Of a DNA stretch of 64,000 nt, positions 1 through 64,000 are shown piece after piece. A program made the translations under genes and the position numbers. The DNA is from an uncultured Dehalococcoidales bacterium (GTDB lineage: Bacteria > Chloroflexota > Dehalococcoidia > E44-bin15). Positions within the stretch are counted from its first letter, which is position 1. The number at the start of each line of letters is the position of its first letter. The DNA is taken from contig CAYRYW010000002.1 of assembly GCA_964428725.1 (NCBI GenBank), forward strand, positions 27,733 through 91,732, given 5' to 3'. Under the pieces are notes generated by a model, which made no database searches, was not told where the DNA came from, and saw only the letters and a list, made by a program, of their open reading frames with translations.

Positions 1-195
1 GCCGTGGACCCGTGGAAATTGCGTGAGGATGGGTCAAACAACTGGAGTGTCCACTACTTTGACCGCATGGGGCGATGGACGGCCAGTGCAACAGGCATGA
101 GCAAGGCCGACGCAAAAAAGAAGGCAGCAAAAAAGCGGCGTAAGGCACGCCAGAAGATTGCCCAAAAACATTCAACCAGGTTAAGCAACGGCTGA
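1..195 (+). CDS. hypothetical protein, 3' end of gene starting upstream of window (basic K/R-rich C-terminus)
   Basis: Frame-1 ORF open from window start to stop at 195; same strand and packing as downstream genes. Confidence 0.35.
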   Translation, partial: AVDPWKLREDGSNNWSVHYFDRMGRWTASATGMSKADAKKKAAKKRRKARQKIAQKHSTRLSNG

Positions 196-210
196 GAGGC
201 TTGAAGGCGA

Positions 211-489
211 ATGAAGAAGAAATACTGGAAAAAGGTAACGCCGGACTGCACCAGGGGCTGGGGACTGAAGAAGCAGGGCCGGTTGTTCAGGAACAAGGAC
301 CGAGTCCGGCTAGAGGTTACCAAGCGACAGATCGGGCCTGGCATGACCTTTGGTGCAATCACAGAGCGATTCGAGTTGCGTGTACACGACAACGTAACGG
401 GGGTTGAATGCGTGATAGAGGATGACTTCCGAAGCGAGATCGAAGCCGTCACCGAGGCCGCCCAGTTGTTCAGGCTGGAGAAGTGGTAA
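211..489 (+). CDS. hypothetical small protein
   Basis: 92-aa ORF, ATG preceded by purine-rich GAAGG; fits gene packing. Confidence 0.4.
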   Translation: MKKKYWKKVTPDCTRGWGLKKQGRLFRNKDRVRLEVTKRQIGPGMTFGAITERFELRVHDNVTGVECVIEDDFRSEIEAVTEAAQLFRLEKW

Positions 490-504
490 GGAATAGAGAA
501 GAAG

Positions 505-987
505 ATGAAAGAAAACAGAGAGTTCAAGATGAGTTGTTACTTGTGCAAGCGGCACGAGCCTAGCATGGGGGCCGACGGTGTTCATTGTCGGGCCAAGGGT
601 TTCGAAATTGACCATGAGCGTGCCGTGAGTATTAGGTGTGAGATGTTCGAGCGCATGGCGGCGTCGGAGTGGCGCTATTGGTGGGTATGGAACAAGGATA
701 AGTACTCCAAGGGGATATACGCGAGCAAGGATGGAACGCCTGATAAGCAAGCCTCTCCATACCAGTTAGAGATAGAGCAGCCCTCATGCCCGGAGAAGCC
801 GGTAGAGCCAGACTGGCCGAATGGTTGGTACTGGGTGAAGGATGAAAACGGGCGAGAGTTGTTCCGTAGAAAAAGCGGCTATCATGCCTACGATAAGTAC
901 AACGGAAGGCGCGAAGAATGGGATTGCTATGAGGTGGTAGCCAGCTTTAATGGAGTCAAGTTCGTCAATGAGGAGGATGACAGATGA
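505..987 (+). CDS. hypothetical protein (Cys/His-containing N-terminus)
   Basis: 160-aa ORF; stop overlaps next start (ATGA at 984). Confidence 0.5.
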   Translation: MKENREFKMSCYLCKRHEPSMGADGVHCRAKGFEIDHERAVSIRCEMFERMAASEWRYWWVWNKDKYSKGIYASKDGTPDKQASPYQLEIEQPSCPEKPVEPDWPNGWYWVKDENGRELFRRKSGYHAYDKYNGRREEWDCYEVVASFNGVKFVNEEDDR

Positions 988-1412
988 TATACAAGAAAAG
1001 ACCGTTAAAGGTAGATGCAGAGCGTTGGTACAAGGTTGAGTACGACAGGCAGGCGGGGCAGAATACGCAGCCGATCTATCACCTAGACGTTGGGCACTTT
1101 CGGGATCCGGAGGTTGACGGCCAGGAGATGTGCGATCTGTGTAACAATGAAATGTACAAACACGGATGGATAGATAAGTACGACGGTAGTGGGCATGTGG
1201 TTTGTCCGGAGGACTGGGTTGTGACCGAGATAGATGGATCCAAGGTTCCGTACAAGCTTCACGATTTCGAAAAGTCCCATGAGCCCAACCTCGCATATGC
1301 TGTTTCGGCGCTCAGGGACAATTTCGAGAGAGACGCCGTTGTCTTGATAGAGAGAGTTGGCTCAGGAATGAGGTTCACCCCGATGGAGGGCGACGAAGAG
1401 ATCATCGGGTAA
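984..1412 (+). CDS. hypothetical protein
   Basis: 142-aa ORF, ATGA overlap with upstream gene. Confidence 0.5.
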   Translation: MIYKKRPLKVDAERWYKVEYDRQAGQNTQPIYHLDVGHFRDPEVDGQEMCDLCNNEMYKHGWIDKYDGSGHVVCPEDWVVTEIDGSKVPYKLHDFEKSHEPNLAYAVSALRDNFERDAVVLIERVGSGMRFTPMEGDEEIIG

Positions 1413-1419
1413 AGGAGGC

Positions 1420-1869
1420 GTGATGCCTGGTACAGATATTGGTTTCTGGTTGTTCCTGGTCAGCCTGATCCCTAGCTTTCTAATGCTTGTGGTTGTTGGG
1501 GTGATCACGTGGATACAAATCAAGTACAAGAATAGGCTATGGGGGGTGAACTGGGTCATTGCTTTCGGGGTCATGCTGATTGTGTTTTGGGCAACCTTTG
1601 GGTCTTACGGGCCGGGGATCGCGCCGGATCTCCCGCCACCGTCTGAGGAGGGGGTCAATGTGAGGATGGAGAGTGTTCCGCCAGAGGATGTAGGAGGCGC
1701 GGCGGCCAAGGCAGAGAGCAAGGTTCCCCCGGTGCTTAAGCAGGTGCGGGAAACCGCTCAGGGCGGGGCCGGGCCAGAGAAGATTGACGAAGACGAGAAG
1801 TTCAAGCGGACTCTTGAGAATGCACTCAGGATCCAAGACAATAAAAAGCGGAGAAAAGCCAAGAAATAG
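1420..1869 (+). CDS. membrane protein (2 TM helices, Pro/Glu-rich tail)
   Basis: AAGGAGG SD 6 nt upstream of ATG; hydrophobic N-terminal segments. Confidence 0.55.
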   Translation: MMPGTDIGFWLFLVSLIPSFLMLVVVGVITWIQIKYKNRLWGVNWVIAFGVMLIVFWATFGSYGPGIAPDLPPPSEEGVNVRMESVPPEDVGGAAAKAESKVPPVLKQVRETAQGGAGPEKIDEDEKFKRTLENALRIQDNKKRRKAKK

Positions 1870-1908
1870 CCCCCCCTTTCTTTCTTTCCGCAAAAGCACT
1901 TCCCCCTG

Positions 1909-1937
1909 TTGACAAACCACTAACGAGGCTGTAAATT
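1909..1937 (+). promoter_or_regulatory. sigma70-like promoter TTGACA-N17-TAAATT
   Basis: ctgTTGACAaa ... 17 nt ... ctgTAAATT, 45 nt upstream of the 1984 gene; same extended consensus recurs at 3446 and 15272. Confidence 0.45.
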
Positions 1938-1983
1938 AGCAATGAGAGCACAGCCCGAAGTTGACCGCTGAAAGGGGTTTCAG

Positions 1984-2643
1984 ATGAATAGTGAATTTAA
2001 AGACAGGGTAGCTTCTGATGTGGAGGCCATCGACAGTAACAACAGTAACAAGGGGATTATGTATTCACTAAACGATATGACTTACCAGTCTCCTCTTAGC
2101 GATCGATACTCTGTTAAATTCTTCAACAAGATATGGGGCAAGAAGTTGATTCTCTCGGCGACCGAGGTTGCCAGGTTGGACGCCAGTGATTCAGACAAGA
2201 TCTCTATTCTTCTTTCTAAGGTTAAAGACGAGGCGGCGATCCTGTGGGCCATTGAGTGTGTGAAGAACTCGGTCTGTCATGTCAATATGGCAAGGGCTGA
2301 GTTTGGGGTAGAGGTAGATAGCCGCTTTGACAGGGCGCTGTGGGCATTGTCTTCGACGGTAGCGTGCGGGAGCGACCACCCCGGCCTGAGCCGGATACGT
2401 GAAGACTGTGCGCGATTCAAGGCCGAGGAGGGGGACTATGAGTCAAGTTGTATAGCGGGGGCAGTGAACGATCTGTTCATCGCTGTCAGGAGACTCCGCG
2501 AGGATGTTGAGGTCGAGGGTGACGGCGCGGATGATACCATAGTCGAGATGGCAGAGAACGCTGCTGCGCTGGCGATGTTCAGTGACGAGGAAGAGAGGTG
2601 GCAATTGAACCTTCTCGTCAAGATGGCAGGAGGCCAGGTATGA
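1984..2643 (+). CDS. hypothetical protein
   Basis: 219-aa ORF downstream of promoter-like element. Confidence 0.5.
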   Translation: MNSEFKDRVASDVEAIDSNNSNKGIMYSLNDMTYQSPLSDRYSVKFFNKIWGKKLILSATEVARLDASDSDKISILLSKVKDEAAILWAIECVKNSVCHVNMARAEFGVEVDSRFDRALWALSSTVACGSDHPGLSRIREDCARFKAEEGDYESSCIAGAVNDLFIAVRRLREDVEVEGDGADDTIVEMAENAAALAMFSDEEERWQLNLLVKMAGGQV

Positions 2644-2724
2644 TCGACTGCCCAGGGGCAAGGGCGGAGACGACAGAAGAGAATGAAGGCAATGTTGCCG
2701 GTTAACAGCTGAAAGGAAACGAAG

Positions 2725-2952
2725 ATGGAAAGCAATCAAGGAATCAATCAAGTTGAGAAAACCACAACCATTCAGCAGACGAGCAAGAGTATCAAGCTGA
2801 TGTCTCTGGCTGGCACTCTAATGTTCTGGGGAGGGCTCGCGTTCACGATATGGGGAGGGGACGTGATGAAGGTTGTGGGATTTCTTTCGGTGGTGTCTGG
2901 GGTGATCATGGTAATCGGAGCCAAGATCTCCAAGTGGTGGTATCACAGCTAG
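2725..2952 (+). CDS. small membrane protein (2 TM)
   Basis: 75-aa ORF with two hydrophobic helices; GGAAACGAAG upstream. Confidence 0.45.
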   Translation: MESNQGINQVEKTTTIQQTSKSIKLMSLAGTLMFWGGLAFTIWGGDVMKVVGFLSVVSGVIMVIGAKISKWWYHS

Positions 2953-2967
2953 AGGTGGGTGGCTTTC

Positions 2968-2986
2968 TCGCGAACTCAAGTTCGCA
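2968..2986 (+). repeat. conserved palindromic hairpin motif GCGAACTCAAGTTCGC (copy 1/12)
   Basis: 6-bp stem GCGAAC/GTTCGC with 4-nt loop, immediately after stop of 2725..2952. Confidence 0.7.
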
Positions 2987-3007
2987 AAATAAGGAGACGA
3001 AGAGTCA

Positions 3008-3403
3008 ATGTTAAAGGGTACATCTGGTCGAGAAGTCGTGTTTCATATCCAGGATGGCAAGCAGCACTTAATCTCTCCTCCTCCAGGTTGGGAGCGCGGA
3101 GAGGTGAGGAGCGATGGTGCTGCTTGGGTTAACAGGAAGAAGTCGATGAGTGTCATTGCGAGCATCTCTGTTGAATCAGATGGCAAGCACTGGCTTCATG
3201 TGTCTTGTGCACATTTTAGAAGGATGCCGACCTATGAAGAGATGGCGATGGTGAAGAATGTTTTTGTCGGCAGAGACAAGTACGCGATCAGCGTGATGCC
3301 TCCAACCGAAAAGCATGTGAATATTCATAGGTACTGCCTTCACTGGTGGTCCTGCATGGATGGGCATCCGCTTCCGGAGTTTTCCTCTGGCGGAACCATC
3401 TGA
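3008..3403 (+). CDS. hypothetical protein (His/Cys-rich)
   Basis: 131-aa ORF; AAGGAGACGAAG SD-like upstream. Confidence 0.5.
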   Translation: MLKGTSGREVVFHIQDGKQHLISPPPGWERGEVRSDGAAWVNRKKSMSVIASISVESDGKHWLHVSCAHFRRMPTYEEMAMVKNVFVGRDKYAISVMPPTEKHVNIHRYCLHWWSCMDGHPLPEFSSGGTI

Positions 3404-3418
3404 ACTCGCCTCTAGTTT

Positions 3419-3435
3419 CGCGAACTCAAGTTCGC
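3419..3435 (+). repeat. palindromic hairpin motif copy 2/12
   Basis: CGCGAACTCAAGTTCGC 15 nt after stop of 3008..3403, directly abutting a promoter. Confidence 0.7.
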
Positions 3436-3445
3436 AATATTCATG

Positions 3446-3474
3446 TTGACAAAAGAATAACACGGTTGTAATTT
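3446..3474 (+). promoter_or_regulatory. sigma70-like promoter TTGACA-N17-TAATTT
   Basis: tgTTGACAaaag...ggttgTAATTT, 10 nt downstream of hairpin motif. Confidence 0.45.
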
Positions 3475-3523
3475 TCGGGCACAGTGTCTCGGGCGATTGA
3501 TGTCCGATTGAAGGGGTGCGTCG

Positions 3524-3931
3524 ATGACCAGTGAAGAATTGTTGATGTTGAAGGAAAGTCCGGGTTTTGCTTACATAGCTGCTCCGTATTCGCATGAATC
3601 ACAGGCGATCACTTTAGGGCGCGTGAGGATCGTCAATGCCGTGTGTGCTGCATTGATGAAAGAGGGCGTTCATCTGTTCTCTCCCATTAGTCACTGTCAT
3701 CCAATTATGAAGGCGGGCAATCTGCCTGGGGACTTCGGTTTCTGGGGTGGTTACAACAGGAAGATGCTCAGTCATTCGGAGCATTTTGTTGTCTTGGAGC
3801 TAAAGGGTTGGAAGGAATCGGATGGTGTTAACGGCGAATCCAAGACGGCCAAGGGGCTCCATGTTCCACGCATAGGAATAAGCTGGGAAGAGATTTGCGA
3901 CAGGTGGCTGGATCAGGCGCTCGGCATTTAG
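3524..3931 (+). CDS. hypothetical protein (possible nucleoside 2-deoxyribosyltransferase-like/DUF1937-like fold; weak)
   Basis: 135-aa ORF; motifs AYIAAPYSH ... LFSPISH reminiscent of that family; from memory only. Confidence 0.4.
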   Translation: MTSEELLMLKESPGFAYIAAPYSHESQAITLGRVRIVNAVCAALMKEGVHLFSPISHCHPIMKAGNLPGDFGFWGGYNRKMLSHSEHFVVLELKGWKESDGVNGESKTAKGLHVPRIGISWEEICDRWLDQALGI

Positions 3932-3992
3932 GGCTCGGTTGAAAGATGTTGTTGTTTACCTGGGCAGGGTGCCCGGTGTTGAGGAGGAAAGA

Positions 3993-4625
3993 ATGTTCGA
4001 GAATGTAGAAATCGGAGACAAGATCGTAGCGTATCGCGGCAATTACACGGATAAGATCCTTGTTACCGTGACCGACATAACCAACAAGTACATTAATACT
4101 CGCTGTGATCGCGGTGATAGAAGTGAGCGGGACGCTCGCTGGCATAAGTCTGATGGAGTTAGGACAAGATCAAGCAATGTAAAAGATGCCAACAAAGAGA
4201 GGATCACAGACGATGAAGAAGTTGTTGCCGAAGTTGAGAGGGTGTGGGCAGACGAGAATGAGCGACAGAGTCTTTTGAGAGAGAACAGAACAACTGCTGC
4301 AATCATACGGTCACTTTGTATTGACTTGGATTTGCCTGGCAATAGGGTTGCTGGCTGTATGCTCGGCAATGTCATAATTGCCTTAAAAGACCTTGGGAGG
4401 GTGGCAGGCGGAGATGAGCCTGCAAAAAGAAGCAATGGGCGTTATCCGCATCCGAAGTGTCCCTCTTGTGGCAAGCCCATGAATAAAACCATGACCAAGG
4501 GGAAGGCTGTAAAGCCGACCGATCCGTGGGCGTTTTGCCGAAACAAAGGATGCAAGCTGCATGGTAAGGATCAGATACTAAGAGGGAAGCTCAGGAAGCT
4601 CAAAAAGAAGAGCAAATCTTCCTAG
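3993..4625 (+). CDS. hypothetical protein with C-terminal zinc ribbon (CPSCG...C..GC)
   Basis: GAGGAGG SD 6 nt before ATG 3993 (ORF open from 3939). Confidence 0.5.
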   Translation: MFENVEIGDKIVAYRGNYTDKILVTVTDITNKYINTRCDRGDRSERDARWHKSDGVRTRSSNVKDANKERITDDEEVVAEVERVWADENERQSLLRENRTTAAIIRSLCIDLDLPGNRVAGCMLGNVIIALKDLGRVAGGDEPAKRSNGRYPHPKCPSCGKPMNKTMTKGKAVKPTDPWAFCRNKGCKLHGKDQILRGKLRKLKKKSKSS

Positions 4626-4645
4626 TCACGGATTGGAGATGACAG

Positions 4646-5056
4646 ATGAGAGTACCAAAGAGGTTCATACCTGGTTTCCCTAGTTGTCGGTTCAAGTGGT
4701 TAGAGAACAAGCTCCGGGATCTGCACTTGAAGCTGTTCCGGGGGTATTACGATGTTTTCATCCCTCCTTCGATGACAAACGGAGGCAAGGGGGTTTATAT
4801 CTGGAATGGCGGCCCTGAGATGACTTCCGATGAGATAGTCAGTGCTCAGCCTTTCACAGGCATGGGAGTGGATTGTCCATGGGAGTTCGTGTCTAGCGAT
4901 GGCACCGAGGAGACCTCGGACGATCTGTGTGTCCAGATAAGCAAGAAATGGCAGGCGTATTTCCTAGCGATTGGACAGCCAGGGGAAGAAGAGCGGTTGG
5001 CCGAGATAAGAGAGATGTCGGATCGGGCGCTCAAGCTCGTGAGGGATCGAGACTGA
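4646..5056 (+). CDS. hypothetical protein
   Basis: 136-aa ORF, TGATG overlap with next gene. Confidence 0.5.
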   Translation: MRVPKRFIPGFPSCRFKWLENKLRDLHLKLFRGYYDVFIPPSMTNGGKGVYIWNGGPEMTSDEIVSAQPFTGMGVDCPWEFVSSDGTEETSDDLCVQISKKWQAYFLAIGQPGEEERLAEIREMSDRALKLVRDRD

Positions 5057-5364
5057 TGGCCTACCGATCTGTTAGGAAGAAAAGGTTACAATCCATCCTC
5101 GGAAACGGCGGAAGCGATCTAGACAGCAGGGATGCGTCTATAAAGTCGATAAGAAAAGCGTTGCGTAAAGGTCTTATAAAAAGGCCGAGCAGGTGTTCGT
5201 ACTGCAAGCGTATCCCAGGTGTCGACGCTAAGGGAAATCCCAAGATAGAGGCTGTGCATCTGAAGGGGTATGCTCCAGAGCACCGTTTTGATTTTGAATG
5301 GTTGTGTGTAAGTTGCAGGTCCAGGGCCGTGTGGGCAAAGAAGAGGAAAGTTCAAAATGGATAG
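5056..5364 (+). CDS. CxxC...H...EHR...CVSCR zinc-ribbon protein (paralog of 11272..11685)
   Basis: Motif C-x2-C-x3-G-D-x2-GN-KI-x-A-H-x-KGY-x2-EHR-D-x2-W-CVSCR shared with 11272 ORF. Confidence 0.5.
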   Translation: MAYRSVRKKRLQSILGNGGSDLDSRDASIKSIRKALRKGLIKRPSRCSYCKRIPGVDAKGNPKIEAVHLKGYAPEHRFDFEWLCVSCRSRAVWAKKRKVQNG

Positions 5365-5536
5365 AGACATAAAGAGGTTCCTGGTTGCGTTGGCAGAATT
5401 CCTAGACGTCCACGACGCGGAGTTCAAGAGCGAGAGCGGAGGCATAAAGGTGTCGATTGGAAGCAATAACTTTGATACCGATCTCACCTTGTCGGCTGAT
5501 GCTGCTCGGTATCTAGTCGAGACGTATGGATCTTGA
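5357..5536 (+). CDS. small hypothetical protein (59 aa)
   Basis: Unlisted ORF ATG 5357 to TGA 5536 filling gap; overlaps neighbours by 8 and 11 nt. Confidence 0.3.
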   Translation: MDRDIKRFLVALAEFLDVHDAEFKSESGGIKVSIGSNNFDTDLTLSADAARYLVETYGS

Positions 5537-5732
5537 TTTTGTTGTCCTTTTGATCCTGGTGGCAGGGTTCGCTTTGCTGATCGTCAAAGGGGTAGCATCG
5601 GAGCGCAGGTTTCGTAGAGGACATCGAGGGTATCGCTGGGGTAGTCATAAGAAGCCTCCGAAGTGGGCGACCTTGAAACGGAGCGGGCGCAAGAAATGGA
5701 AGAAGGTGCTTAGGATGAAGGGTGGAAGATGA
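5526..5732 (+). CDS. small membrane protein with basic tail
   Basis: 68-aa ORF, one TM helix then R/K-rich tail. Confidence 0.4.
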   Translation: MDLDFVVLLILVAGFALLIVKGVASERRFRRGHRGYRWGSHKKPPKWATLKRSGRKKWKKVLRMKGGR

Positions 5733-6187
5733 TCAAATTTGACATTGCGGTCAGGTGCGATATTTGCCCTGAGGACAGATACCGGGCTTTGACAGTGCGG
5801 CTTCCGCCATGTGGGATCGATGAGGAGCCGATAAGGGATCTTCTTTTTTGGGCTAGCAAGGACGCTTGGTTTGGGCTGTGTTGTGATTGCGAGTCGTTGC
5901 CTACATGTGATTATGCTCGCGCTAACTCTACAATGCGCGACTATGACGGCGAGCAATTGCTTCCTGAAACGGTGAAGATTATCAGAGATCTTGGCAATGC
6001 GTTCAACAGTCGAATGCAGCGTTTGGTGGGCTACTATTCCGATGATACCGAGGTGGCTTCGTTGCATATTCTCAGGGACAGGGCCATCGACAGGGGCGAC
6101 ATTGAGGCTGCCATTGAGTGCAGTCGGAGGATGGGCTTTTTGGAAGGGCTAAGGTCTCAGGTTAAGAGTGTGAAATGCGGAAGATAA
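5729..6187 (+). CDS. hypothetical protein (Cys-containing)
   Basis: 152-aa ORF, ATGA overlap. Confidence 0.5.
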   Translation: MIKFDIAVRCDICPEDRYRALTVRLPPCGIDEEPIRDLLFWASKDAWFGLCCDCESLPTCDYARANSTMRDYDGEQLLPETVKIIRDLGNAFNSRMQRLVGYYSDDTEVASLHILRDRAIDRGDIEAAIECSRRMGFLEGLRSQVKSVKCGR

Positions 6188-6471
6188 AGCGAAAGAAAAA
6201 GAAACCCGTGGAAGAATTGCACAGTGGCAGGCTCAACAGGTGTCTGGACTGTGATGCCATGTGGAACAGTGGGAACAAATACTACAAGGGGTTTCCTGTA
6301 AAGAACGAGACTTCTCCTACTGCTACAGATGAGGGGTTCATTCGGTCTTCCGGGCCTTTCGTTTCTTCTGATACAGAGTGCGTTCATTGCGGCTCTGAAA
6401 ATGTGGTAGAGAACGGGAAGGAGAGGGAGAATGAAGGACGGAATGACAGATGCAGTGTCACAGGATTTTAG
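6175..6471 (+). CDS. hypothetical protein (basic N-terminus, CxxC pairs)
   Basis: 98-aa ORF. Confidence 0.4.
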   Translation: MRKIKRKKKKPVEELHSGRLNRCLDCDAMWNSGNKYYKGFPVKNETSPTATDEGFIRSSGPFVSSDTECVHCGSENVVENGKERENEGRNDRCSVTGF

Positions 6472-6679
6472 CGCTAAGTTCGACGCCTTGATAATCAGGG
6501 CGGCGACGATTCGAAGTAAGAGCACATACCCTTTGCCGAAGAGGGCATCGGAGGCGGTCAGGAGGATCGAGGCGGGCATGGAGAGCAGGGATCCGCTGTC
6601 CGTGTTTACAATGATCAGCGACCTTAGCTATTTCATCGGGTACATGGAGGCTCTTACAGATCCCAAGGGTGGCAAGTGA
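6431..6679 (+). CDS. hypothetical protein
   Basis: 82-aa ORF; GGAGAGGGAG SD-like before ATG. Confidence 0.4.
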   Translation: MKDGMTDAVSQDFSAKFDALIIRAATIRSKSTYPLPKRASEAVRRIEAGMESRDPLSVFTMISDLSYFIGYMEALTDPKGGK

Positions 6680-7041
6680 TGTGCAACTGCTTCAAGTGTA
6701 GGCATCACAGGATACGCGGTGATGGTGCATTGATATGCAAAAAGGATGGCGAGTATCTCGATCCGGAGACCCAAGGCAAGTGTATCGAGGAGTGCAAGTG
6801 CATTGGGTTCGAGGAGGATCTGGAATACTCGAACTGCCTTGAGTGTGACCTTTTGTTCGAAATACAGGGACGCAAGGGAATGTACTTGTGCGAAGGCAAT
6901 ACGCGTCGATTCGGAAACGGGTTGGTGGATGTCTCGGAGCCTGGGGTAAGGGCGCTCATGCGTGAAAGGGGGTGTGGCTGTTTTTCCCAAAAAGAGAAGG
7001 CTTCCCAGTCTTCACGGGAAGAAGCAAAGGAGCCAAGATGA
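6676..7041 (+). CDS. Cys-rich hypothetical protein (11 Cys in first 75 aa)
   Basis: 121-aa ORF, ATGA overlap. Confidence 0.5.
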   Translation: MMCNCFKCRHHRIRGDGALICKKDGEYLDPETQGKCIEECKCIGFEEDLEYSNCLECDLLFEIQGRKGMYLCEGNTRRFGNGLVDVSEPGVRALMRERGCGCFSQKEKASQSSREEAKEPR

Positions 7042-7044
7042 GCG

Positions 7045-7437
7045 ATGGGGACCCGAATGTTTGAGGACACAAAAGTCGGAGATACACTGGTCGTGAGGAC
7101 GAGTGGGTTCAAGGAACACGCTTACGAGACGGTCAAGGTGACGAGGATTACCAAGGCATCTGTTTTTACAGTGCTGAAGGATGGAGCGGCTGAGGTTCGG
7201 TGGTTCAGGAGTAACGGACGCCAGTATGGGGGCACTCATGACCGGTGGCATCCTCGCATGTTGTCGGACAATCCGAGGGATCTCACGAGGGCGCGGCGGT
7301 ACAGGAAGATGGATAGGCTATCTAGGCTGTGCAACTACATCTCTAGTCGTGCTGGCGGGTTGACAGATGAGGACTTAGATGCGGTTTTGCGTCAGCTGAG
7401 TGCTATACGTGATCAGTTTTTCATGGACAAGAAGTAG
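7045..7437 (+). CDS. hypothetical protein (paralogous to 14833..15216)
   Basis: 130-aa ORF; shares KVGD...T.T.....DG.....RW N-terminal pattern with 14833 ORF. Confidence 0.5.
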   Translation: MGTRMFEDTKVGDTLVVRTSGFKEHAYETVKVTRITKASVFTVLKDGAAEVRWFRSNGRQYGGTHDRWHPRMLSDNPRDLTRARRYRKMDRLSRLCNYISSRAGGLTDEDLDAVLRQLSAIRDQFFMDKK

Positions 7438-7440
7438 CAT

Positions 7441-7986
7441 ATGGAAAAGGAGGCGGTAATGGACCAGAAATTTATAAGTTTCATGCTTGAAAGACTAGGC
7501 GGGGAAGCGGCTGCACGGGAGGAGTACGAGAAGGCTCGTCCGGTGGAGATTGCCTTTGAGCTACCCGGCGAAGTGGTCACGATGATCGACAAGCAAGCTA
7601 GCGAGAAGGGTGTAGCCAAAAGCGAGGTCGTGGAGACGGCTGTGAGGGCATACGATGCGAGCGACAGAGCGCCTAAGAAGAAAAGACTGAATCTTGCTCC
7701 GGTTGAGAAGGTTATAAACGACGAGTGCGTTCTCAGGGTTTTGACTATCCAGACGGAGGGCGGCGGATCTGTTTTCATGACAGCTGTTCAGGTGGCTGAT
7801 TGCATTGACCACCTCGACAGGAACACCGCGAGGTCAACGCTGGATAGGCTGGTGCACTTCGGTAAAGTCATGCTTGACAAGAGGGGTCGCACGAACGAGT
7901 ACAAGATCAATCCTGAATACGTGAGGACGATTGATGTTCTGAGGGACGTTGTTGCCGGTGTCCTTAATGGAGAAGGTGAGTCCTGA
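7441..7986 (+). CDS. putative transcriptional regulator, ribbon-helix-helix N-terminus + winged-helix C-terminus
   Basis: GEVVTMIDKQASEKGVAKSEVVETAVRAY resembles CopG/Arc RHH; C-term RSTLDRLVHFGKVMLDKRGRTNEYKI wHTH-like. Confidence 0.45.
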   Translation: MEKEAVMDQKFISFMLERLGGEAAAREEYEKARPVEIAFELPGEVVTMIDKQASEKGVAKSEVVETAVRAYDASDRAPKKKRLNLAPVEKVINDECVLRVLTIQTEGGGSVFMTAVQVADCIDHLDRNTARSTLDRLVHFGKVMLDKRGRTNEYKINPEYVRTIDVLRDVVAGVLNGEGES

Positions 7987-8306
7987 TGGCCGACGACATA
8001 CTCTCCGTCAAGGAGTACCCAGGCAGCATTTATATGCGGCGCGGGAAAGAGGGTCTTGATGGGTGGGGGGTTACTCGTGAGACAGGTAGCGATATAGAGT
8101 ACATCCGAGGGGACATCGTGCGGGCCAGCGCGGCGCGTGCTGCGTTTATGTGGCACCACTTGACCGAGCGGGCAGGGTTGGCGCTTGCGGAGCTGAAAGG
8201 CGACTGTGAGGCCAATTGCAGAAACCCAGGGAAGTGCGACGAAGTGGAGCATTGCTACATTCGAAGCGCGATGGATATTCTTAAGAAGATGACAGGAGAG
8301 GGGTAG
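7986..8306 (+). CDS. hypothetical protein
   Basis: 106-aa ORF, TGATG overlap. Confidence 0.45.
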   Translation: MADDILSVKEYPGSIYMRRGKEGLDGWGVTRETGSDIEYIRGDIVRASAARAAFMWHHLTERAGLALAELKGDCEANCRNPGKCDEVEHCYIRSAMDILKKMTGEG

Positions 8307-8309
8307 CAG

Positions 8310-8561
8310 ATGGTGAGCGAAAAAGGTCTCTCAGAAGAAGAAAAGGCCGACCTGGACAAAGCCATTAGGGCGATGCTCAAGAAGGCTCGTGATCGTGGCG
8401 ATATTACGACGGAGCACTTCGTTAGTGTACCTCGCTCTAAGATCGTGGAGAGGCTCGACTCGTTTTGTGCGCATCATTGTCATGGCCGAGACGAGGGGTG
8501 CGATCCAGAGCGATGCCCGGTGGTTCAGGTTGTAGAGATGATAAAGTGGGACAAGGAATAG
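8310..8561 (+). CDS. hypothetical protein (C-terminal HHCHGRDEGCDPERC metal-binding-like)
   Basis: 83-aa ORF. Confidence 0.45.
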   Translation: MVSEKGLSEEEKADLDKAIRAMLKKARDRGDITTEHFVSVPRSKIVERLDSFCAHHCHGRDEGCDPERCPVVQVVEMIKWDKE

Positions 8562-8563
8562 GA

Positions 8564-8779
8564 ATGAAAATCAGCTCTGAATTAAGGTCTCATCTTGAGA
8601 TAGGGGTTCTCTTTCTGGCTCTGGTCTTGTTGATTGTTTGGCTCTCGACGAGGGGAGCTATCTGGGACACTTGCGAGTCGGAGTGCGCCCCGTACACGGT
8701 GGCGTTGTGCAGTCGAAAACTTGCTGTGTGTAAAACTGTTGACGGTTACTCCGTCAGGGAGAAAAAAGGTAAATTCTAA
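8564..8779 (+). CDS. small membrane-anchored Cys-rich protein
   Basis: ATG 8564 after GGAATAGGA; TM helix then CESECAPYTVALCSRKLAVCKTVDG. Confidence 0.4.
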   Translation: MKISSELRSHLEIGVLFLALVLLIVWLSTRGAIWDTCESECAPYTVALCSRKLAVCKTVDGYSVREKKGKF

Positions 8780-8780
8780 G

Positions 8781-8972
8781 ATGAAACAGACATTTTTAGA
8801 TTACACGTGTACACGAGAAACAGAGAAGGCGATCCTTGTCGAAGACGGTGGCGGGGAAGAGACATGGATCCCCAAATCACAGATCGACGACGATAGCGAG
8901 GTCTACAAAATGGGCACGGAGGGCGACCTGGTTATCTCGGAGTTTTTCGCTGGCAAGCTAGGGTGGTTGTAG
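8781..8972 (+). CDS. small acidic hypothetical protein
   Basis: 63-aa ORF from ATG 8781. Confidence 0.3.
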   Translation: MKQTFLDYTCTRETEKAILVEDGGGEETWIPKSQIDDDSEVYKMGTEGDLVISEFFAGKLGWL

Positions 8973-8994
8973 GGCTGCCAGAAAGAGGATTTAG

Positions 8995-9351
8995 ATGAAT
9001 GTTGAAGATGGGTCTTATGCTGATGTTGCGTCCGTTGAAGACTGTATGGTGACCACCACTGGGAAAGATGAGTACCTCACTGGGTATGAGGACGGGTTGG
9101 CCAAGGGCAAGCGGGACGCTAAGTTTAACAGTCAAGCTCTTCATATTGTGTACCTTACTTGCATTGCGTTCCTCTTTATCCTTTACATTGGATCGAGGTC
9201 TTTCAGGGCAATTGGTGAGCACGATGAACAGGTAATAGAGAACAAGTGCCGAGACATGTGTGAGCCATTTCGCATGGAGTCATGCGGCCCCAAGGCTAGG
9301 ACTGCAACGTGCAGGACTGTCGAGGGCTTTGTAGTGAGGAGTAAGGAATAA
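8995..9351 (+). CDS. membrane protein with C-terminal Cys-rich domain
   Basis: 118-aa ORF; TM helix; C-term CRDMCEPF...CGPKARTATCRTVEG similar to 8564 protein tail. Confidence 0.45.
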   Translation: MNVEDGSYADVASVEDCMVTTTGKDEYLTGYEDGLAKGKRDAKFNSQALHIVYLTCIAFLFILYIGSRSFRAIGEHDEQVIENKCRDMCEPFRMESCGPKARTATCRTVEGFVVRSKE

Positions 9352-9352
9352 A

Positions 9353-9583
9353 ATGAGTGAGTATACCTCCGAGCGGACAGTTTGGATAATCGTGGTGGCT
9401 CTTTTGCTTTTAGCGGCTACCTTGATTGAGTCTGGACAACGTGACGTTGCCCAAGAGGACGAAGGGCATGTTGCGCAGTGCGAGTGTGAGGAGTGCGAGC
9501 CGTGCGGAGCGTACTACGCTGAGCCATGCCCGACATTGGATGAACTTGAAGAAATGATTAATCTACTTAGGAGCCAGGAATGA
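9353..9583 (+). CDS. membrane-anchored Cys-rich protein with CPTLDELEE motif
   Basis: N-terminal TM, CECEECEPC...PCPTLDELEEMI. Confidence 0.45.
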   Translation: MSEYTSERTVWIIVVALLLLAATLIESGQRDVAQEDEGHVAQCECEECEPCGAYYAEPCPTLDELEEMINLLRSQE

Positions 9584-9822
9584 AAGACCGTAACGTGCTT
9601 TTTTGGCAGAGTGTCTTTATCGTCGTCTGTGCCGTTTTCATAGCCTTGCTCCTCCTTGATGGCGCCAGCTTCTCGGAGACACCAGAGGCACAGGAAGTCC
9701 TCGAAATACCTCTGCAAGAATGCCCATGCAGCTGCGAGGAAGTCATCAATTGCCTCGAAGACTGCAATGAGAAGCTAGAGGGAATCAACGAACTTCTTAA
9801 ACGCAGGTCAGGGGGCATGTGA
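9580..9822 (+). CDS. membrane-anchored Cys-rich protein
   Basis: TM then CPCSCEEVINCLEDCNEKLEGINELL; ATGA overlap. Confidence 0.45.
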   Translation: MKDRNVLFWQSVFIVVCAVFIALLLLDGASFSETPEAQEVLEIPLQECPCSCEEVINCLEDCNEKLEGINELLKRRSGGM

Positions 9823-10082
9823 TGCGTGATCGACTAGTTGTTTGGTTTGCGGCAGTGATGTCAGTGGTGTCTGTAATCGGGTTAATCGTTCTGTTCTTGA
9901 CATCACTTTATAACAACAGATTCACCCACGATGAGGCCAAGTCATGTCACTGTTACACCTATGAGGAGGCTGTCGGGATTTTTGATGGAACGATGGAGAG
10001 GCGCAATGATGCCTGCTATGGTACTAACAAATGTCCGTCCTTAACAGAGCTTGTGAATACAAAGGGCATGGAGAACTGGTGA
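9819..10082 (+). CDS. membrane-anchored Cys-rich protein with CPSLTEL motif
   Basis: TM then ...CYGTNKCPSLTELVNT. Confidence 0.45.
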   Translation: MMRDRLVVWFAAVMSVVSVIGLIVLFLTSLYNNRFTHDEAKSCHCYTYEEAVGIFDGTMERRNDACYGTNKCPSLTELVNTKGMENW

Positions 10083-10085
10083 AGC

Positions 10086-10370
10086 ATGAAGTCGAAGATT
10101 GTAGTAATGGTTCTAAGTATAATCGCTGCGGTGACGCTGCTGGCATTGGCGGTAACCAATATTTCCGGATGTGGAAAAAAGAAAGAGGAGTGCCCTCCTT
10201 GCCCGACGCTTGATGAGGTGAGAGAGATACTGGCCGGGACAAGACCTGCCCTTCCAAAGGGGTGTGGCCCCGAGTCGCCGAAGTGCCCTTCTATCGATGA
10301 GATGCTTTCAGAGGAAATGTCGCGCAGCTTCCGGATAATAGAGGACTATCGGCTAGGAGGGGCGAGGTGA
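10086..10370 (+). CDS. putative lipoprotein, Cys-rich, CPTLDEV/CPSIDEM motifs
   Basis: Signal peptide + lipobox ISGC; CPPCPTLDEVREI and KCPSIDEMLSEE. Confidence 0.5.
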   Translation: MKSKIVVMVLSIIAAVTLLALAVTNISGCGKKKEECPPCPTLDEVREILAGTRPALPKGCGPESPKCPSIDEMLSEEMSRSFRIIEDYRLGGAR

Positions 10371-10621
10371 TACTCGAAGGGACCGTCAAGAAGAGCAAAG
10401 AGTACTGGTTAGTAGAAGTGCCTGCGATCGATCTTATGACCCAGGGCAAGACTCGGGGCGAGGCGTTGGACATGATAATCGACGCGGTTGAGACCCTGGT
10501 AGATAAACCTGGTTTCAAGGTCGGGATACACGACAGGCGCAAGAACGTGATAGGTGTCTGGTCGGACGATGCTCAGGCTTTTATGGATCTGATGCTTGAG
10601 AGGGGTAAGAAGAGGGAGTAG
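10367..10621 (+). CDS. HicB-like antitoxin-fold protein (UPF0150), orphan
   Basis: GTG start after AGGAGGGG; EYWLVEVPAIDLMTQGKTRGEALDMIIDAVETLV matches HicB N-domain consensus (Y.A.VP.LPGC.TQG.T.EEAL.N..EAI). Confidence 0.5.
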   Translation: MILEGTVKKSKEYWLVEVPAIDLMTQGKTRGEALDMIIDAVETLVDKPGFKVGIHDRRKNVIGVWSDDAQAFMDLMLERGKKRE

Positions 10622-10626
10622 GCTTT

Positions 10627-10643
10627 GCGAACTTGAGTTCGCG
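10627..10643 (+). repeat. palindromic hairpin motif copy 3/12 (TTGA-loop orientation)
   Basis: GCGAACTTGAGTTCGCG 6 nt after stop of HicB-like gene. Confidence 0.7.
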
Positions 10644-10660
10644 AGAGCACGGGGGCTGAT

Positions 10661-10870
10661 ATGATAGAGTGGCCGAGGGTAGAATTTTTTACAGTTAGAC
10701 CTGTAATAGAATGCGGAGAAGAGAAGCGCAGACAGGCCATGGAGGTCCGGTGCAAAAAATGCCCCCACACCGACGAATGCAAGGGATTCCAGTACGGTGA
10801 CAAACTGGGACCTGCGGAAACTGCTGAGTTTTTGCGTATATACAGAGAAGAGTTGACAAACAAAAGATAG
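10661..10870 (+). CDS. hypothetical small protein (CKKCPHTDEC)
   Basis: 69-aa ORF. Confidence 0.4.
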   Translation: MIEWPRVEFFTVRPVIECGEEKRRQAMEVRCKKCPHTDECKGFQYGDKLGPAETAEFLRIYREELTNKR

Positions 10871-10933
10871 CAATGTAAGGGATCTGAGTGAGATGGCGAG
10901 CGACGATGCTCGTCAGAGGCGAAAAGAGGCAAG

Positions 10934-11275
10934 TTGATGGCTGGTTGTAATGGTTGCGAGCACGGGAAAGAAACGTTCAAGGTCGATGTCGTAGGCACGG
11001 TCGTTTATTGCAAGAAAAAGGGCAGGTCCGTGATTCCTGAGTTGTTTAACAATTGCCCTTCTCGTTCTACCATGGAGGGCAAGAAAGTCGCCAGGAGGGT
11101 GTTTCCAGACGAGAATGTGCCGTGCGATAATCCGTTTGATGAAGTGAAGCGTCTTGAGGGTCTTCTCAGGAATGCGAAGCGTGAGAATACCAAATTGCTG
11201 GACATGATAGGCAAGATGCGGGGCGCGAGCGCCGTAGTGATCAAAGCGGCTGATAAGGTATTGGGGGCGGGGTGA
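10934..11275 (+). CDS. hypothetical protein (Cys-containing)
   Basis: 113-aa ORF, GTGA overlap downstream. Confidence 0.45.
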   Translation: MMAGCNGCEHGKETFKVDVVGTVVYCKKKGRSVIPELFNNCPSRSTMEGKKVARRVFPDENVPCDNPFDEVKRLEGLLRNAKRENTKLLDMIGKMRGASAVVIKAADKVLGAG

Positions 11276-11685
11276 GCGAGCACAACAAGAGCGGGGAAAA
11301 ATGGGGAAGGACAGCTACGAAGGCGGCGGCTGTAAAGACGATCTTCGAGGCGGTCAGAACCGGGCGCATTATTCGTCCGGATACCTGTTCACAGTGCGGT
11401 GAAAAGCCGGGACTGGACGCGGTAGGTAATTCAAAGATTCAGGCAATACACACCAAGGGTTATGAGTTCGAGCACAGGATGGACGTGGTCTGGATGTGCG
11501 TGAGCTGTAGGAATAAATTTGCGTGGATAGCCAGGAGAGAGCGAGAGAACGAAAAGTGCGACATCTGCGGGGAGCCGACAAAAAGGGGAGAAGGCGAGCC
11601 CCGGCTGACACAGGTGAACGGAGAGGAACACGACAGTTATCACTCCATCTGTTTCGATTGCTATTTGCCTGGCGGATATGGCTGA
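11272..11685 (+). CDS. CxxC...AIH.KGY.FEHR...CVSCR zinc-ribbon protein (paralog of 5056..5364) plus second CxxC pair
   Basis: Shared motif with 5056 ORF; additional CDICGEP...CFDCY. Confidence 0.5.
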   Translation: MSEHNKSGEKWGRTATKAAAVKTIFEAVRTGRIIRPDTCSQCGEKPGLDAVGNSKIQAIHTKGYEFEHRMDVVWMCVSCRNKFAWIARRERENEKCDICGEPTKRGEGEPRLTQVNGEEHDSYHSICFDCYLPGGYG

Positions 11686-11696
11686 GGAGAAAAGGG

Positions 11697-12107
11697 ATGT
11701 CGGATTACTTTAAGCAGGCGAACGTTGCGTTTTTGATTTTGGCGGCGTTGTCCCTGGAGAAATCACTGGAAATCACGTGGTTCATGACACTGTTTCCGTA
11801 TTTGCTGATAGTGATATGGTGGTTGCTTGATTATCTGGTCCGGCCATGGTTCGGGCTGTCCAGCGAGGACACCTCTGATGACAGCATGGTCAGGGGGCTA
11901 GTGGACGGGACGTTCAATAATGCGAGGGCAGCCAAGTCTGTGTTACGGTACTATTGTGACAGCGTTTGTTCCCAGGATTACGGAGACTCGAAGCATTGTG
12001 AACGGTGTGAGCACATGAGGGCGCGTGAGTTTTTTGAGGCGGTGGATAGCATAGGTGCAAAGATCCGGTCGCGCAAGAGGCTCGAAGGAGAGGGCCGGAA
12101 TGCCTGA
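11697..12107 (+). CDS. membrane protein (2 TM) with Cys-rich C-terminus
   Basis: GAGGAG SD before ATG 11697; ORF track start 11523 overlaps previous gene and is likely spurious extension. Confidence 0.45.
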   Translation: MSDYFKQANVAFLILAALSLEKSLEITWFMTLFPYLLIVIWWLLDYLVRPWFGLSSEDTSDDSMVRGLVDGTFNNARAAKSVLRYYCDSVCSQDYGDSKHCERCEHMRAREFFEAVDSIGAKIRSRKRLEGEGRNA

Positions 12108-12330
12108 AATCGGAGGATCGGTTGCTGAGGTAATCGTGGAGCAGGCTGCGACCATCAAACACCAGGCTGCGGTTATCGAACATCTCAGGAGTGTCATTCT
12201 GGATCTGTGTCCGAGGGTTACGGTGAAGGATGTAGCCGATCTTGTGGCTATAGAGGCGGATCTAAAGAGGGCGGCTGCCAAGCGCAAGGAAATACGAGAG
12301 AAGCACAACATAGGGGGGTCTGATGGCTAA
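12100..12330 (+). CDS. hypothetical small protein
   Basis: GGAGAGGG SD before ATG 12100. Confidence 0.35.
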   Translation: MPEIGGSVAEVIVEQAATIKHQAAVIEHLRSVILDLCPRVTVKDVADLVAIEADLKRAAAKRKEIREKHNIGGSDG

Positions 12331-12733
12331 CTGTCACGAGTGCGAGCACAACGAGGAATTCAATACGAAGTTTGTGTGGTGCGATGCCAAGAAGTGGCAC
12401 GTCGAGCCTCATAACGAGCAGGACTGCAAAGAGTTCAAGAGCACCCTTGGGCGCAAGTTGTCTCCCAGTGAGGCAATCATGGGTTTTGCGCAGTGGCTCT
12501 CTACCCGGAACTATGAAGTTTCGATGTCGTGCCAGTGTGATCGCCGTACGGTCAAGGAGTTGATCGATGCTTATTGCGAATCGAACAATCTGGAGGATCC
12601 GAAGAGCGGGTGGTGGTCCATCTCCAAAGATCCGGGCAGCGATTACATGTCGGAAAGAGAGATAAGAAAATCGAACGAGCTGGGGATACTGGCTCCATTC
12701 AAGAGGGTGAAAAATGGAATGGGTAAAAGATAA
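12323..12733 (+). CDS. Cys/His-rich hypothetical protein
   Basis: 136-aa ORF: CHECEH...C...C...CQCDRR. Confidence 0.5.
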   Translation: MANCHECEHNEEFNTKFVWCDAKKWHVEPHNEQDCKEFKSTLGRKLSPSEAIMGFAQWLSTRNYEVSMSCQCDRRTVKELIDAYCESNNLEDPKSGWWSISKDPGSDYMSEREIRKSNELGILAPFKRVKNGMGKR

Positions 12734-13115
12734 GTTTAAGAATTTCTCTAGCTTGTCCATATGGATGAAGATCCTGACGGTCCTGGCGGCTATCCTGTTC
12801 CCTGTCCTGTTCGTGCTCTGGGTAGTGGGCAAAGTTGCTGGCTACAAAAGAGGATCCATTGCTGACAGAGAGGGTGGGTCGGACGAGGCTCACGAGAGCG
12901 TCGTTGACGTTGCTCTTGACGAGTTGGTTATTGTGGATCTTGGTATAGAGAAAGGCCAGAAAGAGGCAAAGATAAAGAGGCTGATCGCTGAAGAGAAGGT
13001 AATGGAGGAAGACAATGGCCGGAAGGAATTCCATGACAAAGTTGATGCTGCTGCTGACGCTGGTGGCGTCGATACTATTTTACTCTGGAGAGATGATCGC
13101 AGAGGAAAAGACTAG
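12714..13115 (+). CDS. membrane protein
   Basis: 133-aa ORF with N-terminal TM helix. Confidence 0.45.
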   Translation: MEWVKDKFKNFSSLSIWMKILTVLAAILFPVLFVLWVVGKVAGYKRGSIADREGGSDEAHESVVDVALDELVIVDLGIEKGQKEAKIKRLIAEEKVMEEDNGRKEFHDKVDAAADAGGVDTILLWRDDRRGKD

Positions 13116-13542
13116 CGTCGAGTTCGATGCGTTCAGGCTATTGGACTCGGCACCCAAAGCCAGGCGAGAGCTTCCAAGGGGGAAGAAGATAGTAAGAGAC
13201 GGTGTGGAGTACCAGGCTTTCACGGCGCGAGAGCTTGCCGAGATCGTCAAATTGGAAGACGACTATGTGTGGCTCCACAAGCGGTTCTTCCCGCTAGTTC
13301 ACGCGCACGCGCAGGGGCACTTGGAACTCAAGGCGCTGGATAACAGGAAGGCGCTGTGCGATGGTTCGAAGGAGATCCTAACAAGTGATCGCCTGTACTA
13401 CAAAGAGCGACTGAAAGAGAACAAGGCGTATACGCTAAAGCTCTCGAAGAGCGCCAAGGTAGAAAAGGTTTTACTGATAGGTGCTGTATTGATTGAGGCG
13501 GCGATCATAGGGGCGCTGGGCGTCAAGGTTGTTGTTGACTGA
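13015..13542 (+). CDS. secreted/membrane-anchored protein (signal peptide, C-terminal TM)
   Basis: GGAGG SD 6 nt before ATG; hydrophobic N-term LMLLLTLVASILF and C-term LLIGAVLIEAAIIGALG. Confidence 0.5.
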   Translation: MAGRNSMTKLMLLLTLVASILFYSGEMIAEEKTSVEFDAFRLLDSAPKARRELPRGKKIVRDGVEYQAFTARELAEIVKLEDDYVWLHKRFFPLVHAHAQGHLELKALDNRKALCDGSKEILTSDRLYYKERLKENKAYTLKLSKSAKVEKVLLIGAVLIEAAIIGALGVKVVVD

Positions 13543-13556
13543 GAAGGGCGAGAGAG

Positions 13557-13766
13557 ATGAAAGTTGATATTGAGCCGTTCGTTGCGATTGTCATAGTCGT
13601 CGGGATACTGGGGGCCATGTTCATTGGGCAGTACAACTGGAATGTCTGTGAGAAGTGCGATGTTTGCCATGAGGTAGATGTTGACTCTGATGAGCAAGAC
13701 GGCGGAGTCTTTGTTGAGAATGTTCCGTATCAGGTTGTCCCAATAGAGGTTGGAGCTATGCCATGA
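13557..13766 (+). CDS. small membrane protein
   Basis: 69-aa ORF with TM helix and CEKCDVCHE. Confidence 0.4.
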   Translation: MKVDIEPFVAIVIVVGILGAMFIGQYNWNVCEKCDVCHEVDVDSDEQDGGVFVENVPYQVVPIEVGAMP

Positions 13767-13942
13767 CCACGATTCAAGTAATTACAGTTGCTCTTTGTAT
13801 TTTCTCGCTTGCGACTTCATGCTTGGCGTTTGCTCTTACCTTCAGGAAGGCGAGAGGGTCAGAAATAGCCAGGGATAGGACACTCAGGATCTTAGGTGAG
13901 ATAGAGAGAGAAGCTGAAAAGTGGAATAAGGAGATCAGTTGA
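13763..13942 (+). CDS. small membrane protein (59 aa, unlisted)
   Basis: ATG 13763 overlapping upstream TGA; TM helix; stop overlaps next ATG. Confidence 0.3.
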   Translation: MTTIQVITVALCIFSLATSCLAFALTFRKARGSEIARDRTLRILGEIEREAEKWNKEIS

Positions 13943-14250
13943 TGGATTGTTTTGCTTGCGGATATTCAGACACAGGCGGCGACTTCGTGAGGTGCTGGCA
14001 AGGTGACCGAGAGGGGAAGAGGATCAGCAGAGAAGAGTCGATAAAGGGTTGTAAGTATATAGATTGTACTGGTGAAGAGTGGAGGCACCCGATCCAGATT
14101 GCGCCAGCGGAAAAGGGCGTCAAGGGGACTTTGTATGCGCTCTGCAACGATCATACGATCTGGTCTTATGCAGTGGGGGCCAAGGCGTGGTCGCGAATAA
14201 AGGGGATCCCTCAGCGCAAAAAGGGGGAGGAAGTTGATGGAGCGCGTTAA
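13942..14250 (+). CDS. Cys-rich protein with ALCNDHTIW motif (paralog of 15334..15705 C-terminus)
   Basis: 103-aa ORF; GVKGTLYALCNDHTIWSY vs GDKEVVVALCNDGTTWEL. Confidence 0.45.
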   Translation: MDCFACGYSDTGGDFVRCWQGDREGKRISREESIKGCKYIDCTGEEWRHPIQIAPAEKGVKGTLYALCNDHTIWSYAVGAKAWSRIKGIPQRKKGEEVDGAR

Positions 14251-14261
14251 TAGGGAGACAG

Positions 14262-14843
14262 TTGATGCCTGATGATAAATTGAAAGGTTGCCTTACACCC
14301 GTGGAGGTGCTTGAGAAACTGGGATCGGTTAGTTTCGTGAGGCCAGTGACGGATGACACAGAGAGGTACGCTGAGCAGAGTGGGTGGTTAAGATCTCATG
14401 CTGAGGATATTTCCGTCCTTACAATTGAGCATCTAACCGATTTTTGCGCCCTGGATTGCAAAGCGTGCTCTCCTGGCTGCCCCGGCTGCCCGATTGGGTG
14501 CGAGATAGAGATCCGGGCAATGGAGGGCAAAGGGCTCCGCGTTAGGGTGGATGAGAAGGACGGTACTACTTGCATGACCATGATCCACGGCGGGAAAGAG
14601 CCAGAGCCGTTAAGGTTCGACATAGGCCCTGTCGCCGAAGATACGGACGTTATGATGCTGGTCGGAAACGACTTCCGAATTGTGAAGGCCGGGGACTTGG
14701 CTGATCACGTGAACAAGGTCCGGGATGCCAAGGGGGTTAGCAGGGGTCTGGGTTTGAGCGGAGAGGTGGCCAAGGGGCTCAAGGAGAGCGCCGAGCATAT
14801 CAGAAAAATGGAAGCAAAACGCTGGGTGGGCAATGATGAGTGA
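14262..14843 (+). CDS. hypothetical protein (central Cys cluster CKACSPGCPGCPIGC)
   Basis: 193-aa ORF. Confidence 0.5.
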   Translation: MMPDDKLKGCLTPVEVLEKLGSVSFVRPVTDDTERYAEQSGWLRSHAEDISVLTIEHLTDFCALDCKACSPGCPGCPIGCEIEIRAMEGKGLRVRVDEKDGTTCMTMIHGGKEPEPLRFDIGPVAEDTDVMMLVGNDFRIVKAGDLADHVNKVRDAKGVSRGLGLSGEVAKGLKESAEHIRKMEAKRWVGNDE

Positions 14844-15216
14844 CGAGTTGAAAGTTGGAGACGTGGTCTACGGAAAGTCTACAGAATGGGGATGGAGGGG
14901 GATGGTGACCGGTCCCCCTAGAACCATTACCCGTGAGACGAAGACGTTGTGGATAACCGACGAGGGAACGCCGAACGAGCACAGGTGGAAGAAGGCGGGC
15001 ATGGGTTTGAGTCTCTACGATGACAAGGCGAGAGCCGACAGGAAGATCTACCAGGAGAACAAGGAGATCGGGATATTGCTGTACAGGCTGGGAAAGTTCA
15101 GATTCGACAGGCCCAGAGCCTGCACTCCAGAGGTGGCAAATCTTCTGCGGTTGGCTGTTAAGATCCTGTCGGATGAGGAACTGTCAAAGGAAAAGGCAGA
15201 CCTCTCGCCCAAGTGA
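14833..15216 (+). CDS. hypothetical protein (paralog of 7045..7437)
   Basis: 127-aa ORF. Confidence 0.5.
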   Translation: MMSDELKVGDVVYGKSTEWGWRGMVTGPPRTITRETKTLWITDEGTPNEHRWKKAGMGLSLYDDKARADRKIYQENKEIGILLYRLGKFRFDRPRACTPEVANLLRLAVKILSDEELSKEKADLSPK

Positions 15217-15247
15217 ACCATTAGGGGATTCCTGATAGTTGGATGCT

Positions 15248-15264
15248 CGCGAACTTGAGTTCGC
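15248..15264 (+). repeat. palindromic hairpin motif copy 4/12
   Basis: CGCGAACTTGAGTTCGC 32 nt after stop, 7 nt before TTGACA. Confidence 0.7.
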
Positions 15265-15271
15265 AATTCTG

Positions 15272-15300
15272 TTGACAAAGCATCATGCGGCCTGTAAATT
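15272..15300 (+). promoter_or_regulatory. sigma70-like promoter TTGACA-N17-TAAATT
   Basis: ctgTTGACAaag...gcctgTAAATT upstream of 15334 gene. Confidence 0.5.
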
Positions 15301-15333
15301 GCCAGGGTGGAAAGTTGATAGTGGAGGCTGAAA

Positions 15334-15705
15334 ATGAAGATGAAGATTGGCGAGGCAAAAGAGATGATTAAGGTTTGCAGCGATTGTGTTCATGGCCGGG
15401 GTTACTCGGATTTGGTTCACTGTTGCCACCCTAGTGGTAAATTTTCCTTACCCAACATTGACATTAGAACTGCTGAAAAATGCAAATTCTTTCAGGTAAA
15501 GCCGGATTTGGAACGCCCCAGGGTGAGTCCTGTGTCGCGCAAGATTATCGGTATAGCAGGATACGGGGACAAGGAAGTAGTTGTTGCGTTGTGTAACGAC
15601 GGTACGACATGGGAGCTGTGGCGCGAGCTAGTGGATATTCAGAATGGCCAGGCTGAGTACAGGGATTCATGGAGGAAGTTGCCTCCGATTCCACAGGACG
15701 AATAA
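15334..15705 (+). CDS. Cys-containing protein with ALCNDGTTW motif
   Basis: 123-aa ORF downstream of promoter. Confidence 0.5.
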   Translation: MKMKIGEAKEMIKVCSDCVHGRGYSDLVHCCHPSGKFSLPNIDIRTAEKCKFFQVKPDLERPRVSPVSRKIIGIAGYGDKEVVVALCNDGTTWELWRELVDIQNGQAEYRDSWRKLPPIPQDE

Positions 15706-15716
15706 GAAGGTTCAAA

Positions 15717-15956
15717 ATGAATAAAGCAGAGGCAAAAAGAAGGGTCTGCATGGATGTAGCAAGGTATCTGCGTGTCAATGCCGAGCTTGTGTTGGACAGG
15801 CTGGAGGCGCACGCCTTGGATCATAATTCGTTGCCATCGGCGCGAAAAACCGATTCGGAGAGAATGGTGGAGGCTACCTTGGAATTGGCAGCCGAGCTAG
15901 AGCGCCGGGGCACCCGTAGATACAGAGATGAGTCGGGGGACAACCAAGATGTATAA
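15717..15956 (+). CDS. hypothetical small protein
   Basis: ATG 15717 after AAGAAGG. Confidence 0.4.
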   Translation: MNKAEAKRRVCMDVARYLRVNAELVLDRLEAHALDHNSLPSARKTDSERMVEATLELAAELERRGTRRYRDESGDNQDV

Positions 15957-16158
15957 GCCGAACAAGGTTGAGATATTTTTGCCGGATGGAACGAGGCTGT
16001 TCTCGTCCGAGGATAAGCCGCCTGCGAAGAATGCGTACGCCTATCCGCCTCCGGTATCGGGGGTTGTCGGGCTAAAGAGGACGGCCAAGGACGGCGACGA
16101 CTACGATGGCCTAGTTGGTTTTTTGATTGCTGGTAAGGAGAAGGATGATGAGCGTTGA
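15949..16158 (+). CDS. hypothetical small protein
   Basis: ATG 15949; overlaps neighbours. Confidence 0.35.
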   Translation: MYKPNKVEIFLPDGTRLFSSEDKPPAKNAYAYPPPVSGVVGLKRTAKDGDDYDGLVGFLIAGKEKDDER

Positions 16159-17135
16159 TGACAAATAAATCCAAGATAACCTGGACTGACAGAACGTGGA
16201 ACATAATGACAGGATGCACCCAGGTGTCGGACGGTTGCAAATTCTGCTATGCGAAGCGACAGGCTAGGCGGCTGGCGACGATCCCAGGCAGTGGGTACGA
16301 GGGTGACTATGCGCACCCGTTTGACGGCATGGGCTTCGAGGTCCGGCTGAGGCCAGACAGGATGGAGGATCCCAAGGGATGGAGGAAGCCGTCCAAGGTG
16401 TTCGTCTGCTCCATGGGCGATCTGTTTCACGAGGAAGTTCCGTTTGAGTTCATCGGAGAGGCGTTCTATGTAATGGCGCGGACTCCTCAGCATACGTATC
16501 AGGTGCTCACGAAGCGACCGGCACGAATGCTCGAATTCTTTGAGTGGCTGGGCGGCACGAGCGGCGCGGGCTGGATAGCGATGCGTAAGGATTGCGTGTT
16601 CCCTCTCCCTAATGTGTGGCTAGGTGTATCGGTAGAGAACCAGGCGGCGGCGGACGAGCGCATTCCGATATTAGCTAAGGTTCCTGCTGCTGTTCGGTTC
16701 TTGAGCTGCGAGCCATTGCTGGGGTTCGTTAACCTGGGCTTCGGAGGTTCTTTTCCCAGTCATGGCCGATGGGGATGGATGGACAACGAGGTGATTCATC
16801 TCGTAATTGTTGGGGGAGAGAGCGGGCCTGGCGCACGCCCTATGCACCCAGAGTGGGCGATAGATCTGAGGGATCAATGTGTGGGTCACGACGTTCCGTT
16901 CATGTTCAAGCAATGGGGTGAATTCCAGCACGGGAGTGATTTGTCTAGGTCAACTGTGAACAAGATAGTTTTGAACGATGGTCGATATTGCGATACTCCT
17001 GCTGAACTTGGTTTTTCATCATCTGATGCCAGGAAGTGGTACGATCTGGATCCGACCATGATGGGCAAGGTCGGGAAGAAGAAAGCGGGCAGGTTGCTCA
17101 AAGGCAAGCTATGGAACGAGTATCCAAGAGAGTAG
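16155..17135 (+). CDS. phage Gp37/Gp68-family protein (DUF5131-like)
   Basis: TWNIMTGCTQVSDGCKFCYA, FVCSMGDLFHE, RFLSCEPLLG, VIVGGESG...ARPMHPEW, PFMFKQWG blocks match that family as I recall it. Confidence 0.55.
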   Translation: MMTNKSKITWTDRTWNIMTGCTQVSDGCKFCYAKRQARRLATIPGSGYEGDYAHPFDGMGFEVRLRPDRMEDPKGWRKPSKVFVCSMGDLFHEEVPFEFIGEAFYVMARTPQHTYQVLTKRPARMLEFFEWLGGTSGAGWIAMRKDCVFPLPNVWLGVSVENQAAADERIPILAKVPAAVRFLSCEPLLGFVNLGFGGSFPSHGRWGWMDNEVIHLVIVGGESGPGARPMHPEWAIDLRDQCVGHDVPFMFKQWGEFQHGSDLSRSTVNKIVLNDGRYCDTPAELGFSSSDARKWYDLDPTMMGKVGKKKAGRLLKGKLWNEYPRE

Positions 17136-17410
17136 CGAATTGCGAGTTGGAAGAGTTTTATCAGTTGCTCACGCGCGCACAGGGTGCCCTCTCCAAGGGC
17201 ATAGCGGCCATACGAAGGTTCGATAAGAGCAAGCAGGGGAAGGGCGTCATGAGGGACGCAGCGACGCGGGTGCGTGCGCTTGCGATGATCAATGATCGGA
17301 TGGCCGTCCGTCGTCATGAGGTTGGGCGTCAACTAGACAAGAAAAATGCTGCGGTTCTAATGCCGTGGCAGACGAGTACACTCGGGCATTATGACTCGCC
17401 TCCGGCATAG
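17111..17410 (+). CDS. hypothetical protein (start uncertain)
   Basis: ORF open from 17036 overlapping previous gene; first internal ATG 17111. Confidence 0.35.
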   Translation: MERVSKRVANCELEEFYQLLTRAQGALSKGIAAIRRFDKSKQGKGVMRDAATRVRALAMINDRMAVRRHEVGRQLDKKNAAVLMPWQTSTLGHYDSPPA

Positions 17411-17478
17411 GCGATCACGTGCAGAGAGGGTGAACGAAAATGAGAGAATTAATAGAGAGGATAAAAGGAGGCAAGAAA

Positions 17479-17820
17479 ATGGATAGGTACATAGCAGTGG
17501 ACTTGGACGGAACGCTGGCCGAATATCACGGCTGGGTAGGAGTCGATCACATTGGAGAACCGATCCCTAAGATGGTGAATCGAGTGAAAAAGTGGCTGGC
17601 AGAGGGCAAGGATGTCAGAATAATGACGGCCAGGGTTTCTCCTCAGCCGGAGGGAAGAACAGCAACAACGGTTCAAGCAATAGAGCGCTGGTGCTTGGAG
17701 CACATCGGCCAGTTGCTTCCTATAACGCACAGCAAAGACTATGGTATGATTGAGCTGTGGGACGACCGAGCGATCCAGGTTATTGAGAACACCGGAGAGA
17801 GGGCAGACGGCAAAGAGTAA
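17479..17820 (+). CDS. HAD-superfamily-like small phosphatase
   Basis: AAGGAGG SD 8 nt before ATG; IAVDLDGTLAEY (DxDGT motif I). Confidence 0.45.
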   Translation: MDRYIAVDLDGTLAEYHGWVGVDHIGEPIPKMVNRVKKWLAEGKDVRIMTARVSPQPEGRTATTVQAIERWCLEHIGQLLPITHSKDYGMIELWDDRAIQVIENTGERADGKE

Positions 17821-17871
17821 GCCGTCACTGTGGGGACTGGGCCTACTTGAGCCCTTAAACAGGAGGGCAAT

Positions 17872-18426
17872 ATGTGGGCAACTTTCGTTAGTACCATCAA
17901 ATATCTGGGCGTGATAATCAGGCACAAGTTCTTTGTGATCATTGCTGGCTTCAGGGTAAGGGCTCCGCTCATGCGGCTGCTCAGGCATGACATGTCCAAG
18001 TTCAGCCGGGCTGAGTTTCATCATTATAGGCGACAGTTTTGTGGGGACGCCGGGGATCCTGGCGGGTTCAGAGCAGCGTGGCTTCATCATCAGAACTCAA
18101 ACGATCATCATTGGGAGCACTGGATGCTTTCTAGGCGCATGTCTGCTTCTGAGAGCGCGGGCGCTGAAGTGGCTATGCCGATGCCGGAAGGGGCCGTCAG
18201 AGAGATGGTGGCGGACTGGATGGGCGCAACCAGGGCGTACGGCGGGAAGTGGCCCACGGTGGTGGAGTGGGACTGGTTCGTGGACAAGTGGCCCAGTGTT
18301 AGCAGTAAGATGCACCCGTCCACGAGAGCCAGGGTTTTCGCGGTAATGAGAGAGGCCGGTTATCACGATATTTTGAAGCAAACGGCGGAGTCCAAAACGC
18401 CGGTTCGGGAGCAGTCCGAGGTCTAG
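17872..18426 (+). CDS. hypothetical protein (His/Trp-rich)
   Basis: 184-aa ORF; GGAGGGCAAT ATG. Confidence 0.45.
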   Translation: MWATFVSTIKYLGVIIRHKFFVIIAGFRVRAPLMRLLRHDMSKFSRAEFHHYRRQFCGDAGDPGGFRAAWLHHQNSNDHHWEHWMLSRRMSASESAGAEVAMPMPEGAVREMVADWMGATRAYGGKWPTVVEWDWFVDKWPSVSSKMHPSTRARVFAVMREAGYHDILKQTAESKTPVREQSEV

Positions 18427-18535
18427 GATTCTCCGTCATTTAAATCACCTATAGCATTGCGAGATTTTGGTTTAACGTCGTGGTTGACCCGTGGTAGTGT
18501 TGTCGCAATGTTGCATGAATGAAGAGAGGTTGAAG

Positions 18536-19144
18536 ATGAAGTTTGAATACTATGTTGACAATGTTGTGATGAAGCTGGCGAGCGATGCTGGGGCAAGCTC
18601 CGGGCGGCTGGCTGAGTTGATGAGCAGTAGGCAGTTCGTGGATTTCTTACACGGTACAATCGGTATATCCAGTGAGATGGGCGAGCTTTTGGACGCTTAT
18701 AGAAAAGCAGATGCCAAGCCAGGTCCTATGTCCGATGAGCATCGCCGAGAGGTATTGGGAGAGCTTGGGGATATTTTATGGTTCACGGGCCTAGCTAGTC
18801 GGGCTCTGGGCGCGAGCGTTGAGGTGGGACAAGGGGTCGACAGTGGCAGTCGCAAATGGTCCGGGGATGCGGAGCTGGACATGGTCGTGTGTTCAGGGGA
18901 GCTTCTGTCCATAGCCAAGGCTCGGATCTTCTATGGTCGAGAGATAGCCCCAGGGCTGGCGATTTCAATGCTTAGTCGTATTGTGGACGGGGTGCGATCT
19001 TTGGCTCGCAAGGAGAGATGGACTCTTGAGGATGTAATGAGGGCGAATATTGCCAAACTTTCGAAGCGCTATCCCGAGTTAGAGTTCTCGGACGACAGCG
19101 CCAACAACAGGGACACGGACGCAGAATTCGTGGCCATGGAGTAG
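18536..19144 (+). CDS. MazG-like nucleotide pyrophosphohydrolase domain protein
   Basis: ISSEMGELLDAYRK ... HRREVLGELGDILWFTGLA resembles EExGEL / ELGDxLWY MazG motifs. Confidence 0.5.
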   Translation: MKFEYYVDNVVMKLASDAGASSGRLAELMSSRQFVDFLHGTIGISSEMGELLDAYRKADAKPGPMSDEHRREVLGELGDILWFTGLASRALGASVEVGQGVDSGSRKWSGDAELDMVVCSGELLSIAKARIFYGREIAPGLAISMLSRIVDGVRSLARKERWTLEDVMRANIAKLSKRYPELEFSDDSANNRDTDAEFVAME

Positions 19145-19168
19145 GTAGAAAATGGACGACACGGTCTT

Positions 19169-19184
19169 CGCGAACTCAAGTTCG
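19169..19184 (+). repeat. palindromic hairpin motif copy 5/12
   Basis: CGCGAACTCAAGTTCG 25 nt after MazG-like stop. Confidence 0.65.
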
Positions 19185-19287
19185 TGTTCTGTTTGCAAAA
19201 CAGATTTGACCGTAGTACAGGTTGCCCAGTTTTTTAATTGCCAGTTGAACATTGGACAGGGTGAGTTCGATGAAAAGGAGGGCGAGG

Positions 19288-20232
19288 ATGCTCGGAGCCA
19301 CGTGGGTGATTGGACATCGCGACGCAGATGGTTTTATGTCGGGGTATTTAGCGCACAAGAAGCTGAGCGAATTGGGCGTGCGCGATATAAAGATGCACTC
19401 GATCCAGTACGGAGAGAATCTCCCAAAGATCAATTACGACTTTGACGAAGTGTACATGCTTGACTTTTCGTTGCCTGATCAGGAGATGCGCGAGCTTGCT
19501 GACAAGCTCGGCGATCGGCTCATATGGATAGACCATCATAAGACATCGCTTGATACTGAGAAGAAGATGGAACTGTCCACAGTTCGCGGAGTAAGGATCT
19601 CCTCGGACAATGAGAAGGTTGCAGCGTGCGAGTTGTGCTGGGAGTATTTCTGGCCAGGGCGGAAGGTCCCTGGATGTGTGACGCTGGTAGGAGACTGGGA
19701 TACGTTCCGGTGGGTTGATATGTTGGATGGATCCAATGGCAAGAGGTTCGCTAGGTTCTTCGCTCAGTTTATTGATGGGCTAGGTCTGGATCCGTCCCTC
19801 AAAGAGGCGCGTGACCTTATGGAAGGGTCAATCGAGGAGATACCATCGCTGGAGCATGTTGGGGTCCGAATCGGGAAGATGCTGTGCGAAAAGCAAGACG
19901 CTCTCCACGCTGAGATCATGGAGAATTGCTCATTCACTACGGTGATGACAGTTCCAGAGGGTGATCAGCAGCTTACTGCATTGGTGGTAAACCATCGTGG
20001 CAATAGCTTGATGTTTCAGTCCAAGGTTCAGCCTCGGCATGAGATCCTGGTTAGCTACAGGATGAGGGGGAGAGACTGGGTGGAAGCCAGCTTGTACGGG
20101 GCGTCGGATCATGTCCATTGCGGGGAGATTGCGCGTTCGATAAGCAACGGTAAAGGCGGCGGACACAGGGGTGCTGCTGGGTTCACGATGCCCATGAGTG
20201 AGTTCTACGTGCGCATGGGCATGGATAGATGA
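19288..20232 (+). CDS. DHH/DHHA1-family phosphoesterase (NrnA/RecJ-like core)
   Basis: AAGGAGGG SD; VIGHRDADGFMSG (motif I), YMLDFS, IWIDHHKT (DHH), GGGHRGAAGF (DHHA1 GGGH). Confidence 0.65.
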   Translation: MLGATWVIGHRDADGFMSGYLAHKKLSELGVRDIKMHSIQYGENLPKINYDFDEVYMLDFSLPDQEMRELADKLGDRLIWIDHHKTSLDTEKKMELSTVRGVRISSDNEKVAACELCWEYFWPGRKVPGCVTLVGDWDTFRWVDMLDGSNGKRFARFFAQFIDGLGLDPSLKEARDLMEGSIEEIPSLEHVGVRIGKMLCEKQDALHAEIMENCSFTTVMTVPEGDQQLTALVVNHRGNSLMFQSKVQPRHEILVSYRMRGRDWVEASLYGASDHVHCGEIARSISNGKGGGHRGAAGFTMPMSEFYVRMGMDR

Positions 20233-20492
20233 GCGGCATTCTCAGTCTGAGTAAGTTCCTTTCCAAGAGGGGCAAGGCTGATCTATGTGGTCATGACGTC
20301 ATCGTTATCGACCGAGCGAAGCGCATAGTGATATGCGAGAGGTGCCTTGAGGAGCTGGACCCATTGGAGATGCTTGCCAGGTGCGGAGGTTTCAGTGATC
20401 AAGGAGAGATTGCTATTCAGCCGGGATCAGATAACGATAAGGGTGAGCCGACCCCGTATGCGACCGTGCATCGTTTGCGGCCAAAAAGTTAA
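20229..20492 (+). CDS. hypothetical protein (CERC...C)
   Basis: 87-aa ORF, ATGA overlap with DHH gene. Confidence 0.45.
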   Translation: MSGILSLSKFLSKRGKADLCGHDVIVIDRAKRIVICERCLEELDPLEMLARCGGFSDQGEIAIQPGSDNDKGEPTPYATVHRLRPKS

Positions 20493-20619
20493 GCCTGCAT
20501 ACAAGGGGCTCTGCAAGGATCGTTTTTTTCATTGCAAAAAATCTTGGTCGGTGGACCATCGGACGGGGGAGATTACGTTCGCGATGGATAGCGGTATGAA
20601 AGGGGACGAGGATTATTGA
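20458..20619 (+). CDS. small zinc-ribbon-like protein
   Basis: ATG 20458 in frame of ORF 20347..20619; CIVCGQK...C...HC. Confidence 0.3.
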   Translation: MRPCIVCGQKVKPAYKGLCKDRFFHCKKSWSVDHRTGEITFAMDSGMKGDEDY

Positions 20620-20766
20620 AGGTTCTGTCGAGGGCATCAGATCTGTTAGTCCCGACAGGTGGGTTTGACAATAACCTGTTGTAGGTTTCAAACTTGTATG
20701 AGATACAGGTAGAGAGGAAAAAAACAGTGACAGCGGTATAAAGCTAATTACAAGGAGGGGCTGCCC

Positions 20767-20985
20767 ATGGCGAAAAAAGGTGCTGAGAGGCGAAAGAGTA
20801 AAAGGCCGAGTCGGTATAAGATTTTTCGTTCACAGTGCGAGTGTGGAGCCAGGGCGGTTGATTGGTACAAGGAGGAATTCATTTGCCGGGATTGCATGTG
20901 CCCCGAAGTGGAGGGGCAAGAGATCGGCGATTTAGTGAGGGTGGCCAGCTCTCTTGACTGGTGTGTCCTCGGAGACATGAGATAA
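20767..20985 (+). CDS. hypothetical small basic Cys-rich protein
   Basis: AAGGAGGGG SD 7 nt before ATG. Confidence 0.45.
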   Translation: MAKKGAERRKSKRPSRYKIFRSQCECGARAVDWYKEEFICRDCMCPEVEGQEIGDLVRVASSLDWCVLGDMR

Positions 20986-20987
20986 AT

Positions 20988-21281
20988 ATGACCCCAAGTG
21001 TTTTTAAGAAGATCGCCCCAGGCGGGCGAGCGGGACGCGTTGGTGCGGGCATTAGCTGTGACGCTGGTAAGTTCTACTGCGAGATAGACGTTGCTTCCGG
21101 TGTGGGGAGCTTTGTTGCTCGGCTGAGTAACGGCGAAGAGTACAGAAGATCTCTGGATGAGTTAAGGATAGAATACGATGTGGCTGACGGTAGGGTCGAC
21201 GAGCCGGTGTCGGCTGATTCGTATCTCTTGAAGGGGATCGGATGGGTCCTGACTAAGTACAAACTATCCAAGAGTGACTAA
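20988..21281 (+). CDS. hypothetical protein
   Basis: ATG 20988 2 nt after upstream stop. Confidence 0.45.
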   Translation: MTPSVFKKIAPGGRAGRVGAGISCDAGKFYCEIDVASGVGSFVARLSNGEEYRRSLDELRIEYDVADGRVDEPVSADSYLLKGIGWVLTKYKLSKSD

Positions 21282-21384
21282 TTGGTGAGATCTTCGTAAA
21301 GTCGTGATATGTGTTGATGATTCAATGCTGTTCGGAGCGTAGGCTGATGGAGGAAAACTGTGAAATTGGAAGTTGGTGTCTTCA

Positions 21385-22290
21385 ATGGGTAAAGCAGCTA
21401 AACGTCTAAAGGGTAAGCCAACTGGGCGGATTGCTAATCTTAGGTGTTACGAGACTGTCCATGACATGGTGTGCGCAGGCTATCCGCTGACCGCGATTGC
21501 CAACTTGATACAGGACAAAATGCAAGAGTATCTTGATGTGCCTAAGCAGGCTGTTGTGATGGCCCTTCACAGGTACAGGGAGAGTCTTAAGGATAGCGGG
21601 GATTTGGTCCAGGGTGCAATGCCGAGGGTATTTGTAGAGGCCAAGAAGAAGTTCTCCAACAAAATGCAGGAGCTTGAGCGCCTGGAGGATATGATCCTCG
21701 TGCTCCAGTATCGGATTGATTTGGCCCATGGCGTGGAGCGGATAGCGAACGCAGTTGACCCTGGGGTCGACAGGATGACGAGGGAATTCACGAATGTGGT
21801 TGCGCGAATGCACGACATCAAAATGGATCTTGGACTTGTCGGCTCGCGGGACATCGGTACGATCACAGTCTCTGCGGAGAGACTGGAGGAAGTACGACTT
21901 AAGTACGGGGACAATGCAGCTAAGGCATACGCCGATCCTGTATCTCGAAATAGAGTTCTGGCAGCCATTGGTGCGATACGGAAGGTGTCGGGAGATAAGT
22001 CAGTCGAGCGACTTGCTACTGAGATGGGGGTTTCCGATCCTGACGGTGCTGTGATTGACGCTGAGTTTACGGCCAAAGAAGAGTCTGTCGCGATTCCTGT
22101 CGCGAAAGACGCCGGAGATGTCGCGAAAGCCAAGGGCAAGCCAGTGAAGAAGACCGCGAAAAAGCCCGCGAAGAAGAAGGCCAAGATCAAGCCAGCTGAC
22201 AAGCCAGTGGCGAAAGAGGCGCCGGTCGAAAAGCCTGCCCCAGTTTCAGTTCTCCCTCCTGGGCCAGAGAAGCCGAAGATAAAGAGGTGA
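21385..22290 (+). CDS. putative terminase small subunit
   Basis: Immediately upstream of TerL; N-terminal HTH-like segment, coiled-coil middle, K/A/P-rich basic tail; position analogous to T4 gene 16; no motif proof. Confidence 0.4.
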   Translation: MGKAAKRLKGKPTGRIANLRCYETVHDMVCAGYPLTAIANLIQDKMQEYLDVPKQAVVMALHRYRESLKDSGDLVQGAMPRVFVEAKKKFSNKMQELERLEDMILVLQYRIDLAHGVERIANAVDPGVDRMTREFTNVVARMHDIKMDLGLVGSRDIGTITVSAERLEEVRLKYGDNAAKAYADPVSRNRVLAAIGAIRKVSGDKSVERLATEMGVSDPDGAVIDAEFTAKEESVAIPVAKDAGDVAKAKGKPVKKTAKKPAKKKAKIKPADKPVAKEAPVEKPAPVSVLPPGPEKPKIKR

Positions 22291-22298
22291 GCTTAGCT

Positions 22299-22315
22299 CG
22301 CGAACTCAAGTTCGC
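22299..22315 (+). repeat. palindromic hairpin motif copy 6/12
   Basis: CGCGAACTCAAGTTCGC 8 nt after stop of putative TerS. Confidence 0.7.
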
Positions 22316-22330
22316 AGATGGGGATGACTG

Positions 22331-25300
22331 TTGATAGTTACGACACGCAAGGGGAGAAAGAAGTCTGTAATAACCAAGGAGGAGCTGGCGGCCCATGCCG
22401 GTGACATGGTTGACGCCCTGACAGACGCAGAGCTAGAGCTGGTGATGGGCCTGATAGACGAAGATCCGGAGATTCAGATAGAGCACCACAAGACGATGCG
22501 CGGGCACTTGTACCACCGAGAGCCTGTCTCTATGGAGCAATTCATAGAGGATCCACATTACCTGGGCGAGTCTTGCTCGACTCTCTACCCAGAGCTTAAG
22601 AAAGATCTCATAGATCTGTTTGATTATCCATTCAGAGAAGTTGTGCTCACAGGCGGAATTGGAGTTGGCAAATGCCAACGAGGGGTGAACGAGCTTTATG
22701 ATCCGGTCATGGGGAGAAGGCTAACTGTAGAAGATGCTGCATCTTTTGGCAAGTACAAAGCGTGCGCCACGTTCAACAAGGATGAGCGGAAGACAGTGAG
22801 TGGAGGGTGCAAAGTATTCGAAAGCGGAAGAAAGAAGGCGGGGGATCTCGTGCTTGGGAGCGGGAAGAAGATTGGACTAACTCCTGATCACCCTGTCTTG
22901 ACACCGTGGGGATACAAGCCAGTCGGAGAGCTTAAGAAGGGGGATCTTGTTGCGACTTCGCGAGAGATGCCCTTACCTGAGATGCCTTTGGCTATTTCTG
23001 ACAATGAGGTCAAGTGGGTGGGCTACATCTTGGCAGACGGCGGTGTGACAACGTCTCGGATTGTCTTCGTAAAGGGTGTTGATGAAATAATCTCAGAGTT
23101 TTGGTCTCTGTCGGAATCGCTTGGCGGGGATGTGAAGGAAGAGGATGTGGATGCTGATGCGCGGAGGGTTCGTGTCCTGGGGCTTGATCGCTTGAGGGAT
23201 AAATTTGATCTCAAACACAAGTCCAAGGACAAGAGAGTTCCGAGTGAGTTCTACGGGCTAGACAATCGCCAGCTTGCCTTGTTGCTGAATCGCATTTGGT
23301 CGTGTGATGGATGGTTCTGTCGCAGGGATAAGAAAAAGGGCAACTGGGAGATTGGAATATCCTTAGCCAGTGAGCCGTTCGTGAGGGATATTCAACAGCT
23401 CTTGCTTCGTTTTGGGATTCACTCTCGGATGCGTCCGCGTGAGATGGGGTACACGCACAACGGAGAGAGGAAGCATAGCGATGCTTGGTCTTTGCAGGTG
23501 CTGGGTAGGGATGAAGTTATTAGGTTCTTGAATTCGATTGGAAACCTCGTAGGCAAGGAAGAAGATTGCGAGACTGCGCGGCGCGAACTTGAGTTCGTAA
23601 AGGGCAACTCGAACGTGGACATTACCCCCATGAACAGAGAGGTGATGACCAGGGTTCGTAAAGAGATCGGGCCGGTGCCCAAGAAGGCGTACTGGCCGCG
23701 TCCGGCGCAGGGCTCGCAAATGGGCCACGGGGTGTTCTTGAGATTCGCTGAGGCGTATGATCTTCCCGAGTGGTGCTCCTGGTGGGGTGGAGTATTCTGG
23801 GATGAGGTGGAATCGTATGAGTGCGGCGATGAGTTAGAGCCTGTGTATGACATCGAGGTTCCTAAGACGAGGAACTTCTCAGTGCACGGGGTTATCGTTC
23901 ACAATACGTTCGTGCTCTCAATAGCCATATGCAGGGTGCTTTACGAGCTGTCTTGCTTAGTGAATCCCCAGAAGACTTTCGGCCTGTCGTCGGGTACGGA
24001 GATGGTTATTCCGTTGATCTCAAAGAACCTTCCGCTGGCGCGTGCTGTCATGAAGACGGCGGTTGACGACAAGATCAAAGAGTCTCCGTATTTCATGAAC
24101 GAGTTCTCTCCGAAGATCTCCAAGGAAGCCACGCTGTTTCCTCATAACATCCGAGTGATCATAGGGTCGTACGGTAGTGAGCGAGTTCTTGGCTCGAACG
24201 TTTTCTGTGTTGGGCTTGATGAGTGCCTAATACTAGAGGCAGGTTTGACAACGGAAAGAAAAGGTGTTAGGCGATCCATGACAGTTGGAGATCTTCTGGA
24301 AATGAGTCCAGAGGACGCTGAAAACTGCAAGGTTGTAGGTTTTGATCATGCGGAGAATAAGCTCAAGGCTGGATGGTGGAGAATCAAGAAGTCCACGGTT
24401 CAAGAGCTTGTTGAGATCAGGACTGCGCTGGGGTCGGTATCGCCGTCGAGAAAACATCCCGTTCTTGTCCAAAGAGGAGACTGGCTTGTTTACGTTCATG
24501 CGGAGGATGTCGTCCCTGGCGATTTTGTTGTCATGGAGGATCGTGATGCCAGCGAAGGGGCAGACTGTAAGCGAAGAGCAGAAGAAAAAACAATCGGAGA
24601 AGATGAAGGGTCGAGAGTTATCGGAGGAGACGAAAGAGAAGATGAGATCTGCGCAAAAGGCGCGGTACGAGAATGGGTACGTCAATCCGATGAAGGGGAA
24701 GACTCAGTCAGAGGAGACGAAGAAGAAAATCAGCGAGGCCCAAAAGGGGAGGAAGTTCTCCGAGGAACATCGGCGGAAGATCGGAGAGGCGAATCGCAGA
24801 AGGAAGATCTCGAAAGAGACGCGGGAGCGAATGAGCGAGGCTCAAAAGAGCAAGGCACCTGCAAGCGAGGAGCACAGACGGAAGATAAGCGAAGCCAATA
24901 CAGGCAGGAAGCATACGGACGAAGCTCGTGCGAACATGAGCAAGGCTCAGAAGGGTCGCGCCCTGTCAGAGGATCACAAAAAGAAGCTGTCAGAGGCGGC
25001 CAAGAAGCGCACAGGAGAGGCGAATCACTTCTACGGAAAGACTCACTCCGAGGAGGCGCGGAAGAAGATGAGAGAGGGTCAGGCGGGTGTACAGCGGAAG
25101 CCTCACTCCGAAGAGACAAAGAGAAAGATGAGCGAGTCTCAAAAGGGGCGCAAGTTTTCCGAGGAGACGAAGGAGAAGATGAGAAATGCTGCGAAGCGTC
25201 GTGCAGCCGATCCAGAGTGGCGAAAGAAGATGAGCGAGTCGTCGAAGAGGGGCTGGGCAGAGGGCACCATTGGCCAGAACATGCCACCCCGGCACGGAGA

Positions 25301-28300
25301 GGCGAACCCTTTCTACGGGAAGAAGCACACGGAGGAAACGAAGGCGCGTCTGAGCGAGGTTGCAAAGGCGAGAGAACCTCGCGTGCATACGGAGGCGTCG
25401 AAGGATGCGATTTCCGAGGGGAACATGCGGGCTATCAAGGACGGGACGAGGACGTACAAGTTCCGTGCGACGTCTCCGGATGGTGGGGTTGTGCCTTGCC
25501 GGACAGAGGCGGAGAAGAGACTAGCCGATCATCTTTGTTCTCAGGACGGGGTTGTTTCTGTTGTCGGCGAAGACAAGATGCCGTTTGTGGAGTACGATTT
25601 CAACGGCCAATCCAGGATAACGGTTGCGGACTTCATGGTAACAGCAAGCGACGGTCGAATCATTATCGTAGAAGGGAAGGCGCAGGGGTCGCTATACGGA
25701 GAGAGAGAGAGGGCTCGGTTTCTTGCTACATGGGAGCACTGCAAGGCGTGCGGGTTCGACATGATTATATCATTCAACCATGCAAGGGACCCCGATCTGT
25801 CTCTCGGTCCATTTGTGACACAGGAATTTGTGGAGATGGTGAAACAGGGGTTTGTTCCCATGTCACTGCTTTCGGACAATCGTGCCACTGGGGTTGCGGC
25901 AAGGCGAACGGGCTTTGGGCATCACGGGAAAAGAGTAGCTGGAGGAGACAGAAAGTATCTGTTCAGCACTGTGTCTCCGGACGGGGTGATCGTCAATTGC
26001 AGGACAAGGAACAGCCTGCGTGTAGCCGATCATCTTTGCTCTCAGAGCGGGGTTGTTTCTGTTGTAGGCGAAGACAAGATGAGTGCTATTTATCACAAGG
26101 TGAATGGAGAGGGGCGCCAGACGGTTGCAGACTTCATGGTTACTCGCAGCGACGGACATATTATTTTTGTGAATGTAGAGAGCAACACGTTTGCAGAGAG
26201 CAAGGGCCTCTGTCATCGTATGAATGCAATGTGGGACCATTGCAGGGCTGTCGGTTGCAGTTTCATGATGGTATTTGCCGATGCGTCCGTGGATCCAAAT
26301 GTGTGGGAGGGTCCGTTTGTCACGGATGCGTTTGTCGAGCGCGTCATGGGCACAGGGGTGATTCGACAAGGATTAATGGCCGATGCCAGAGTTCCTGCGT
26401 TGACGGTGGCGTCTCCGAGCGGGAGCACGATCCATTGCGCGACAGAGAAGGAGATGAGGCTGGCGGAGTGCCTATGTCAGCAAGAGGGCGTGGAGTCCAT
26501 TTCCTCAACAAAGAGGGAGTGCGTGGCGAGGTTCGAGTTCGAGGGGCGGGCGCGAAGGGCTGTGGCGGACTTTATTGTTCTCATGCGGGACGGGAGAGAG
26601 GTGGTTGTCTATTCCATACATGGGACAAACGCGAGGAGCGTATCATCAAGGAGTGCGCTCATGGCTATGTGGGATCACTGCAAAGAGATGGGCATGAGCA
26701 TGTTGCTAGCCCTCAAGGAAGCGAGGAATCCAGATCTGTCCCTTGGTCCGTTCGTGACGCAGGAGTTCGTGGATGGGTATATGCGCGGAGATGCCAAGAG
26801 GAGTGCGCTCATAGACAAAAGGCCAAAGGGAAGGAGACCATCTCCGTTGAAGGGCAGGAAACTTGGTCCTCGCAAGAAAATGACGAACTTGAGTTCGCAG
26901 GAATCCGCCCCGAAAGAACACATGTCGAAGAAATCCCTGTCGGTCTTTGCCTCGCGGAAGTAGTGTCCGTTTCTGCCCTGCCCGCTGAACAAACATATTC
27001 TCTATGCACGGAGCATCAGACGTTCATCGCTGATGGGTTCGTGGTGCATAATACGAACTTCCCGCCGAACCGTAAGAGCCAGCAGATCACTACAGCTATG
27101 GGCCAGAAGAAGACAAAGGCTCACTTTGATATTGTGGAGAAGGTCTACCGGAACTTGGTCCGGCGAATAAAGTCCAGGTTCCAGGTTGCAGGCGGGGATT
27201 TCCCTGGGATGATCATCTTGGCTTCTTCGGCTGCTACCCTGGACAGTTTCACTGAGCGGAAAATCCGGGAGAGCAGGCTTGATTCCTCTGTCTTCGTCCG
27301 AGATCACACTCAGTGGACGGCCAAGCCTGGGTCTAACTTCTGCGGGGAGAAGTTCTGGGTTCTGTGTTCGGCGTCCTCTATGCGCTCTAGGATAATCGGA
27401 GACGATGAAGTGAAGCACTTCACCGACGAGTGGCTGGAGGAGAACGATTCTTTTTTGATCGACATTCCGGTTGAGTACAAGTCGGACTTCGAGACAGACA
27501 TTGAGAATGCACTAAGGGACCTTGCTGGTATATCTACTCAGGCTATATCGATTTATATCCAGAGGCCCGACGCGGTGGACGCGTGTGTGAGCGAAGAGAT
27601 GGAGCATCCGTTTACTGCGTATGAGTGGACATCCGGGCAGGCCGGGGCGTTCAAGTGGAACATTCTGTGTAACATGTTCGAGCGTCGGCTGCCTGGCGGA
27701 TACACGGAGACAGCGTGGTCCCCCAAGATTAATCCTTCGAAGATGAGATGGTGTCACATTGATACATCTCTCTCGGGGGACTGTACGGGTTTCTGTGTTG
27801 GTCATATAGACAAGTGGGTTGAGGTAGTAAGGCGAGACGGGGACGGGGTTCGTTACACGGACCTGGCACCCTCTTACGTCATTGACGTGATGTTGCGAGT
27901 GAACCCACCGGCTGGAGAGCAAATCTACATGCCGGACTTGCGTCGTTTCATTTACGAACTACAGGCACATGGTTATCAGTTCCTTGGGTTTTCGTCGGAC
28001 ACATACCAGTCGGCGGAGATGCACCAGCAAGTAAAGAGAAGGGGGATTTCTACCCATATCATATCGACGGATACGTCCACGGATCCTTACGATGAGCTGA
28101 AGATGGCGATGTACGAGAACCGGATTACGTACTATCATTATCAGCCATTTATTGAGGAAATCAAAGACTTGGAATATGATCGCAACGTGGGCAAGATCGA
28201 TCATCAGCAGGCCGGGTGTTTTGTCGGAGAGACGCGGATTCCTCTTCTGGATGGAAGCTGCCCTATGATCTCAGAGTTGGATGGGGTGGATACGTGGGTG

Positions 28301-28870
28301 TACTCCTGTACAGAGGGTGGTCGCATTGTTCCGGGCCGAGCAAGGGGTCGATTAACGAAAGAGGTGACCGAGCTTGTGGATGTGGTTCTGGACAGCGGGG
28401 CTGTCGAGAGGTGTACGCATGAGCACCTTTGGATGTTGAGGGACGGGACGTACAAGAAGGCATGCGACTTGGATCCTGGCATTGACCGTTTGATGCCGAT
28501 TGATTTGAATTCTTTTCCGGTTGAGCACAAGGTCAGGCATGTAACTCCTGTTCGCCTTGATAAGCCGGTGGCTGTGTATGACTTAGAGGTTGAGGAGTAT
28601 TCCAACTTCTCGCTTTCTTCTGGAGTGTTCGTCCACAACTCCAAAGACGTTAGTGACGCAGTAGCGGGTGTGGTGTATGGTTTGATGAAGACATCGACCA
28701 AAATCCCTGCGATTGTGGGCGATAGTAAAAGTGCCGCTGTTGAAAACGAATACGACTGGGTCTCACCTATGATCCAGACGGACGGCATAAGCGCCGAAGA
28801 GCTAAGGGACATGAAGGACGCGGGAGATACAGACGTGTCGGAGTATGTCCCTATTGTGTTTGGAGACTGA
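22331..28870 (+). CDS. terL: terminase large subunit precursor interrupted by three inteins
   Basis: 2179-aa stop-free frame. Exteins: Walker A GGIGVGK|T, Walker [10 protein letters not shown]-terminal RNase-H-like nuclease ([21 protein letters not shown]|[10 protein letters not shown]). TTG start assumed and uncertain. Confidence 0.8.
22673..23905 (+). mobile_element. TerL intein 1 (411 aa) in P-loop, LAGLIDADG homing endonuclease domain
   Basis: Starts Cys after GVGK, block [18 protein letters not shown] motifs GYILADGG and [10 protein letters not shown], ends VYDIEV...[11 protein letters not shown]|T. Confidence 0.8.
23581..23597 (+). repeat. palindromic motif copy 7/12, inside intein-1 endonuclease coding region
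   Basis: GCGCGAACTTGAGTTCG encodes ARRELEFV in frame. Confidence 0.6.
24546..26963 (+). CDS. homing-endonuclease-like protein nested in intein 2 in the +1 frame, with own RBS
   Basis: GGAGGA 5 nt before ATG 24546. About 9 tandem NUMOD3 repeats ([22 protein letters not shown]). Then 3 tandem ~140-aa PD-(D/E)xK-like domains, first intact (E.R...VADFMV...IVEGK), two degenerate. Confidence 0.7.
26883..26898 (+). repeat. palindromic motif copy 8/12, at 3' end of nested endonuclease gene
   Basis: ACGAACTTGAGTTCGC; read as NDELEFAG in terminase frame and MTNLSSQ in endonuclease frame. Confidence 0.6.
28217..28639 (+). mobile_element. TerL intein 3 (141-aa mini-intein) in nuclease active-site motif
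   Basis: [13 protein letters not shown]..., block [10 protein letters not shown], ends [24 protein letters not shown]|S. Confidence 0.75.
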
Positions 28871-28871
28871 T

Positions 28872-31718
28872 ATGGGATTTACCGAACTAGTCAAAGGGCT
28901 CTTCAAGAGGGACAGGGATGTCCAGGCAGCAGCTATTGCCAAGGGTACGGCGATTGCTACCAACGTCTCTGTTGACAGTATGGATCCGAGTAGCGGGACA
29001 GAGGGCGTCAATGCCCTTCAGAGCCAGCTAGCCATCGAGCAAGATCTGATTTCTCGTTACATAGATTACGAGAATATGGACGACTATGTTGAAACCAGCG
29101 CAGCTCTAACGGTGTTCGCGGATGACTCTACTATTCCAGATACCCTCCATAGGAAGACCGTGTGGGCTACGTCGGAGGATCGGCTCGTTCGCGATCTTCT
29201 GAACGACATGCTTCACAGGATGATCCGTATCGAGGAGGACGCCTGGGTCACAGTTAGGAGCTTGGCAAAGTACGGGAACTTGTACGGGGAGGTTCTGACC
29301 ACAAAGGGCGGGGTAATAGGTATCAACTGGCTTCCCGCACCGTCGATACGTAGAATAATAAACAGCAAAGGCGTCCTTCTTGGGTTCATCCAAGATGTGT
29401 CTGGGCAGTTCAACTACGATGCGGGGGCGCTTGTAGAGGCTCTAGAGGCTGGCAAGAAGCCCATTCCTGAAAACGAGAACAACTCTGGGATTACCTTCTT
29501 CTACCCTTGGGAGATGGTCCATTGGCGGCTGCGCTCCAAGCGGCTTCGCTCTCCTTACGGGTACGGTGTTCTAGACAGTTCACGGTGGATCTGGAAGCGT
29601 CTCCAGTTGATGGAGGACACAGCCCTGGTTCAAAAGCTGACAAGGGCTCCGGGTCGGTATGCGTTCTACGTGGATACCGGAGACTTGCCGCCTAAAGAAG
29701 CGGTGGCTCTTGTCCGCAAGGTTAAGAGCGGATTCAAGAAGAAGCGTCTGATCGATCCGAGCACAGGCCAGCTGGATCTTCGCAATAACCCGCTGTGCCT
29801 AGCGGGTGACACGGAAGTTCCTCTCCTTGATGGGAGTAAAAAAACGATAGTCGAGATGGCGGAAGCGTTCGACAGGGGCGAGGAGCAGTGGGTTTACGGC
29901 GTTGACAGGAAAAATAACAGCAAGATGGTTCCTGGCAAGGTTGTGTGGGCAGGTCAGACACGTAAAGACGCTGAGCTAGTGCGCGTTACATTAGATAATG
30001 GCGAGTCTTTCAGGGTTACTCCTGATCATAAGTGCATATTGAGAAGCGGAGATCTGAAGGATGCCCAGGACTTGGTTCCTGGCGAATCCTTGATGCCGTT
30101 GCGTAGGACAATCTCTTCTTTTGAGAAGGGAGACACGATGGACGGGTATGAGAAGGTCTACGATCCGTCCAGCAAGAAATATGTGTATACGCACAGGATG
30201 GTTGTGCGGGAACTAGGGATGAAGGAAAAAGGCAAGCTCACTCATCACAACGCAGGGAAGCTGAATAACAATCCTAGTTGCCTTGAGAGCATGACATGGA
30301 GAGAGCACTCGGAGCATCATTGTAAACTGGGGCAAATGGGCGGTGCTAAACTCAGAGAGCTTCGCAAGACGGATAAAGCTCTGGATCAAAAGTTACGAGA
30401 TGCAGCGTCGAGGACGCTTAAAGAGCGTCACGCTGATCCTGAGTGGAAAAAGAGGAATGCTGAGGCAGTGCGTCGGAGTAACATCGAGCGTGATAGTGGT
30501 AGGTACATCCGTGCCTATAACGATTCTGACAAGCATGTAGAAGACAACGCGCAGAGAAGCTCCGCCATGAAGGCGTTCTGGACCGATGATGCCAGGTCTG
30601 AGTATTCGGAAACTAGGACGATCAGCTACTCGGATGTCTTCATTTCGGCGCTAGAGGAATTCGTCAGGAGCAACCCTGGGTCGAGCGCAGACGATGTGGC
30701 AGACTTCGTGTCTAGCGATTCTGTTGCTCTAGGTCTTCTCAATGAGGGAAGTTGCCGCGTGATAAAGAAAGCCCATCGTCATTTGCTTTTAAAGGCGTAT
30801 AGGGCGCATGGCTATTCTAACTTCAGCGAGTTCAAGGAATCTGCGTGTTCCTACAATCACAAAGTTGTGTCTGTTGAGCGTCTTTCCGAGAGAGAGGACA
30901 CGTATACGCTGACTGTTGACTCGTGTCACAACTTTGGCCTTTCTTCTGGGGTTGTAGTTTGCAACTCGCCATCCGAAGATTTTTGGATTCCTACCCGTGG
31001 AGGGAAAGATTCCACAAGGATCGAAGTCATCTCTGGGCCAGATGTTCAGATGATGGACGACGTGGAATACTTCCAAGGCAAGCTGGTTACATCGACGACG
31101 GTTCCGAGGCGCTTCATGGGTCTTGGGGATCCTGGTGACTCTACGAACATGATGGCGTCCCAGGATGACGTGAGATTTGCCCGTGCCTGTATGAGGCTCC
31201 AGCGTGAGTACGTGCAGGGGCTTGAGAAGGTTGCCCGTATACATCTCGCGGCGTTGAACATCGATCCCGATTCTGTGCCTTGGCAAATCAAGATGACGGT
31301 TCCGTCTGCGATCTTCGAGATGCAGCAGATTGAGGTTATGAATGCCCAAGCTGGGCTGGCGTCTTCGCTGTCTGATTACATGAGCAAGCCTTGGATTCTC
31401 CAACGCGTGTTCAACTTCACGAGAGACGATGCCCAGGCTATGATCCAGGCGAAACGCGATGAGGAGTCCGGGGATGTTGTCCGGGAAGCCGAAGCGCAAG
31501 CGAAGGTCATGAAGTTATTCCCCGAGCTTGAGGGCGCACTCGACGACAAAGACGGGGGAGGGAAAGAAGAAAGCGTTTCCCCTAAGAAGGCACCTATAGC
31601 GGAGAACGAGGACAGGAGGCTTCTTCGCTCCTTGAGCAAGAAGGCTAACGCGATTGAGCGTTCTGTCACTCGGATCAATAAAATGTCACGGATCAACGGG
31701 TCCGGAAAGAGGAGTTAG
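28872..31718 (+). CDS. portal protein (T4 gp20-like position) precursor with one intein
   Basis: GGAG SD 7 nt before ATG, 1 nt after TerL stop; ~950 aa follows TerL; extein resumes SPSEDFWIPTRGGKDS... Confidence 0.65.
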   Translation: MGFTELVKGLFKRDRDVQAAAIAKGTAIATNVSVDSMDPSSGTEGVNALQSQLAIEQDLISRYIDYENMDDYVETSAALTVFADDSTIPDTLHRKTVWATSEDRLVRDLLNDMLHRMIRIEEDAWVTVRSLAKYGNLYGEVLTTKGGVIGINWLPAPSIRRIINSKGVLLGFIQDVSGQFNYDAGALVEALEAGKKPIPENENNSGITFFYPWEMVHWRLRSKRLRSPYGYGVLDSSRWIWKRLQLMEDTALVQKLTRAPGRYAFYVDTGDLPPKEAVALVRKVKSGFKKKRLIDPSTGQLDLRNNPLCLAGDTEVPLLDGSKKTIVEMAEAFDRGEEQWVYGVDRKNNSKMVPGKVVWAGQTRKDAELVRVTLDNGESFRVTPDHKCILRSGDLKDAQDLVPGESLMPLRRTISSFEKGDTMDGYEKVYDPSSKKYVYTHRMVVRELGMKEKGKLTHHNAGKLNNNPSCLESMTWREHSEHHCKLGQMGGAKLRELRKTDKALDQKLRDAASRTLKERHADPEWKKRNAEAVRRSNIERDSGRYIRAYNDSDKHVEDNAQRSSAMKAFWTDDARSEYSETRTISYSDVFISALEEFVRSNPGSSADDVADFVSSDSVALGLLNEGSCRVIKKAHRHLLLKAYRAHGYSNFSEFKESACSYNHKVVSVERLSEREDTYTLTVDSCHNFGLSSGVVVCNSPSEDFWIPTRGGKDSTRIEVISGPDVQMMDDVEYFQGKLVTSTTVPRRFMGLGDPGDSTNMMASQDDVRFARACMRLQREYVQGLEKVARIHLAALNIDPDSVPWQIKMTVPSAIFEMQQIEVMNAQAGLASSLSDYMSKPWILQRVFNFTRDDAQAMIQAKRDEESGDVVREAEAQAKVMKLFPELEGALDDKDGGGKEESVSPKKAPIAENEDRRLLRSLSKKANAIERSVTRINKMSRINGSGKRS
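29796..30965 (+). mobile_element. portal intein (390 aa) with HNH endonuclease domain
   Basis: CLAGDTEVPLLDG (block A), TPDHKCIL (block B), HNH region KLTHHNAGKLNNNPSCLESMTWREHSEHH, C-term CHNFGLSSGVVVCN|S (penultimate Cys not His). Confidence 0.7.
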
Positions 31719-31721
31719 CAA

Positions 31722-32579
31722 ATGCCATTTATCCAAGGATCCAAGCTGGACAAGTATTACCGTGGCAGCCTAGCGCACCGGAGTCATGCCGTGGACGTGG
31801 CTGTAGCGGAGCGATTCGAGGGCAAGAAAGCTCAGGTCATGGTAGTCCAGGAAGACTCGGCGGTAGTGGTTATGGATAACAGTCCTGTCCTGATCGTTGG
31901 TTACGAGATGGACGGGGACATTGCCAAGATCACAAAAGAGTCCATATGTAAAGATATACCCGTGATAGAGAGCGGTAACATGGATGCTTTTGTAGCAGGT
32001 GAGCTTAGGGACATTGCGAAGAAGATGGCAATGGGCGAGGACGTTTCACGAACTCAAGTTCGCGAGCTGGCATCTGTGATGGAGCCGGGCGGGGACTATT
32101 GGCTCACTGGCGTTTTGTCCAAAATAGACGAGTCTACTGAGGACTCTGATTGGTTCAAAATGTACGAGGCCAACCAGGAGAAGGTCCGCACTGCCATGCA
32201 CGGTAGTATTAGGGCTATCGAGGGGGCGGTCCCGAGTACAAAATACGCGAGCATTTCCCCTGGAAAGCTCCATGCGTTTGAGGAAGAAATCAGGGAATCC
32301 ATGGGTGTCATATCGTCCGTTATTCAAGGAATAGTTGACGAATGCGACGCGATCATGTTTGATCAAAAGGAAGATGAGTTCTTTGGTGCCACCTGTGAAT
32401 CGTTGAAAGTTGAAGCGCAAGTCCTCACGGGCTTGCTCGGCAAGGCAGAAAAGTTGATGCGTTCTGAAGATATGGAGCGCATGTCCGTGGCACATGACAA
32501 ACTTGCTGGGCGAGCAAAACAAATGGCAGTCGTTGCCGCTTACCTCAAAAAGCGCAGCGCAAACGAAGTGAGGAGCTAG
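31722..32579 (+). CDS. head-module hypothetical protein
   Basis: 285-aa ORF between portal and scaffold-like gene. Confidence 0.5.
   Translation: MPFIQGSKLDKYYRGSLAHRSHAVDVAVAERFEGKKAQVMVVQEDSAVVVMDNSPVLIVGYEMDGDIAKITKESICKDIPVIESGNMDAFVAGELRDIAKKMAMGEDVSRTQVRELASVMEPGGDYWLTGVLSKIDESTEDSDWFKMYEANQEKVRTAMHGSIRAIEGAVPSTKYASISPGKLHAFEEEIRESMGVISSVIQGIVDECDAIMFDQKEDEFFGATCESLKVEAQVLTGLLGKAEKLMRSEDMERMSVAHDKLAGRAKQMAVVAAYLKKRSANEVRS
32047..32064 (+). repeat. palindromic motif copy 9/12, inside coding sequence
   Basis: CACGAACTCAAGTTCGCG encodes SRTQVRE in 31722 frame. Confidence 0.6.
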
Positions 32580-32581
32580 CA

Positions 32582-33649
32582 ATGATCACGCGCAAAGTCA
32601 AAAGTCTAGATGAAGATCTTAGGTCACTCGGTCTAATCGCAGAGGGCGAAGAGGTTAACTCCAGCTTGCTGGGTGAGGAATCCACGGAAGAAGCCGTTGC
32701 AGAAGACGACGATGCTGAAGAATCCGTAGAAGAGGCCAAGAAGCCTGCATGTGAAGGCGACGATTGCCCCAAGGCTGACGACGAAGAAGAGGAAGAGAAG
32801 GAAGAAAAAGACGAGGAGAAAGAGGAAGGCGCCAAGGAAGAGGATGTCGAGGATCTAGAGATCGACATGCTTGACGAGGACGACGCTCTTGACTCTGATA
32901 ACGTTAATATGGAGATGCTCAATGCTATCTCCGAGCTTCCGATTTCCGAGATGGACACAGATGACATAGCGGACGTCTTAGAGGCGCTCAAAGAGAAGAA
33001 TCTCCCAGAAGGTGACGAAGTTCTCGCTGAACGCGCAGAAGAAATCGTTGACGTTCTGGTTGCAGAGGCCGTAGCCAAAAAGACCCGTAGGTCCAAGGCT
33101 GGCTCCATGGCTAAAAAAGCATCCTTCCAGTGTCCTCAAGGCACTCGCAAGGATCCAAAAGATCCCGGTGGCCGTCGTTGTGTAAAAGCGGCGAAAGCTG
33201 CGGGCGGTGCTGGCAAGCTCGCCAAAGAGGGTCGCAAAAAAGCTCGCTGGTCCAAGAGCGGCGGCGGACAGAAGTCCCAGAAGAAATCTGCTCGCTGGGC
33301 AGCACGTCGTGAGGATGTAGAGCTATCCCCATTCGCAGCGGAACTCGCTGGGTTGCTGGAGAACGACGATATTCAAGTCGAGAGCGTAGTGACTATTCGC
33401 GGTGAGATCATTGATCGCATCGGTTCCATCATGGAGATGCTCCACGAGGAATTCCTGGACGAGAATGTCACATCCGTCATGGAAGGCGTCTATGAAGGCG
33501 TCGTTGAGGCTATGGACGAAGGTCGCCTTGACGAGAACACCATGGGCGAAGACGACTTTATTGCAGAGCTTAAAGCTCCTCTCCAGCTTATCGCTAAGTC
33601 TCTCGGTCAAATCGAGCAGAACGAAGGTAGTGAACTGGGAAACGAGTAG
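32582..33649 (+). CDS. highly acidic head protein (scaffold/internal-protein-like) with basic middle segment
   Basis: 355-aa; poly-E/D N-half, K/R-rich 170-230, acidic C-half; location before protease/MCP. Confidence 0.45.
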   Translation: MITRKVKSLDEDLRSLGLIAEGEEVNSSLLGEESTEEAVAEDDDAEESVEEAKKPACEGDDCPKADDEEEEEKEEKDEEKEEGAKEEDVEDLEIDMLDEDDALDSDNVNMEMLNAISELPISEMDTDDIADVLEALKEKNLPEGDEVLAERAEEIVDVLVAEAVAKKTRRSKAGSMAKKASFQCPQGTRKDPKDPGGRRCVKAAKAAGGAGKLAKEGRKKARWSKSGGGQKSQKKSARWAARREDVELSPFAAELAGLLENDDIQVESVVTIRGEIIDRIGSIMEMLHEEFLDENVTSVMEGVYEGVVEAMDEGRLDENTMGEDDFIAELKAPLQLIAKSLGQIEQNEGSELGNE

Positions 33650-33745
33650 GCCGTCGCAAAGGCGGCAAAGAGAGAAGGACGAAGTATTCGTCTGGTCGCA
33701 AGGAGGCAGTAGGTTTTGAGTCACTCAAGAAAAGCGCTCGTCCGG

Positions 33746-35476
33746 ATGGGAAGAAAACTGATAGGAAAGTCTCCCCAGAAGCCAAGCGGAGGCTCAAGCG
33801 AAACCCTCTTAGAAGAATACTCGCACGTCAGAAGGCGTGGTGAAGAAACAGGTGATGGAATGCCCCAGGTGCTAATCGAAGCTAGCCCGGTTCAGATGAC
33901 TCTCACGGAGTCTAAGAACGGGAAATTTGTTGCTCGTGGTGAGTTCGGACGCGTAGGTATCCCAACTCAAAATGGTCGCATCTATCGTAAAGAGCTGATG
34001 AACAGAGAGATCGGCAGACTTTCGGAGGACATCTCTTCTCGTCGGGTACTAGGTGAGCTTGACCATCCATCCGACGGTAAGACTTCGCTAAAGCGGGTTT
34101 CTCATGTGATTACCGATCTGACAGTCAACGATGACGGTCTGATTATCGGAGAGGCAGAGATTCTGGATACCGCAGAGGGTAAGAATCTCAAGGCCCTCAT
34201 CGCTGCCAATGTTCAGATAGGCGTTTCCTCTCGTGGATTCGGGAGCACTCGCCCATCTGACGATCCCAAGGTGGAAGGCGATGTTGTCCAAGATGACTTC
34301 GTTCTGAAGACATGGGATTTCGTAGCTGATCCTGCGGTCAAGACAGCGCTTCCTGAGATCTTCATCGAGGATGTTAACGAGAAAGAGGATGCAGCAGATC
34401 TGTTCTTGGCTGAGTTCCCTGAGATTGCAGGGAAGATCCAAGAGGACGCCAGGGTGAAGGCCCAGGCAGAGATCGACGCTACTGCCAAGGAAGAACTCCG
34501 CAGGGAAATGGCGGAGGGATTCGAGCAGCGTTTAGCGGATGCAATCACTGGTGTGCGTGCGGATCTCACTGAGTCCATCCGTGAAGAGTTCCAGTCCGAT
34601 CCAGAGGTAGGCGGGGCGAAAGGCGTCCTGGCTGCTATCTCTGAGATGGTGTCTGCGTACAACTCGGTTCCAGACGAGGACGCTGTACGCGATTCTCTCC
34701 GAGCTTCCGAGCTAGAGGTATCCGAGGCAAGGCAGCAAGCCAAGGATGCCGAGAAAGCGGCGCTGAGAGCGCAGTGCGAGCTGGTTATCGAGAGGAACAT
34801 CGGCGAGCACCCGATGCGTGATGCGTTTAGGAATATCATCGAGGGTGTAGAATTCACCAGCGTGGATGACGCAGAACGCAAGATTGGCATCATGATCGAG
34901 GAAGCCCCTGACCTGAGTGAGGGGTATGTGTCTGATGCAGAGGCGGAGCTTCGCGAGGAGAACGCCAAGTTAAAAGGTCAAATTTCTCTCCTGTCGGAGA
35001 AGACTGATACGTTGAATGATAAATTGTTGAAAGCTGTAGAAGTGGGTACGGAGGCCAGCGATCAATTACAGGCGGCGCGAAACGCCTTGGAAGAGTTCGA
35101 TGGCAAACTTGAGGCTATGACGGAAGAGCGCGACGAAGCATTAGCCGAGGCGGATAATGCGGAGAAGCGTTCCAGGTTGGAAGCCTACAAGGTCCAAAAG
35201 GTTGCTGGATTGTCTAATGGTAGACAGTTGATGAGCGTAATGGAGGGTGTAACTTCCAAGAGCGCAATTGATACGTTGGTTGAAGAGAGGGGAGTTCAAG
35301 GGATCCCAGGAGGAGATCTGGAGGCTATGCGGGCAAGGTTGTCCCGTGGCCAGGCCATGTCCGAGAGGGAATTGAACGAGTCGCATCAAGCTAAGCCTTC
35401 CGCATCTGGTCGTCCACAGGTCGACGAGTTCGGTAACAACATGAGCGAGATGCAACGCCTAGCCGGTCTGGAGTAA
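33746..35476 (+). CDS. putative prohead protease fused to coiled-coil scaffold-like C-terminal half (start uncertain)
   Basis: N-part ...RVLGELDHPSDGK... resembles prohead protease motif (memory-based); C-part ~350 aa E/A/K-rich coiled-coil; ORF open from 33716 (TTG). Confidence 0.4.
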   Translation: MGRKLIGKSPQKPSGGSSETLLEEYSHVRRRGEETGDGMPQVLIEASPVQMTLTESKNGKFVARGEFGRVGIPTQNGRIYRKELMNREIGRLSEDISSRRVLGELDHPSDGKTSLKRVSHVITDLTVNDDGLIIGEAEILDTAEGKNLKALIAANVQIGVSSRGFGSTRPSDDPKVEGDVVQDDFVLKTWDFVADPAVKTALPEIFIEDVNEKEDAADLFLAEFPEIAGKIQEDARVKAQAEIDATAKEELRREMAEGFEQRLADAITGVRADLTESIREEFQSDPEVGGAKGVLAAISEMVSAYNSVPDEDAVRDSLRASELEVSEARQQAKDAEKAALRAQCELVIERNIGEHPMRDAFRNIIEGVEFTSVDDAERKIGIMIEEAPDLSEGYVSDAEAELREENAKLKGQISLLSEKTDTLNDKLLKAVEVGTEASDQLQAARNALEEFDGKLEAMTEERDEALAEADNAEKRSRLEAYKVQKVAGLSNGRQLMSVMEGVTSKSAIDTLVEERGVQGIPGGDLEAMRARLSRGQAMSERELNESHQAKPSASGRPQVDEFGNNMSEMQRLAGLE

Positions 35477-35505
35477 CTAGAGCGGCCTAACCAACGGAGA
35501 AATTG

Positions 35506-37104
35506 ATGGAAGCTAGAGAACTATTCGAGCAAGCCGGAGCCAAGACTGTTTTTGACGAGTCTTATACTGGTGCATGCGTCCAAAAATGGGGAAAGATGCT
35601 TGGCGGCATCGAGGACACCCATCTGAAGAAAAACACCGCTGTCCTTTTGGAGAATGAGCTTCAACATTTGAAGAGCTTCAATGAGGATACTCTATCCACA
35701 AACGCAGGCGCGTTCACGAAATACGTGTTCCCGATCCTGCGCAGGGTTTTCCCGAATCTGATTGCCAACCAGTTGGTATCGGTTCAGCCCATGACCTCTC
35801 CTGTTTCCGGCATCTTCTACTACGAGAAAAAGTACGAAGATCGCAAAGGAACCAAGATTCCTCAGACACCTATTGCTGATCTTCCGACAGCCATGGGTTA
35901 CGACGGTGAATTGGCAGCAGGCGACAATCTCAATCAGAACTTCGCGAAGTATTACAGCTCTGAGTTCGTAGACTACGACGTAGTTTGCACAGACACAGGA
36001 ACGTCCACAGACGCCCTGACCCAGGCTGGAACCAACTGCCGTGGAGCAGCATGGTCTCCCATCCGTGACAACGGAACAGTCGGACAGCGCACTTTCTACG
36101 TCAAAGCGTACTACCGCTTTGTCGATCCTGATGCTGCATCGGCTCCAACCGAAGCCATCGCCACAATGGATGCTTCTGGCAATCTGATCGACAATACTGC
36201 CACTGGCAACACCGTTGGAACATTCACCATCGCCACAGGCGCATGGGCGATTGATCCTGTCGGTTCCGGTGGTACAGCTGCTGGCGCATTGTTCGTCGAC
36301 AACACCGTCATCTACCTCCAGTATTTCGTGAACTGGGAACTCGTAGGCCAGACTTCTGGTGCCGAGATTCCTTCGATTGGTCTGGACATCACTCTATCGA
36401 CCGTTCAAGCCGAGAGTCGTAAGCTCAAAGCTCGTTGGTCCGTAGAAGCCATGGACGACCTCAAAGCCCTTCACGGCTTGGATGCAGAGACAGAGTTTGT
36501 TTCTACGTTCTCCAACGAGGTTCTTCTGGAGACAGACCGCGAGATCATCACAGACCTCGTGAACAACGCCGGTCACACCGCTGCTTACACCTACAGCTCG
36601 ACTGTTCCTGGTGAAGTAGAGAGCATTCGCCAGCTGCTGACTCAAATCAGTGCAGTGTCCGCTCGCATTCACAAAACAACCACTCGCGCTCCCGCGAACT
36701 TCCTGGTTGTTTCGACTGCGGTCGGTGGACTCCTGGACCAACTCTCGACACACGGCGACTTCGCCTCCATCGAGCAGAATATCCAGAGCCCAAGTTACGG
36801 TCCTGTGACTGCCAACTTCGGCATCACCAGAATCGGAACTCTGCTTCGCAAGTATGCGGTCTACCAAGATCCTTACATGGCGGACGGACAGATCCTCGTC
36901 GGTCTCAAAGGCAACAGCTTCCTGGACGCTGGTTACGTGTACGCACCTTACGTGCCACTACAACTGACACCAACCTTCATGGATCCGAACGACTTCACAT
37001 TCCGTAAGGGTGTCCGCACTCGTTACGCAACTAAGATGTTGCGTCCTGAGTACTACGGAGTGATCAACGTTTCGGGTCTGCCTTCGGTGACAACTAGTCT
37101 CTAA
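35506..37104 (+). CDS. major capsid protein, T4 gp23-like
   Basis: LRRVFPNLIANQLVSVQPMTSPVSGIF parallels T4 gp23 VRRAIPNLIAFDICGVQPMNSPTGQVF; LKARWSVEAMDDLKALHGLDAE and YVYAPYVPLQLTP...RTRYA parallel gp23 C-terminal blocks. Confidence 0.8.
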   Translation: MEARELFEQAGAKTVFDESYTGACVQKWGKMLGGIEDTHLKKNTAVLLENELQHLKSFNEDTLSTNAGAFTKYVFPILRRVFPNLIANQLVSVQPMTSPVSGIFYYEKKYEDRKGTKIPQTPIADLPTAMGYDGELAAGDNLNQNFAKYYSSEFVDYDVVCTDTGTSTDALTQAGTNCRGAAWSPIRDNGTVGQRTFYVKAYYRFVDPDAASAPTEAIATMDASGNLIDNTATGNTVGTFTIATGAWAIDPVGSGGTAAGALFVDNTVIYLQYFVNWELVGQTSGAEIPSIGLDITLSTVQAESRKLKARWSVEAMDDLKALHGLDAETEFVSTFSNEVLLETDREIITDLVNNAGHTAAYTYSSTVPGEVESIRQLLTQISAVSARIHKTTTRAPANFLVVSTAVGGLLDQLSTHGDFASIEQNIQSPSYGPVTANFGITRIGTLLRKYAVYQDPYMADGQILVGLKGNSFLDAGYVYAPYVPLQLTPTFMDPNDFTFRKGVRTRYATKMLRPEYYGVINVSGLPSVTTSL

Positions 37105-37136
37105 GGCTTAGCTCACTAGTTTGATCAGAACCCCCA

Positions 37137-37173
37137 GGGCTGGGTCGGGAAAACCGGCTCGGCCCTTTTTTTT
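37137..37173 (+). terminator. rho-independent terminator after capsid gene
   Basis: GGGCTGGGTCGG-gaaaa-CCGGCTCGGCCC stem (12 bp incl. 3 G-U) followed by TTTTTTTT. Confidence 0.6.
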
Positions 37174-37187
37174 GAAGGAGATTTTTC

Positions 37188-37613
37188 ATGTCTAAAAAAT
37201 ATATGCTCGCAGGATTCCAGACCAAGCCATGTACCCATCACGGGGTTAAGCATGTGGCAGCCGAAGGAAATGCTCCTGCACGCAAGATATTTGTCGATGT
37301 AGCGTTCAAACCGGGCAAGATTACGGAGACGGATCTTGACATGAGCGCAATCGTGGAGGCCGGGTATATTACCGAGGTGCTGATTGCCAAACCGCCAGTC
37401 AAGGCGCCGGAGAAAAAAATTGTTGCTCCCGAAGTGCCGCAGGGTGACAATGAGAAGCAAGATGAGCCTATAAAAGTCGAGATCGGCGATATGGAGGCGA
37501 CCATAGATCCTGGTAAAGACGGTGAGCTTGGCACGAAAGACGATGTCGTAGAGGTCAAGCCGAAGCCCAAGAAGTCCAAAAGGAGGAGCAAGTTATCCTC
37601 TCTGAAGAACTAG
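37188..37613 (+). CDS. hypothetical virion-associated protein (possible capsid decoration)
   Basis: GAAGGAG SD 7 nt before ATG just past terminator; 141 aa. Confidence 0.5.
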   Translation: MSKKYMLAGFQTKPCTHHGVKHVAAEGNAPARKIFVDVAFKPGKITETDLDMSAIVEAGYITEVLIAKPPVKAPEKKIVAPEVPQGDNEKQDEPIKVEIGDMEATIDPGKDGELGTKDDVVEVKPKPKKSKRRSKLSSLKN

Positions 37614-37775
37614 GAATGACAAGGTCGATGAACCTTTCTGTGGAAAAGGCCAGCACAAGCATTGAAGCAGAGGGGTTCGTGGGTCTTCTTCTTGATAAGT
37701 GTCTGAATATTACCCGTTTACAGAGTTCATGGTTGGCGAACCGTCAGCCTGTCTCAACATGGATGAGGTTTTGAA

Positions 37776-38423
37776 ATGAGTATTCTGAATGAGATGCTAG
37801 AGATGGCTGGGGTTTCCGATGCCGATCTTCCTGAGTCCAATGGTTCCAGCGAGGAATTAGCCGAGGCAATGTCCAGGGTCAAGCATACACATGATCCGGG
37901 CAGGCAGAATCTTGTGGTTACTCACCCACAGGATGTTTTCAGGGCTGTCTTATCTCCGCTTGGTGCTTCGCCCATGCCTATGGCTGGTTACTCAGCATCA
38001 GCTCCGGTGGACTCTCCTAATGCGATTCAGATAAGGGCAGCCCTAGAGGAGCGGGGATACAAGAACCATTATCCTGTTCTTGTTCTTTATGCGCTTAGCC
38101 CGGCGACCAACAAAGAGAGCAGGATTGCATCGTTTGAATTCGGCAACAAGGTTCTCTACAGTGATTTAGGGGGCAGGCATAGCGCCTGGACCGTTGAAGG
38201 CGATCCATCTTTTGAACATGTCGGCAAGGCCGAAGCTGCCATTAATGTTGTAGTTTCAAAAGCCTCTAAGTTCATCAAAAATTATGTCAAAGCGGCTCAG
38301 AAGGTTCCAAAGAGCCCTGTTGGAGGAGAGTCTATCGACAGGGCATTGCAGATAAACAAGGAATTGGGTTTAAGGATACCTGAGGCAAAACTCAAGAAGC
38401 TCTTTCACGTACTGGGCAAGTAA
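37776..38423 (+). CDS. hypothetical structural-module protein
   Basis: 215-aa ORF after 160-nt gap. Confidence 0.5.
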   Translation: MSILNEMLEMAGVSDADLPESNGSSEELAEAMSRVKHTHDPGRQNLVVTHPQDVFRAVLSPLGASPMPMAGYSASAPVDSPNAIQIRAALEERGYKNHYPVLVLYALSPATNKESRIASFEFGNKVLYSDLGGRHSAWTVEGDPSFEHVGKAEAAINVVVSKASKFIKNYVKAAQKVPKSPVGGESIDRALQINKELGLRIPEAKLKKLFHVLGK

Positions 38424-38456
38424 TCTCAGATCGCTTCAATTGGAAGGAAAATCAGT

Positions 38457-39131
38457 ATGGCACTGGAACACGAGATGAGAATGAAAAACGTTGTCCCTGT
38501 TGGAGAGCTTTCAACAGGTGACTCGGTTGTTGTCCGGACTCGAATGGGCAAAGAAGTCATGTCGGGGTCTGTCCGGACGGTGACTCCTTTCGGTATCATC
38601 ATGGCGGAGAGCAGCGGGGGAACTAGCTTCTTCCGGAGTTCTCTCTATCTGTTCGCGTCTGAGAAGGCGGAGGAAGAGGTAGAGAATGCCCTCGATTCTC
38701 GTGTTCAGGCCAAGCTGGATGCAATGAGTGAGGCGGGGGATCCTACTGCCTCGGATACCGGGGGAGCAAAGAAGATGTCCTCCAGTATAGCCAAGAAGGA
38801 CAAAGAGGACGAAGAGGACAAGGAAGACGAAGAAGACGAAGAGTCCAAGGACGATAAAGAAGACGACAAGAAAGACGACAAGAAGGGTAAGAAGGATGGG
38901 GACAGCGATTCTGTCGATCCGGAAGACCTTCCGTCGGATATAAAAAGCTCCATTTCGTCGGCTGGCGAGTTCAGCGACGCTGAGGCTAACGAAGTTCTGT
39001 CTGACATAAACGACATAGCTATCAAGACGTTGAAGCGGAATGGCATTCTCGAAAAGGACGTTCTCCGCGTGGCTCAGGCTATCAGCGATGCTGTTGACAA
39101 GGTCTTGGCAGGAGAAGTTTCGAAGGAGTAG
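38457..39131 (+). CDS. hypothetical protein with poly-acidic KEDEEDKEDEEDEESKDDKEDDKKDDKK stretch
   Basis: 224-aa ORF. Confidence 0.5.
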   Translation: MALEHEMRMKNVVPVGELSTGDSVVVRTRMGKEVMSGSVRTVTPFGIIMAESSGGTSFFRSSLYLFASEKAEEEVENALDSRVQAKLDAMSEAGDPTASDTGGAKKMSSSIAKKDKEDEEDKEDEEDEESKDDKEDDKKDDKKGKKDGDSDSVDPEDLPSDIKSSISSAGEFSDAEANEVLSDINDIAIKTLKRNGILEKDVLRVAQAISDAVDKVLAGEVSKE

Positions 39132-39134
39132 CCA

Positions 39135-39854
39135 ATGCGTTTCAACGAGGCTCAAATAAAAGAGTGGATCCAGCGGCGGCTAGGCTTAGGGACAGTAAAG
39201 GTCGAGCTGACTGCGGAGCATCTCAACGACGCCATAACCGACGCTAAAGTATGGTGGCAGTCCTGGGTTGGCCAGGGCAAAGGGACCCTGTTTACGCTGA
39301 CCGGGGCTACCGAGTACGATGTGGATACGATTGCGGACGATGTTGACTCAGTGGTTGATGTTGCATTTGAGGTGTCTGGTCATTCGCTGACTGATTATTT
39401 CAAGTGGGCGGATGTAGAGGTGAACCCATATCAGTGGATTTACGGCGGCGGCGGTGGTGGATACTCGGCACTTCTTCAGTACACTCAATACAGGGAGATG
39501 GCCAAGCAGATTGCAGGTGCTGAGCAGGATTGGGTTTTCGAGCGAGCAAGAAGAGTGTTGGTCCTGACTCCGCAGCCAGATGCGGGGACCACGATACTTG
39601 TGAATTACATCTCTCGGAATGTGGATCTCACGTACCTAGAGAACCATGAGATGTACATTTTCAGGAAATATGCCCTGGCTCAAGCGATGAAGACTTTGGC
39701 TACTATCCGGATGAAATACTCTGGGAAGCCTTCGGCGACCGGGGAGTTCACGATGGATGGAGATGCTCTCTATGCGAATGGAGAGGCTCTAGAGCAAGAC
39801 ACCGAGGAGAAGGCCAGGTTGCTTCAGGCGCCAGTCGGCTTCTTCGCAGAATAA
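39135..39854 (+). CDS. hypothetical structural protein
   Basis: 239-aa ORF. Confidence 0.5.
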   Translation: MRFNEAQIKEWIQRRLGLGTVKVELTAEHLNDAITDAKVWWQSWVGQGKGTLFTLTGATEYDVDTIADDVDSVVDVAFEVSGHSLTDYFKWADVEVNPYQWIYGGGGGGYSALLQYTQYREMAKQIAGAEQDWVFERARRVLVLTPQPDAGTTILVNYISRNVDLTYLENHEMYIFRKYALAQAMKTLATIRMKYSGKPSATGEFTMDGDALYANGEALEQDTEEKARLLQAPVGFFAE

Positions 39855-39857
39855 TTT

Positions 39858-39874
39858 GCGAACTTGAGTTCGCG
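39858..39874 (+). repeat. palindromic hairpin motif copy 10/12
   Basis: GCGAACTTGAGTTCGCG 3 nt after stop, 10 nt before next ATG. Confidence 0.7.
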
Positions 39875-39884
39875 GGAGAAAGAA

Positions 39885-41261
39885 ATGTACCACGACATCA
39901 AGAAGCTGAAAGAGATGCACGAGGACGTCCTGGAGATCCTCAGCGAGGACGACAAGGCCAAGCTCGGGTATAGGAAGTTGGACGAGAGCGCCGTTGTTGA
40001 TCAGATTCATCAAATCGACGAGTCTGACATAGCAATATCCGGTAACCTGGTTCCCCTCATGCGCATGCAAGACCGCAAGGACATCAAGCCTGCGCAGGGC
40101 AAAGAGAGCGATGCAGAGATTTACTTCACATTTGAAGACCTCTCCGACGCGCAGGAGCTGTATGACTTCGTGTTGGACACAGGGATGTTGGAAGCCGGTG
40201 AAGTCAGATTGACCATGGAGTCGGGGCAGAACTCTGTCCATTTTGCTCCACATGTGATCTGGACCAAGCCGGACGTTTTCCAGGCCGTACTCATGGCGTA
40301 TGACGAGTACGTTACCGAGGATAGCGACGAAGCAGTAGACAACTTGACTGAGGCCGTAATGGTTGCCTTAGACGAGAAGTACAAGGTTTCTGGAGCACCC
40401 AAGAAGCGCAAAAAGGGCAACCCGTTCCACGACAAAGAGGGGAAACTTTCTGGTCCAAAGGAGATCGACAAAGCGGACGGTGGATCCTTTTCCTCTGGCA
40501 AGACCAAGCTCAAGTTCACGAAGGCAAAGAAGGCCAAAAGTGGTGACATGGTAGCGAACTTTGCGTCTACCAAGCGTCCCTGTGGAAGAACTGCTCGCGA
40601 AAAAGGTAAAGACATTCGCTGCTGGGACGGTTCAAAAGGCGCAGGGGCCGCTATGGCCAAGGTCCTAAAGAAGAAGCTCAGGAAAGAGGACATCTCTGAC
40701 GATGAACTCCGCACATTCATCGAGGCACTGGACTATCTTGACCGCAGCGTTGCCATGATGGAGGCAGAGCGCGGAGAGGAAAGAGGAGAGACACCCCCTT
40801 TTCAAAGTAAAGACATCGACTTAAGAGAGGCTCAGAAGGCCGACCCTGCATTGGCCATGCCCGACGACGAGAAGAAGGCAAAGCCAGGGGCTTTCAAGAT
40901 TAGCCAGAAGGCGATCAAGCTGTTCAAGTCTGGCATTCCCGAGTGGACACTGGACAAGGCGCTGTTTACAAAGGTCAACAAGGTCATAGACGAGATAGGC
41001 TGGGATGATTGGAACAAGGTGTTTGGTACGGAAGATCGTGCCGAGGCCCAGGATGTTATTGCTCGCTCGCCTAAGAGGGCATTTCAGAAGTTCATGCGAA
41101 ACATTCACAGGCATTCCCCCATGCTTGGTAAGTATATCCGGGCGGTTCCCTCGAACGCTTCGATTATCTTTTACATAGCTGTGTCGAAAATCTCCGGGGT
41201 TGACATGGCAGACATCATTCTGAAGAAATATTTCCTTACCAAAGACGAGACAGAAAAGTAA
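39885..41261 (+). CDS. hypothetical structural protein
   Basis: ATG 39885 after GGGAGAAAGAA; 459 aa. Confidence 0.5.
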   Translation: MYHDIKKLKEMHEDVLEILSEDDKAKLGYRKLDESAVVDQIHQIDESDIAISGNLVPLMRMQDRKDIKPAQGKESDAEIYFTFEDLSDAQELYDFVLDTGMLEAGEVRLTMESGQNSVHFAPHVIWTKPDVFQAVLMAYDEYVTEDSDEAVDNLTEAVMVALDEKYKVSGAPKKRKKGNPFHDKEGKLSGPKEIDKADGGSFSSGKTKLKFTKAKKAKSGDMVANFASTKRPCGRTAREKGKDIRCWDGSKGAGAAMAKVLKKKLRKEDISDDELRTFIEALDYLDRSVAMMEAERGEERGETPPFQSKDIDLREAQKADPALAMPDDEKKAKPGAFKISQKAIKLFKSGIPEWTLDKALFTKVNKVIDEIGWDDWNKVFGTEDRAEAQDVIARSPKRAFQKFMRNIHRHSPMLGKYIRAVPSNASIIFYIAVSKISGVDMADIILKKYFLTKDETEK

Positions 41262-41282
41262 GTCTCTCAGAAGGGTCTAACC

Positions 41283-41837
41283 ATGGCTCGTGTCTACTAC
41301 GACGAAGACGCTACGTATTTGCGTAGCCTTGAGGAGGAGCGGATCGAGCTATCAGGGCCGACCTGCGAATACTTCTCACTGAACAGGGGACAGAACGTCG
41401 ACGCTCTTTACGGGGAGCCGACCAATGATCCCCTGTACGGTGGGTCTTCGCCTCCTGGGACTCCATCTAGGAGCGAGGACGCGTGGAACTTTTACCCTGA
41501 CGCGGAGGCAGAGATACCGGAGCCTGATATTACCTTCCCGTGCGCTATGGAGTTCGTCGAATCTGACGGGCGGACTCCTTCTGTTCGGGAGGGTGGTTTC
41601 GTTGCTGAGTTCGACGGCATCGTATCCATATCCAGGAACCACTGGGAGTGTGCCTACGAGGGGACCACCGTGGAGGGGCGTCTACCCAAAGAAGGTGACG
41701 TGATTTATGTGTTTGATGAGTGGTGGGATGTTGTTAGATCGGGAACTAGCGGTAATGTGTTAGACTCGACGACGTACGTGGGATTCAGGCTAGAAGTGAA
41801 GAAAAGAACTCAGTTTACGCCTGATAAGAAGGACTGA
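41283..41837 (+). CDS. hypothetical structural protein
   Basis: 184-aa ORF. Confidence 0.5.
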   Translation: MARVYYDEDATYLRSLEEERIELSGPTCEYFSLNRGQNVDALYGEPTNDPLYGGSSPPGTPSRSEDAWNFYPDAEAEIPEPDITFPCAMEFVESDGRTPSVREGGFVAEFDGIVSISRNHWECAYEGTTVEGRLPKEGDVIYVFDEWWDVVRSGTSGNVLDSTTYVGFRLEVKKRTQFTPDKKD

Positions 41838-41839
41838 CG

Positions 41840-42220
41840 ATGATTGATGCTGATAGCGCAAACAAAGCTGTTAAAAACGGACTGGTTGCAATGTGCGCTT
41901 GGTGCGAGAGGCTATGGGAATCGTACGACAAAACAGGGTCGTTATCGTGCCGGGAGGACTGCGGCGGACCGGCGTCTAGCCGTGGGTTTCCTCGGTACAA
42001 GGGTCCTTGGAGGCAGGGGCGAGCACGCTTCTGCTTTAGGTGCGGGGGAGAGGCCACCGCAATGGTCGAGTTCAGGGAGCGAGACGGCGAGCGCCACATG
42101 ATCGGGATATGCGAAGAGCATATGGATGAGCTGAAAAGGATCGTGGGCAGTCAAAAGGGTGTAATTGTTAAGGAGAAGAGAATCAGCATAATGGATCTCT
42201 TTGATTCAGAGGCAACATGA
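41840..42220 (+). CDS. zinc-ribbon protein (CAWC...C..C, CFRC...C..H)
   Basis: 126-aa ORF, ATGA overlaps. Confidence 0.5.
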   Translation: MIDADSANKAVKNGLVAMCAWCERLWESYDKTGSLSCREDCGGPASSRGFPRYKGPWRQGRARFCFRCGGEATAMVEFRERDGERHMIGICEEHMDELKRIVGSQKGVIVKEKRISIMDLFDSEAT

Positions 42221-43803
42221 CCAAGATTGCTCGGTTCGGAACAGGCGCAAGCGGTGGCGTTTATATAAACGACATTGAGCCAAACGGAGGAGGGAACGTC
42301 GGGGGCAAGGTCTTTGTGACCGGCTCCAATGACAACATCCTTGAGTCCTGCGTTGCCGATGATCCGAATTTGAGAGTTTACGTTGTTGCCTTGATCGGCG
42401 TGAGCAACCTAAGACCAGCTGTTTCTGTGAACGGAGTGTCCGTAGGCAACTGGGATTATGATGCGTACGAGACAGATAATCGGGTGCTGTTCAGGGGATA
42501 CGCGGACATCGTTCTGAGTGGGACGGTTGTCACGGCTACCCATGAGGACGGGGTGACAGATTCGTGCATAGTGGAAGCGGACCCTCGTCCTGTTATTTCA
42601 TCTGCTGAATTCGTGGGCGTGTATCCGACTGGTCCGACGGGCGTTGTTCAGACACAGGTGAAGGACGGGGATACGTTCTCCGTCTCTGTGGCCACTGACA
42701 TCGATTTTGACAGGGTTGAGTTCGAGGACAGTGGAGCGCTTAGGTCTGGGACGCAGGCGGTCACACAGGGGGTCTCAGCGACCGTGGACGCGACGATAGA
42801 TGCAACAGGGACCAGTACGCAGTCCTTGGGCGGTCGCGTGCGCGTGAGTACACCCTCTGGCTCGTGGAGCGAGTGGTTCAATATTACGAACACCGTGGAC
42901 TGCAATGACACTGTTCCGAGCGTGTCGTTTGGGCTGAAGACGTATCCGGCTGGGCAGAGTGCACTGAAGAACAGCGAGTCGGCTACTGTGGTGAATACCA
43001 TCTCCGGATGGAGCGCTTCTGTGGACGAGGTTACGTATTCGACTCCTGGGCAGCTCGCGATAGTGAACGACACAGTGTACGAGAGTCCTAAGTCGGTAAG
43101 CCGGGCGAGCGGATCGTACAATGTTACCGTGGATAATCTCAGTATTCTGGCTACCAGGATCGCGAATGGGGCGCAGGATACGAGCAGTACAGTCATAAAG
43201 ATCGCCAACGTTCTGCCCGTGATAGATGTCTCGATAGTGGGAGCGACTAGGATGAGGACGGGCGGCAACGATGGGACACCTGTCCAGTCTTACCAAATCC
43301 TCATTGAGTCCTCTCAGGATCTGATTTCGGCGCCCTTGCTTTCCAAGGCTGTTGCCGATGACAACGCGTTTGGTATGTTCTCCGGATCCGGCGACACATG
43401 GACGGCCACGTATGAGGCCGACGATGACAACCCGGTGGGTTCTTTTGCCTGGAATACACTGTCGGCTACGAACCTATCAGGGATGACTCAGACGACGATT
43501 GCGAGCGGTGTGAACTATGAAGTTGGCGGGTTCGTGTCTCGGACGATTGCGATACCTGGAAGCGTCGACAATGGGGAGATAAATGTAAGGATTACAGAGT
43601 GGACATCGAAGATTGTCTTCTCGTGGACGTCTGATGCGACAGTAATCACAAAGGGAACAATCGGAGATACTACACAATACATACAGGACACATGGACCAT
43701 TGATGCGCTGGACACGTATCCGACAAGGATCTTGATACAGGACACGTCTGCTGCGCTTTCATCGACCGACGTAAGTTACGTTACGCTTGAAGAGGAAGAG
43801 TGA
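42217..43803 (+). CDS. virion structural protein (528 aa, Thr/Ser/Val-rich beta-type)
   Basis: Long ORF in structural module. Confidence 0.5.
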   Translation: MTKIARFGTGASGGVYINDIEPNGGGNVGGKVFVTGSNDNILESCVADDPNLRVYVVALIGVSNLRPAVSVNGVSVGNWDYDAYETDNRVLFRGYADIVLSGTVVTATHEDGVTDSCIVEADPRPVISSAEFVGVYPTGPTGVVQTQVKDGDTFSVSVATDIDFDRVEFEDSGALRSGTQAVTQGVSATVDATIDATGTSTQSLGGRVRVSTPSGSWSEWFNITNTVDCNDTVPSVSFGLKTYPAGQSALKNSESATVVNTISGWSASVDEVTYSTPGQLAIVNDTVYESPKSVSRASGSYNVTVDNLSILATRIANGAQDTSSTVIKIANVLPVIDVSIVGATRMRTGGNDGTPVQSYQILIESSQDLISAPLLSKAVADDNAFGMFSGSGDTWTATYEADDDNPVGSFAWNTLSATNLSGMTQTTIASGVNYEVGGFVSRTIAIPGSVDNGEINVRITEWTSKIVFSWTSDATVITKGTIGDTTQYIQDTWTIDALDTYPTRILIQDTSAALSSTDVSYVTLEEEE

Positions 43804-43806
43804 TCC

Positions 43807-44460
43807 TTGGCGACGATTGAGGGAAATGCGTTTGAGATTCAAAGACGTTCGGTTATGTACAACCAGAACACGTCGATGTCTGCTGCCCAGGGCGGCGGAA
43901 CTCTCGGATACAACGGAGATCCCAACCTAGTACCAGTCCCTCCTCTTGGAACTTCAGGGGAGCAGTTAATCTACAACTGTGCGATGGGGTCGGCGTATCA
44001 GCATTCAGACGGCACGATATACGACAAGACAGAGCGGCCAAATACGTGGGTGGTACGCATACAGGCTGGTGAGCCGAGTCTTACCGGGTACGTGGACGTG
44101 GCTTGTCTAACGACGGACGTTGTTGGGTCTCCGGTGTCGATACGGGAGGCTCCGATTAATGGGAAGTGGAGGGTCCAGACAGCGGATCCTACTGATTTCA
44201 CGAAGATGCCGTCTTTAGGGGTGTTAATCTCTAAATCTACCCCTACGGTCGGCGTGGCAAAAATACTTGGTGTGTGTGATGTATTCACAGGTCTTACGCC
44301 TGGCGTTAATTACATGGTTGGAACAAGCGGGGGCCTTTTAGAAGAGGTTCCGATTTCGTCTCCGACCGGAGTGTTCTGGGGCCAACATCTCGGTGTGGCA
44401 GTAAGCGAGAGCATTTTGATGCTAGGAGGAAATGTGAATATGATTGGATATAGTGTATGA
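43807..44460 (+). CDS. hypothetical structural protein (TTG start uncertain)
   Basis: 217-aa ORF. Confidence 0.4.
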   Translation: MATIEGNAFEIQRRSVMYNQNTSMSAAQGGGTLGYNGDPNLVPVPPLGTSGEQLIYNCAMGSAYQHSDGTIYDKTERPNTWVVRIQAGEPSLTGYVDVACLTTDVVGSPVSIREAPINGKWRVQTADPTDFTKMPSLGVLISKSTPTVGVAKILGVCDVFTGLTPGVNYMVGTSGGLLEEVPISSPTGVFWGQHLGVAVSESILMLGGNVNMIGYSV

Positions 44461-44503
44461 TTAATGAAAGTTGAAAGAGATGACTGATGAAGGAGATGGA
44501 ACG

Positions 44504-45010
44504 ATGAGCAAGGGTAAGAACAAAGAGGAAATGGTAAAGGCGGGAAAAGTTGAGGATCTGAGAGTCTTCAAGTTGATGTATTTAGAGAAGAGCGTTAGCG
44601 AGACGAAGCTCATGGCGGAGCTGAAAAGGCGTGCCTTTAATGACCAGATTGAGCAGCTTAAGATCGAGAGACAGTCTCAGGCGAAGGGGTTCGAGCTTCG
44701 CGCAAAAGCCTTAGCCGATGAGATTCTTCAGATTCGTAAGATGTTCGAGGAAGAGTACGAGATTAGCCTAGCGGAGTGGGGGTATGACGACGCAACAGGA
44801 GTGCTAGTTCCTCTTAGCCATGAGGTCCTTGAGAGGATCCATTCTCAGAGAGCGTTGCAGAAGGATATTGATGTTGAGAAATCTGAGGAGAAAAAGAAGA
44901 GAGTGAGAAAGAAACGGAAGCTCAAGCTACCGGTGGGCGATTCTGCTCCAGCCGAAGTCGAGAGCAAAGAAGGCGAACAGAAGCCTCCGACTGCTACAGC
45001 GGAGGCTTAG
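44504..45010 (+). CDS. coiled-coil protein with K-rich C-terminus
   Basis: GAAGGAG SD 8 nt before ATG 44504. Confidence 0.45.
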   Translation: MSKGKNKEEMVKAGKVEDLRVFKLMYLEKSVSETKLMAELKRRAFNDQIEQLKIERQSQAKGFELRAKALADEILQIRKMFEEEYEISLAEWGYDDATGVLVPLSHEVLERIHSQRALQKDIDVEKSEEKKKRVRKKRKLKLPVGDSAPAEVESKEGEQKPPTATAEA

Positions 45011-45041
45011 TTCGGCGCTAGAAGCGTCAGGAGGTTAGGCT

Positions 45042-46895
45042 ATGGCTACTAGGAAGTTCCTTTATGGTGGTGCTAACGGATACCCGCGTGAAGCGGATCC
45101 AGCGGACGACATTCAACTAGGTGGACTGGAGATGTCTGGCGGCATCGACATGAACACCAACAAAGTCACTGAGCTGGCTGCTGCTACAGCTTCTGGTGAT
45201 GCGCTCTCTTTTGGACAGTCTGGCGCTGAGCTAAGCGGGCTGTCTATCACGACTTCAGCTCTTGACATGAACTCGCAGCAGATTACCAATCTAGCTGATG
45301 GTACTGTCAGTCATCACGCGGTCAATCTTTCTCAAATGGAAGATGCGATCACATTGGGTAGAACTTGGAAAGAGTTTCTTCTTTATTCCCGTCAGCTAAA
45401 CAATGCACAAGGTGTATTGGGAGCTTCGGCATTGTACATGTCGGCTAATCCGGTAGCTGGCGATACAATCACAATCACGAACGGGACAGTAACCAGAACG
45501 TACGGCGCGACTTCTGGTGGCGATGCTCAGTACACAATTGGTGCAACTCCAGCCGACACGATGGCAAATCTTGCAGCAGCAATCGAAGCTGACGGGTCTG
45601 CATGGGTGTCGAATTTCGACACTGATCTGGACGCAATCAACTCCGCTGGTGTTGTTGTTATTATGGAGTCGACTACAAGCGCTGGTGATTCTGAGGTTTA
45701 TGGTACGTGGGCAACGCCTGCCAGCATTCAGCTTGTTGATTTCACGGATGAGACCGACTACACGAAGAAGACTTCGTCGAATCTTCCTGGGTCTGCTCCT
45801 GGCGCTACAAACTTCGGTATTCGCAGGACACAAGCAAACCTCATCGCTGGTGAGGTTCACTATGTAGAGAATAACGACAGGTTGTACGGTTGGGATGACG
45901 ATGCCGACGAGTGGAATGCTCTGTCTGGTAGCGTTTCTATCCCTGATGCGACTGCTGCATCTGGTGGTGGGATTAAGGGTAAAATCACAGTAGACAGTGA
46001 TTTTGGTCTTGCCGTAAATACCGGTATCTTGACTATAGATCTCGCATCCAACAGAGGTCTTGGTTTTAGTTCTGGTGAACTTGAAGTCGTAGAGAATACC
46101 GCCGCAGGTATCGAAGTCACATCTTCTGGTATCGGGATTGACCTCGCAGCATCTACTCCAGCTCTGTCATTCGATGGCAGTGGTGATCTGCAAGTAGACG
46201 TTGATACCACAGCTGGTATCGAGAAGACAGCCAATGGTGTTGCGATTGACCTCGCGGCAACCACTCCTGCTCTTGGATTTGACGGATCAGGTGATCTCGA
46301 AGTCACTGTCGTGTCGACAGGCGGCGTAGAGAAAGCGGCTGGTGGGCTCCAAATCAAAATTGACGATACGCCAGACACCTTGGACGTTGATGGCGACGGC
46401 CTTAAAGTTGTCGGTGTTCCTTCGTTGTTCAAAGTTGGTGGCACTGCTGTCAGTGCGAACGTTACTGCCCCTAACCTCGACACCTTGACAGGTGGCGGTG
46501 TTACCACGCTGCATAGTCATGCTGGTTCCGACGAGGCGACTCGTGTAGAGAACGCTTTCACAGCAGGCGAGAACGTCACGATTGGTGATCCAGTTTATCT
46601 GGATGCAACCAACAACCAAGTGGCCAAAGCAGATGCTGGCGACGACAGCAAGTACGAGACAATTGGTGTTGCCAAAGCGACCATCAGTTCCGGCAATCCA
46701 GTCGAAGTTATTACTCTAGGACCAGCTAATGTGCTTACGGGTGCGACTGCTGGAGCGAGGTATTACCTCGATGATACTGGCGGAATGACAACTACTATTC
46801 CAACTGGCCAGAAATGGGTTGTTGTTATAGGGTTTGCTGTTGACGCCGATACGCTGTTTGTGATGCCAAGGGTACTCCACAAGCAATTCGCGTAG
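45042..46895 (+). CDS. tail fiber protein
   Basis: N-terminal tail-fibre repeats (NKVTELAAATASGDALSFGQ, QQITNLADGTVSHHAVNLSQM); GGAGG SD. Confidence 0.6.
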   Translation: MATRKFLYGGANGYPREADPADDIQLGGLEMSGGIDMNTNKVTELAAATASGDALSFGQSGAELSGLSITTSALDMNSQQITNLADGTVSHHAVNLSQMEDAITLGRTWKEFLLYSRQLNNAQGVLGASALYMSANPVAGDTITITNGTVTRTYGATSGGDAQYTIGATPADTMANLAAAIEADGSAWVSNFDTDLDAINSAGVVVIMESTTSAGDSEVYGTWATPASIQLVDFTDETDYTKKTSSNLPGSAPGATNFGIRRTQANLIAGEVHYVENNDRLYGWDDDADEWNALSGSVSIPDATAASGGGIKGKITVDSDFGLAVNTGILTIDLASNRGLGFSSGELEVVENTAAGIEVTSSGIGIDLAASTPALSFDGSGDLQVDVDTTAGIEKTANGVAIDLAATTPALGFDGSGDLEVTVVSTGGVEKAAGGLQIKIDDTPDTLDVDGDGLKVVGVPSLFKVGGTAVSANVTAPNLDTLTGGGVTTLHSHAGSDEATRVENAFTAGENVTIGDPVYLDATNNQVAKADAGDDSKYETIGVAKATISSGNPVEVITLGPANVLTGATAGARYYLDDTGGMTTTIPTGQKWVVVIGFAVDADTLFVMPRVLHKQFA

Positions 46896-46913
46896 TTCTA
46901 GTGTTGTTCTTGT

Positions 46914-46948
46914 CTGGGGGTCATCGGCCCCCAGGCTTTTTCTTCTTT
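46914..46948 (+). terminator. rho-independent terminator
   Basis: CTGGGGG-tcatcgg-CCCCCAG followed by gcTTTTTcTTcTTT. Confidence 0.5.
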
Positions 46949-46961
46949 GAGAGGTCTTCGT

Positions 46962-48314
46962 ATGGCGTTAGACAGGGTCAGAGTACTGAAGATCGAGAAT
47001 CCGTCGACTGGTGGCACGCAGACTGACATTTACCAGACAATGATACGTCCAGAAGAGGACGCGATTGATGTTCGCGGCGTAGTCATTCAAAATGACACGT
47101 CAAACGATGAGACGGTTCTGGTTTCAAGAGATGCGTCAGACAACATGACGTTTCAAGACGGACAAGTTGCAGGTGTAAAGACTTTGGACGACCTGCTCTC
47201 GGCAGGCGGTGATGACGACGATCAAGTGAAGGACAATGTTCCCGTTGGGGAGACATTCATTGTTAAGGAAGAGCATCAGCATATTACCTATGATGAGTTT
47301 ACCGTTGCCGGAGAATATTTGGTAAACGGTGAAGCAGTTGTACTGGGAGGGTATGAAGAAGGTGGAGGGCTTGCAGAACACGCACTTGGTGGGATGTACC
47401 ACACGGAGTCTACTCTAGCGCAGTTGAACGCTCTAGTTTCCGACGCAACCTTGGACACTTCGTCTGCCAGTAGGACGCCGAATGCGCACTCAAGTTCCCA
47501 TGAGAATGGCAATTCTGATGAAATAAGTGTAGCTGGGTTATCGGGAACGCTTGCAGATGATCAACCTCCTGTCGCGCACGCGCTGGGTGGTTCGAAGCAT
47601 ACGTCGGCAACCCTGGCGCAATTGAATGCACTTGTTTCGGATGCAACTTTGGACACTTCGTCTGCTAGCAGAACACCGAGTTCGCATGCCAGTTCCCATC
47701 AGGCTGCCGGTGGAGACGCAATTAAATTAGATGATTTGGCGAGTCCTGACGACAACACGGATTTGAATGCCACAACATCTGCGCATGGGCTCTTGCTCAA
47801 GCTAGGCGGCGGAATAAGTAATTTTTTGCGAGCGGATGGGACGTGGGCACCGCCTACTGCAACACCATCGTTTACTGTGTTTAGTGGTTATGACAGCGCT
47901 GGAGGGACGGCCATTGCAGCTACGTGGATTGATGTGCCTCTTGATACGGAGAATAAAAAAACAAATGGATTTACTCACTCTACGGTGACTAGTCCGGCAG
48001 AAGTGACTATCGATGCAACGGGCACGTATAGGATTGATGTTCAAGTTTCATCTTACATTACGTCAGGAAATGATCGAAGCGAGACAACGATTAGAGTTCT
48101 TGTCGACAGTGGAAGCGGTTTTTCTGAAATAGATGGGACTAGGGCAATTATCTATAATCGCATAGACCCTGAAGGGGGAGGGACGGCTTCTGTTTCACTC
48201 ATTAAGGATTTTACTGAGGATGATATTATCAAGGTGCAAGCGATTAGGAGTGGTGGGACAAGTACCATCAATCTGTTAGCTGATGGCTCAAGGGTTGTTA
48301 TAGAAAAAAGGTGA
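46962..48314 (+). CDS. tail fiber / receptor-binding protein paralog 1
   Basis: Repeats ...LAQLNALVSDATLDTSSASRTP...H.SSH and IKLDDLASPDDNTDLNATTSAHGLLLKLGGGISNFLRADGTWAPP. Confidence 0.55.
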   Translation: MALDRVRVLKIENPSTGGTQTDIYQTMIRPEEDAIDVRGVVIQNDTSNDETVLVSRDASDNMTFQDGQVAGVKTLDDLLSAGGDDDDQVKDNVPVGETFIVKEEHQHITYDEFTVAGEYLVNGEAVVLGGYEEGGGLAEHALGGMYHTESTLAQLNALVSDATLDTSSASRTPNAHSSSHENGNSDEISVAGLSGTLADDQPPVAHALGGSKHTSATLAQLNALVSDATLDTSSASRTPSSHASSHQAAGGDAIKLDDLASPDDNTDLNATTSAHGLLLKLGGGISNFLRADGTWAPPTATPSFTVFSGYDSAGGTAIAATWIDVPLDTENKKTNGFTHSTVTSPAEVTIDATGTYRIDVQVSSYITSGNDRSETTIRVLVDSGSGFSEIDGTRAIIYNRIDPEGGGTASVSLIKDFTEDDIIKVQAIRSGGTSTINLLADGSRVVIEKR

Positions 48315-48318
48315 GCTG

Positions 48319-50178
48319 ATGGGACGATTAGTTTTTGAGCATCAAGACACGCAAGACTCTCCTGCATCTGGAGCGACGGCTATTTATGTCAAGACAGATG
48401 GCGCAGTGTACAAAAAAGACTCGGATGGGAATGAGTCAGGCATAGCGGAAGCATCTGCTCCTCTCGCTCACGTTGAAACGCACCTTGTTGGTGGAGATGA
48501 CGCGTTGCCTGAGTCATCGGCGTCTGTGCCTGGCCTGTTGTGTTGTTCTGACAAAACGAAATTGGACACTGTCGCAGCCAATGCTGATGTCACAGCGTCT
48601 AATGCTCCGAAGGCCCACGCTGCTAGTCATGTGTCCGGATCTAGCGATGCAATCAAGCTCGATGACTTAGCAGCACCGGACGACAACACCGACTTGGACG
48701 CCTCTACTTCGAAGCATGGTTTGTTGAAAAAACTCGGAGGCGGAACGAGCAACTTTTTGCGAGCTGATGGGACATGGGCGGCCCCTCCTGGCGGTGGAGG
48801 TGAGAATGACAAGGTTGGAGTCGACTCGGGTGCAACTGCTGGTTACTTGGGTGCAGCATCTAATGATGGCGTACTGCGTGTCGGTTCGCAGCTTAGCTAT
48901 GTAGATGGGGGAGACCACGTTACGCTGGATGTAGCTGAGGCTAATATCAAACTGGACGATCTTGGAGCCCCAGATGATAACACTGATCTGAATGCCTCTA
49001 CTTCTAAGCACGGTTTGCTTCCCAAATTAGGGGGTGGAACGTCGAATTTTTTGCGAGCGGATGGGACGTGGGCACCGCCTGCTGGAGGGAGCAGTGGGCC
49101 ATCTGAGCTTGTATATGACCGCGTTCGAGGAGAAAGCTGGACCCCCACATGGGCACAGCTTGATTCTGCTGGGGATATGATAGTTGTAAATTCTAGGCTT
49201 ATTTCGGATAACTTTGTAGGCAATGCGACGGTGGCGCAGATTAATGCAATGTCTCCTGTGCAAAACCAAGCTTATGTAGTGACTGATTCAGGAACGATCG
49301 GATTCAACAGTGTGACACCAGGTGCTGTTGTTGTGTACATGGGCATTTTTTGGATAATGGCGACTAGTGGGGTTGAAGGCTATGTTGAGTCAGGGGCTAG
49401 GCTGAGACTCTCCACAACCATAGCACTGGTAAGCCCCTACACAGATGGCACGGACGATGGGAAGTTTATGTCTTTTGATGGGACCAGCTTAACTGGTTCA
49501 GAGGCCACAGAAGACATCACAATCTCGTTGCCTTACTCTGGTGATTTAGAAGACTCTGACCGTTACCGTGGACCTATTGTTGTTCAGCGATTGGGATATG
49601 CGTCTTCGACAGAGGGCAAAATAATTGTACGCCCAGCCTCTCCTTATGTATTCAGGGATGGCTTGGACGCTGTGCATTTGTTGCGAGACTATGAATCGGT
49701 GTCTCTAATTGCATCTCCAGAACTTGGCTGGAGCAGGACCACTAAGCTGGAGAACGTGTTTCAGGCGATCAGAGCTGCTACGTGGGCGCATACAAATTTT
49801 CAAACGGCGGCTGGGATCCCGTGGGACACTACTGCGGAGGCTGGATCTACTGAGATCATGGAGATAGACAGTACCAACACGAACAGGATAAACATCCTGC
49901 ACAGTGGATGGTACGAGATAAGTACGTTTGCACAGGTGAATTCAACAATTGTTGGTCTTGCATATACGGTTGACTCTTATTTAAGGGTGAATGGGACGAC
50001 CGAGCTTACAGAAAGCAGGGTCCAGATTGTGAACTGGGAGGATGAGAACATGTATACGTCTCATTCGTCGTATGTGGCATTTCTTGGTTCTAATACATAT
50101 ATAGAACTTATGTTTTGGAATTCGCAATTGGCTGGTAGCATTGATCATGCAAGAATGACGCTGAGGAGCCTTTATTAG
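48319..50178 (+). CDS. tail fiber / receptor-binding protein paralog 2
   Basis: Two copies of IKLDDL.APDDNTDL.ASTSKHGLL.KLGGGTSNFLRADGTWA.PP motif. Confidence 0.55.
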   Translation: MGRLVFEHQDTQDSPASGATAIYVKTDGAVYKKDSDGNESGIAEASAPLAHVETHLVGGDDALPESSASVPGLLCCSDKTKLDTVAANADVTASNAPKAHAASHVSGSSDAIKLDDLAAPDDNTDLDASTSKHGLLKKLGGGTSNFLRADGTWAAPPGGGGENDKVGVDSGATAGYLGAASNDGVLRVGSQLSYVDGGDHVTLDVAEANIKLDDLGAPDDNTDLNASTSKHGLLPKLGGGTSNFLRADGTWAPPAGGSSGPSELVYDRVRGESWTPTWAQLDSAGDMIVVNSRLISDNFVGNATVAQINAMSPVQNQAYVVTDSGTIGFNSVTPGAVVVYMGIFWIMATSGVEGYVESGARLRLSTTIALVSPYTDGTDDGKFMSFDGTSLTGSEATEDITISLPYSGDLEDSDRYRGPIVVQRLGYASSTEGKIIVRPASPYVFRDGLDAVHLLRDYESVSLIASPELGWSRTTKLENVFQAIRAATWAHTNFQTAAGIPWDTTAEAGSTEIMEIDSTNTNRINILHSGWYEISTFAQVNSTIVGLAYTVDSYLRVNGTTELTESRVQIVNWEDENMYTSHSSYVAFLGSNTYIELMFWNSQLAGSIDHARMTLRSLY

Positions 50179-50189
50179 GAGGGTCTACG

Positions 50190-51746
50190 ATGGGCAGAAT
50201 AACTGTAAAAGAAGAGAATACGCAGACCACTCCGCCGACTGGTTACAACAAGCTTTATCCCAAAGAGGACAGTAAGTGGTATTTCAAGAATGACGCTGGG
50301 ACTGAGACAGCACTTGTGACTGGTGACCATGCTGCAACGCACAAGGGTGGTGGATCCGATGAAATTGACGCTGTTACGACTGGCGTCAATGGCTTGATGT
50401 CTAGCGCTGATAAAACTAAGCTGAACGGCATCGCAACTGGTGCTGACGTGACAGCATCAAATGCTCCGCAGGCGCATAAGGCGTCCCATGAAAACGGCAG
50501 CGGAGACGAGATAAGCGTTGCTGGATTGAGCGGGGTCTTGGCCGATGAACAGGACGCAGGTGCTATTAAGGGTTTCGATGTAGTTCTGACAGATCCAGCA
50601 CGGCGTCATCCGATCGTGTATGACGAGGTAAATAACGAATGGGTCAATGAGTCTTTGTACGCTGTTGCGTATGGAACGGTAATAATTGCAGATTGGTCCC
50701 CTAGTTGGGACGACATGAAAGAGTTCTACAAGTTTATTCCTGTCAACACTAAACCAGCCGTAACTTCGCACGTAGGTAACGGGACTGTTTCCTATTTGAA
50801 TGGAATAACGGGAGTAACAGGTGACACGTACACTGTAACCGATGCTGGTACTTTAACTGCTGGTTCTCTGGCAGTTACGTCTGGCCATGTTGTCATGTGG
50901 TACATTGCGCAATGGATCAGCATTATGCCGCCAACAGATGTTGGGAATGTTGTTGGCGGATTGATGGTCCAGCTGTCTACGACAACTGCTCTGATTAGCC
51001 CTTACACAGACGGGACCGACGATGGGAAGCTGATTGGTTTTCAGAACGACGGGCTCGTTGGAGTGGAAACCAGTCAAGACATTACTATAACGCTGCCAGA
51101 CCCTGCTGGTCTTCCGTATAATGATGGGTCACTTAAGGGGATGTTTTACGTCGGCAAGCTGAGTGACGGAGGTTCAGTTACTGTTGTTTGTGATGGCGTT
51201 GAGGGCAAGTACTTGGATGGGCTTGAAAGCGTTCTACTGACTCAACAAATGCAGCAAACGACGCTTGCTGTTTCAAATGCTTCGTTGGCTAAGATTTGGA
51301 TGCGTATTTCGGCTTTGCCCGATTATTTGCAAGTTCGACGGGCAGCTACGTGGGCAGCTACAAACTTTTCATCGCCCACTGGGTTGCCGTGGGACACAAT
51401 AGACGAAGCTGGGAACCCGGATGTTTCAGAATGGGACACGCCTACAAATACATCCAGGATTTATGCTCGATACAAAAAGAACTACCAAATTGGTGGAACA
51501 ATAAATATCGACACAACGGGCGGTTCAACTTGGATTTTTGAGTGCTGGTTGAGAAAAAACGGAACAACAGAGGTTCCTGGTTCGAGGGTGAGGACAGGCA
51601 ACTACCAGGGCGAGGACATGGCCGTTTCTTTGTTTGGTATCGAGGTTTTGTTGGAGGTTGACGATTACATTGAGTGGATGTGTGAACACACGAGTTTGAC
51701 TGGCCAGGTTTATAGCGCGACTCTAACCATGTCGACGGTTTACTAG
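50190..51746 (+). CDS. tail fiber / receptor-binding protein paralog 3
   Basis: Shares SADKTKL..(I/V)A..ADVTASNAP.AH.ASHE/V.GS.DEISVAGLSG.LAD block with 46962 and 48319 ORFs; C-terminal domain homologous to 48319 ORF. Confidence 0.55.
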   Translation: MGRITVKEENTQTTPPTGYNKLYPKEDSKWYFKNDAGTETALVTGDHAATHKGGGSDEIDAVTTGVNGLMSSADKTKLNGIATGADVTASNAPQAHKASHENGSGDEISVAGLSGVLADEQDAGAIKGFDVVLTDPARRHPIVYDEVNNEWVNESLYAVAYGTVIIADWSPSWDDMKEFYKFIPVNTKPAVTSHVGNGTVSYLNGITGVTGDTYTVTDAGTLTAGSLAVTSGHVVMWYIAQWISIMPPTDVGNVVGGLMVQLSTTTALISPYTDGTDDGKLIGFQNDGLVGVETSQDITITLPDPAGLPYNDGSLKGMFYVGKLSDGGSVTVVCDGVEGKYLDGLESVLLTQQMQQTTLAVSNASLAKIWMRISALPDYLQVRRAATWAATNFSSPTGLPWDTIDEAGNPDVSEWDTPTNTSRIYARYKKNYQIGGTINIDTTGGSTWIFECWLRKNGTTEVPGSRVRTGNYQGEDMAVSLFGIEVLLEVDDYIEWMCEHTSLTGQVYSATLTMSTVY

Positions 51747-51755
51747 GAGGCACGA

Positions 51756-52241
51756 ATGAGTATGAAACAAATCATGGGGCTTCCTGGTAAGCCGGATCAA
51801 GGTTATCTGAAGTTCTTACATGATCGGTCCAGCGTGATGGCTGGATTGTCATGGATAGACATCTCTTATCATCCAGGGGAAAACTGGATAAAAATATGGT
51901 ACGGCGAGGAACTGACAGGGGCACAGGAGGCTGAGCTTGAAGCCTTGGTCTCTGCATGCCAGATCTCAAGCAAGTTCAAGCTACAGGAGGGTGAGGAGTA
52001 TTTTGAGCACAAGGCGGGGAATAAGCGCGGATCGAAACACCGATCTCGCGTTAAGTTTAGGAGTGCTTTTGCGTCTGAGCCGACTATAGAGATTTTTAAT
52101 GCAGAGCTAACCGGACTTGCAAATATGGAGCTTGTAAAGACAACTCTTAATGGGTTTAATTTTTTAGTTGAAGCTAATGGCTCTCGCAAGGGAGACGCCA
52201 TCACAACGATGCAATTTCAATGGAGAGCGTGGACGACATGA
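51756..52241 (+). CDS. hypothetical protein
   Basis: 161-aa ORF. Confidence 0.45.
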   Translation: MSMKQIMGLPGKPDQGYLKFLHDRSSVMAGLSWIDISYHPGENWIKIWYGEELTGAQEAELEALVSACQISSKFKLQEGEEYFEHKAGNKRGSKHRSRVKFRSAFASEPTIEIFNAELTGLANMELVKTTLNGFNFLVEANGSRKGDAITTMQFQWRAWTT

Positions 52242-52831
52242 GCTTGAGTTTTGGAACACAGAAAAACGGGTTGTCAGTTGAGTGCATTCAAGACTCGATT
52301 GGCGTGCATGATTTTGCAGATGAGGGTTCTTGGATTAACGGTACGGCTGACAGTTCGTGGGTTCTAGACCCATCCGATGAAAATGCGCCATCTGATTACA
52401 AGGACAAAGTCGTCAAGATTACTGGCATGCAACTTGATCTTGCAGAAGATGTTGATATGCCTTCGGGTTCTGAGCTTTTGGTGGAGTTTTACGGGTATAT
52501 TCCGCAAGACGGCTACACAACGGAAATGAAGCTAAAGACAGTCACGTACGCGACTATGAAAGATTGGATTTCACGAGCGCACACGAAGACGCCTGTGAAA
52601 AACGAGTCAGGTGCAGTTGGTGACTACACTCAGTATGATATTTCGTTTCCGATACCGCCAACGTTTTGGTCAACAAAAGGGCTTGACGCTGCTGGCGGTC
52701 TGAAGCTTACGAAGATGGTGATTCGAATTGCAGACAACGCTCCATACAAAAAGAAGTCGAATGTGGCAGAGAACGCAACAATCGCGAAGCCTCGTTATTT
52801 TGTTGAGATCTACGAGGATCCAGATCTATGA
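52238..52831 (+). CDS. hypothetical protein
   Basis: ATGA overlap at 52238. Confidence 0.45.
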   Translation: MSLSFGTQKNGLSVECIQDSIGVHDFADEGSWINGTADSSWVLDPSDENAPSDYKDKVVKITGMQLDLAEDVDMPSGSELLVEFYGYIPQDGYTTEMKLKTVTYATMKDWISRAHTKTPVKNESGAVGDYTQYDISFPIPPTFWSTKGLDAAGGLKLTKMVIRIADNAPYKKKSNVAENATIAKPRYFVEIYEDPDL

Positions 52832-53361
52832 GTAATAGAGTCTTGATAGTTCTGGCAAGGTCCAACTCTTGGTATGCGCCATTGATTCGCGCTGTCACTG
52901 ATACTTGGTTCAATCATGTTTTTGTGGTGTACCAGGACAAGGGTTTTGAGGAGTGGATGGCGCTGGACATTCTAGAGGATGGCCCGGTTATTCTTCCGGT
53001 GGATCGGGCAATGAAGCGTTACCAGCGGATCGAATGCTGGGAGTACAAGGGAGATCTGTGGGAAGGCATACGTCTATCAGGAGGGGACCTTGGCGGAGGG
53101 TACGACTGGCTCGGACTATTTACTTCGATCATCAAGCTGCTGCTTTTCAAGATTCTACGTATCAAGAGGCTTAAGCCTATTCATTGGGCCTCTAGGTATA
53201 TGTGCTTTGAGTGGGTGTTGACAGTGATGAAACGGGCAGGGGTTCCCGGAGGGGAGAACCTGGATCCGGTGATAGTCCCTCCTGCTCAGTTTTGCAATTT
53301 CGTGGAAAGGCACGGCGACTTTTTGAAGGTCAACCCTCCGAAGGACGTGTGGGACAACTAG
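52828..53361 (+). CDS. hypothetical protein (possible permuted Cys/His hydrolase; speculative)
   Basis: 177-aa ORF; conserved-looking His (FNHVF) and Cys (YMCFEW). Confidence 0.4.
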   Translation: MSNRVLIVLARSNSWYAPLIRAVTDTWFNHVFVVYQDKGFEEWMALDILEDGPVILPVDRAMKRYQRIECWEYKGDLWEGIRLSGGDLGGGYDWLGLFTSIIKLLLFKILRIKRLKPIHWASRYMCFEWVLTVMKRAGVPGGENLDPVIVPPAQFCNFVERHGDFLKVNPPKDVWDN

Positions 53362-53467
53362 CACGTCTGGGTGGTGGTGCGTCCGCTGCTCAAGTTGAAT
53401 AACTAGAGGGCGGGTTAGATATATGCAATAATGTTCCTGGGTATGACACCGCCTACGGAGGCAAATA

Positions 53468-53938
53468 GTGGTAAAATTACAGAATGTGTCCCAGGTGGAA
53501 CTTCAGGTCGTCGCCCAAGAGTTAGATGGGACCCCTAAGACGAATATAACGACAGCCTTTGTTCGGGTTTACCATATAGTATCAGGCGTTGAGACAGAGG
53601 TCCTGGCCTCGACGGCGCTGGCTCAGGTAGGGACGAGCAGTACGTTTCGGTATACCTGGGCAACCACGGTGTCTCCGGGAACGTATTTCGCTGAATACAC
53701 GCTAACCGATGTGAACTCGAAGCAGAGCACCACGGTTGAAGACGTGGATGTTTTGGATTTGGCGGTCAAGGCAGACATCGATACCATTCGGATTATCGAG
53801 TCTGGGCGCTGGCGCATATTGAATAATCAGATGGTTTTTTATGCAGAGGATGGATTGACACCTTTCATGACTTTCGATCTGTTCGACGAGAACGGGCTCC
53901 CGTCATCCATAGATGTCTCTGAGAGGAGACCTGTTTGA
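53468..53938 (+). CDS. hypothetical beta-rich protein (GTG start)
   Basis: GGAGG SD 7 nt before GTG. Confidence 0.4.
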   Translation: MVKLQNVSQVELQVVAQELDGTPKTNITTAFVRVYHIVSGVETEVLASTALAQVGTSSTFRYTWATTVSPGTYFAEYTLTDVNSKQSTTVEDVDVLDLAVKADIDTIRIIESGRWRILNNQMVFYAEDGLTPFMTFDLFDENGLPSSIDVSERRPV

Positions 53939-54402
53939 ACAAACTGGTCACCAGAGGGCTTGGGCCAGGCCATCTACTGATCACTGGCGGATTTAACGTA
54001 GGCAGATTCCTTGATGAGCTTGTGGAGATTCTCCGCATGACATCAAAGATTGCGACGTCCATGGGTCTTACATCCAAGGTCGTCACGTCCATGGATCTTG
54101 TGTCCAGGACGTTGTCATCTATGGGGATCACGTCGGGTGTTACAGCGTCCATGGATCTTGTGTCGAAGGTAACGGAATCCATGGATCTGGTGTCCAGGGC
54201 GCTGTTGTCCATGGATCTGTCGTCTAAAGTCACAACGTCCATGGGGATTGTGTCCAAGACGTTATCGTCCATGGAGCTTTCATCTAAGACATTGTCGTCC
54301 ATGGATCTTTCATCTAAAGTTGCAACATCTATGGAACTAGTGTCCAAAGTAGTGGCAGCCGTGACCGGAACATCGAAAGTGGACCTAGAGGGAGAAGAAT
54401 AA
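53935..54402 (+). CDS. protein built of ~10 tandem decapeptide repeats TSMDLVSKV(T/V)
   Basis: 155-aa ORF (TTG start); 30-nt tandem repeats 54055-54354. Confidence 0.45.
   Translation: MNKLVTRGLGPGHLLITGGFNVGRFLDELVEILRMTSKIATSMGLTSKVVTSMDLVSRTLSSMGITSGVTASMDLVSKVTESMDLVSRALLSMDLSSKVTTSMGIVSKTLSSMELSSKTLSSMDLSSKVATSMELVSKVVAAVTGTSKVDLEGEE
54055..54354 (+). repeat. 30-nt imperfect tandem repeat x10 (tccatggatcttgtgtccaaggt-like)
   Basis: Repeating tccatggAtctNgtgtcNaNgNtNNNNNNN units visible in lines 54061-54360. Confidence 0.7.
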
Positions 54403-54710
54403 TGACCTGTAGCACTCCATGTGATTGTCCAGGAAAGTACTATGTCGGAGACATCGGGACTATTATCATTATCGATGTTTGCAGCGATATAACTACGGCT
54501 ACCCTCATGGCGTTGGACGTAACCAAACCGGACGGAACCACCGATAGGTGGGTGGGCTCTCTTTCTGGGTCAACGAGTATTCAGTACGTGGTTGACGTGG
54601 ATGACTTCGACCAGGCGGGAGAGTATCGAGTTCAGTCTTATATTGAGATGCCGAACTGGAGTGGGCACGGGGACACTACCCAGTTCACAGTTAGCGAAGT
54701 GTATCAGTAA
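54402..54710 (+). CDS. small Ig-like/beta protein
   Basis: 102-aa ORF, ATGA overlap. Confidence 0.45.
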   Translation: MTCSTPCDCPGKYYVGDIGTIIIIDVCSDITTATLMALDVTKPDGTTDRWVGSLSGSTSIQYVVDVDDFDQAGEYRVQSYIEMPNWSGHGDTTQFTVSEVYQ

Positions 54711-55606
54711 TGAGCGAGAAGACTCTCAGGTATAGGCCGCCAAGGCTTTCCACAGAGTCTCCTGTGCCTGCGATCTTTATGACCCGCAAGCACATCAAGA
54801 TGTACAACGAGATGGTTAGCGATGCGCTGGACAGGGCTGACTGGGGGATGATGCTGTTCCTATTGGAAGTAGCGAATATCGTGAGGAGCAAGGTTCAGCA
54901 ACTGGCGCCAGATCTTCTTGTTGGAAAAGAAAAGGTTTCATACGCGGATGATCTTCGCATTGCCCTTCTCCATGTCGAGAAGAGCAACGTAGCCGTTGCG
55001 ATATATCTCGATTCCAGGTCGTTCAAGGTAAGCGAGAAGGACGTGGATAAACTCGCTTTGTTTTTTCAGCCCAAACATGGGTCGCCGGAGTGGGTTGACG
55101 TGCTGAGGCACTATGGTCCTTGGCCGTCCGACATGCTCCCGTTTTATGTTCCAGAGGGAAAGGCGCGGATTATCTCGCGCCGTGCTCGCGAGGATGAGAT
55201 TGGAGCACTGAAGAGACGGATACTGAAGCAGCGTAAAGCCATACAGAAGGCACTGAGGGCGACCAAGGCTCCGAGCTATGAAATCCAAGAAGACGGTTAC
55301 AACGCTACGTCTGGGAATGCCGTCGGGATTGTGGCTAGAGAAGACATGGGGTACAATGTGCTCAGGGCAGAGTTTGGGTACGACGGGGAGTCGCAAAATG
55401 CTCACTGGAGACCTGCTCTGAGGGCATTGGATGACGAAATCCCTGGCCTAATGAGAAAGTATATCGAGTATGTTGAAACCGGCAGAGAAAGCTCATTTAA
55501 CATACCCAGTGAAGTGCTGGAGATGACCAGTGCTGAATACAGAAAGGGCGATGCGTTTGCGAGAGCGCTTGCGCCGTATGCACCCACGGGGAAAGTTGGA
55601 GGATGA
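54710..55606 (+). CDS. hypothetical protein
   Basis: 298-aa ORF. Confidence 0.5.
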   Translation: MSEKTLRYRPPRLSTESPVPAIFMTRKHIKMYNEMVSDALDRADWGMMLFLLEVANIVRSKVQQLAPDLLVGKEKVSYADDLRIALLHVEKSNVAVAIYLDSRSFKVSEKDVDKLALFFQPKHGSPEWVDVLRHYGPWPSDMLPFYVPEGKARIISRRAREDEIGALKRRILKQRKAIQKALRATKAPSYEIQEDGYNATSGNAVGIVAREDMGYNVLRAEFGYDGESQNAHWRPALRALDDEIPGLMRKYIEYVETGRESSFNIPSEVLEMTSAEYRKGDAFARALAPYAPTGKVGG

Positions 55607-55607
55607 C

Positions 55608-55781
55608 ATGGAAGATAAGCTGAAGGAACTAAACGTAACGTTGAAGGATGTAGAGAACAACCTGATGAGTCGAAAGATTGAGCGCCAGGATGCGACGATC
55701 GACGACGCGTTGGAGATTATCAATATGGCCCAGGAAGCTGGAGCCATCGAAGTAGACGATTGCGCAGCGTGCGGAGACTGA
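55608..55781 (+). CDS. small acidic coiled-coil protein with C-terminal CAACGD
   Basis: GGAGG SD 5 nt before ATG 55608. Confidence 0.4.
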   Translation: MEDKLKELNVTLKDVENNLMSRKIERQDATIDDALEIINMAQEAGAIEVDDCAACGD

Positions 55782-55784
55782 ACT

Positions 55785-55801
55785 CGCGAACTTGAGTTCG
55801 C
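55785..55801 (+). repeat. palindromic hairpin motif copy 11/12
   Basis: CGCGAACTTGAGTTCGC 3 nt after stop. Confidence 0.7.
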
Positions 55802-55813
55802 AAGGGGCAGCAA

Positions 55814-56512
55814 ATGACAGTAATCGGAACAGCGGATATTCGAGACTGGGATGAAGGGTGTATGCAGACTCTCGGCGCCGAGATCACGACATATGTTGTG
55901 GACGGCGATACCCGGAATATTTACGCGTGCGATGTTCCGGGACTTGACTCTGGCTTCCCTGCCATAGATGGAAAAGTTCCGTGTCAATTTGTTGAGCCAG
56001 AGGGAGTGTATCAGCCGTACAGGGTTCCGTGTTTCCAGTTTAGGCGTTCTGATATGACTCCGGCGTTTGATCGCCACCCTTGGTATCAATGGGTTGCAAG
56101 AGGCCCTTCGAAGACAGCCAGGAAGGTCACTCTTGAAGACGGGACAGAGGGTTATACTGAGTATGAGAACCAATGGCGGGGTACTCCGTTTGACATATCT
56201 TACGAGTGCAGCGTCATTGCGAGGCGACAGCAGGACTCAACCCTTATGCTGACATATGCGCTTAGGCACTTTCTTCCGCCGAGCTTCATTTTCAAAATAA
56301 TTGACAGTCTAGGGGACGTGCGGGAATATGATGCTGTAGATGTGTCTATTACGAACGCTTCGGAGCTTGTCGATATTGCGGACAGAGTTGTTGCCTGGTC
56401 GGTGTCCTTTGTTGTTCGTGGCGAGGTTGATCTACATGACTCGCGTGAATTCCCGGCCATGTTGGAACCGAGGATTACGTATGAGCAATTCGTGATAGGC
56501 GAGGAGGATTAG
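55814..56512 (+). CDS. tail-module protein upstream of sheath (possible neck/tail-completion role)
   Basis: 232-aa ORF; position only. Confidence 0.45.
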   Translation: MTVIGTADIRDWDEGCMQTLGAEITTYVVDGDTRNIYACDVPGLDSGFPAIDGKVPCQFVEPEGVYQPYRVPCFQFRRSDMTPAFDRHPWYQWVARGPSKTARKVTLEDGTEGYTEYENQWRGTPFDISYECSVIARRQQDSTLMLTYALRHFLPPSFIFKIIDSLGDVREYDAVDVSITNASELVDIADRVVAWSVSFVVRGEVDLHDSREFPAMLEPRITYEQFVIGEED

Positions 56513-56514
56513 AA

Positions 56515-56952
56515 ATGCCGTGGTTTTACTATTCAGGAACTGTTTCGAGATCTATCCCTGTAAAAAAAGGTTTGAGCGTTGCGGTGCGGCCACATTCGAG
56601 GGTTGAGATTTTCGATGCTCAGGCTCGCGAAGTGCAGAGTTTGATCAAAAAAGGGCAGCTGAAGAGGACCGGCAAGCCCGCAGGCGTTGAGAGCACAATT
56701 AACGCTGAGACAGTGACAGGAAAAGACATTGAGAGTGTGACTCCTCGCTCGGCTATCGCTGATAGCTTTGCGGAAAAAGGAATCTCCACTGGTCCTGACA
56801 AGCCCCCTAAGAAGCTCAAGGGGGCTCCCGAGATGACATCTGCTGAAGTAGGATTAGCTGAGGGTGACAAGCCCGTGGTTGACGAGTTGAAAAGCGTTGA
56901 GAGCAAAAAAGAAAAACAAGGCAAAGGAAAAAGCAAAAAACGCGATGCGTAG
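56515..56952 (+). CDS. hypothetical protein with K-rich tail
   Basis: 145-aa ORF. Confidence 0.45.
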   Translation: MPWFYYSGTVSRSIPVKKGLSVAVRPHSRVEIFDAQAREVQSLIKKGQLKRTGKPAGVESTINAETVTGKDIESVTPRSAIADSFAEKGISTGPDKPPKKLKGAPEMTSAEVGLAEGDKPVVDELKSVESKKEKQGKGKSKKRDA

Positions 56953-56980
56953 GCGCTAAACTCGGCAAACGGAGCTAAAA

Positions 56981-59842
56981 ATGACAGATTACACGTACCC
57001 AGGGGTATATGTGCAGGAGCAGTCGAGCGGTCCAGGACCGATCACTGGCGTCTCCACATCGAACTTAGGATTGCTCGGTTGGACTAACAAGGGTCCAATC
57101 GACGAGCCTACACTGTGCACCAGCTTCTCTGATTTCAAGACGAAGTTCGGGACATTTACCGAAGACGGCCTAACGCCAACAATGGCGTATGCGTTCTTCC
57201 AAAACGGTGGGCAGCGTGCGTACGTCGTGCGTGCGGCTCCGTCCGATGCTGACGAGGCATACTACGACTACGAGTACACGATTCCCTCCGGGAGCGAAGA
57301 GGATCTTGGAAACACAGTCGAGGCGAGTGGCATTTACGAGCTTCAACTTGCACATCCCCCGGTTACGCCGGGTTCGGTGACGATTACCTTCGAGGGTACT
57401 CTCACCAATATCTTTACTGACCCAGGTTCGGACGGAGTGCTTGTCGCTTCTGGAACTGGCGCTGGCGGATCGGGATCTATCGATTACACCACTGGCGAAG
57501 TCAACATTACGCTGACCAACCCTGCTCAGTTCACAGGTAGCTCCTATCACATTGAGGCCGTGTACACTTATCGCGTGTTCCGCTTCCAGATGAAATGGCC
57601 TGGGGCTGCGGGGAATTATTACCGCGTAAGGATCACTCCTGGGTCTGATGACTACCAGGTGTCTGGACAGGCTGAGTGGACTCGGTTCAACGTGTTTGTT
57701 GACGAGGATATTGATGCCGGGGCAACTGGCATTTCCTCATGGGTGGTGGATGAGCAGTTTACCGACTTGGTATTCGACGATCCATCCGATCCGAACTACG
57801 TAGCCACGATTTTGAATGCTGATTACAATGGCTCGGATTTCTTCGAGGTCATTGGATACGGCAACGAAATGAACCCGACTGAGCTGGCTGGTGTTGCCAC
57901 GACAGCAGAGGATTTCTCTGCGACTATGGTACACAGTGACGACTCTTCGGTTGTCACTCCTGACCACTACAACACGAAGTGGAAGGGTTGGACTTACGAC
58001 CTAGCGAACGGAGCATATCCTGCGACGTTCACCGCCAGCTTCACATTTGAAGAGGGTGGGCCTCTCATGGCCAGAAGCGTTGCAGCGGCAGCTACTGCTA
58101 CTGTAGTGGGTCCAGATGTCTTCGATACGACATTGCTACCCATCACCGCTGGGACGGTTCGCATTAGCGCCAAGCTGACAGGTGACGGATTCGTAGACAT
58201 CGTGGACGACGGAGCCGGTAACCTCACAGAGGCAAAGACATCCACAGCCGTGGGTACAATCGATTACACAACCGGTGCCATTGCTGATACGGGTGCTGTA
58301 GCTAACCAACTCAACGTTGGCGGTGTTGGTCTTGCTGACACATTCGCAGTTGGCTCTGACATCCGCTGGTGCAGTGGGACTCAGATCGGAACCGGAGCAG
58401 CTGGTCCTGCGGCTGCGGCGGCTATCGTATCTCCTGGGACGGCTTCTGCTCCTGCGGCAATCACACCTGGCAGCGTTCGCATCTCTGCTACTCTGACTGG
58501 CGACGGAACGGTATCCATCGTTGATGACGGAGCGGGAAGTCTCTCTGAGTCGCTGACGAGCACTGTGGTTGGATCAATCGACTACACAACCGGAATCATC
58601 TCCGACACTGGCGCTACAGCGAATCAGCTGGACGTAGGCGGTGTTGGTCTTGCTGACACGTTCGTAGCGGGTTCTGCGATTTACTTGGAATGCCAGTACG
58701 CAGCCGTGGTCGACGTTTCTGATGATGGAGACGGATACCTCTCGCTGGCTACCACGCAGGCGACTGGTTATCCTCAGAAGTTCGTTCTTGATTCCAACGG
58801 GACCAACGAGATCGATTACACGACTGGCAACTTTACGTTGACCTGGTCGGTGAGTGGGAATCCTGCTCTCAGCATTTCCTCGGCGGTCACTCAGGTAGCC
58901 ACGTACTATACATACCCAAGCACAAGCATTGAAGGGGAGATGGCGCTGGGAAGCAACGGATCTGCGATGACGTCTTCGGACATCGTTGGAGCGTCCTTGG
59001 CTTCTGACCAGAAGGGCCTCTGGGCGTTTGGCAAGGTTGATGAGTTGATGCAGTTAGTTGCATCCGACTTCCAGACCGATGTCACTGTTGCCGACGCGCT
59101 AATCACCTATGCAGAATTGACACAGGACAAGTTCGTTATCCTGACAGTTCCTGCTGGACTGACTCCGCAAGAAGCTCTCACTTGGAAGAAATTCCAGTTG
59201 AACAAGTACACCTCCTACGCTGCTTTATACTACCCGCACATCAAGATCATCGATCCTGTGACGGATGTAGCGACAGACGTTCCTTGTGGTGGTCACGTAG
59301 CAGGCGTCTATGCGCGTACTGATACAGTCCGCAACGTAGGCAAGGCTCCTGCGGGCACCGACGACGGTCGTCTTAACTGGGCAATCGGCCTAGAGCAGGA
59401 TCTAACTCCTGAGCAAGTCGGAACGGTATATCCGAACCGAATCAACTGCTTGGTTCAATGGCCGCACACTGGTCGATGCGTATGGGGTGCTCGCACTCTA
59501 GACATCGCAGGCGGAGAATGGCCGTACATCCAGGGTCGTCGTTTGTTCATGTTCCTGAAGAAGTCCGTGTTCAACGCGACTCATGGTCATGTGTTCAAAA
59601 ACAACGGACCTCAGCTGTGGTCTGCCATCAGAACTCAGGTTTCCAGCTTCATGACAGGTTTGTTCCAGGCCGGTTATTTCGCGGGAACCACTCCGGACGA
59701 GTCGTTCTTCGTAGTATGCGACCGAACGAACAATCCTCAGAACACCGTGGATCAGGGCATTGTATTCTGTGACGTTGGTGCAGCTACCAACAAACCAGCA
59801 GAATATTTGGTATTTAGATTTTCCCAAAGAAGCCTAGCATAA
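56981..59842 (+). CDS. contractile tail sheath protein (953 aa, with internally duplicated insertion domain)
   Basis: N-terminus YTYPGVYVQEQ typical of sheath proteins; conserved C-terminal region; internal repeat 58150-58375 / 58465-58690. Confidence 0.75.
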   Translation: MTDYTYPGVYVQEQSSGPGPITGVSTSNLGLLGWTNKGPIDEPTLCTSFSDFKTKFGTFTEDGLTPTMAYAFFQNGGQRAYVVRAAPSDADEAYYDYEYTIPSGSEEDLGNTVEASGIYELQLAHPPVTPGSVTITFEGTLTNIFTDPGSDGVLVASGTGAGGSGSIDYTTGEVNITLTNPAQFTGSSYHIEAVYTYRVFRFQMKWPGAAGNYYRVRITPGSDDYQVSGQAEWTRFNVFVDEDIDAGATGISSWVVDEQFTDLVFDDPSDPNYVATILNADYNGSDFFEVIGYGNEMNPTELAGVATTAEDFSATMVHSDDSSVVTPDHYNTKWKGWTYDLANGAYPATFTASFTFEEGGPLMARSVAAAATATVVGPDVFDTTLLPITAGTVRISAKLTGDGFVDIVDDGAGNLTEAKTSTAVGTIDYTTGAIADTGAVANQLNVGGVGLADTFAVGSDIRWCSGTQIGTGAAGPAAAAAIVSPGTASAPAAITPGSVRISATLTGDGTVSIVDDGAGSLSESLTSTVVGSIDYTTGIISDTGATANQLDVGGVGLADTFVAGSAIYLECQYAAVVDVSDDGDGYLSLATTQATGYPQKFVLDSNGTNEIDYTTGNFTLTWSVSGNPALSISSAVTQVATYYTYPSTSIEGEMALGSNGSAMTSSDIVGASLASDQKGLWAFGKVDELMQLVASDFQTDVTVADALITYAELTQDKFVILTVPAGLTPQEALTWKKFQLNKYTSYAALYYPHIKIIDPVTDVATDVPCGGHVAGVYARTDTVRNVGKAPAGTDDGRLNWAIGLEQDLTPEQVGTVYPNRINCLVQWPHTGRCVWGARTLDIAGGEWPYIQGRRLFMFLKKSVFNATHGHVFKNNGPQLWSAIRTQVSSFMTGLFQAGYFAGTTPDESFFVVCDRTNNPQNTVDQGIVFCDVGAATNKPAEYLVFRFSQRSLA

Positions 59843-59866
59843 CCGAGGATTTTGACTGTGAATTGT

Positions 59867-59895
59867 TTGACACAGCATTCTGTTTCCAATAGAAG
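59867..59895 (+). promoter_or_regulatory. possible promoter TTGACA-N17-TAGAAG for endonuclease gene
   Basis: gtTTGACAcag... weak -10. Confidence 0.25.
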
Positions 59896-59920
59896 CGCAG
59901 CACATGTTGCTGTGAAAGAA

Positions 59921-60790
59921 ATGGAGACTAATATGGTGTTGTCAAGCGAGGAGCAGTTGGAAGTTGTTAGGCTGTACGAGGGTGACGATATGACGACGAA
60001 GGGCATTGCGAGCAGATTTGGTGTCTCTGATACCACTGTCCGCAATGTTCTCCGTAGTCATGGGATCACTCCTCACAGGGGGAGTAAGGCGATTTTGCCA
60101 GAGGCAGAGGATCGTATGATTTCTCTGTATGAATCTGGCCTCAATGTCCATGATGTCGCCAAGGGGTGCGGTGTTGTTCCGTCCACGGTTCTGAAGGTTC
60201 TGCGTCGCAGAGGGATCGAGCGTCGAGCGAATGTTAAGCGCAAGGTTCTTTCCGATGAGCAACGTTTGGAGCTTGCTCGTAAATACGCGGACGGATCTAC
60301 ATTTAGCGACTTAGAGAGTGAGTACAAGGTGTCTTGCTCGGTGGTCAAGAGTTGCTTGGATGAATTCAATGTTGAGCACCGAACCAGTGGCAGGGCCGGG
60401 TCGATTGAGTACATGGACACCCTTGGTCAAACGTGGATGTTCAAATCGACCTGGGAGCATCTTTACGCGCAGTGGCTGGACAAAGGGGGCTTCAGGTGGT
60501 CGTATGAGCCGCGCAGTTTCGATCTGAGCGAGCGACGGTGCTACACACCAGATTTCTCTGTGGTTGTCGATGGGTCTGTTGAATACCACGAGGTAAAGGG
60601 TTGGCTTAATGAAAAGGCAGAGGATCGCATGCGTGAGTTTGTGTCCATGTATCCGAGCGAGACGCTTGTTCTCGTTGGGCCTTCTGACATGGCGAGACTA
60701 GGATTGGTAGAAGAATGGTATCAGCGGCATTCGATGGCGGATGTCGTCGATGCTTTTAAGGCGTCCCTGGTAGCGAAGGAGGAGAGATGA
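59921..60790 (+). CDS. free-standing homing-endonuclease-like protein: 3 tandem HTH (NUMOD1-like) modules + PD-(D/E)xK nuclease domain
   Basis: Repeats EEQLEVVRLYEG..TKGIASRFGVSDTTVRNVLR x3; nuclease motifs E.L, YTPDF, VEYHEVKGW; start could be 59852 (TTG) or 59933. Confidence 0.55.
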   Translation: METNMVLSSEEQLEVVRLYEGDDMTTKGIASRFGVSDTTVRNVLRSHGITPHRGSKAILPEAEDRMISLYESGLNVHDVAKGCGVVPSTVLKVLRRRGIERRANVKRKVLSDEQRLELARKYADGSTFSDLESEYKVSCSVVKSCLDEFNVEHRTSGRAGSIEYMDTLGQTWMFKSTWEHLYAQWLDKGGFRWSYEPRSFDLSERRCYTPDFSVVVDGSVEYHEVKGWLNEKAEDRMREFVSMYPSETLVLVGPSDMARLGLVEEWYQRHSMADVVDAFKASLVAKEER

Positions 60791-61548
60791 GTACTGAAGT
60801 TATCCCAGCTGTGCAGGTGCACGAGGTCATAACCGGCGTGACATTAGGGGGAGATCCTCCAGATGTAGACGGCACGGACGAGACGCTCTACAGAGGGCGC
60901 ATCCAGGAATGGCTAGGCGCTTCGCAGGGCGGAGAATTCTCGGCTCCGGATGGCATAGGGATGCGAGTCTCTCAGGTCTTCTGGAACTTGGATTGTGCCA
61001 CTGACCCGGATGTCTCCATTTACTTGGTAGACGACGGTGGAATCGAATATCTCGTTAGTACGGAGAGTGCTCTTTCGGGGAGCTACATCCAGACAAACGG
61101 CGGGATACTCGTTCCTCCTTCGTTCAAGCTCCGGGTTAAGGCGAATGTGGCGATTGATTCAGCCACATCGGTAGCCTCTGAAGATACAGGGGTTACAGGG
61201 GATGGAACGACATCAGATTACAGCGTTCAGCTTGCTAATCGTCCTGTTACCACGTCGTCTGTTTCACTGGTCGCTGGTTCTGTCACTTTCACCGATAACG
61301 GCGCAGGCGTTCTAACGGGTGCAGGCGGCGGCGGCGGAACAGGGACTATCAACTATGTGACAGGGGCTGTTGAGATCACGGTGACTACACCTAGTGATTT
61401 CAATGGAACGAATGTGATTGCCACGTATGATTATGACAGCGTGGGTCGTGTGATGGTTTACACGGCGCAGGAATGGGGAACGTTGACAACTTCCTTGTTC
61501 GGCCAAATAGGAACACAAGTATTACCACCGGCCATGCAAAGATCGTAA
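60787..61548 (+). CDS. tail protein paralogous to sheath N-terminal insertion domain
   Basis: NRPVTTSSVSLVAG...DNGAGVLTGAGGGGGTGTINYVTGAVEITVTTPSDF parallels sheath HPPVTPGSVTITF...GSGSIDYTTGEVNITLTNPAQF. Confidence 0.5.
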   Translation: MSTEVIPAVQVHEVITGVTLGGDPPDVDGTDETLYRGRIQEWLGASQGGEFSAPDGIGMRVSQVFWNLDCATDPDVSIYLVDDGGIEYLVSTESALSGSYIQTNGGILVPPSFKLRVKANVAIDSATSVASEDTGVTGDGTTSDYSVQLANRPVTTSSVSLVAGSVTFTDNGAGVLTGAGGGGGTGTINYVTGAVEITVTTPSDFNGTNVIATYDYDSVGRVMVYTAQEWGTLTTSLFGQIGTQVLPPAMQRS

Positions 61549-61566
61549 GGCTGGAAGGAGAGAGTT

Positions 61567-62091
61567 ATGTCACGAGCAGCAGTCGATGATCTTATGCAAG
61601 GATTCCGGTTCCACGTTGTCGCTCAAACGGCAGGCGGAGAGAATCCCCTTGAGTATGCTCGCCAGGGTGAATACCAGGGCGGTGGGCAAGCCGGTTTCAC
61701 GTCGGCAACTCTTCCTGAGCTATCGGTAGAGGTCGCTGAGTACAGAGAAGGCACATTCCAGTGGACTCAGAAGTACGCTGGCGTTCCTACTGTCTCCGAC
61801 GTCTCCTTGATGCGTGGTGTTGCGAAGCAGGATACTGCATTCTTGGACTGGGTAAGAGCCTCAGTTGATGGAGAAGAGTATCGTTGCGACGTAACCATTT
61901 ACCACTACCAACGCACAGAGATGGGTCAAGCAAGCCAGTCTGAGGTTGGAGACGACATCCGTCGCGTGGAATGCAAAAACTGTGTTCCTATTCGTGGTAA
62001 AGCGGCTGGCGATTTCGATTCAACATCTTCCGAAGTCTCTGTTTCTGAAGTTGACTTCGCGTTGGAATCTTTCGAGATCAAAACTTCGTAG
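61567..62091 (+). CDS. tail tube protein
   Basis: 174 aa; N-term LMQGFRFHV; directly after sheath module; paralogous to exteins of next gene. Confidence 0.6.
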   Translation: MSRAAVDDLMQGFRFHVVAQTAGGENPLEYARQGEYQGGGQAGFTSATLPELSVEVAEYREGTFQWTQKYAGVPTVSDVSLMRGVAKQDTAFLDWVRASVDGEEYRCDVTIYHYQRTEMGQASQSEVGDDIRRVECKNCVPIRGKAAGDFDSTSSEVSVSEVDFALESFEIKTS

Positions 62092-62108
62092 AGAGGTGGT
62101 GACGCTCA

Positions 62109-63686
62109 ATGGCCAGGAGTCGCACAGAAGATCTGATGTTAACGCATCGTTTCTGGCTAATGGACGTCGTCCCTAGCGCTACGTTTCCCTTCCTTGTTTT
62201 AGGTACGCCCTTCATGGGTTTCCAGTCGATCACCTCTCCTGAGTACACGGCAGAAATGGTCGAGATCAAAGAGTTGAACTCGATGTACAAGAAGTACGGG
62301 TACGGGGGAGGCTCGGTCTCCCCTATTACTCTTACTCGTGGCGTGCGCGGATACGACGAAACAATGTGGAACTGGATGCAGACGGCTATTCGTGGAAATG
62401 ATATGACGAATCGCCATCTCGTCCTTCTCCATTTCACAAACATGGCCATGCCGGTAGGTGGAGATAGCGATCTCCCGTTTGACGCTTGGGAGACCAGGCC
62501 GTTTTTGCCGGGCAAGGCATGGCTTCTGTGGGATTGCTTAGATGAGGACACTGAGATCCTGACAAGCAAAGGATGGAGGGGAAGCGATGGTGTTAAGGAG
62601 GGCGATCTTGTTTACTCGATGAATGTCGAGACGGAGAAGCTGGAAACAGTCCCAGTTGATGGGTATGTGAAGCGTAGAAGGGCGCCTGATGATGACATGG
62701 TTTCTGTAGCAGGACGACGTTTTAACTTCAGGGTTACGGGTAAACACGGGTTCTACCTCAAGCCTTCCAATGGTGGCGCCATGGTTCGGCATCAGGCTGC
62801 GGATCTTTTGTCGTTAAAAGGAGAGCACTTGATGCCCGTTGCTTCTCGCATGTCTAGCGAACACAAGGGTGTCGATTTGACCGACGATGAGCTTCGTTTT
62901 GTCGCGTGGTTTGTAACGGATGGTCACCTCAAGGAAGGCCAGAGGCTGATCATATCCCAAGCCAAAGAATACCGTAACGACATTAGGGATCTTCTGAGTA
63001 GGATAGGCTTGCACTTCACGGAGCGGGTTATTGAGCGATCCGTGGATGATGGTTCGTATGCGAATGGCAAGCCTCTTCACGAGTTTGGCGTCCCCAAGGG
63101 AACGGGGGGCAAGGGCCTGTCCGGGTGGAGTAGGTACAGCGAGTATCTTGACAAGGATATTTCTGAATTGCTTCACGACATGACCCGTGATCAGTTTATG
63201 GTTTTCTGGAAAGAGCTTGTAAAAGGAAATGGCTTCTTCCTGAATGAAGAAGATGACGATTGGATAAACAATTCTCAGTTGTGGTGTCCCTCCAAGGAGC
63301 AGGCTGACGCCCTTGTGTGGATGGCGACGGTGCGCGGAGTAGCGCTTAGCTGCTATGAGCGGGAGACAGAAAATGGGCATGCTATGTATTGCCTTACGGC
63401 ACGGGACAAAGAGTGGATAATTGTTCGCCCTGGACGCATGGCGGAAAGAGAAAAGCCCCTTATCAAAGAGAGGGTTTTTGTAGATGAATTCGTATGGTGC
63501 GTATCGAATAGGAATCGCAGTATCGTAACAAGAAGAGGCGGAAAGGTCGCTATCATGGGTAATTGCCTCCCGACTCGGTACAAGGCGGCGTCAGACTTCG
63601 ACGCAACCAGTTCGAGCGTCAGTATCTCGGAGCTAGAGATACAACCCCAAGCGGTCACAGAAATGACCCTGCTGGATCCGACGTAG
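62109..63686 (+). CDS. tail tube protein paralog precursor with intein
   Basis: Exteins LMLTHRFWLMDV... and CLPTRYKAASDFDATSSSVSISELE parallel 61567 protein. Confidence 0.65.
   Translation: MARSRTEDLMLTHRFWLMDVVPSATFPFLVLGTPFMGFQSITSPEYTAEMVEIKELNSMYKKYGYGGGSVSPITLTRGVRGYDETMWNWMQTAIRGNDMTNRHLVLLHFTNMAMPVGGDSDLPFDAWETRPFLPGKAWLLWDCLDEDTEILTSKGWRGSDGVKEGDLVYSMNVETEKLETVPVDGYVKRRRAPDDDMVSVAGRRFNFRVTGKHGFYLKPSNGGAMVRHQAADLLSLKGEHLMPVASRMSSEHKGVDLTDDELRFVAWFVTDGHLKEGQRLIISQAKEYRNDIRDLLSRIGLHFTERVIERSVDDGSYANGKPLHEFGVPKGTGGKGLSGWSRYSEYLDKDISELLHDMTRDQFMVFWKELVKGNGFFLNEEDDDWINNSQLWCPSKEQADALVWMATVRGVALSCYERETENGHAMYCLTARDKEWIIVRPGRMAEREKPLIKERVFVDEFVWCVSNRNRSIVTRRGGKVAIMGNCLPTRYKAASDFDATSSSVSISELEIQPQAVTEMTLLDPT
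62535..63563 (+). mobile_element. intein (343 aa) in tail tube paralog, LAGLIDADG-type
   Basis: CLDEDTEILT (block A), RVTGKHGFYL (block B), FVAWFVTDGHL and FWKELVKGNGFF dodecapeptide motifs, C-term FVWCVSNRNRSIV...VAIMGN|C (penultimate Gly). Confidence 0.65.
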
Positions 63687-63691
63687 AAGTG

Positions 63692-63720
63692 TTGACAAAC
63701 AACCCTAAAGGGGTTAAAGA
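63692..63720 (+). promoter_or_regulatory. sigma70-like promoter TTGACA-N17-TAAAGA
   Basis: gtgTTGACAaac ... gggtTAAAGA, followed by hairpin motif then gene. Confidence 0.35.
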
Positions 63721-63728
63721 ACTAGTAC

Positions 63729-63744
63729 ACGAACTTGAGTTCGT
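63729..63744 (+). repeat. palindromic hairpin motif copy 12/12
   Basis: ACGAACTTGAGTTCGT between promoter and AAGGAG SD. Confidence 0.65.
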
Positions 63745-63758
63745 TAAGGAGTGTTGAG

Positions 63759-64000
63759 ATGAAACTTCAAGAGATGGTCGAACAGTACATAGTAGAAGGT
63801 TCGGAATCGGAGGGTGTCATCAAGGCACTCAGGGACACGGACTACAAAGACTCGGACGCGTATTTCAAGATGGTCCAGCTTCTCAAGGGGCTCGCTGTAG
63901 CAAGCGCCGAGGATGAGAAGGCTGCTGCATTTTTGCGCAAGCTCAGTGATGCGCTGACGGATGTTGCCAAGAAGGTTCAAGGCAAGGCCGAAGAGTCAGC
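63759..64000 (+). CDS. hypothetical protein, 5' part (runs off window end)
   Basis: AAGGAG SD 9 nt before ATG 63759; open to end of window. Confidence 0.45.
   Translation, partial: MKLQEMVEQYIVEGSESEGVIKALRDTDYKDSDAYFKMVQLLKGLAVASAEDEKAAAFLRKLSDALTDVAKKVQGKAEES

Follow-up and report, generated by a model that had tools for sequence, protein, structure and literature searches.

The stretch of DNA analysed here, referred to as the window (64,000 nucleotides), carries the gene for a terminase large subunit (TerL) that is interrupted by three inteins. The second of these contains a complete homing-endonuclease gene in another reading frame. The features of the locus are given below, all on the forward strand; slashes within sequences mark boundaries, R1 to R3 are the three nuclease domains, and the basis of each assignment stands in brackets.

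22331..28870 (+): TerL precursor ORF, 2179 aa, with three inteins; the spliced product has 685 aa (ORF list, intein boundaries)
22673..23905 (+): intein 1 of TerL, 411 aa, at the P-loop GVGK/T (Pfam Intein_splicing and LAGLIDADG_3)
24224..27052 (+): intein 2 of TerL, 943 aa, at Walker B ...GLDE/TNFPP... (boundaries; intein-free alleles)
24224..24545 (+): N-terminal splicing domain of intein 2, 107 aa, with block B ...SRKHPVLV... (9-locus alignment)
24535..24540 (+): GGAGGA, resembling a Shine-Dalgarno sequence, 5 nt ahead of the endonuclease ATG
24546..26963 (+): gene of the 805-aa homing endonuclease (enclosed by intein 2; frame +1 with respect to TerL)
24570..25373 (+): array of ~12 NUMOD3-type helical DNA-binding units (Pfam, motif count, DNA repeats, PHROGs)
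25452..25883 (+): R1, residues 303-446, TnsA-like PD-(D/E)xK domain with intact catalytic residues (AF2, Foldseek, conservation)
25512-14, 25629-31, 25671-73 and 25677-79 (+): R1 catalytic codons for E323, D362, E376 and K378, respectively (sequence)
25884..25952 (+): linker between R1 and R2, predicted to be disordered (pLDDT <50, residues 143-167 of the three-domain model)
25953..26390 (+): R2, residues 470-615, degenerate copy with predicted retention of the fold (S490, D529, N543, E545)
26391..26822 (+): R3, residues 616-759, degenerate copy with predicted retention of the fold (E636, D675, Y689, I691)
26823..26963 (+): basic tail at the C-terminus of the endonuclease, plus stop codon (runs into the beginning of the C-terminal splicing domain)
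26885..27052 (+): C-terminal splicing domain of intein 2 (boundaries, alignment)
28217..28639 (+): intein 3 of TerL, a 141-aa mini-intein at ...HQQAG/SKD... (boundaries)

The spliced TerL is ~32% identical over 89% of its length to the annotated TerL of Vibrio, Gordonia and Streptomyces phages. There are no tRNAs within the 64-kb window. Intein 1 offers an internal contrast, as it carries an ordinary in-frame LAGLIDADG endonuclease. The first residue of intein 2 is Cys and the last two are His-Asn, with Thr at position +1, and the intein shows the residues expected of a class 1 intein: Cys1 (C/LILEAG...), the block-B His (...SRKHPVLV...), the C-terminal His-Asn and the +1 nucleophile (...FVVHN/T). 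Upon joining its two halves, Pfam Intein_splicing matched with an E-value of 3e-6 (27.5 bits, under the cut-off of 35.8). In an alignment of nine loci, C1, D41, H42, H78 and P79 are invariant, and the C-terminal splicing domain displays an intein-frame identity of 0.45-0.80 between loci.

What stands out most at this locus is that the endonuclease gene is nested inside the TerL intein. The earlier note had treated the gene as a stand-alone endonuclease and had set its boundaries at 25390-26800, a span that covers the nuclease repeats but neither the whole gene nor its host element. The open frame of the endonuclease extends over 24342..26963 (+), with ATG 24546 as the likely start, so that a +1-frame ORF lies between the splicing domains of an uninterrupted intein frame. 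Stop codons have been purged from the terminase frame over all 805 overlapped codons: there are 0, as opposed to 43±4.7 expected from synonymous-codon shuffles (minimum of 25 in 5000 shuffles), while the third frame over the endonuclease harbors 40, against 36.7 expected. The TerL/intein frame is likewise free of stops across the endonuclease overlap in nine other loci. We rejected the long antisense ORFs in 24708-26992 as genes; they are by-products of the purine-rich coding strand.

A comparison between loci showed which of the two frames is under purifying selection in which part of the intein. In the middle it is the endonuclease frame, and in both splicing domains it is the terminase frame. 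Substitutions concentrate at codon position 3 of the endonuclease, and the amino acid identity amounts to 0.47-0.73 in the endonuclease frame versus 0.21-0.52 in the intein frame; the intein-frame identity peaks in the splicing domains, above that of the intein middle. The C-terminal tail of the endonuclease is common to the database proteins P0002 and P0003. Between two related contigs, L011 and L025, substitutions in this tail have a greater effect on the endonuclease frame than on the intein frame. We regard this anatomy, with an 805-aa endonuclease gene enclosed in the +1 frame by a class-1-type intein at 24224-27052, as practically certain.

The N-terminal part of the endonuclease matches NUMOD3 (Pfam PF07460) with an E-value of 1.3e-43 (147 bits, cut-off 20.4) in six stretches. 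PHROG homing-endonuclease families 314 and 655 match the same array, which also contains the DNA repeat families D1-D4. A motif count resulted in 12 units of ~17 aa with the pattern SEE(T/H)(K/R)xK(M/I)SxAxKG(R/K). A tandem NUMOD3 array had been proposed before from the sequence, and it is clearly present; the proposed number of about nine is too low for the short units and too high if the six 37-aa Pfam units are counted.

The C-terminal part consists of the three nuclease domains, and we could assign a fold to the first of them with good support. The AF2 model of R1 (pLDDT 93.5, pTM 0.87) has the restriction-endonuclease-like alpha/beta core that had been suspected, and its best PDB matches in Foldseek are TnsA structures (1t0f/1f1z, E 8e-5, TM 0.61, probability 1.00), followed by Hjc, Cas4-family proteins and RecU. 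A profile built from the seven close domains alone did not retrieve anything meaningful among the PDB sequences. The link to TnsA by profile appeared because distant relatives were added: the joint profile matches solved TnsA (E 2e-9 and 8e-6) and T7 endonuclease I (5e-4). The catalytic columns of R1 align with the E, D and ExK of PseTnsA. Among 18 close and distant sequences, E21, D60 and K76 (domain numbering) are invariant, and E74 is conserved in at least 90%. The gathering score of Pfam PF08722 (Tn7_TnsA-like_N) was not reached by the whole protein (19 bits vs 26.5, E 0.002) or by R1 alone (14.3 bits), and R2 and R3 gave no match at all to this family. For R1, membership in the TnsA-like group therefore depends on its fold and on profile links that are transitive; distant relatives retrieved with the domain profile do pass PF08722, with 33-72 bits.

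A self-BLAST of the whole 805-aa protein returned the identity hit alone, and R1, R2 and R3 were therefore compared in pairs by BLASTP. R1 and R2 share 48% identity (E 9e-43), R1 and R3 41% (E 7e-39), and R2 and R3 33% (E 3e-26), which is far above chance. The three tandem ~140-aa repeats described earlier are thus homologous to one another, with a length of ~145 aa and 33-48% identity (E-values spanning roughly 1e-26 to 1e-43). It also holds, as had been noted, that the full signature is found in the first repeat only. The catalytic tetrad E ... D ... E/Q-x-K is complete in R1 (EAEK / VADFMV / VEGK; E323, D362, E376, K378) and reads S/D/N/E in R2 and E/D/Y/I in R3. R2 keeps 25 of the 30 conserved non-catalytic positions and one of the four catalytic ones, R3 19 of 30 and two of four. 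In the three-domain AF2 model, both copies are predicted to fold like R1, and the secondary-structure pattern of R2 is that of R1. This model has a pTM of 0.37, with the linkers at 143-167 and 305-316 below a pLDDT of 50; its alignment rows cover R1 only, and the low pTM and the missing packing are therefore weak evidence. The idea of a pseudo-dimer or trimer, put forward in the earlier note, finds no support in its fixed form in such a model, with disordered linkers and an alignment confined to R1.

What R2 and R3 contribute to the enzyme can be read in two ways. Our tentative reading, for which our confidence is somewhat below even, is that they have lost catalysis while keeping the fold and the open frame, and that, tethered to R1, they would most likely serve in DNA binding or positioning without a catalytic role. 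Alternatively, they might be decaying duplicates without function, tolerated since the length of the loop is free, in an enzyme that works like its single-domain relatives. All other members of the family manage with one domain, R2 and R3 sit on long branches, and the 11 conserved non-catalytic positions that R3 has lost would fit with such decay, as would the lack of confidently predicted packing between domains and the range of intein lengths found at this insertion site (180 to 943 aa). However, the 290 codons of R2-R3 contain 0 stops in the endonuclease frame, as compared with 17 in the unconstrained frame, and their fold is still predicted with no alignment rows over them. The dN/dS among the paralogs R1-R3 amounts to 0.25-0.44, a value that also speaks against abandonment but is distorted by a dS near saturation and by the overlapping frame. 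Moreover, a 59-nt patch is 93% identical between R1 and R2, which suggests ongoing gene conversion rather than abandonment, and the arrangement of an active first and a dead downstream domain arose independently in L011/L025. We consider it unlikely that the duplicates are mere baggage.

L011 and L025 are the one exception among the relatives that we found, all others having a single nuclease domain. They have two: an intact first domain and a second one in which D>G and K>E exchanges have occurred; the two contigs differ at only 10 nt and are therefore uninformative on selection in the degenerate copy. The three-domain form is a singleton. A search among 5.8 billion proteins for the same triple repeat recovered nothing but an identical protein, and no R2-R3 orthologues were found in metagenome contigs; selection on R2 and R3 can therefore not be measured between orthologues. 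There were no relatives of the nuclease domain in 185,579 species genomes, and a tblastn search of cultured-phage records with this domain gave no match. The architecture had been called unusual, which is correct for the triplication, given relatives with one domain and one lineage with two, but not for the combination of NUMOD3 with a single TnsA-like domain, which exists in other phage proteins.

Multiplication of the domain with dead downstream copies has thus been seen at least twice, with three copies here and two in L011/L025. One may speculate, at rather long odds, that tandem multiplication of TnsA-like domains with silencing of the downstream ones is an adaptive, recurrent route from a monomeric nicking-type homing endonuclease to a single-chain, asymmetric multi-domain enzyme. 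If true, PD-(D/E)xK enzymes would have an equivalent of the path by which LAGLIDADG homodimers became single-chain pseudo-dimers, and any domain added within the 805-codon dual-coding overlap would also have to keep the terminase frame free of stops. As a layout that recurs, one active domain plus N inactive ones also provides a testable model for the way in which nucleases with a single active site gain specificity or strand coordination.

We could also observe alleles of the same site without the intein. Those on L012-L018 read GLDE/TNFPP without interruption and are 77-79% identical; the uninterrupted site of L012 has TCGAACGTTTTTGCATGCGGGCTGGACGAG before the junction and ACGAACTTCCCGCCGACCCGCCGGTCCCAG after it. 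Intein 2 is a precise in-frame insertion with respect to these homologous alleles. Two mini-inteins, L030 and L034, have the endonuclease deleted, with a scar that joins its start to its end. Since empty-site alleles and mini-inteins without an endonuclease exist next to endonuclease-bearing inteins, intein 2 can be considered a homing element, and this one site displays each of the three stages of the homing cycle.

We propose the following course of events, which we consider fairly likely. The 2179-aa terminase precursor would be translated straight through the endonuclease gene, and the product of this read-through, rich in Gly, Arg, Glu and Cys, would form a presumably disordered loop that is removed when the intein splices itself out of the protein. 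TerL is an essential protein and its frame stays open across the insert, in line with such splicing. The loop of 805 residues holds 51 Cys and might impair splicing. The endonuclease would be translated separately from the precursor and could bind the intein-less allele around the DNA coding for GLDE/TNFPP, the candidate target, via its ~12 NUMOD3 helices. Cutting would be performed by the one intact TnsA-like PD-(D/E)xK domain, R1, with E323, D362 and E376-x-K378, and the empty allele would acquire both intein and endonuclease by repair during co-infection. With a single active site, a chain is not sufficient on its own for a double-strand break, a point that counts against this scheme. Taking anatomy, homing mechanism and the role of R2 and R3 together, we find the overall reading probable.

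The element might instead be immobile, with an endonuclease that is inactive or co-opted and an intein that is merely fixed in the phage lineage. The three-domain form being a singleton would agree with this, and the mini-inteins show that loss of the endonuclease does occur at this site. However, none of the residues that are invariant or nearly so among the TnsA-like relatives has been lost from R1, the start signal is conserved, and purifying selection acts on the endonuclease frame across loci. Empty sites that are 77-79% identical in similar phages are what an active homing cycle would be expected to leave. Immobility thus seems improbable to us.

It is even less probable, to a degree that we see little room for it, that ribosomes arrive at the endonuclease through a programmed +1 frameshift, which would yield a fusion of extein, N-terminal intein part and endonuclease. 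A Shine-Dalgarno-like element lies just upstream of the frame junction, and such elements can also stimulate frameshifting. However, the endonuclease has a Shine-Dalgarno sequence and an ATG of its own: in all 10 loci examined, an element resembling GGAGG, GGAGA or AGAGG precedes a conserved ATG at the same fixed distance, and the proteins all begin with M-(P/A)-K-(K/G). In addition, the terminase frame is stop-free across the whole overlap, which is needed only if ribosomes read straight through it. An artefact of sequencing or assembly (a frameshift error, or a collapsed or expanded repeat) can be dismissed, since the same nested out-of-frame layout recurs in ~13 independently assembled uncultured-phage contigs from different samples, an identical 805-aa protein with an identical start call (P0001) lies on another contig, two compensating frameshift errors would be required, and the R1-R3 copies are just 45-57% identical at the DNA level, so that an assembler cannot create them.

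The locus is a clean natural case of very long dual coding, extending over 2.4 kb or 805 codons. The sole detectable constraint on one frame of the overlap is the exclusion of stop codons, and the locus should thus be useful for studies on the evolution of overlapping genes. It also serves as a warning for annotators, as gene callers report only one of the two overlapping ORFs.

The element can be compared with several known systems. TnsA of Tn7 (PDB 1f1z, 1t0f; PF08722) is the best structural match to R1 and has the E...D...(E/Q)xK layout in common with it; it is also similar in being a monomeric PD-(D/E)xK domain that cuts one strand and depends on partners. Unlike TnsA, the protein described here has no TnsA C-terminal domain, no TnsB or TnsC partners and no transposon context, its nuclease domain is fused to NUMOD3 repeats, and it stays below the PF08722 gathering score. 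Annotated free-standing homing endonucleases of cultured phages (HNH, GIY-YIG and Seg-like) match the NUMOD3 array. Phage proteins with the nuclease fold are present in BFVD, some of them named NUMOD3 or putative homing endonuclease, and P0026 combines NUMOD3 and TnsA-like_N in one protein. In contrast to the gene studied here, these phage proteins, NUMOD3 ones or those annotated as TnsA endonuclease N-terminal domain-containing, are free-standing and have a single nuclease domain. Literature searches returned no paper on NUMOD3-TnsA-like homing endonucleases, and as far as these searches show, the family is without biochemical characterisation.

Two enzymes with a restriction-enzyme fold offer parallels to the silent copies. 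Sau3AI has two PD-(D/E)xK domains per chain, of which only the N-terminal catalytic centre is intact, and its inactive copy is an effector or DNA-binding domain (PMC5766183). The arrangement of an inactive duplicate after an active domain is the same as here, but Sau3AI is a monomeric, MutH-like type IIE restriction enzyme with two domains rather than three, and it is not borne by an intein. I-Ssp6803I is a homing endonuclease that forms a tetramer, in which two subunits contact DNA and the other two are structural (PMC3384342). The structural subunits are a functional analogy to non-cutting copies; however, this enzyme is a homotetramer of short, intron-encoded, Hjc/PvuII-like chains, with no NUMOD3 and no tandem fusion.

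In the fractured genes described by Dassa et al. (2009, PMC2677866), a Vsr-like endonuclease gene lies between the halves of a split intein. As at our locus, a gene of the free-standing endonuclease type is found between intein halves in a phage or environmental host gene. There, the host gene is divided into two ORFs and trans-splicing is involved, whereas here the frame is continuous; as a single 2179-aa ORF runs through intein 2, we rejected a split intein or fractured gene for it. Among the related contigs, L001 may represent the fractured type.

The nearest counterparts are inteins with out-of-frame endonucleases, which have been published for dnaX (10.64898/2026.09.14.751524) and for actinophages, where an endonuclease VII-like gene occupies another frame (Gosselin et al. 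2025, 10.1101/2025.01.02.630785). The nested layout is thus rare but recently described, while the triplication of the nuclease domain is new. These inteins resemble ours in their open intein frame (predicted to be disordered there), an ORF with its own Shine-Dalgarno sequence and selection on the endonuclease frame, and terminase large subunits are among their hosts; they are inferred to have arisen when a free-standing endonuclease gene invaded a mini-intein. They differ in the nuclease, which is LAGLIDADG or endonuclease VII-like there and NUMOD3 plus TnsA-like PD-(D/E)xK here, and our locus is further set apart by the 805-codon overlap and the triplicated domain. Its hosts are uncultured myovirus-type phages instead of cyanobacteria or actinophages. 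With this locus, the recently recognised class of out-of-frame-endonuclease inteins gains a nuclease type and a phage group that are new to it.

The nuclease with the repeated domain is not a free-standing gene. It lies entirely within the 2179-aa ORF of the terminase large subunit (TerL), inside the second of three inteins, a context that the earlier note had missed. The following features define the locus, whose anatomy is very secure:

22331-28870, + strand: TerL ORF, 2179 aa, interrupted by three inteins and containing the whole endonuclease gene
22673-23905: TerL intein 1, inserted at the P-loop and carrying an ordinary in-frame LAGLIDADG domain
24224-27052: TerL intein 2, at Walker B (LDE/TNF)
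28217-28639: TerL intein 3, a 141-aa mini-intein in the nuclease domain of TerL
24342-26963, + strand: endonuclease ORF, as found in the ORF list
24546, + strand: likely ATG start of the endonuclease, with GGAGGA at 24535-24540, five bases upstream

Only 685 aa of the 2179-aa precursor make up mature TerL. The endonuclease gene occupies the +1 frame of intein 2 and is flanked by the splicing domains, of 107 aa on the N-terminal and ~55 aa on the C-terminal side. Translation from the ATG at 24546 yields 805 aa, matching in length and sequence an independently called database protein (P0001).

Over these 805 codons, the TerL frame contains 0 stops, while 43±4.7 (minimum 25) are expected from 5000 synonymous-codon shuffles that held the endonuclease protein constant. 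The third frame has 40 stops versus 36.7 expected. Codons ending in T never precede a codon beginning with AA, AG or GA (0/269), but are found at 154/536 of the other codons. The missing stops and this codon avoidance are direct evidence that selection keeps the TerL frame readable across the endonuclease gene. The overlap product in the TerL frame (51 Cys in 805 residues; Gly, Arg and Glu together 39%) looks like a spacer, not a domain.

An intein of 390 aa also interrupts the T4-like portal gene (28845-31718, Pfam Portal_T4), at 29796-30965 (C/LAGDTEV ... VVVCN/S). Its in-frame insert has no Pfam nuclease match, and His-rich HNH-like strings are visible by eye. The window has a T4-like set of structural genes (Gp20 portal, prohead protease, Gp23 capsid, sheath, gp19 tube), and TerL is <60% identical to that of any cultured phage. 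All large ORFs of the window are on the + strand, nearly all 1-kb bins of 1-64000 have a GC skew between +0.1 and +0.3, a strong and uniform strand asymmetry, and the 64,000 nt contain no tRNA genes.

The same layout was found in ten viral-contig loci (L004-L011, L031 and others), two short ENA contigs (L002, L003) and four metagenome contigs (L020, L022, L025, L027). Each of them carries, within the same intein and in its +1 frame, a NUMOD3 plus TnsA-like gene, and in all but L027 this intein could be mapped to the same site in TerL. This 1002-nt contig ends inside the intein and carries the endonuclease relative out of frame; the intein ends VVHN/CNF. Since its +1 residue is Cys and the extein sequence downstream differs, this intein may sit at another site or in another host gene. 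The nine loci tested besides the present one have 0 TerL-frame stops where 3-25 are expected, with control-frame stops as expected, and in the loci tested an SD-like element lies 5-8 nt upstream of the conserved ATG. Substitutions between loci fall mostly in the third position of endonuclease codons. Over the overlap, the endonuclease frame has amino acid identities of 0.47-0.73 and the intein frame only 0.21-0.52; intein-frame identity is 0.41-0.80 in the splicing domains versus 0.32-0.49 elsewhere. Selection thus switches frame twice along the intein. One ENA contig (L001, 1-1635, encoding P0002) has a single-domain relative with a different N-terminus. Its TerL frame has many stops upstream of 432, after which it stays open into the C-terminal splicing domain and extein. 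Either the assembly is chimeric, or the TerL gene is truly split ('fractured') and overlaps the endonuclease gene with its C-terminal half.

We could also observe other allelic states. Seven related phage contigs, with a TerL segment 77–79% identical, have an uninterrupted GLDE/TNFPP site, and two contigs carry a homologous mini-intein there (L034, 190 aa; L030, 180 aa). In the +1 frame of L034, the endonuclease start (MA..) is joined to its C-terminal end (..ESVRRHRV..TVD..), the last ~40 codons, which is a deletion scar. The L034 splicing domain is near-identical to that of L011, a locus with two nuclease domains. A homing cycle predicts such a set of empty, occupied and endonuclease-less alleles.

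The N-terminal 300 residues of the endonuclease hold NUMOD3 modules (Pfam, E 1.3e-43, six stretches). The array noticed earlier is thus real; its number, given as ~9, is only approximate, as motif counting yields about 12 units of 17 residues. Three tandem repeats follow:

25452-25883, + strand: R1, residues 303-446
25953-26390, + strand: R2, residues 470-615
26391-26822, + strand: R3, residues 616-759

They are homologous, as the earlier note had proposed, with pairwise identities of 48%, 41% and 33% (E 9e-43, 7e-39, 3e-26). Its reading of one intact and two decayed copies was also correct: the catalytic tetrad is complete in R1 (E323, D362, E376, K378), but not in R2 (S490, D529, N543, E545) or R3 (E636, D675, Y689, I691).

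An AlphaFold2 model of R1, built from an alignment of six homologous domains, was confident (pLDDT 93.5, pTM 0.87). Among solved structures, its best Foldseek matches were Tn7 TnsA (1t0f, 1f1z; E about 1e-4, TM 0.61, probability 1.00), followed by Hjc, Cas4-family nucleases, RecU and restriction enzymes; viral-model matches were phage 'endonuclease', 'TnsA endonuclease N-terminal domain-containing', 'NUMOD3' and 'putative homing endonuclease' proteins. The Pfam TnsA-like model scores R1 under its gathering threshold. The domain profile found only 12 close clusters in 1.84 billion representatives (E 1e-22 to 3e-60; 13 clusters reach E 1e-10) and about 70 weak relatives; those tested were bona fide Pfam Tn7_TnsA-like_N proteins, some with HTH or NUMOD3 modules. 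When close and distant members were aligned jointly, the sole invariant columns were E21, D60, G68 and K76, with E74 at least 90% conserved, and the joint profile matched solved TnsA by sequence (E 2e-9, 8e-6), the E, D and ExK columns falling in register. Fold, distant relatives, invariant columns and profile match together identify a TnsA-like PD-(D/E)xK nuclease. One single-domain family member (P0014, 237 aa, from the representative library) shows degeneration of the active site (D>N, ExK to I-E-S) and carries an unrelated extension at its C-terminus; as an endonuclease it may have been inactivated or repurposed.

All relatives have one nuclease domain except L011/L025 (two samples, 10 nt apart), which carry two, the first intact and the second with D>G and K>E. 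A neighbour-joining tree places R1 with the lone domain of L002, puts R2 next to R3 on long branches, and has the second L011 domain inside the L011-like clade. Independent origins are therefore probable for the two multiplications; in both, the N-terminal copy is the active one retained. R2 and R3 could be dead weight, but several features favour, without proving, their maintenance as non-catalytic domains. They retain 25/30 and 19/30 conserved non-catalytic positions, and in a three-domain model, in which they had no alignment rows, their predicted secondary-structure order equals that of R1. Their 290 codons contain 0 stops in the endonuclease frame versus 17 in the unconstrained frame, and paralog dN/dS is 0.25-0.44. 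R1 and R2, 57% identical overall, share a 59-nt patch of 93% identity (25522-25580, 26023-26081) encoding ADHLCSQ(D/S)[11 protein letters not shown], which suggests a gene conversion tract between tandem copies. The three-domain model (pTM 0.37, linkers pLDDT <50) gives no confident inter-domain geometry. Thus, while the observation in the earlier note stands and its interpretation is supported in part, its pseudo-trimer is unsupported, and tethered accessory domains would fit the data better.

Homing is the likely mechanism, judging from these sequences. The TerL precursor would be translated through the endonuclease gene and then spliced, and the endonuclease would be produced from its own start signal. 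The NUMOD3 array would recognise intein-less Walker-B coding DNA, R1 would cut, and during co-infection recombinational repair would copy the element. One active site per chain would imply nicking, sequential cutting of both strands, or dimerisation on DNA. R2 and R3 may serve to anchor R1 or to orient it.

Inteins with out-of-frame or antisense endonuclease genes are rare but already published, such as the cyanobacterial dnaX intein (10.64898/2026.09.14.751524, citing Gorbalenya 1998) and actinophage inteins whose endonuclease VII-like gene lies in a different frame (10.1101/2025.01.02.630785); a phage methylase with a related out-of-frame HNH insertion is also published. Neither NUMOD3 nor a TnsA-like nuclease features in these cases, and full-text literature searches turned up no instance of this combination. 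The locus is novel in the type of nuclease within such an intein, in an overlap of 805 codons, and in a tandem where one copy is active and two are inactive. Six homing-endonuclease families are characterised, and the PD-(D/E)xK fold is represented among homing endonucleases by I-Ssp6803I (PMC3384342) and the Vsr-like I-Bth0305I. In I-Ssp6803I, two of four subunits are purely structural (PMC3384342). Sau3AI comes closest as a precedent for R2 and R3: of its two PD-(D/E)xK domains, the N-terminal one alone is catalytic (PMC5766183).

Follow-up and report, generated by a model that had tools for sequence, protein, structure and literature searches.

Free-standing homing endonuclease genes are already well known in phages. 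In T4-like phages they encode the GIY-YIG Seg and the HNH Mob enzymes, such as SegB, SegG and MobE (PMC2988022, PMC2790892, PMC2330249), and the characterized free-standing phage enzymes in our sources are either GIY-YIG or HNH proteins. A 2012 survey of the PD-(D/E)xK superfamily lists two homing families with a restriction fold, I-Ssp6803I and the EDxHD/Vsr-like I-Bth0305I (PMC3424549). Here we describe a gene immediately 3' of a phage tail sheath gene in a 64,000-nucleotide stretch of DNA (referred to as the window), which in all likelihood is a selfish, free-standing homing endonuclease gene. Like the Seg and Mob genes, it is a stand-alone, intergenic nuclease gene that sits beside a conserved essential gene, occurs sporadically among relatives, joins a modular DNA-binding region to a nuclease, and leaves the expression signals of its neighbors undisturbed; it would be expected to spread by cleaving endonuclease-less genomes in co-infection. 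Unlike them, it encodes a PD-(D/E)xK catalytic domain of the T7-endonuclease-I/DUF1064 type and a triple tandem helix-turn-helix (HTH) array rather than NUMOD or zinc-finger modules, and homing is in this case what we infer. I-Ssp6803I and I-Bth0305I provide a precedent for a restriction-enzyme-like fold in homing, but both are intron-encoded and neither has a tandem HTH array.

Two other enzymes resemble the nuclease part of the protein. T7 endonuclease I, a small junction resolvase that forms a domain-swapped dimer and selects its substrates by structure, has no HTH modules. Bax1 is the partner of the XPB helicase in archaeal repair; it has no HTH array and shows no mobile-element behavior.

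The endonuclease ORF is complete between the sheath stop codon (TAA, 59840-59842) and the next start, the neighboring ORFs are intact, and its TGA overlaps the ATG of the following 253-aa gene (Table 1). The position directly after the sheath stop is thus as originally predicted, but the length of up to 312 residues is not: translation likely starts at ATG 59921 or at ATG 59933, the latter preceded at a distance of 6 nt by a GGAG that we read at 59923-59926. These starts fit the N termini of homologs, and nucleotide homology to a decayed copy in a related locus (L045) begins at 59934; the protein thus has 289 or 285 residues.

Table 1. Features at the sheath-endonuclease locus (window coordinates; residues numbered from ATG 59921)
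Feature	Coordinates	Strand	Residues or extent	Basis or remark
Tail sheath gene	56981..59842	+		Pfam Phage_sheath_1/1C, phrog_23
Sheath gene 3' end	59783..59842	+		encodes peptide NKPAE(F/Y)(I/L)VFRF(Q/S)Q(K/R)
Spacer	59843..59920	+	sheath stop to endonuclease start	blastn/alignment vs L040/L041
Mechanical ORF	59852..60790	+		starts with TTG 59852
Endonuclease gene	59921..60790	+	289 aa from ATG 59921	free-standing
HTH module 1	59945..60058	+	9-46	Pfam HTH_7/HTH_23; AlphaFold helices H9-20, H26-33, H37-46
HTH module 2	60098..60208	+	60-96	Pfam HTH_38; helices H60-71, H76-83, H87-96
HTH module 3	60254..60364	+	112-148	phrog_4629, HTH_Tnp_Tc3_2; helices H112-123, H128-135, H139-148
PD-(D/E)xK domain	60398..60700	+	160-260	profile, motif and Foldseek matches
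Predicted catalytic residues	60455-60457; 60551-60553; 60590-60592; 60596-60598		E179; D211; E224; K226	
C-terminal helices	60713..60790	+		
253-aa gene	60787..61548	+		conserved all-beta protein, resident of the sheath-tube interval

Pfam HTH_7, HTH_23 and HTH_38 match the endonuclease above their own cut-offs, and HTH_Tnp_Tc3_2 falls narrowly below (31.3 versus 31.5 bits). The AlphaFold model (pLDDT 86) contains three times three helices in this region. The modules are tri-helical and arranged in tandem with a period of ∼51 aa, so that the predicted number of three modules holds while their predicted size of ∼40 aa does not. The top PHROG matches (phrog_8446, 7545 and 20467), which are labeled HNH endonuclease, cover residues 21-130 of the HTH region only, and a Pfam search of the endonuclease returned no HNH match. 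The 5' part of the gene shows no nucleotide similarity between the loci L015 and L017, and sequence comparison identifies the HTH region as the fast-evolving part of the protein.

The sequence WE(179)...YTPD(211)F...HE(224)VK(226)GW is invariant in nine of nine aligned homologs, and the 37 invariant columns of the alignment cluster in the nuclease domain; one further family member, P0039, has a histidine in place of the catalytic lysine. In the PDB, our domain profile matches the nuclease of Bax1 at E 0.004 and T7 endonuclease I at E 0.03, and the motifs align residue for residue, which confirms the C-terminal nuclease core (YTPDF...VEYHEVKGW) proposed from the sequence. The archaeal Bax1 nuclease domain (DUF790; PDB 6p66, 8gy8) is the best PDB match by both profile and Foldseek, and Foldseek matches of the nuclease core comprise Bax1 (E 7e-4), AF1548 and Hjc. 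The motifs FxSxxE...YTPDF...ExK correspond one-to-one with those of T7 endonuclease I (PDB 1m0d/1fzr/2pfj). Pfam places the domain outside its curated families: the DUF1064 profile (PF06356, gathering cut-off 24.7 bits) scores the window domain at 15.7 bits and matches six of eight members (best E 6e-4), and Phage_endo_I (PF05367, cut-off 29.1 bits) matches one of eight domain sequences (E 0.005). The catalytic E...PD...ExK tetrad of Phage_endo_I is nevertheless in register. Residues E179/D211/E224/K226 align with E20/D55/E65/K67, the catalytic residues of T7 endonuclease I. The comparison indicates a relation to Phage_endo_I at the superfamily level only. The I-Ssp6803I family (PF11645) and the EDxHD/Vsr-like type gave no match to the nuclease domain in Pfam searches to E 10, nor in the PDB. 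By its sequence, then, the gene product is a triple-HTH, PD-(D/E)xK protein with a conserved catalytic tetrad, and is predicted to cleave DNA.

The closest relatives of the window, L040 and L041, represent the empty site (93% amino acid identity in the sheath C terminus, 91% in tube1). Homology to L040 ends at 59882 and restarts at 60777, which places the left boundary of the insert between 59883 and ∼59910 and the right boundary at ∼60776/60777. The first 40 nt of the spacer (59843-59882) are common to L040, and so is AGGAGGAGAGATG upstream of the 253-aa gene. In the empty site of L040, a spacer of 131 nt separates the sheath gene from the 253-aa gene. The last endonuclease codons, AAG GAG GAG AGA TGA, include the Shine-Dalgarno sequence of the 253-aa gene as well as its start codon; the insert is trimmed such that its ribosome-binding site and start remain intact. 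The promoter-like TTGACA that had been assigned to the endonuclease exists (59867-59872), but it belongs to the spacer that L040 shares and that pre-exists in the empty site, and a promoter scan of 59600-61700 returned no sigma-70-like site. We thus reject a promoter of its own. In the window and in L001, the sheath gene and the endonuclease ORF share a reading frame with no stop between them. A conserved sheath-endonuclease read-through fusion is nevertheless rejected, as the gene is out of frame in L002 and preceded by an in-frame TAG in L004. Neither terminal inverted repeats nor target duplications are found at the insert. Rfam detects no intron family in the window and a tRNA search gave no hit, so that we also reject an intron-encoded origin. 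The endonuclease gene is not a transposon, an intron or an intein.

Presence of the gene is sporadic. Four of 34 IMG/VR loci located via the tube gene carry it, and besides L040 and L041 there are ∼30 other related loci without it. Wherever flanks are visible (12 of 12 loci, including the distant members P0039 and P0056), the family member lies directly 3' of the sheath stop. Carrier L001 and non-carrier L038, which share 95-98% nucleotide identity, are set apart by a clean insert of 0.9 kb, and the remnant in L045 is internally deleted, retaining endonuclease residues 5-51 and 261-289 only. The 6.7-kb sheath-tube region had no blastn match among 50,697 deposited phage genomes, and hence no cultured relative for comparing synteny. 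The gene shows the sporadic presence and absence at one locus among close relatives, and the intact active site joined to a DNA-binding region, that characterize the homing class. Instead of conserved synteny in a family devoid of homing features, we find many close relatives without the gene and a conserved motif. Together with the single fixed site, the empty sites in the closest relatives and the remnant in L045, this bears out the free-standing homing context of the original prediction.

The sheath peptide listed in Table 1 is kept in most of 40 loci and diverges in the most distant ones, and we regard its coding sequence as a candidate recognition region of the endonuclease. Over the final 33 nt of the sheath gene, L001 and L038 differ by 12 substitutions; the 123 nt before them are identical. 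By our count 9 of the 12 are synonymous, and the cluster is the densest substitution-only one in 10.5 kb (P 5e-8, Bonferroni-corrected 3e-4). It may represent a target or co-conversion footprint. Among nine carrier/non-carrier and four control pairs, the junction-adjacent excess is significant in L001/L038 only, so that a single pair underlies the proposed location of the target; in more divergent pairs, among them the window and L041, substitutions are not enriched in this way, and no nucleotide signature divides carrier from non-carrier sheath 3' ends across the clade.

Endonuclease sequences are mostly 39-58% identical, whether the sheath C termini of the respective loci share 40 or 82% identity, and in L015/L017 the synonymous divergence (dS) is 0.59 in the endonuclease compared with 0.18 in the flank. 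By these sequence measures, divergence of the endonuclease is decoupled from that of its flanking genes. In L002/L020, dS matches that of the flanking sheath gene and dN/dS is 0.16; these estimates place the gene under purifying selection in this pair and speak for a functional gene.

We envisage the following homing cycle. The gene would be transcribed late, probably on transcripts that continue from the highly expressed gene of the sheath. The three tandem HTH modules would read a long, asymmetric DNA site, and the T7-endonuclease-I-like PD-(D/E)xK domain, whose catalytic residues are conserved, would cut the DNA. In co-infection, the enzyme may thus cut genomes of related phages without the gene; the most likely place is at or beside the conserved sheath 3' end or the junction between the sheath gene and the 253-aa gene, and repair by recombination from the carrier genome would copy the endonuclease gene into the cut genome. 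Carriers would be immune if the insertion and/or the silent changes in the last sheath codons, as seen in one genome pair, destroy the site. The L045 remnant could then reflect decay in the homing cycle. We infer cleavage, target site and gene conversion alike from these comparisons. Several observations speak against homing. The fixed position also fits ancient vertical inheritance if the gene was lost precisely and more than once; a useful, domesticated gene would account equally well for the purifying selection in L002/L020 and for inheritance together with the flanks in this pair; T7 endonuclease I is structure-selective and not sequence-specific; the substitution cluster is seen in one pair, with no carrier-wide nucleotide signature; and P0039 has histidine for the catalytic lysine.

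The alternative that fares best, though we consider it improbable, is a domesticated accessory nuclease, kept for a benefit to the phage such that its own spread is not the primary reason for its persistence. The enzyme could, for instance, degrade or exclude relatives in co-infection (interference competition, marker exclusion) or act on host DNA. The dN/dS of 0.16 with dS equal to the flanking sheath gene in L002/L020, catalytic residues that are intact in every full-length member aligned, and the tidy fit that preserves the expression signals of the downstream gene would all be accounted for. However, the gene is missing from the closest relatives and most of the clade and is decayed in L045, which marks it as dispensable, and the explanation overlaps with homing in that the same cleavage event would give both effects.

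The nuclease core aligns both to T7 endonuclease I and to resolvase folds of the Hjc type, and PHROG matches are labeled 'Holliday junction resolvase'. This would also suit a housekeeping junction resolvase or debranching enzyme in the manner of T7 endonuclease I or DUF1064 proteins, which would process branched intermediates of replication or recombination ahead of packaging and use its HTH modules as a mere tether to DNA. We find this very unlikely: the gene sits in the tail structural module and not in the replication module, the near-identical L038 and L040 would be left without the function, three sequence-reading HTH modules are atypical of junction resolvases, and the Phage_endo_I and DUF1064 scores are under the curated cut-offs. 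Even less probable is a regulator of late tail genes, with tandem HTH modules akin to sigma-70 region 4 and a relic or inactive nuclease. The strong HTH and sigma70_r4 matches and the location between late genes agree with such a role, but conservation in the protein is highest at the catalytic tetrad and its surrounding motifs, with the 37 invariant columns clustered in the nuclease domain, the HTH region evolves fast, and most relatives need no endonuclease to express these tail genes. A transposase-like or IS-type element is the least credible reading of all. It would fit the JGI names of P0005, P0008 and P0009 ('transposase-like protein'), the weak Pfam matches to HTH_Tnp_Tc3_2 and TnsD, and the Foldseek matches to the DNA-binding domains of Tc3 and Mos1. 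All such matches are confined to the HTH region, however, and no DDE or TnsA_N domain is matched. The insertion site is one and the same in 12 loci, the window contains no further copy or paralog, and neither inverted repeats at the ends nor duplications of the target site are found; the transposon is therefore rejected.

The HTH array of the endonuclease shares 30% identity over 164 aa, including all three modules, with gp070 of Burkholderia phage BcepSaruman (E 5e-19). Gp070 and its BcepSauron homolog are annotated as GIY-YIG homing endonucleases, and the GIY-YIG domain of gp070 is above the Pfam cut-off. Gp070 has an N-terminal GIY-YIG domain and a C-terminal array of four modules, whereas our protein has an N-terminal array followed by PD-(D/E)xK; the genomic context of gp070 differs as well. 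Wider relatives of our nuclease domain carry NUMOD3 modules, and one of them lies directly after a large terminase gene. At the sequence level, these combinations of HTH arrays and nucleases display the module shuffling typical of homing endonucleases. The nuclease domain forms ∼10,000 clusters at 50% identity, many of them fused to HTH or NUMOD3. One sub-family, of ∼40 clusters, is strictly associated with tail sheath genes of myoviruses and their conserved 3' end, across phages with no more than 30-40% identity in their structural proteins. Our search for a T7-endonuclease-I-like or DUF1064 homing endonuclease, in literature outside subscription journals, returned only PD-(D/E)xK surveys. 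We see about an even chance that the family is an uncharacterized homing lineage, which combines a T7-endonuclease-I/DUF1064-like PD-(D/E)xK core with a modular tandem HTH array of two to five modules.

If confirmed, the family would add a catalytic lineage to the homing endonuclease repertoire and a compact, modular scaffold for DNA recognition; should each HTH module read a few base pairs in series, it would amount to a site-specific nuclease scaffold that is modular by nature, and to a marker of gene flow and competition among uncultured phages with T4-like tails. As the second tube gene of the same phage contains an intein, confirmation would also present tail-module genes of uncultured large myoviruses as active arenas for selfish elements. 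For proteins of this family, the database labels 'HNH endonuclease', 'transposase-like' and 'endonuclease I' are misleading.

The endonuclease had been proposed to have homed into or next to a duplicated segment of the sheath gene, represented by the downstream 253-aa gene. This proposal fails, as the 253-aa gene is conserved in relatives without the endonuclease. We located 29 full-length homologs of the protein (47-99% identity) and one weak partial match, and the gene is present with and without the endonuclease (L006-L014, L016, L032, L040, L041 and L046); its distribution in these sequences shows that it is not part of the mobile element. The protein is modeled as two beta domains (pLDDT 83), and a fold search against the PDB returned no significant match (best E 0.011). 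A duplicated sheath fragment is rejected, the gene being resident in endonuclease-less relatives and only ∼80 aa being alike. The predicted homology to the N-terminal insertion domain of the sheath persists for one repeat module of this size and not for the rest: residues 145-216 share 46% identity with sheath residues 119-197 (E 2e-7), and weaker matches extend to sheath residues 387-434 and 509-543.

The endonuclease gene lies in a phage-type tail module, with further tail genes upstream of the sheath gene (ORF listing; Pfam and PHROG assignments). The TTG codon that opens the mechanically listed reading frame is unlikely to be its start. Homologue N termini agree with a start at ATG 59921, or at ATG 59933 with GGAG six bases upstream, and nucleotide homology to the remnant copy in locus L045 starts at 59934. 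The TGA stop overlaps the ATG of the 253-aa gene, and the last endonuclease codons traverse the Shine-Dalgarno sequence of that gene. In the window (59840-59935) and in the carrier locus L001 (9971-10003), the endonuclease ORF continues the sheath frame, uninterrupted by any stop codon beyond the sheath TAA, and read-through of the sheath stop codon would give a sheath-endonuclease fusion. The arrangement lacks conservation, L002 being out of frame and L004 having an in-frame TAG, and is probably coincidence. The original prediction assigned the gene its own weak promoter-like TTGACA; this hexamer (59867-59872) has no -10 partner and falls within a spacer common to the empty site. We infer that expression via read-through from the sheath transcript is more likely.

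Tail module genes around the endonuclease gene (window positions)
Feature	Position	Strand	Source and remarks
Tail sheath gene, 953 aa	56981..59842	+	ORF listing, Pfam and PHROG
Endonuclease ORF as listed mechanically (TTG start)	59852..60790	+	ORF listing; directly 3' of sheath gene
253-aa ORF	60787..61548	+	ORF listing
tube1, T4 gp19-type tube gene	61567..62091		ORF listing, Pfam and PHROG
tube2, T4 gp19-type tube gene	62109..63686		ORF listing, Pfam and PHROG

The protein has the three tandem HTH modules proposed from the sequence, with visibly similar sequences and a repeat period of ∼51 rather than ∼40 amino acids. HTH_7, HTH_23, and HTH_38 score above Pfam cut-offs and HTH_Tnp_Tc3_2 marginally below its own. 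An AlphaFold model from nine sequences (mean pLDDT 86) contains three tri-helical modules (residues 9-46, 60-96, and 112-148), an α/β domain (residues 160-260), and C-terminal helices. Foldseek relates the HTH part to Tc3/Pax paired-type bipartite DNA-binding domains and the nuclease part to Bax1, AF1548, and Hjc resolvases. The predicted C-terminal nuclease core is borne out by invariant motifs and by profile matches. In an alignment of nine homologues (40-50% identity), the invariant positions are clustered in the C-terminal domain (S176, W178, E179, Y182, A183; T209-P210-D211-F212; E221-Y-H-E224-V-K226-G-W-L). Searched against the PDB, a profile of this domain retrieves the nuclease domain of Bax1 (E 0.004) as well as T7 endonuclease I (E 0.03), placing FKSxWE, YTPDF, and hEVKG opposite FRSGLE, YTPDF, and VETKG of the latter, motifs that contain the catalytic residues E20, D55, E65, and K67 of T7 endonuclease I. 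Pfam DUF1064 is matched by 6 of 8 members and Phage_endo_I by one of 8, all below gathering cut-offs, and BFVD structure matches include phage proteins named 'Endonuclease I' of about the same length. The PHROG label 'HNH endonuclease' stems from matches limited to the HTH region; the HNH motif is absent, and we reject this identity. The homologue P0039 (L048 4001-5185) has five HTH modules, and its catalytic ExK reads E-V-H, with histidine in place of lysine; this copy may be inactive or may use a variant mechanism.

Judged from sequence and genomic context, the window gene is probably a free-standing homing endonuclease gene, predicted to join a tandem-HTH array to a T7-endonuclease-I-like PD-(D/E)xK core. 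The free-standing context first proposed is supported by a fixed site, sporadic presence, empty sites, and a remnant. The sheath stop lies directly 5' of the gene in every member with readable flanks (window, L001, L002/3, L004/5, L011, L015, L017, L020, L047, L048/49, and the distant L052). The tube protein retrieved 34 loci from IMG/VR, and 30 of them lack the endonuclease, the sheath gene being followed directly by the 253-aa counterpart or a tube gene; both states occur in every sub-clade. Synteny with the closest relative, L040/L041 (∼83% nucleotide identity; amino acid identity 93% for the sheath C terminus, 91% for tube1, and 88% for the 253-aa protein), reveals an empty site at which homology ends at 59882 and restarts at 60777, with 82 unrelated bases between. 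The near-identical phages L001 and L038 (94.8% identical upstream and 98.0% downstream of the insert) are separated by a clean 0.9-kb insert, present in L001, that leaves AGGAGG and ATG of the tube gene in place. In L045, an in-frame internal deletion removed two HTH modules and the catalytic core, reducing the endonuclease to codons 5-51 and 261-289. A gene that is present in some relatives, absent from others, and decayed in yet another, all at a single site, follows the classical life cycle of a homing endonuclease.

A beneficial role as a 'weapon' in co-infection may exist, acting through the same mechanism as homing. A housekeeping resolvase and a late-gene regulator are both hard to reconcile with the absence of the gene from near-identical phages. 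We reject a transposon (no terminal or target repeats, a single fixed site, no transposase catalytic domain) and an intron or intein origin (no Rfam intron match, neighboring ORFs intact).

Only nine full-length relatives were found in a 5.8-billion-sequence database, and no full-length homologue in deposited phages. An exhaustive search with the nuclease-domain profile returned 39 clusters at E < 1e-30, nearly all of 225-394 aa and nearly all with the nuclease domain at the C terminus, and ∼10,000 clusters at E < 1e-3. L045 (GCA_003704735.1, RCNB010037452.1, positions 1-773) has no sheath gene 5' of its remnant; upstream are the C-terminal 80 aa of an aminotransferase-like protein and a 290-nt AT-rich spacer, and homology to the window begins exactly at the endonuclease start. 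Either the assembly is chimeric here, or a rearrangement took place at the boundary of the endonuclease.

Gp070 of the Burkholderia phage BcepSaruman, annotated as a homing endonuclease, has a C-terminal array of four HTH modules that aligns with the triple array of the window protein (30% identity over 164 aa, E 5e-19), and its N-terminal part scores above the Pfam cut-off as a GIY-YIG domain. One DNA-binding array is here common to two nuclease classes (L053, MK552140.1 29498-30469), and homing endonucleases characteristically combine one such array with different nuclease cores. Fusions to HTH and NUMOD3 modules occur among more distant relatives of the nuclease domain. One of these, P0053 (L050 4001-4972), combines NUMOD3 with a core resembling endonuclease I and overlaps the 3' end of a large terminase gene. 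It probably represents a further free-standing homing endonuclease in the wider superfamily; the site directly after the large terminase gene is another classical homing endonuclease site. Searching the literature, we found no experimental characterization of a tandem-HTH protein with a T7-endonuclease-I-like core as a homing enzyme. The homing enzymes of PD-(D/E)xK fold in a 2012 survey are only I-Ssp6803I and the Vsr-like I-Bth0305I (PMC3424549).

Pairwise identity of the endonucleases is mostly 39-58%, at 40% or 82% identity of the flanking sheath C termini alike. The sheath C termini of L015 and L017 are 95% identical and their endonucleases 65%, with a synonymous divergence of 0.59 in the endonuclease versus 0.18 in the flank. 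The 5' 350 nt of the gene (L015 5560-5902, HTH modules 1-2) are without nucleotide similarity, the nuclease part is ∼85% identical, and the sheath 3' ends are 92% identical. The pattern suggests allele replacement or swapping, or very fast divergence of the DNA-reading modules. For L002 and L020, synonymous divergence equals that of the flank (0.23 versus 0.22) and dN/dS is 0.16, which marks the gene, when co-inherited, as a functional coding sequence under selection.

The sheath C-terminal peptide NKPAE(F/Y)(I/L)VFRF(Q/S)Q(K/R)... is kept in most of the clade and divergent only in the most distant loci; homing endonucleases typically exploit conserved sequence of this kind. L001 and L038 are identical over 123 bases and then differ by 12 substitutions within the final 33 bases of the sheath gene, 9 of them synonymous by our count. 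This is the densest substitution-only cluster across 6.5 kb upstream and 4 kb downstream (binomial P 5e-8; 3e-4 corrected for all windows). It could have arisen as a footprint of immunity at the recognition site or through co-conversion of a short tract from a donor, either of which would indicate homing. The putative target at the sheath 3' end is suggestive only, because eight more divergent carrier/non-carrier pairs, window versus L041 included, show no junction-adjacent excess of substitutions.

The gene was originally thought to have homed into or next to a duplicated sheath segment, the 60787 product being homologous to a sheath insertion domain. The homology holds for one module, residues 145-216, which correspond to sheath residues 119-197 (46% identity, E 2e-7) and, less strongly, to two other copies of the module within the sheath. 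The proposed homing context does not hold, since the 253-aa gene, with 29 full-length homologues of its product, also occurs at full length in relatives that lack the endonuclease. A 162-aa version without the sheath-like module is found in more distant relatives, and L001/L038 have no counterpart. The protein model has two β domains and a disordered tail, with no significant PDB match. The 253-aa gene is a resident gene, probably structural, and not a duplication made or targeted by the endonuclease. Within the 953-aa sheath, the module shared with the 253-aa protein (signature ..G.G.IDY.TG..) occurs in three or four copies (residues 119-197, 387-434, 509-543, and ∼607-621), which account for the unusual sheath length.

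Homing elements of several kinds appear to make the sheath-tube module a hotspot. The tube2 gene contains a 343-aa intein-like insert (62535-63563), which starts with Cys (CLDEDTEIL), ends in ...IMGN followed by Cys, and has a weakly detected LAGLIDADG-like motif (LAGLIDADG_3 E 0.15; PI-MtuI E 0.5); it is therefore a second selfish element within 2 kb of the endonuclease gene. The host protein is uninterrupted (∼180 aa) in L040, L045, L046, and most other loci, and a homologous insert occupies this position in L004. The distant relatives L036/L037 have ∼2.1 kb of extra sequence between tube1 and tube2 (7492-9594), which may be another insertion in this module. L048, the phage with P0039, carries a free-standing LAGLIDADG_1 gene directly upstream of its sheath gene (352-909) and a LAGLIDADG_3 match in the gene after the tube gene (8876-9185).
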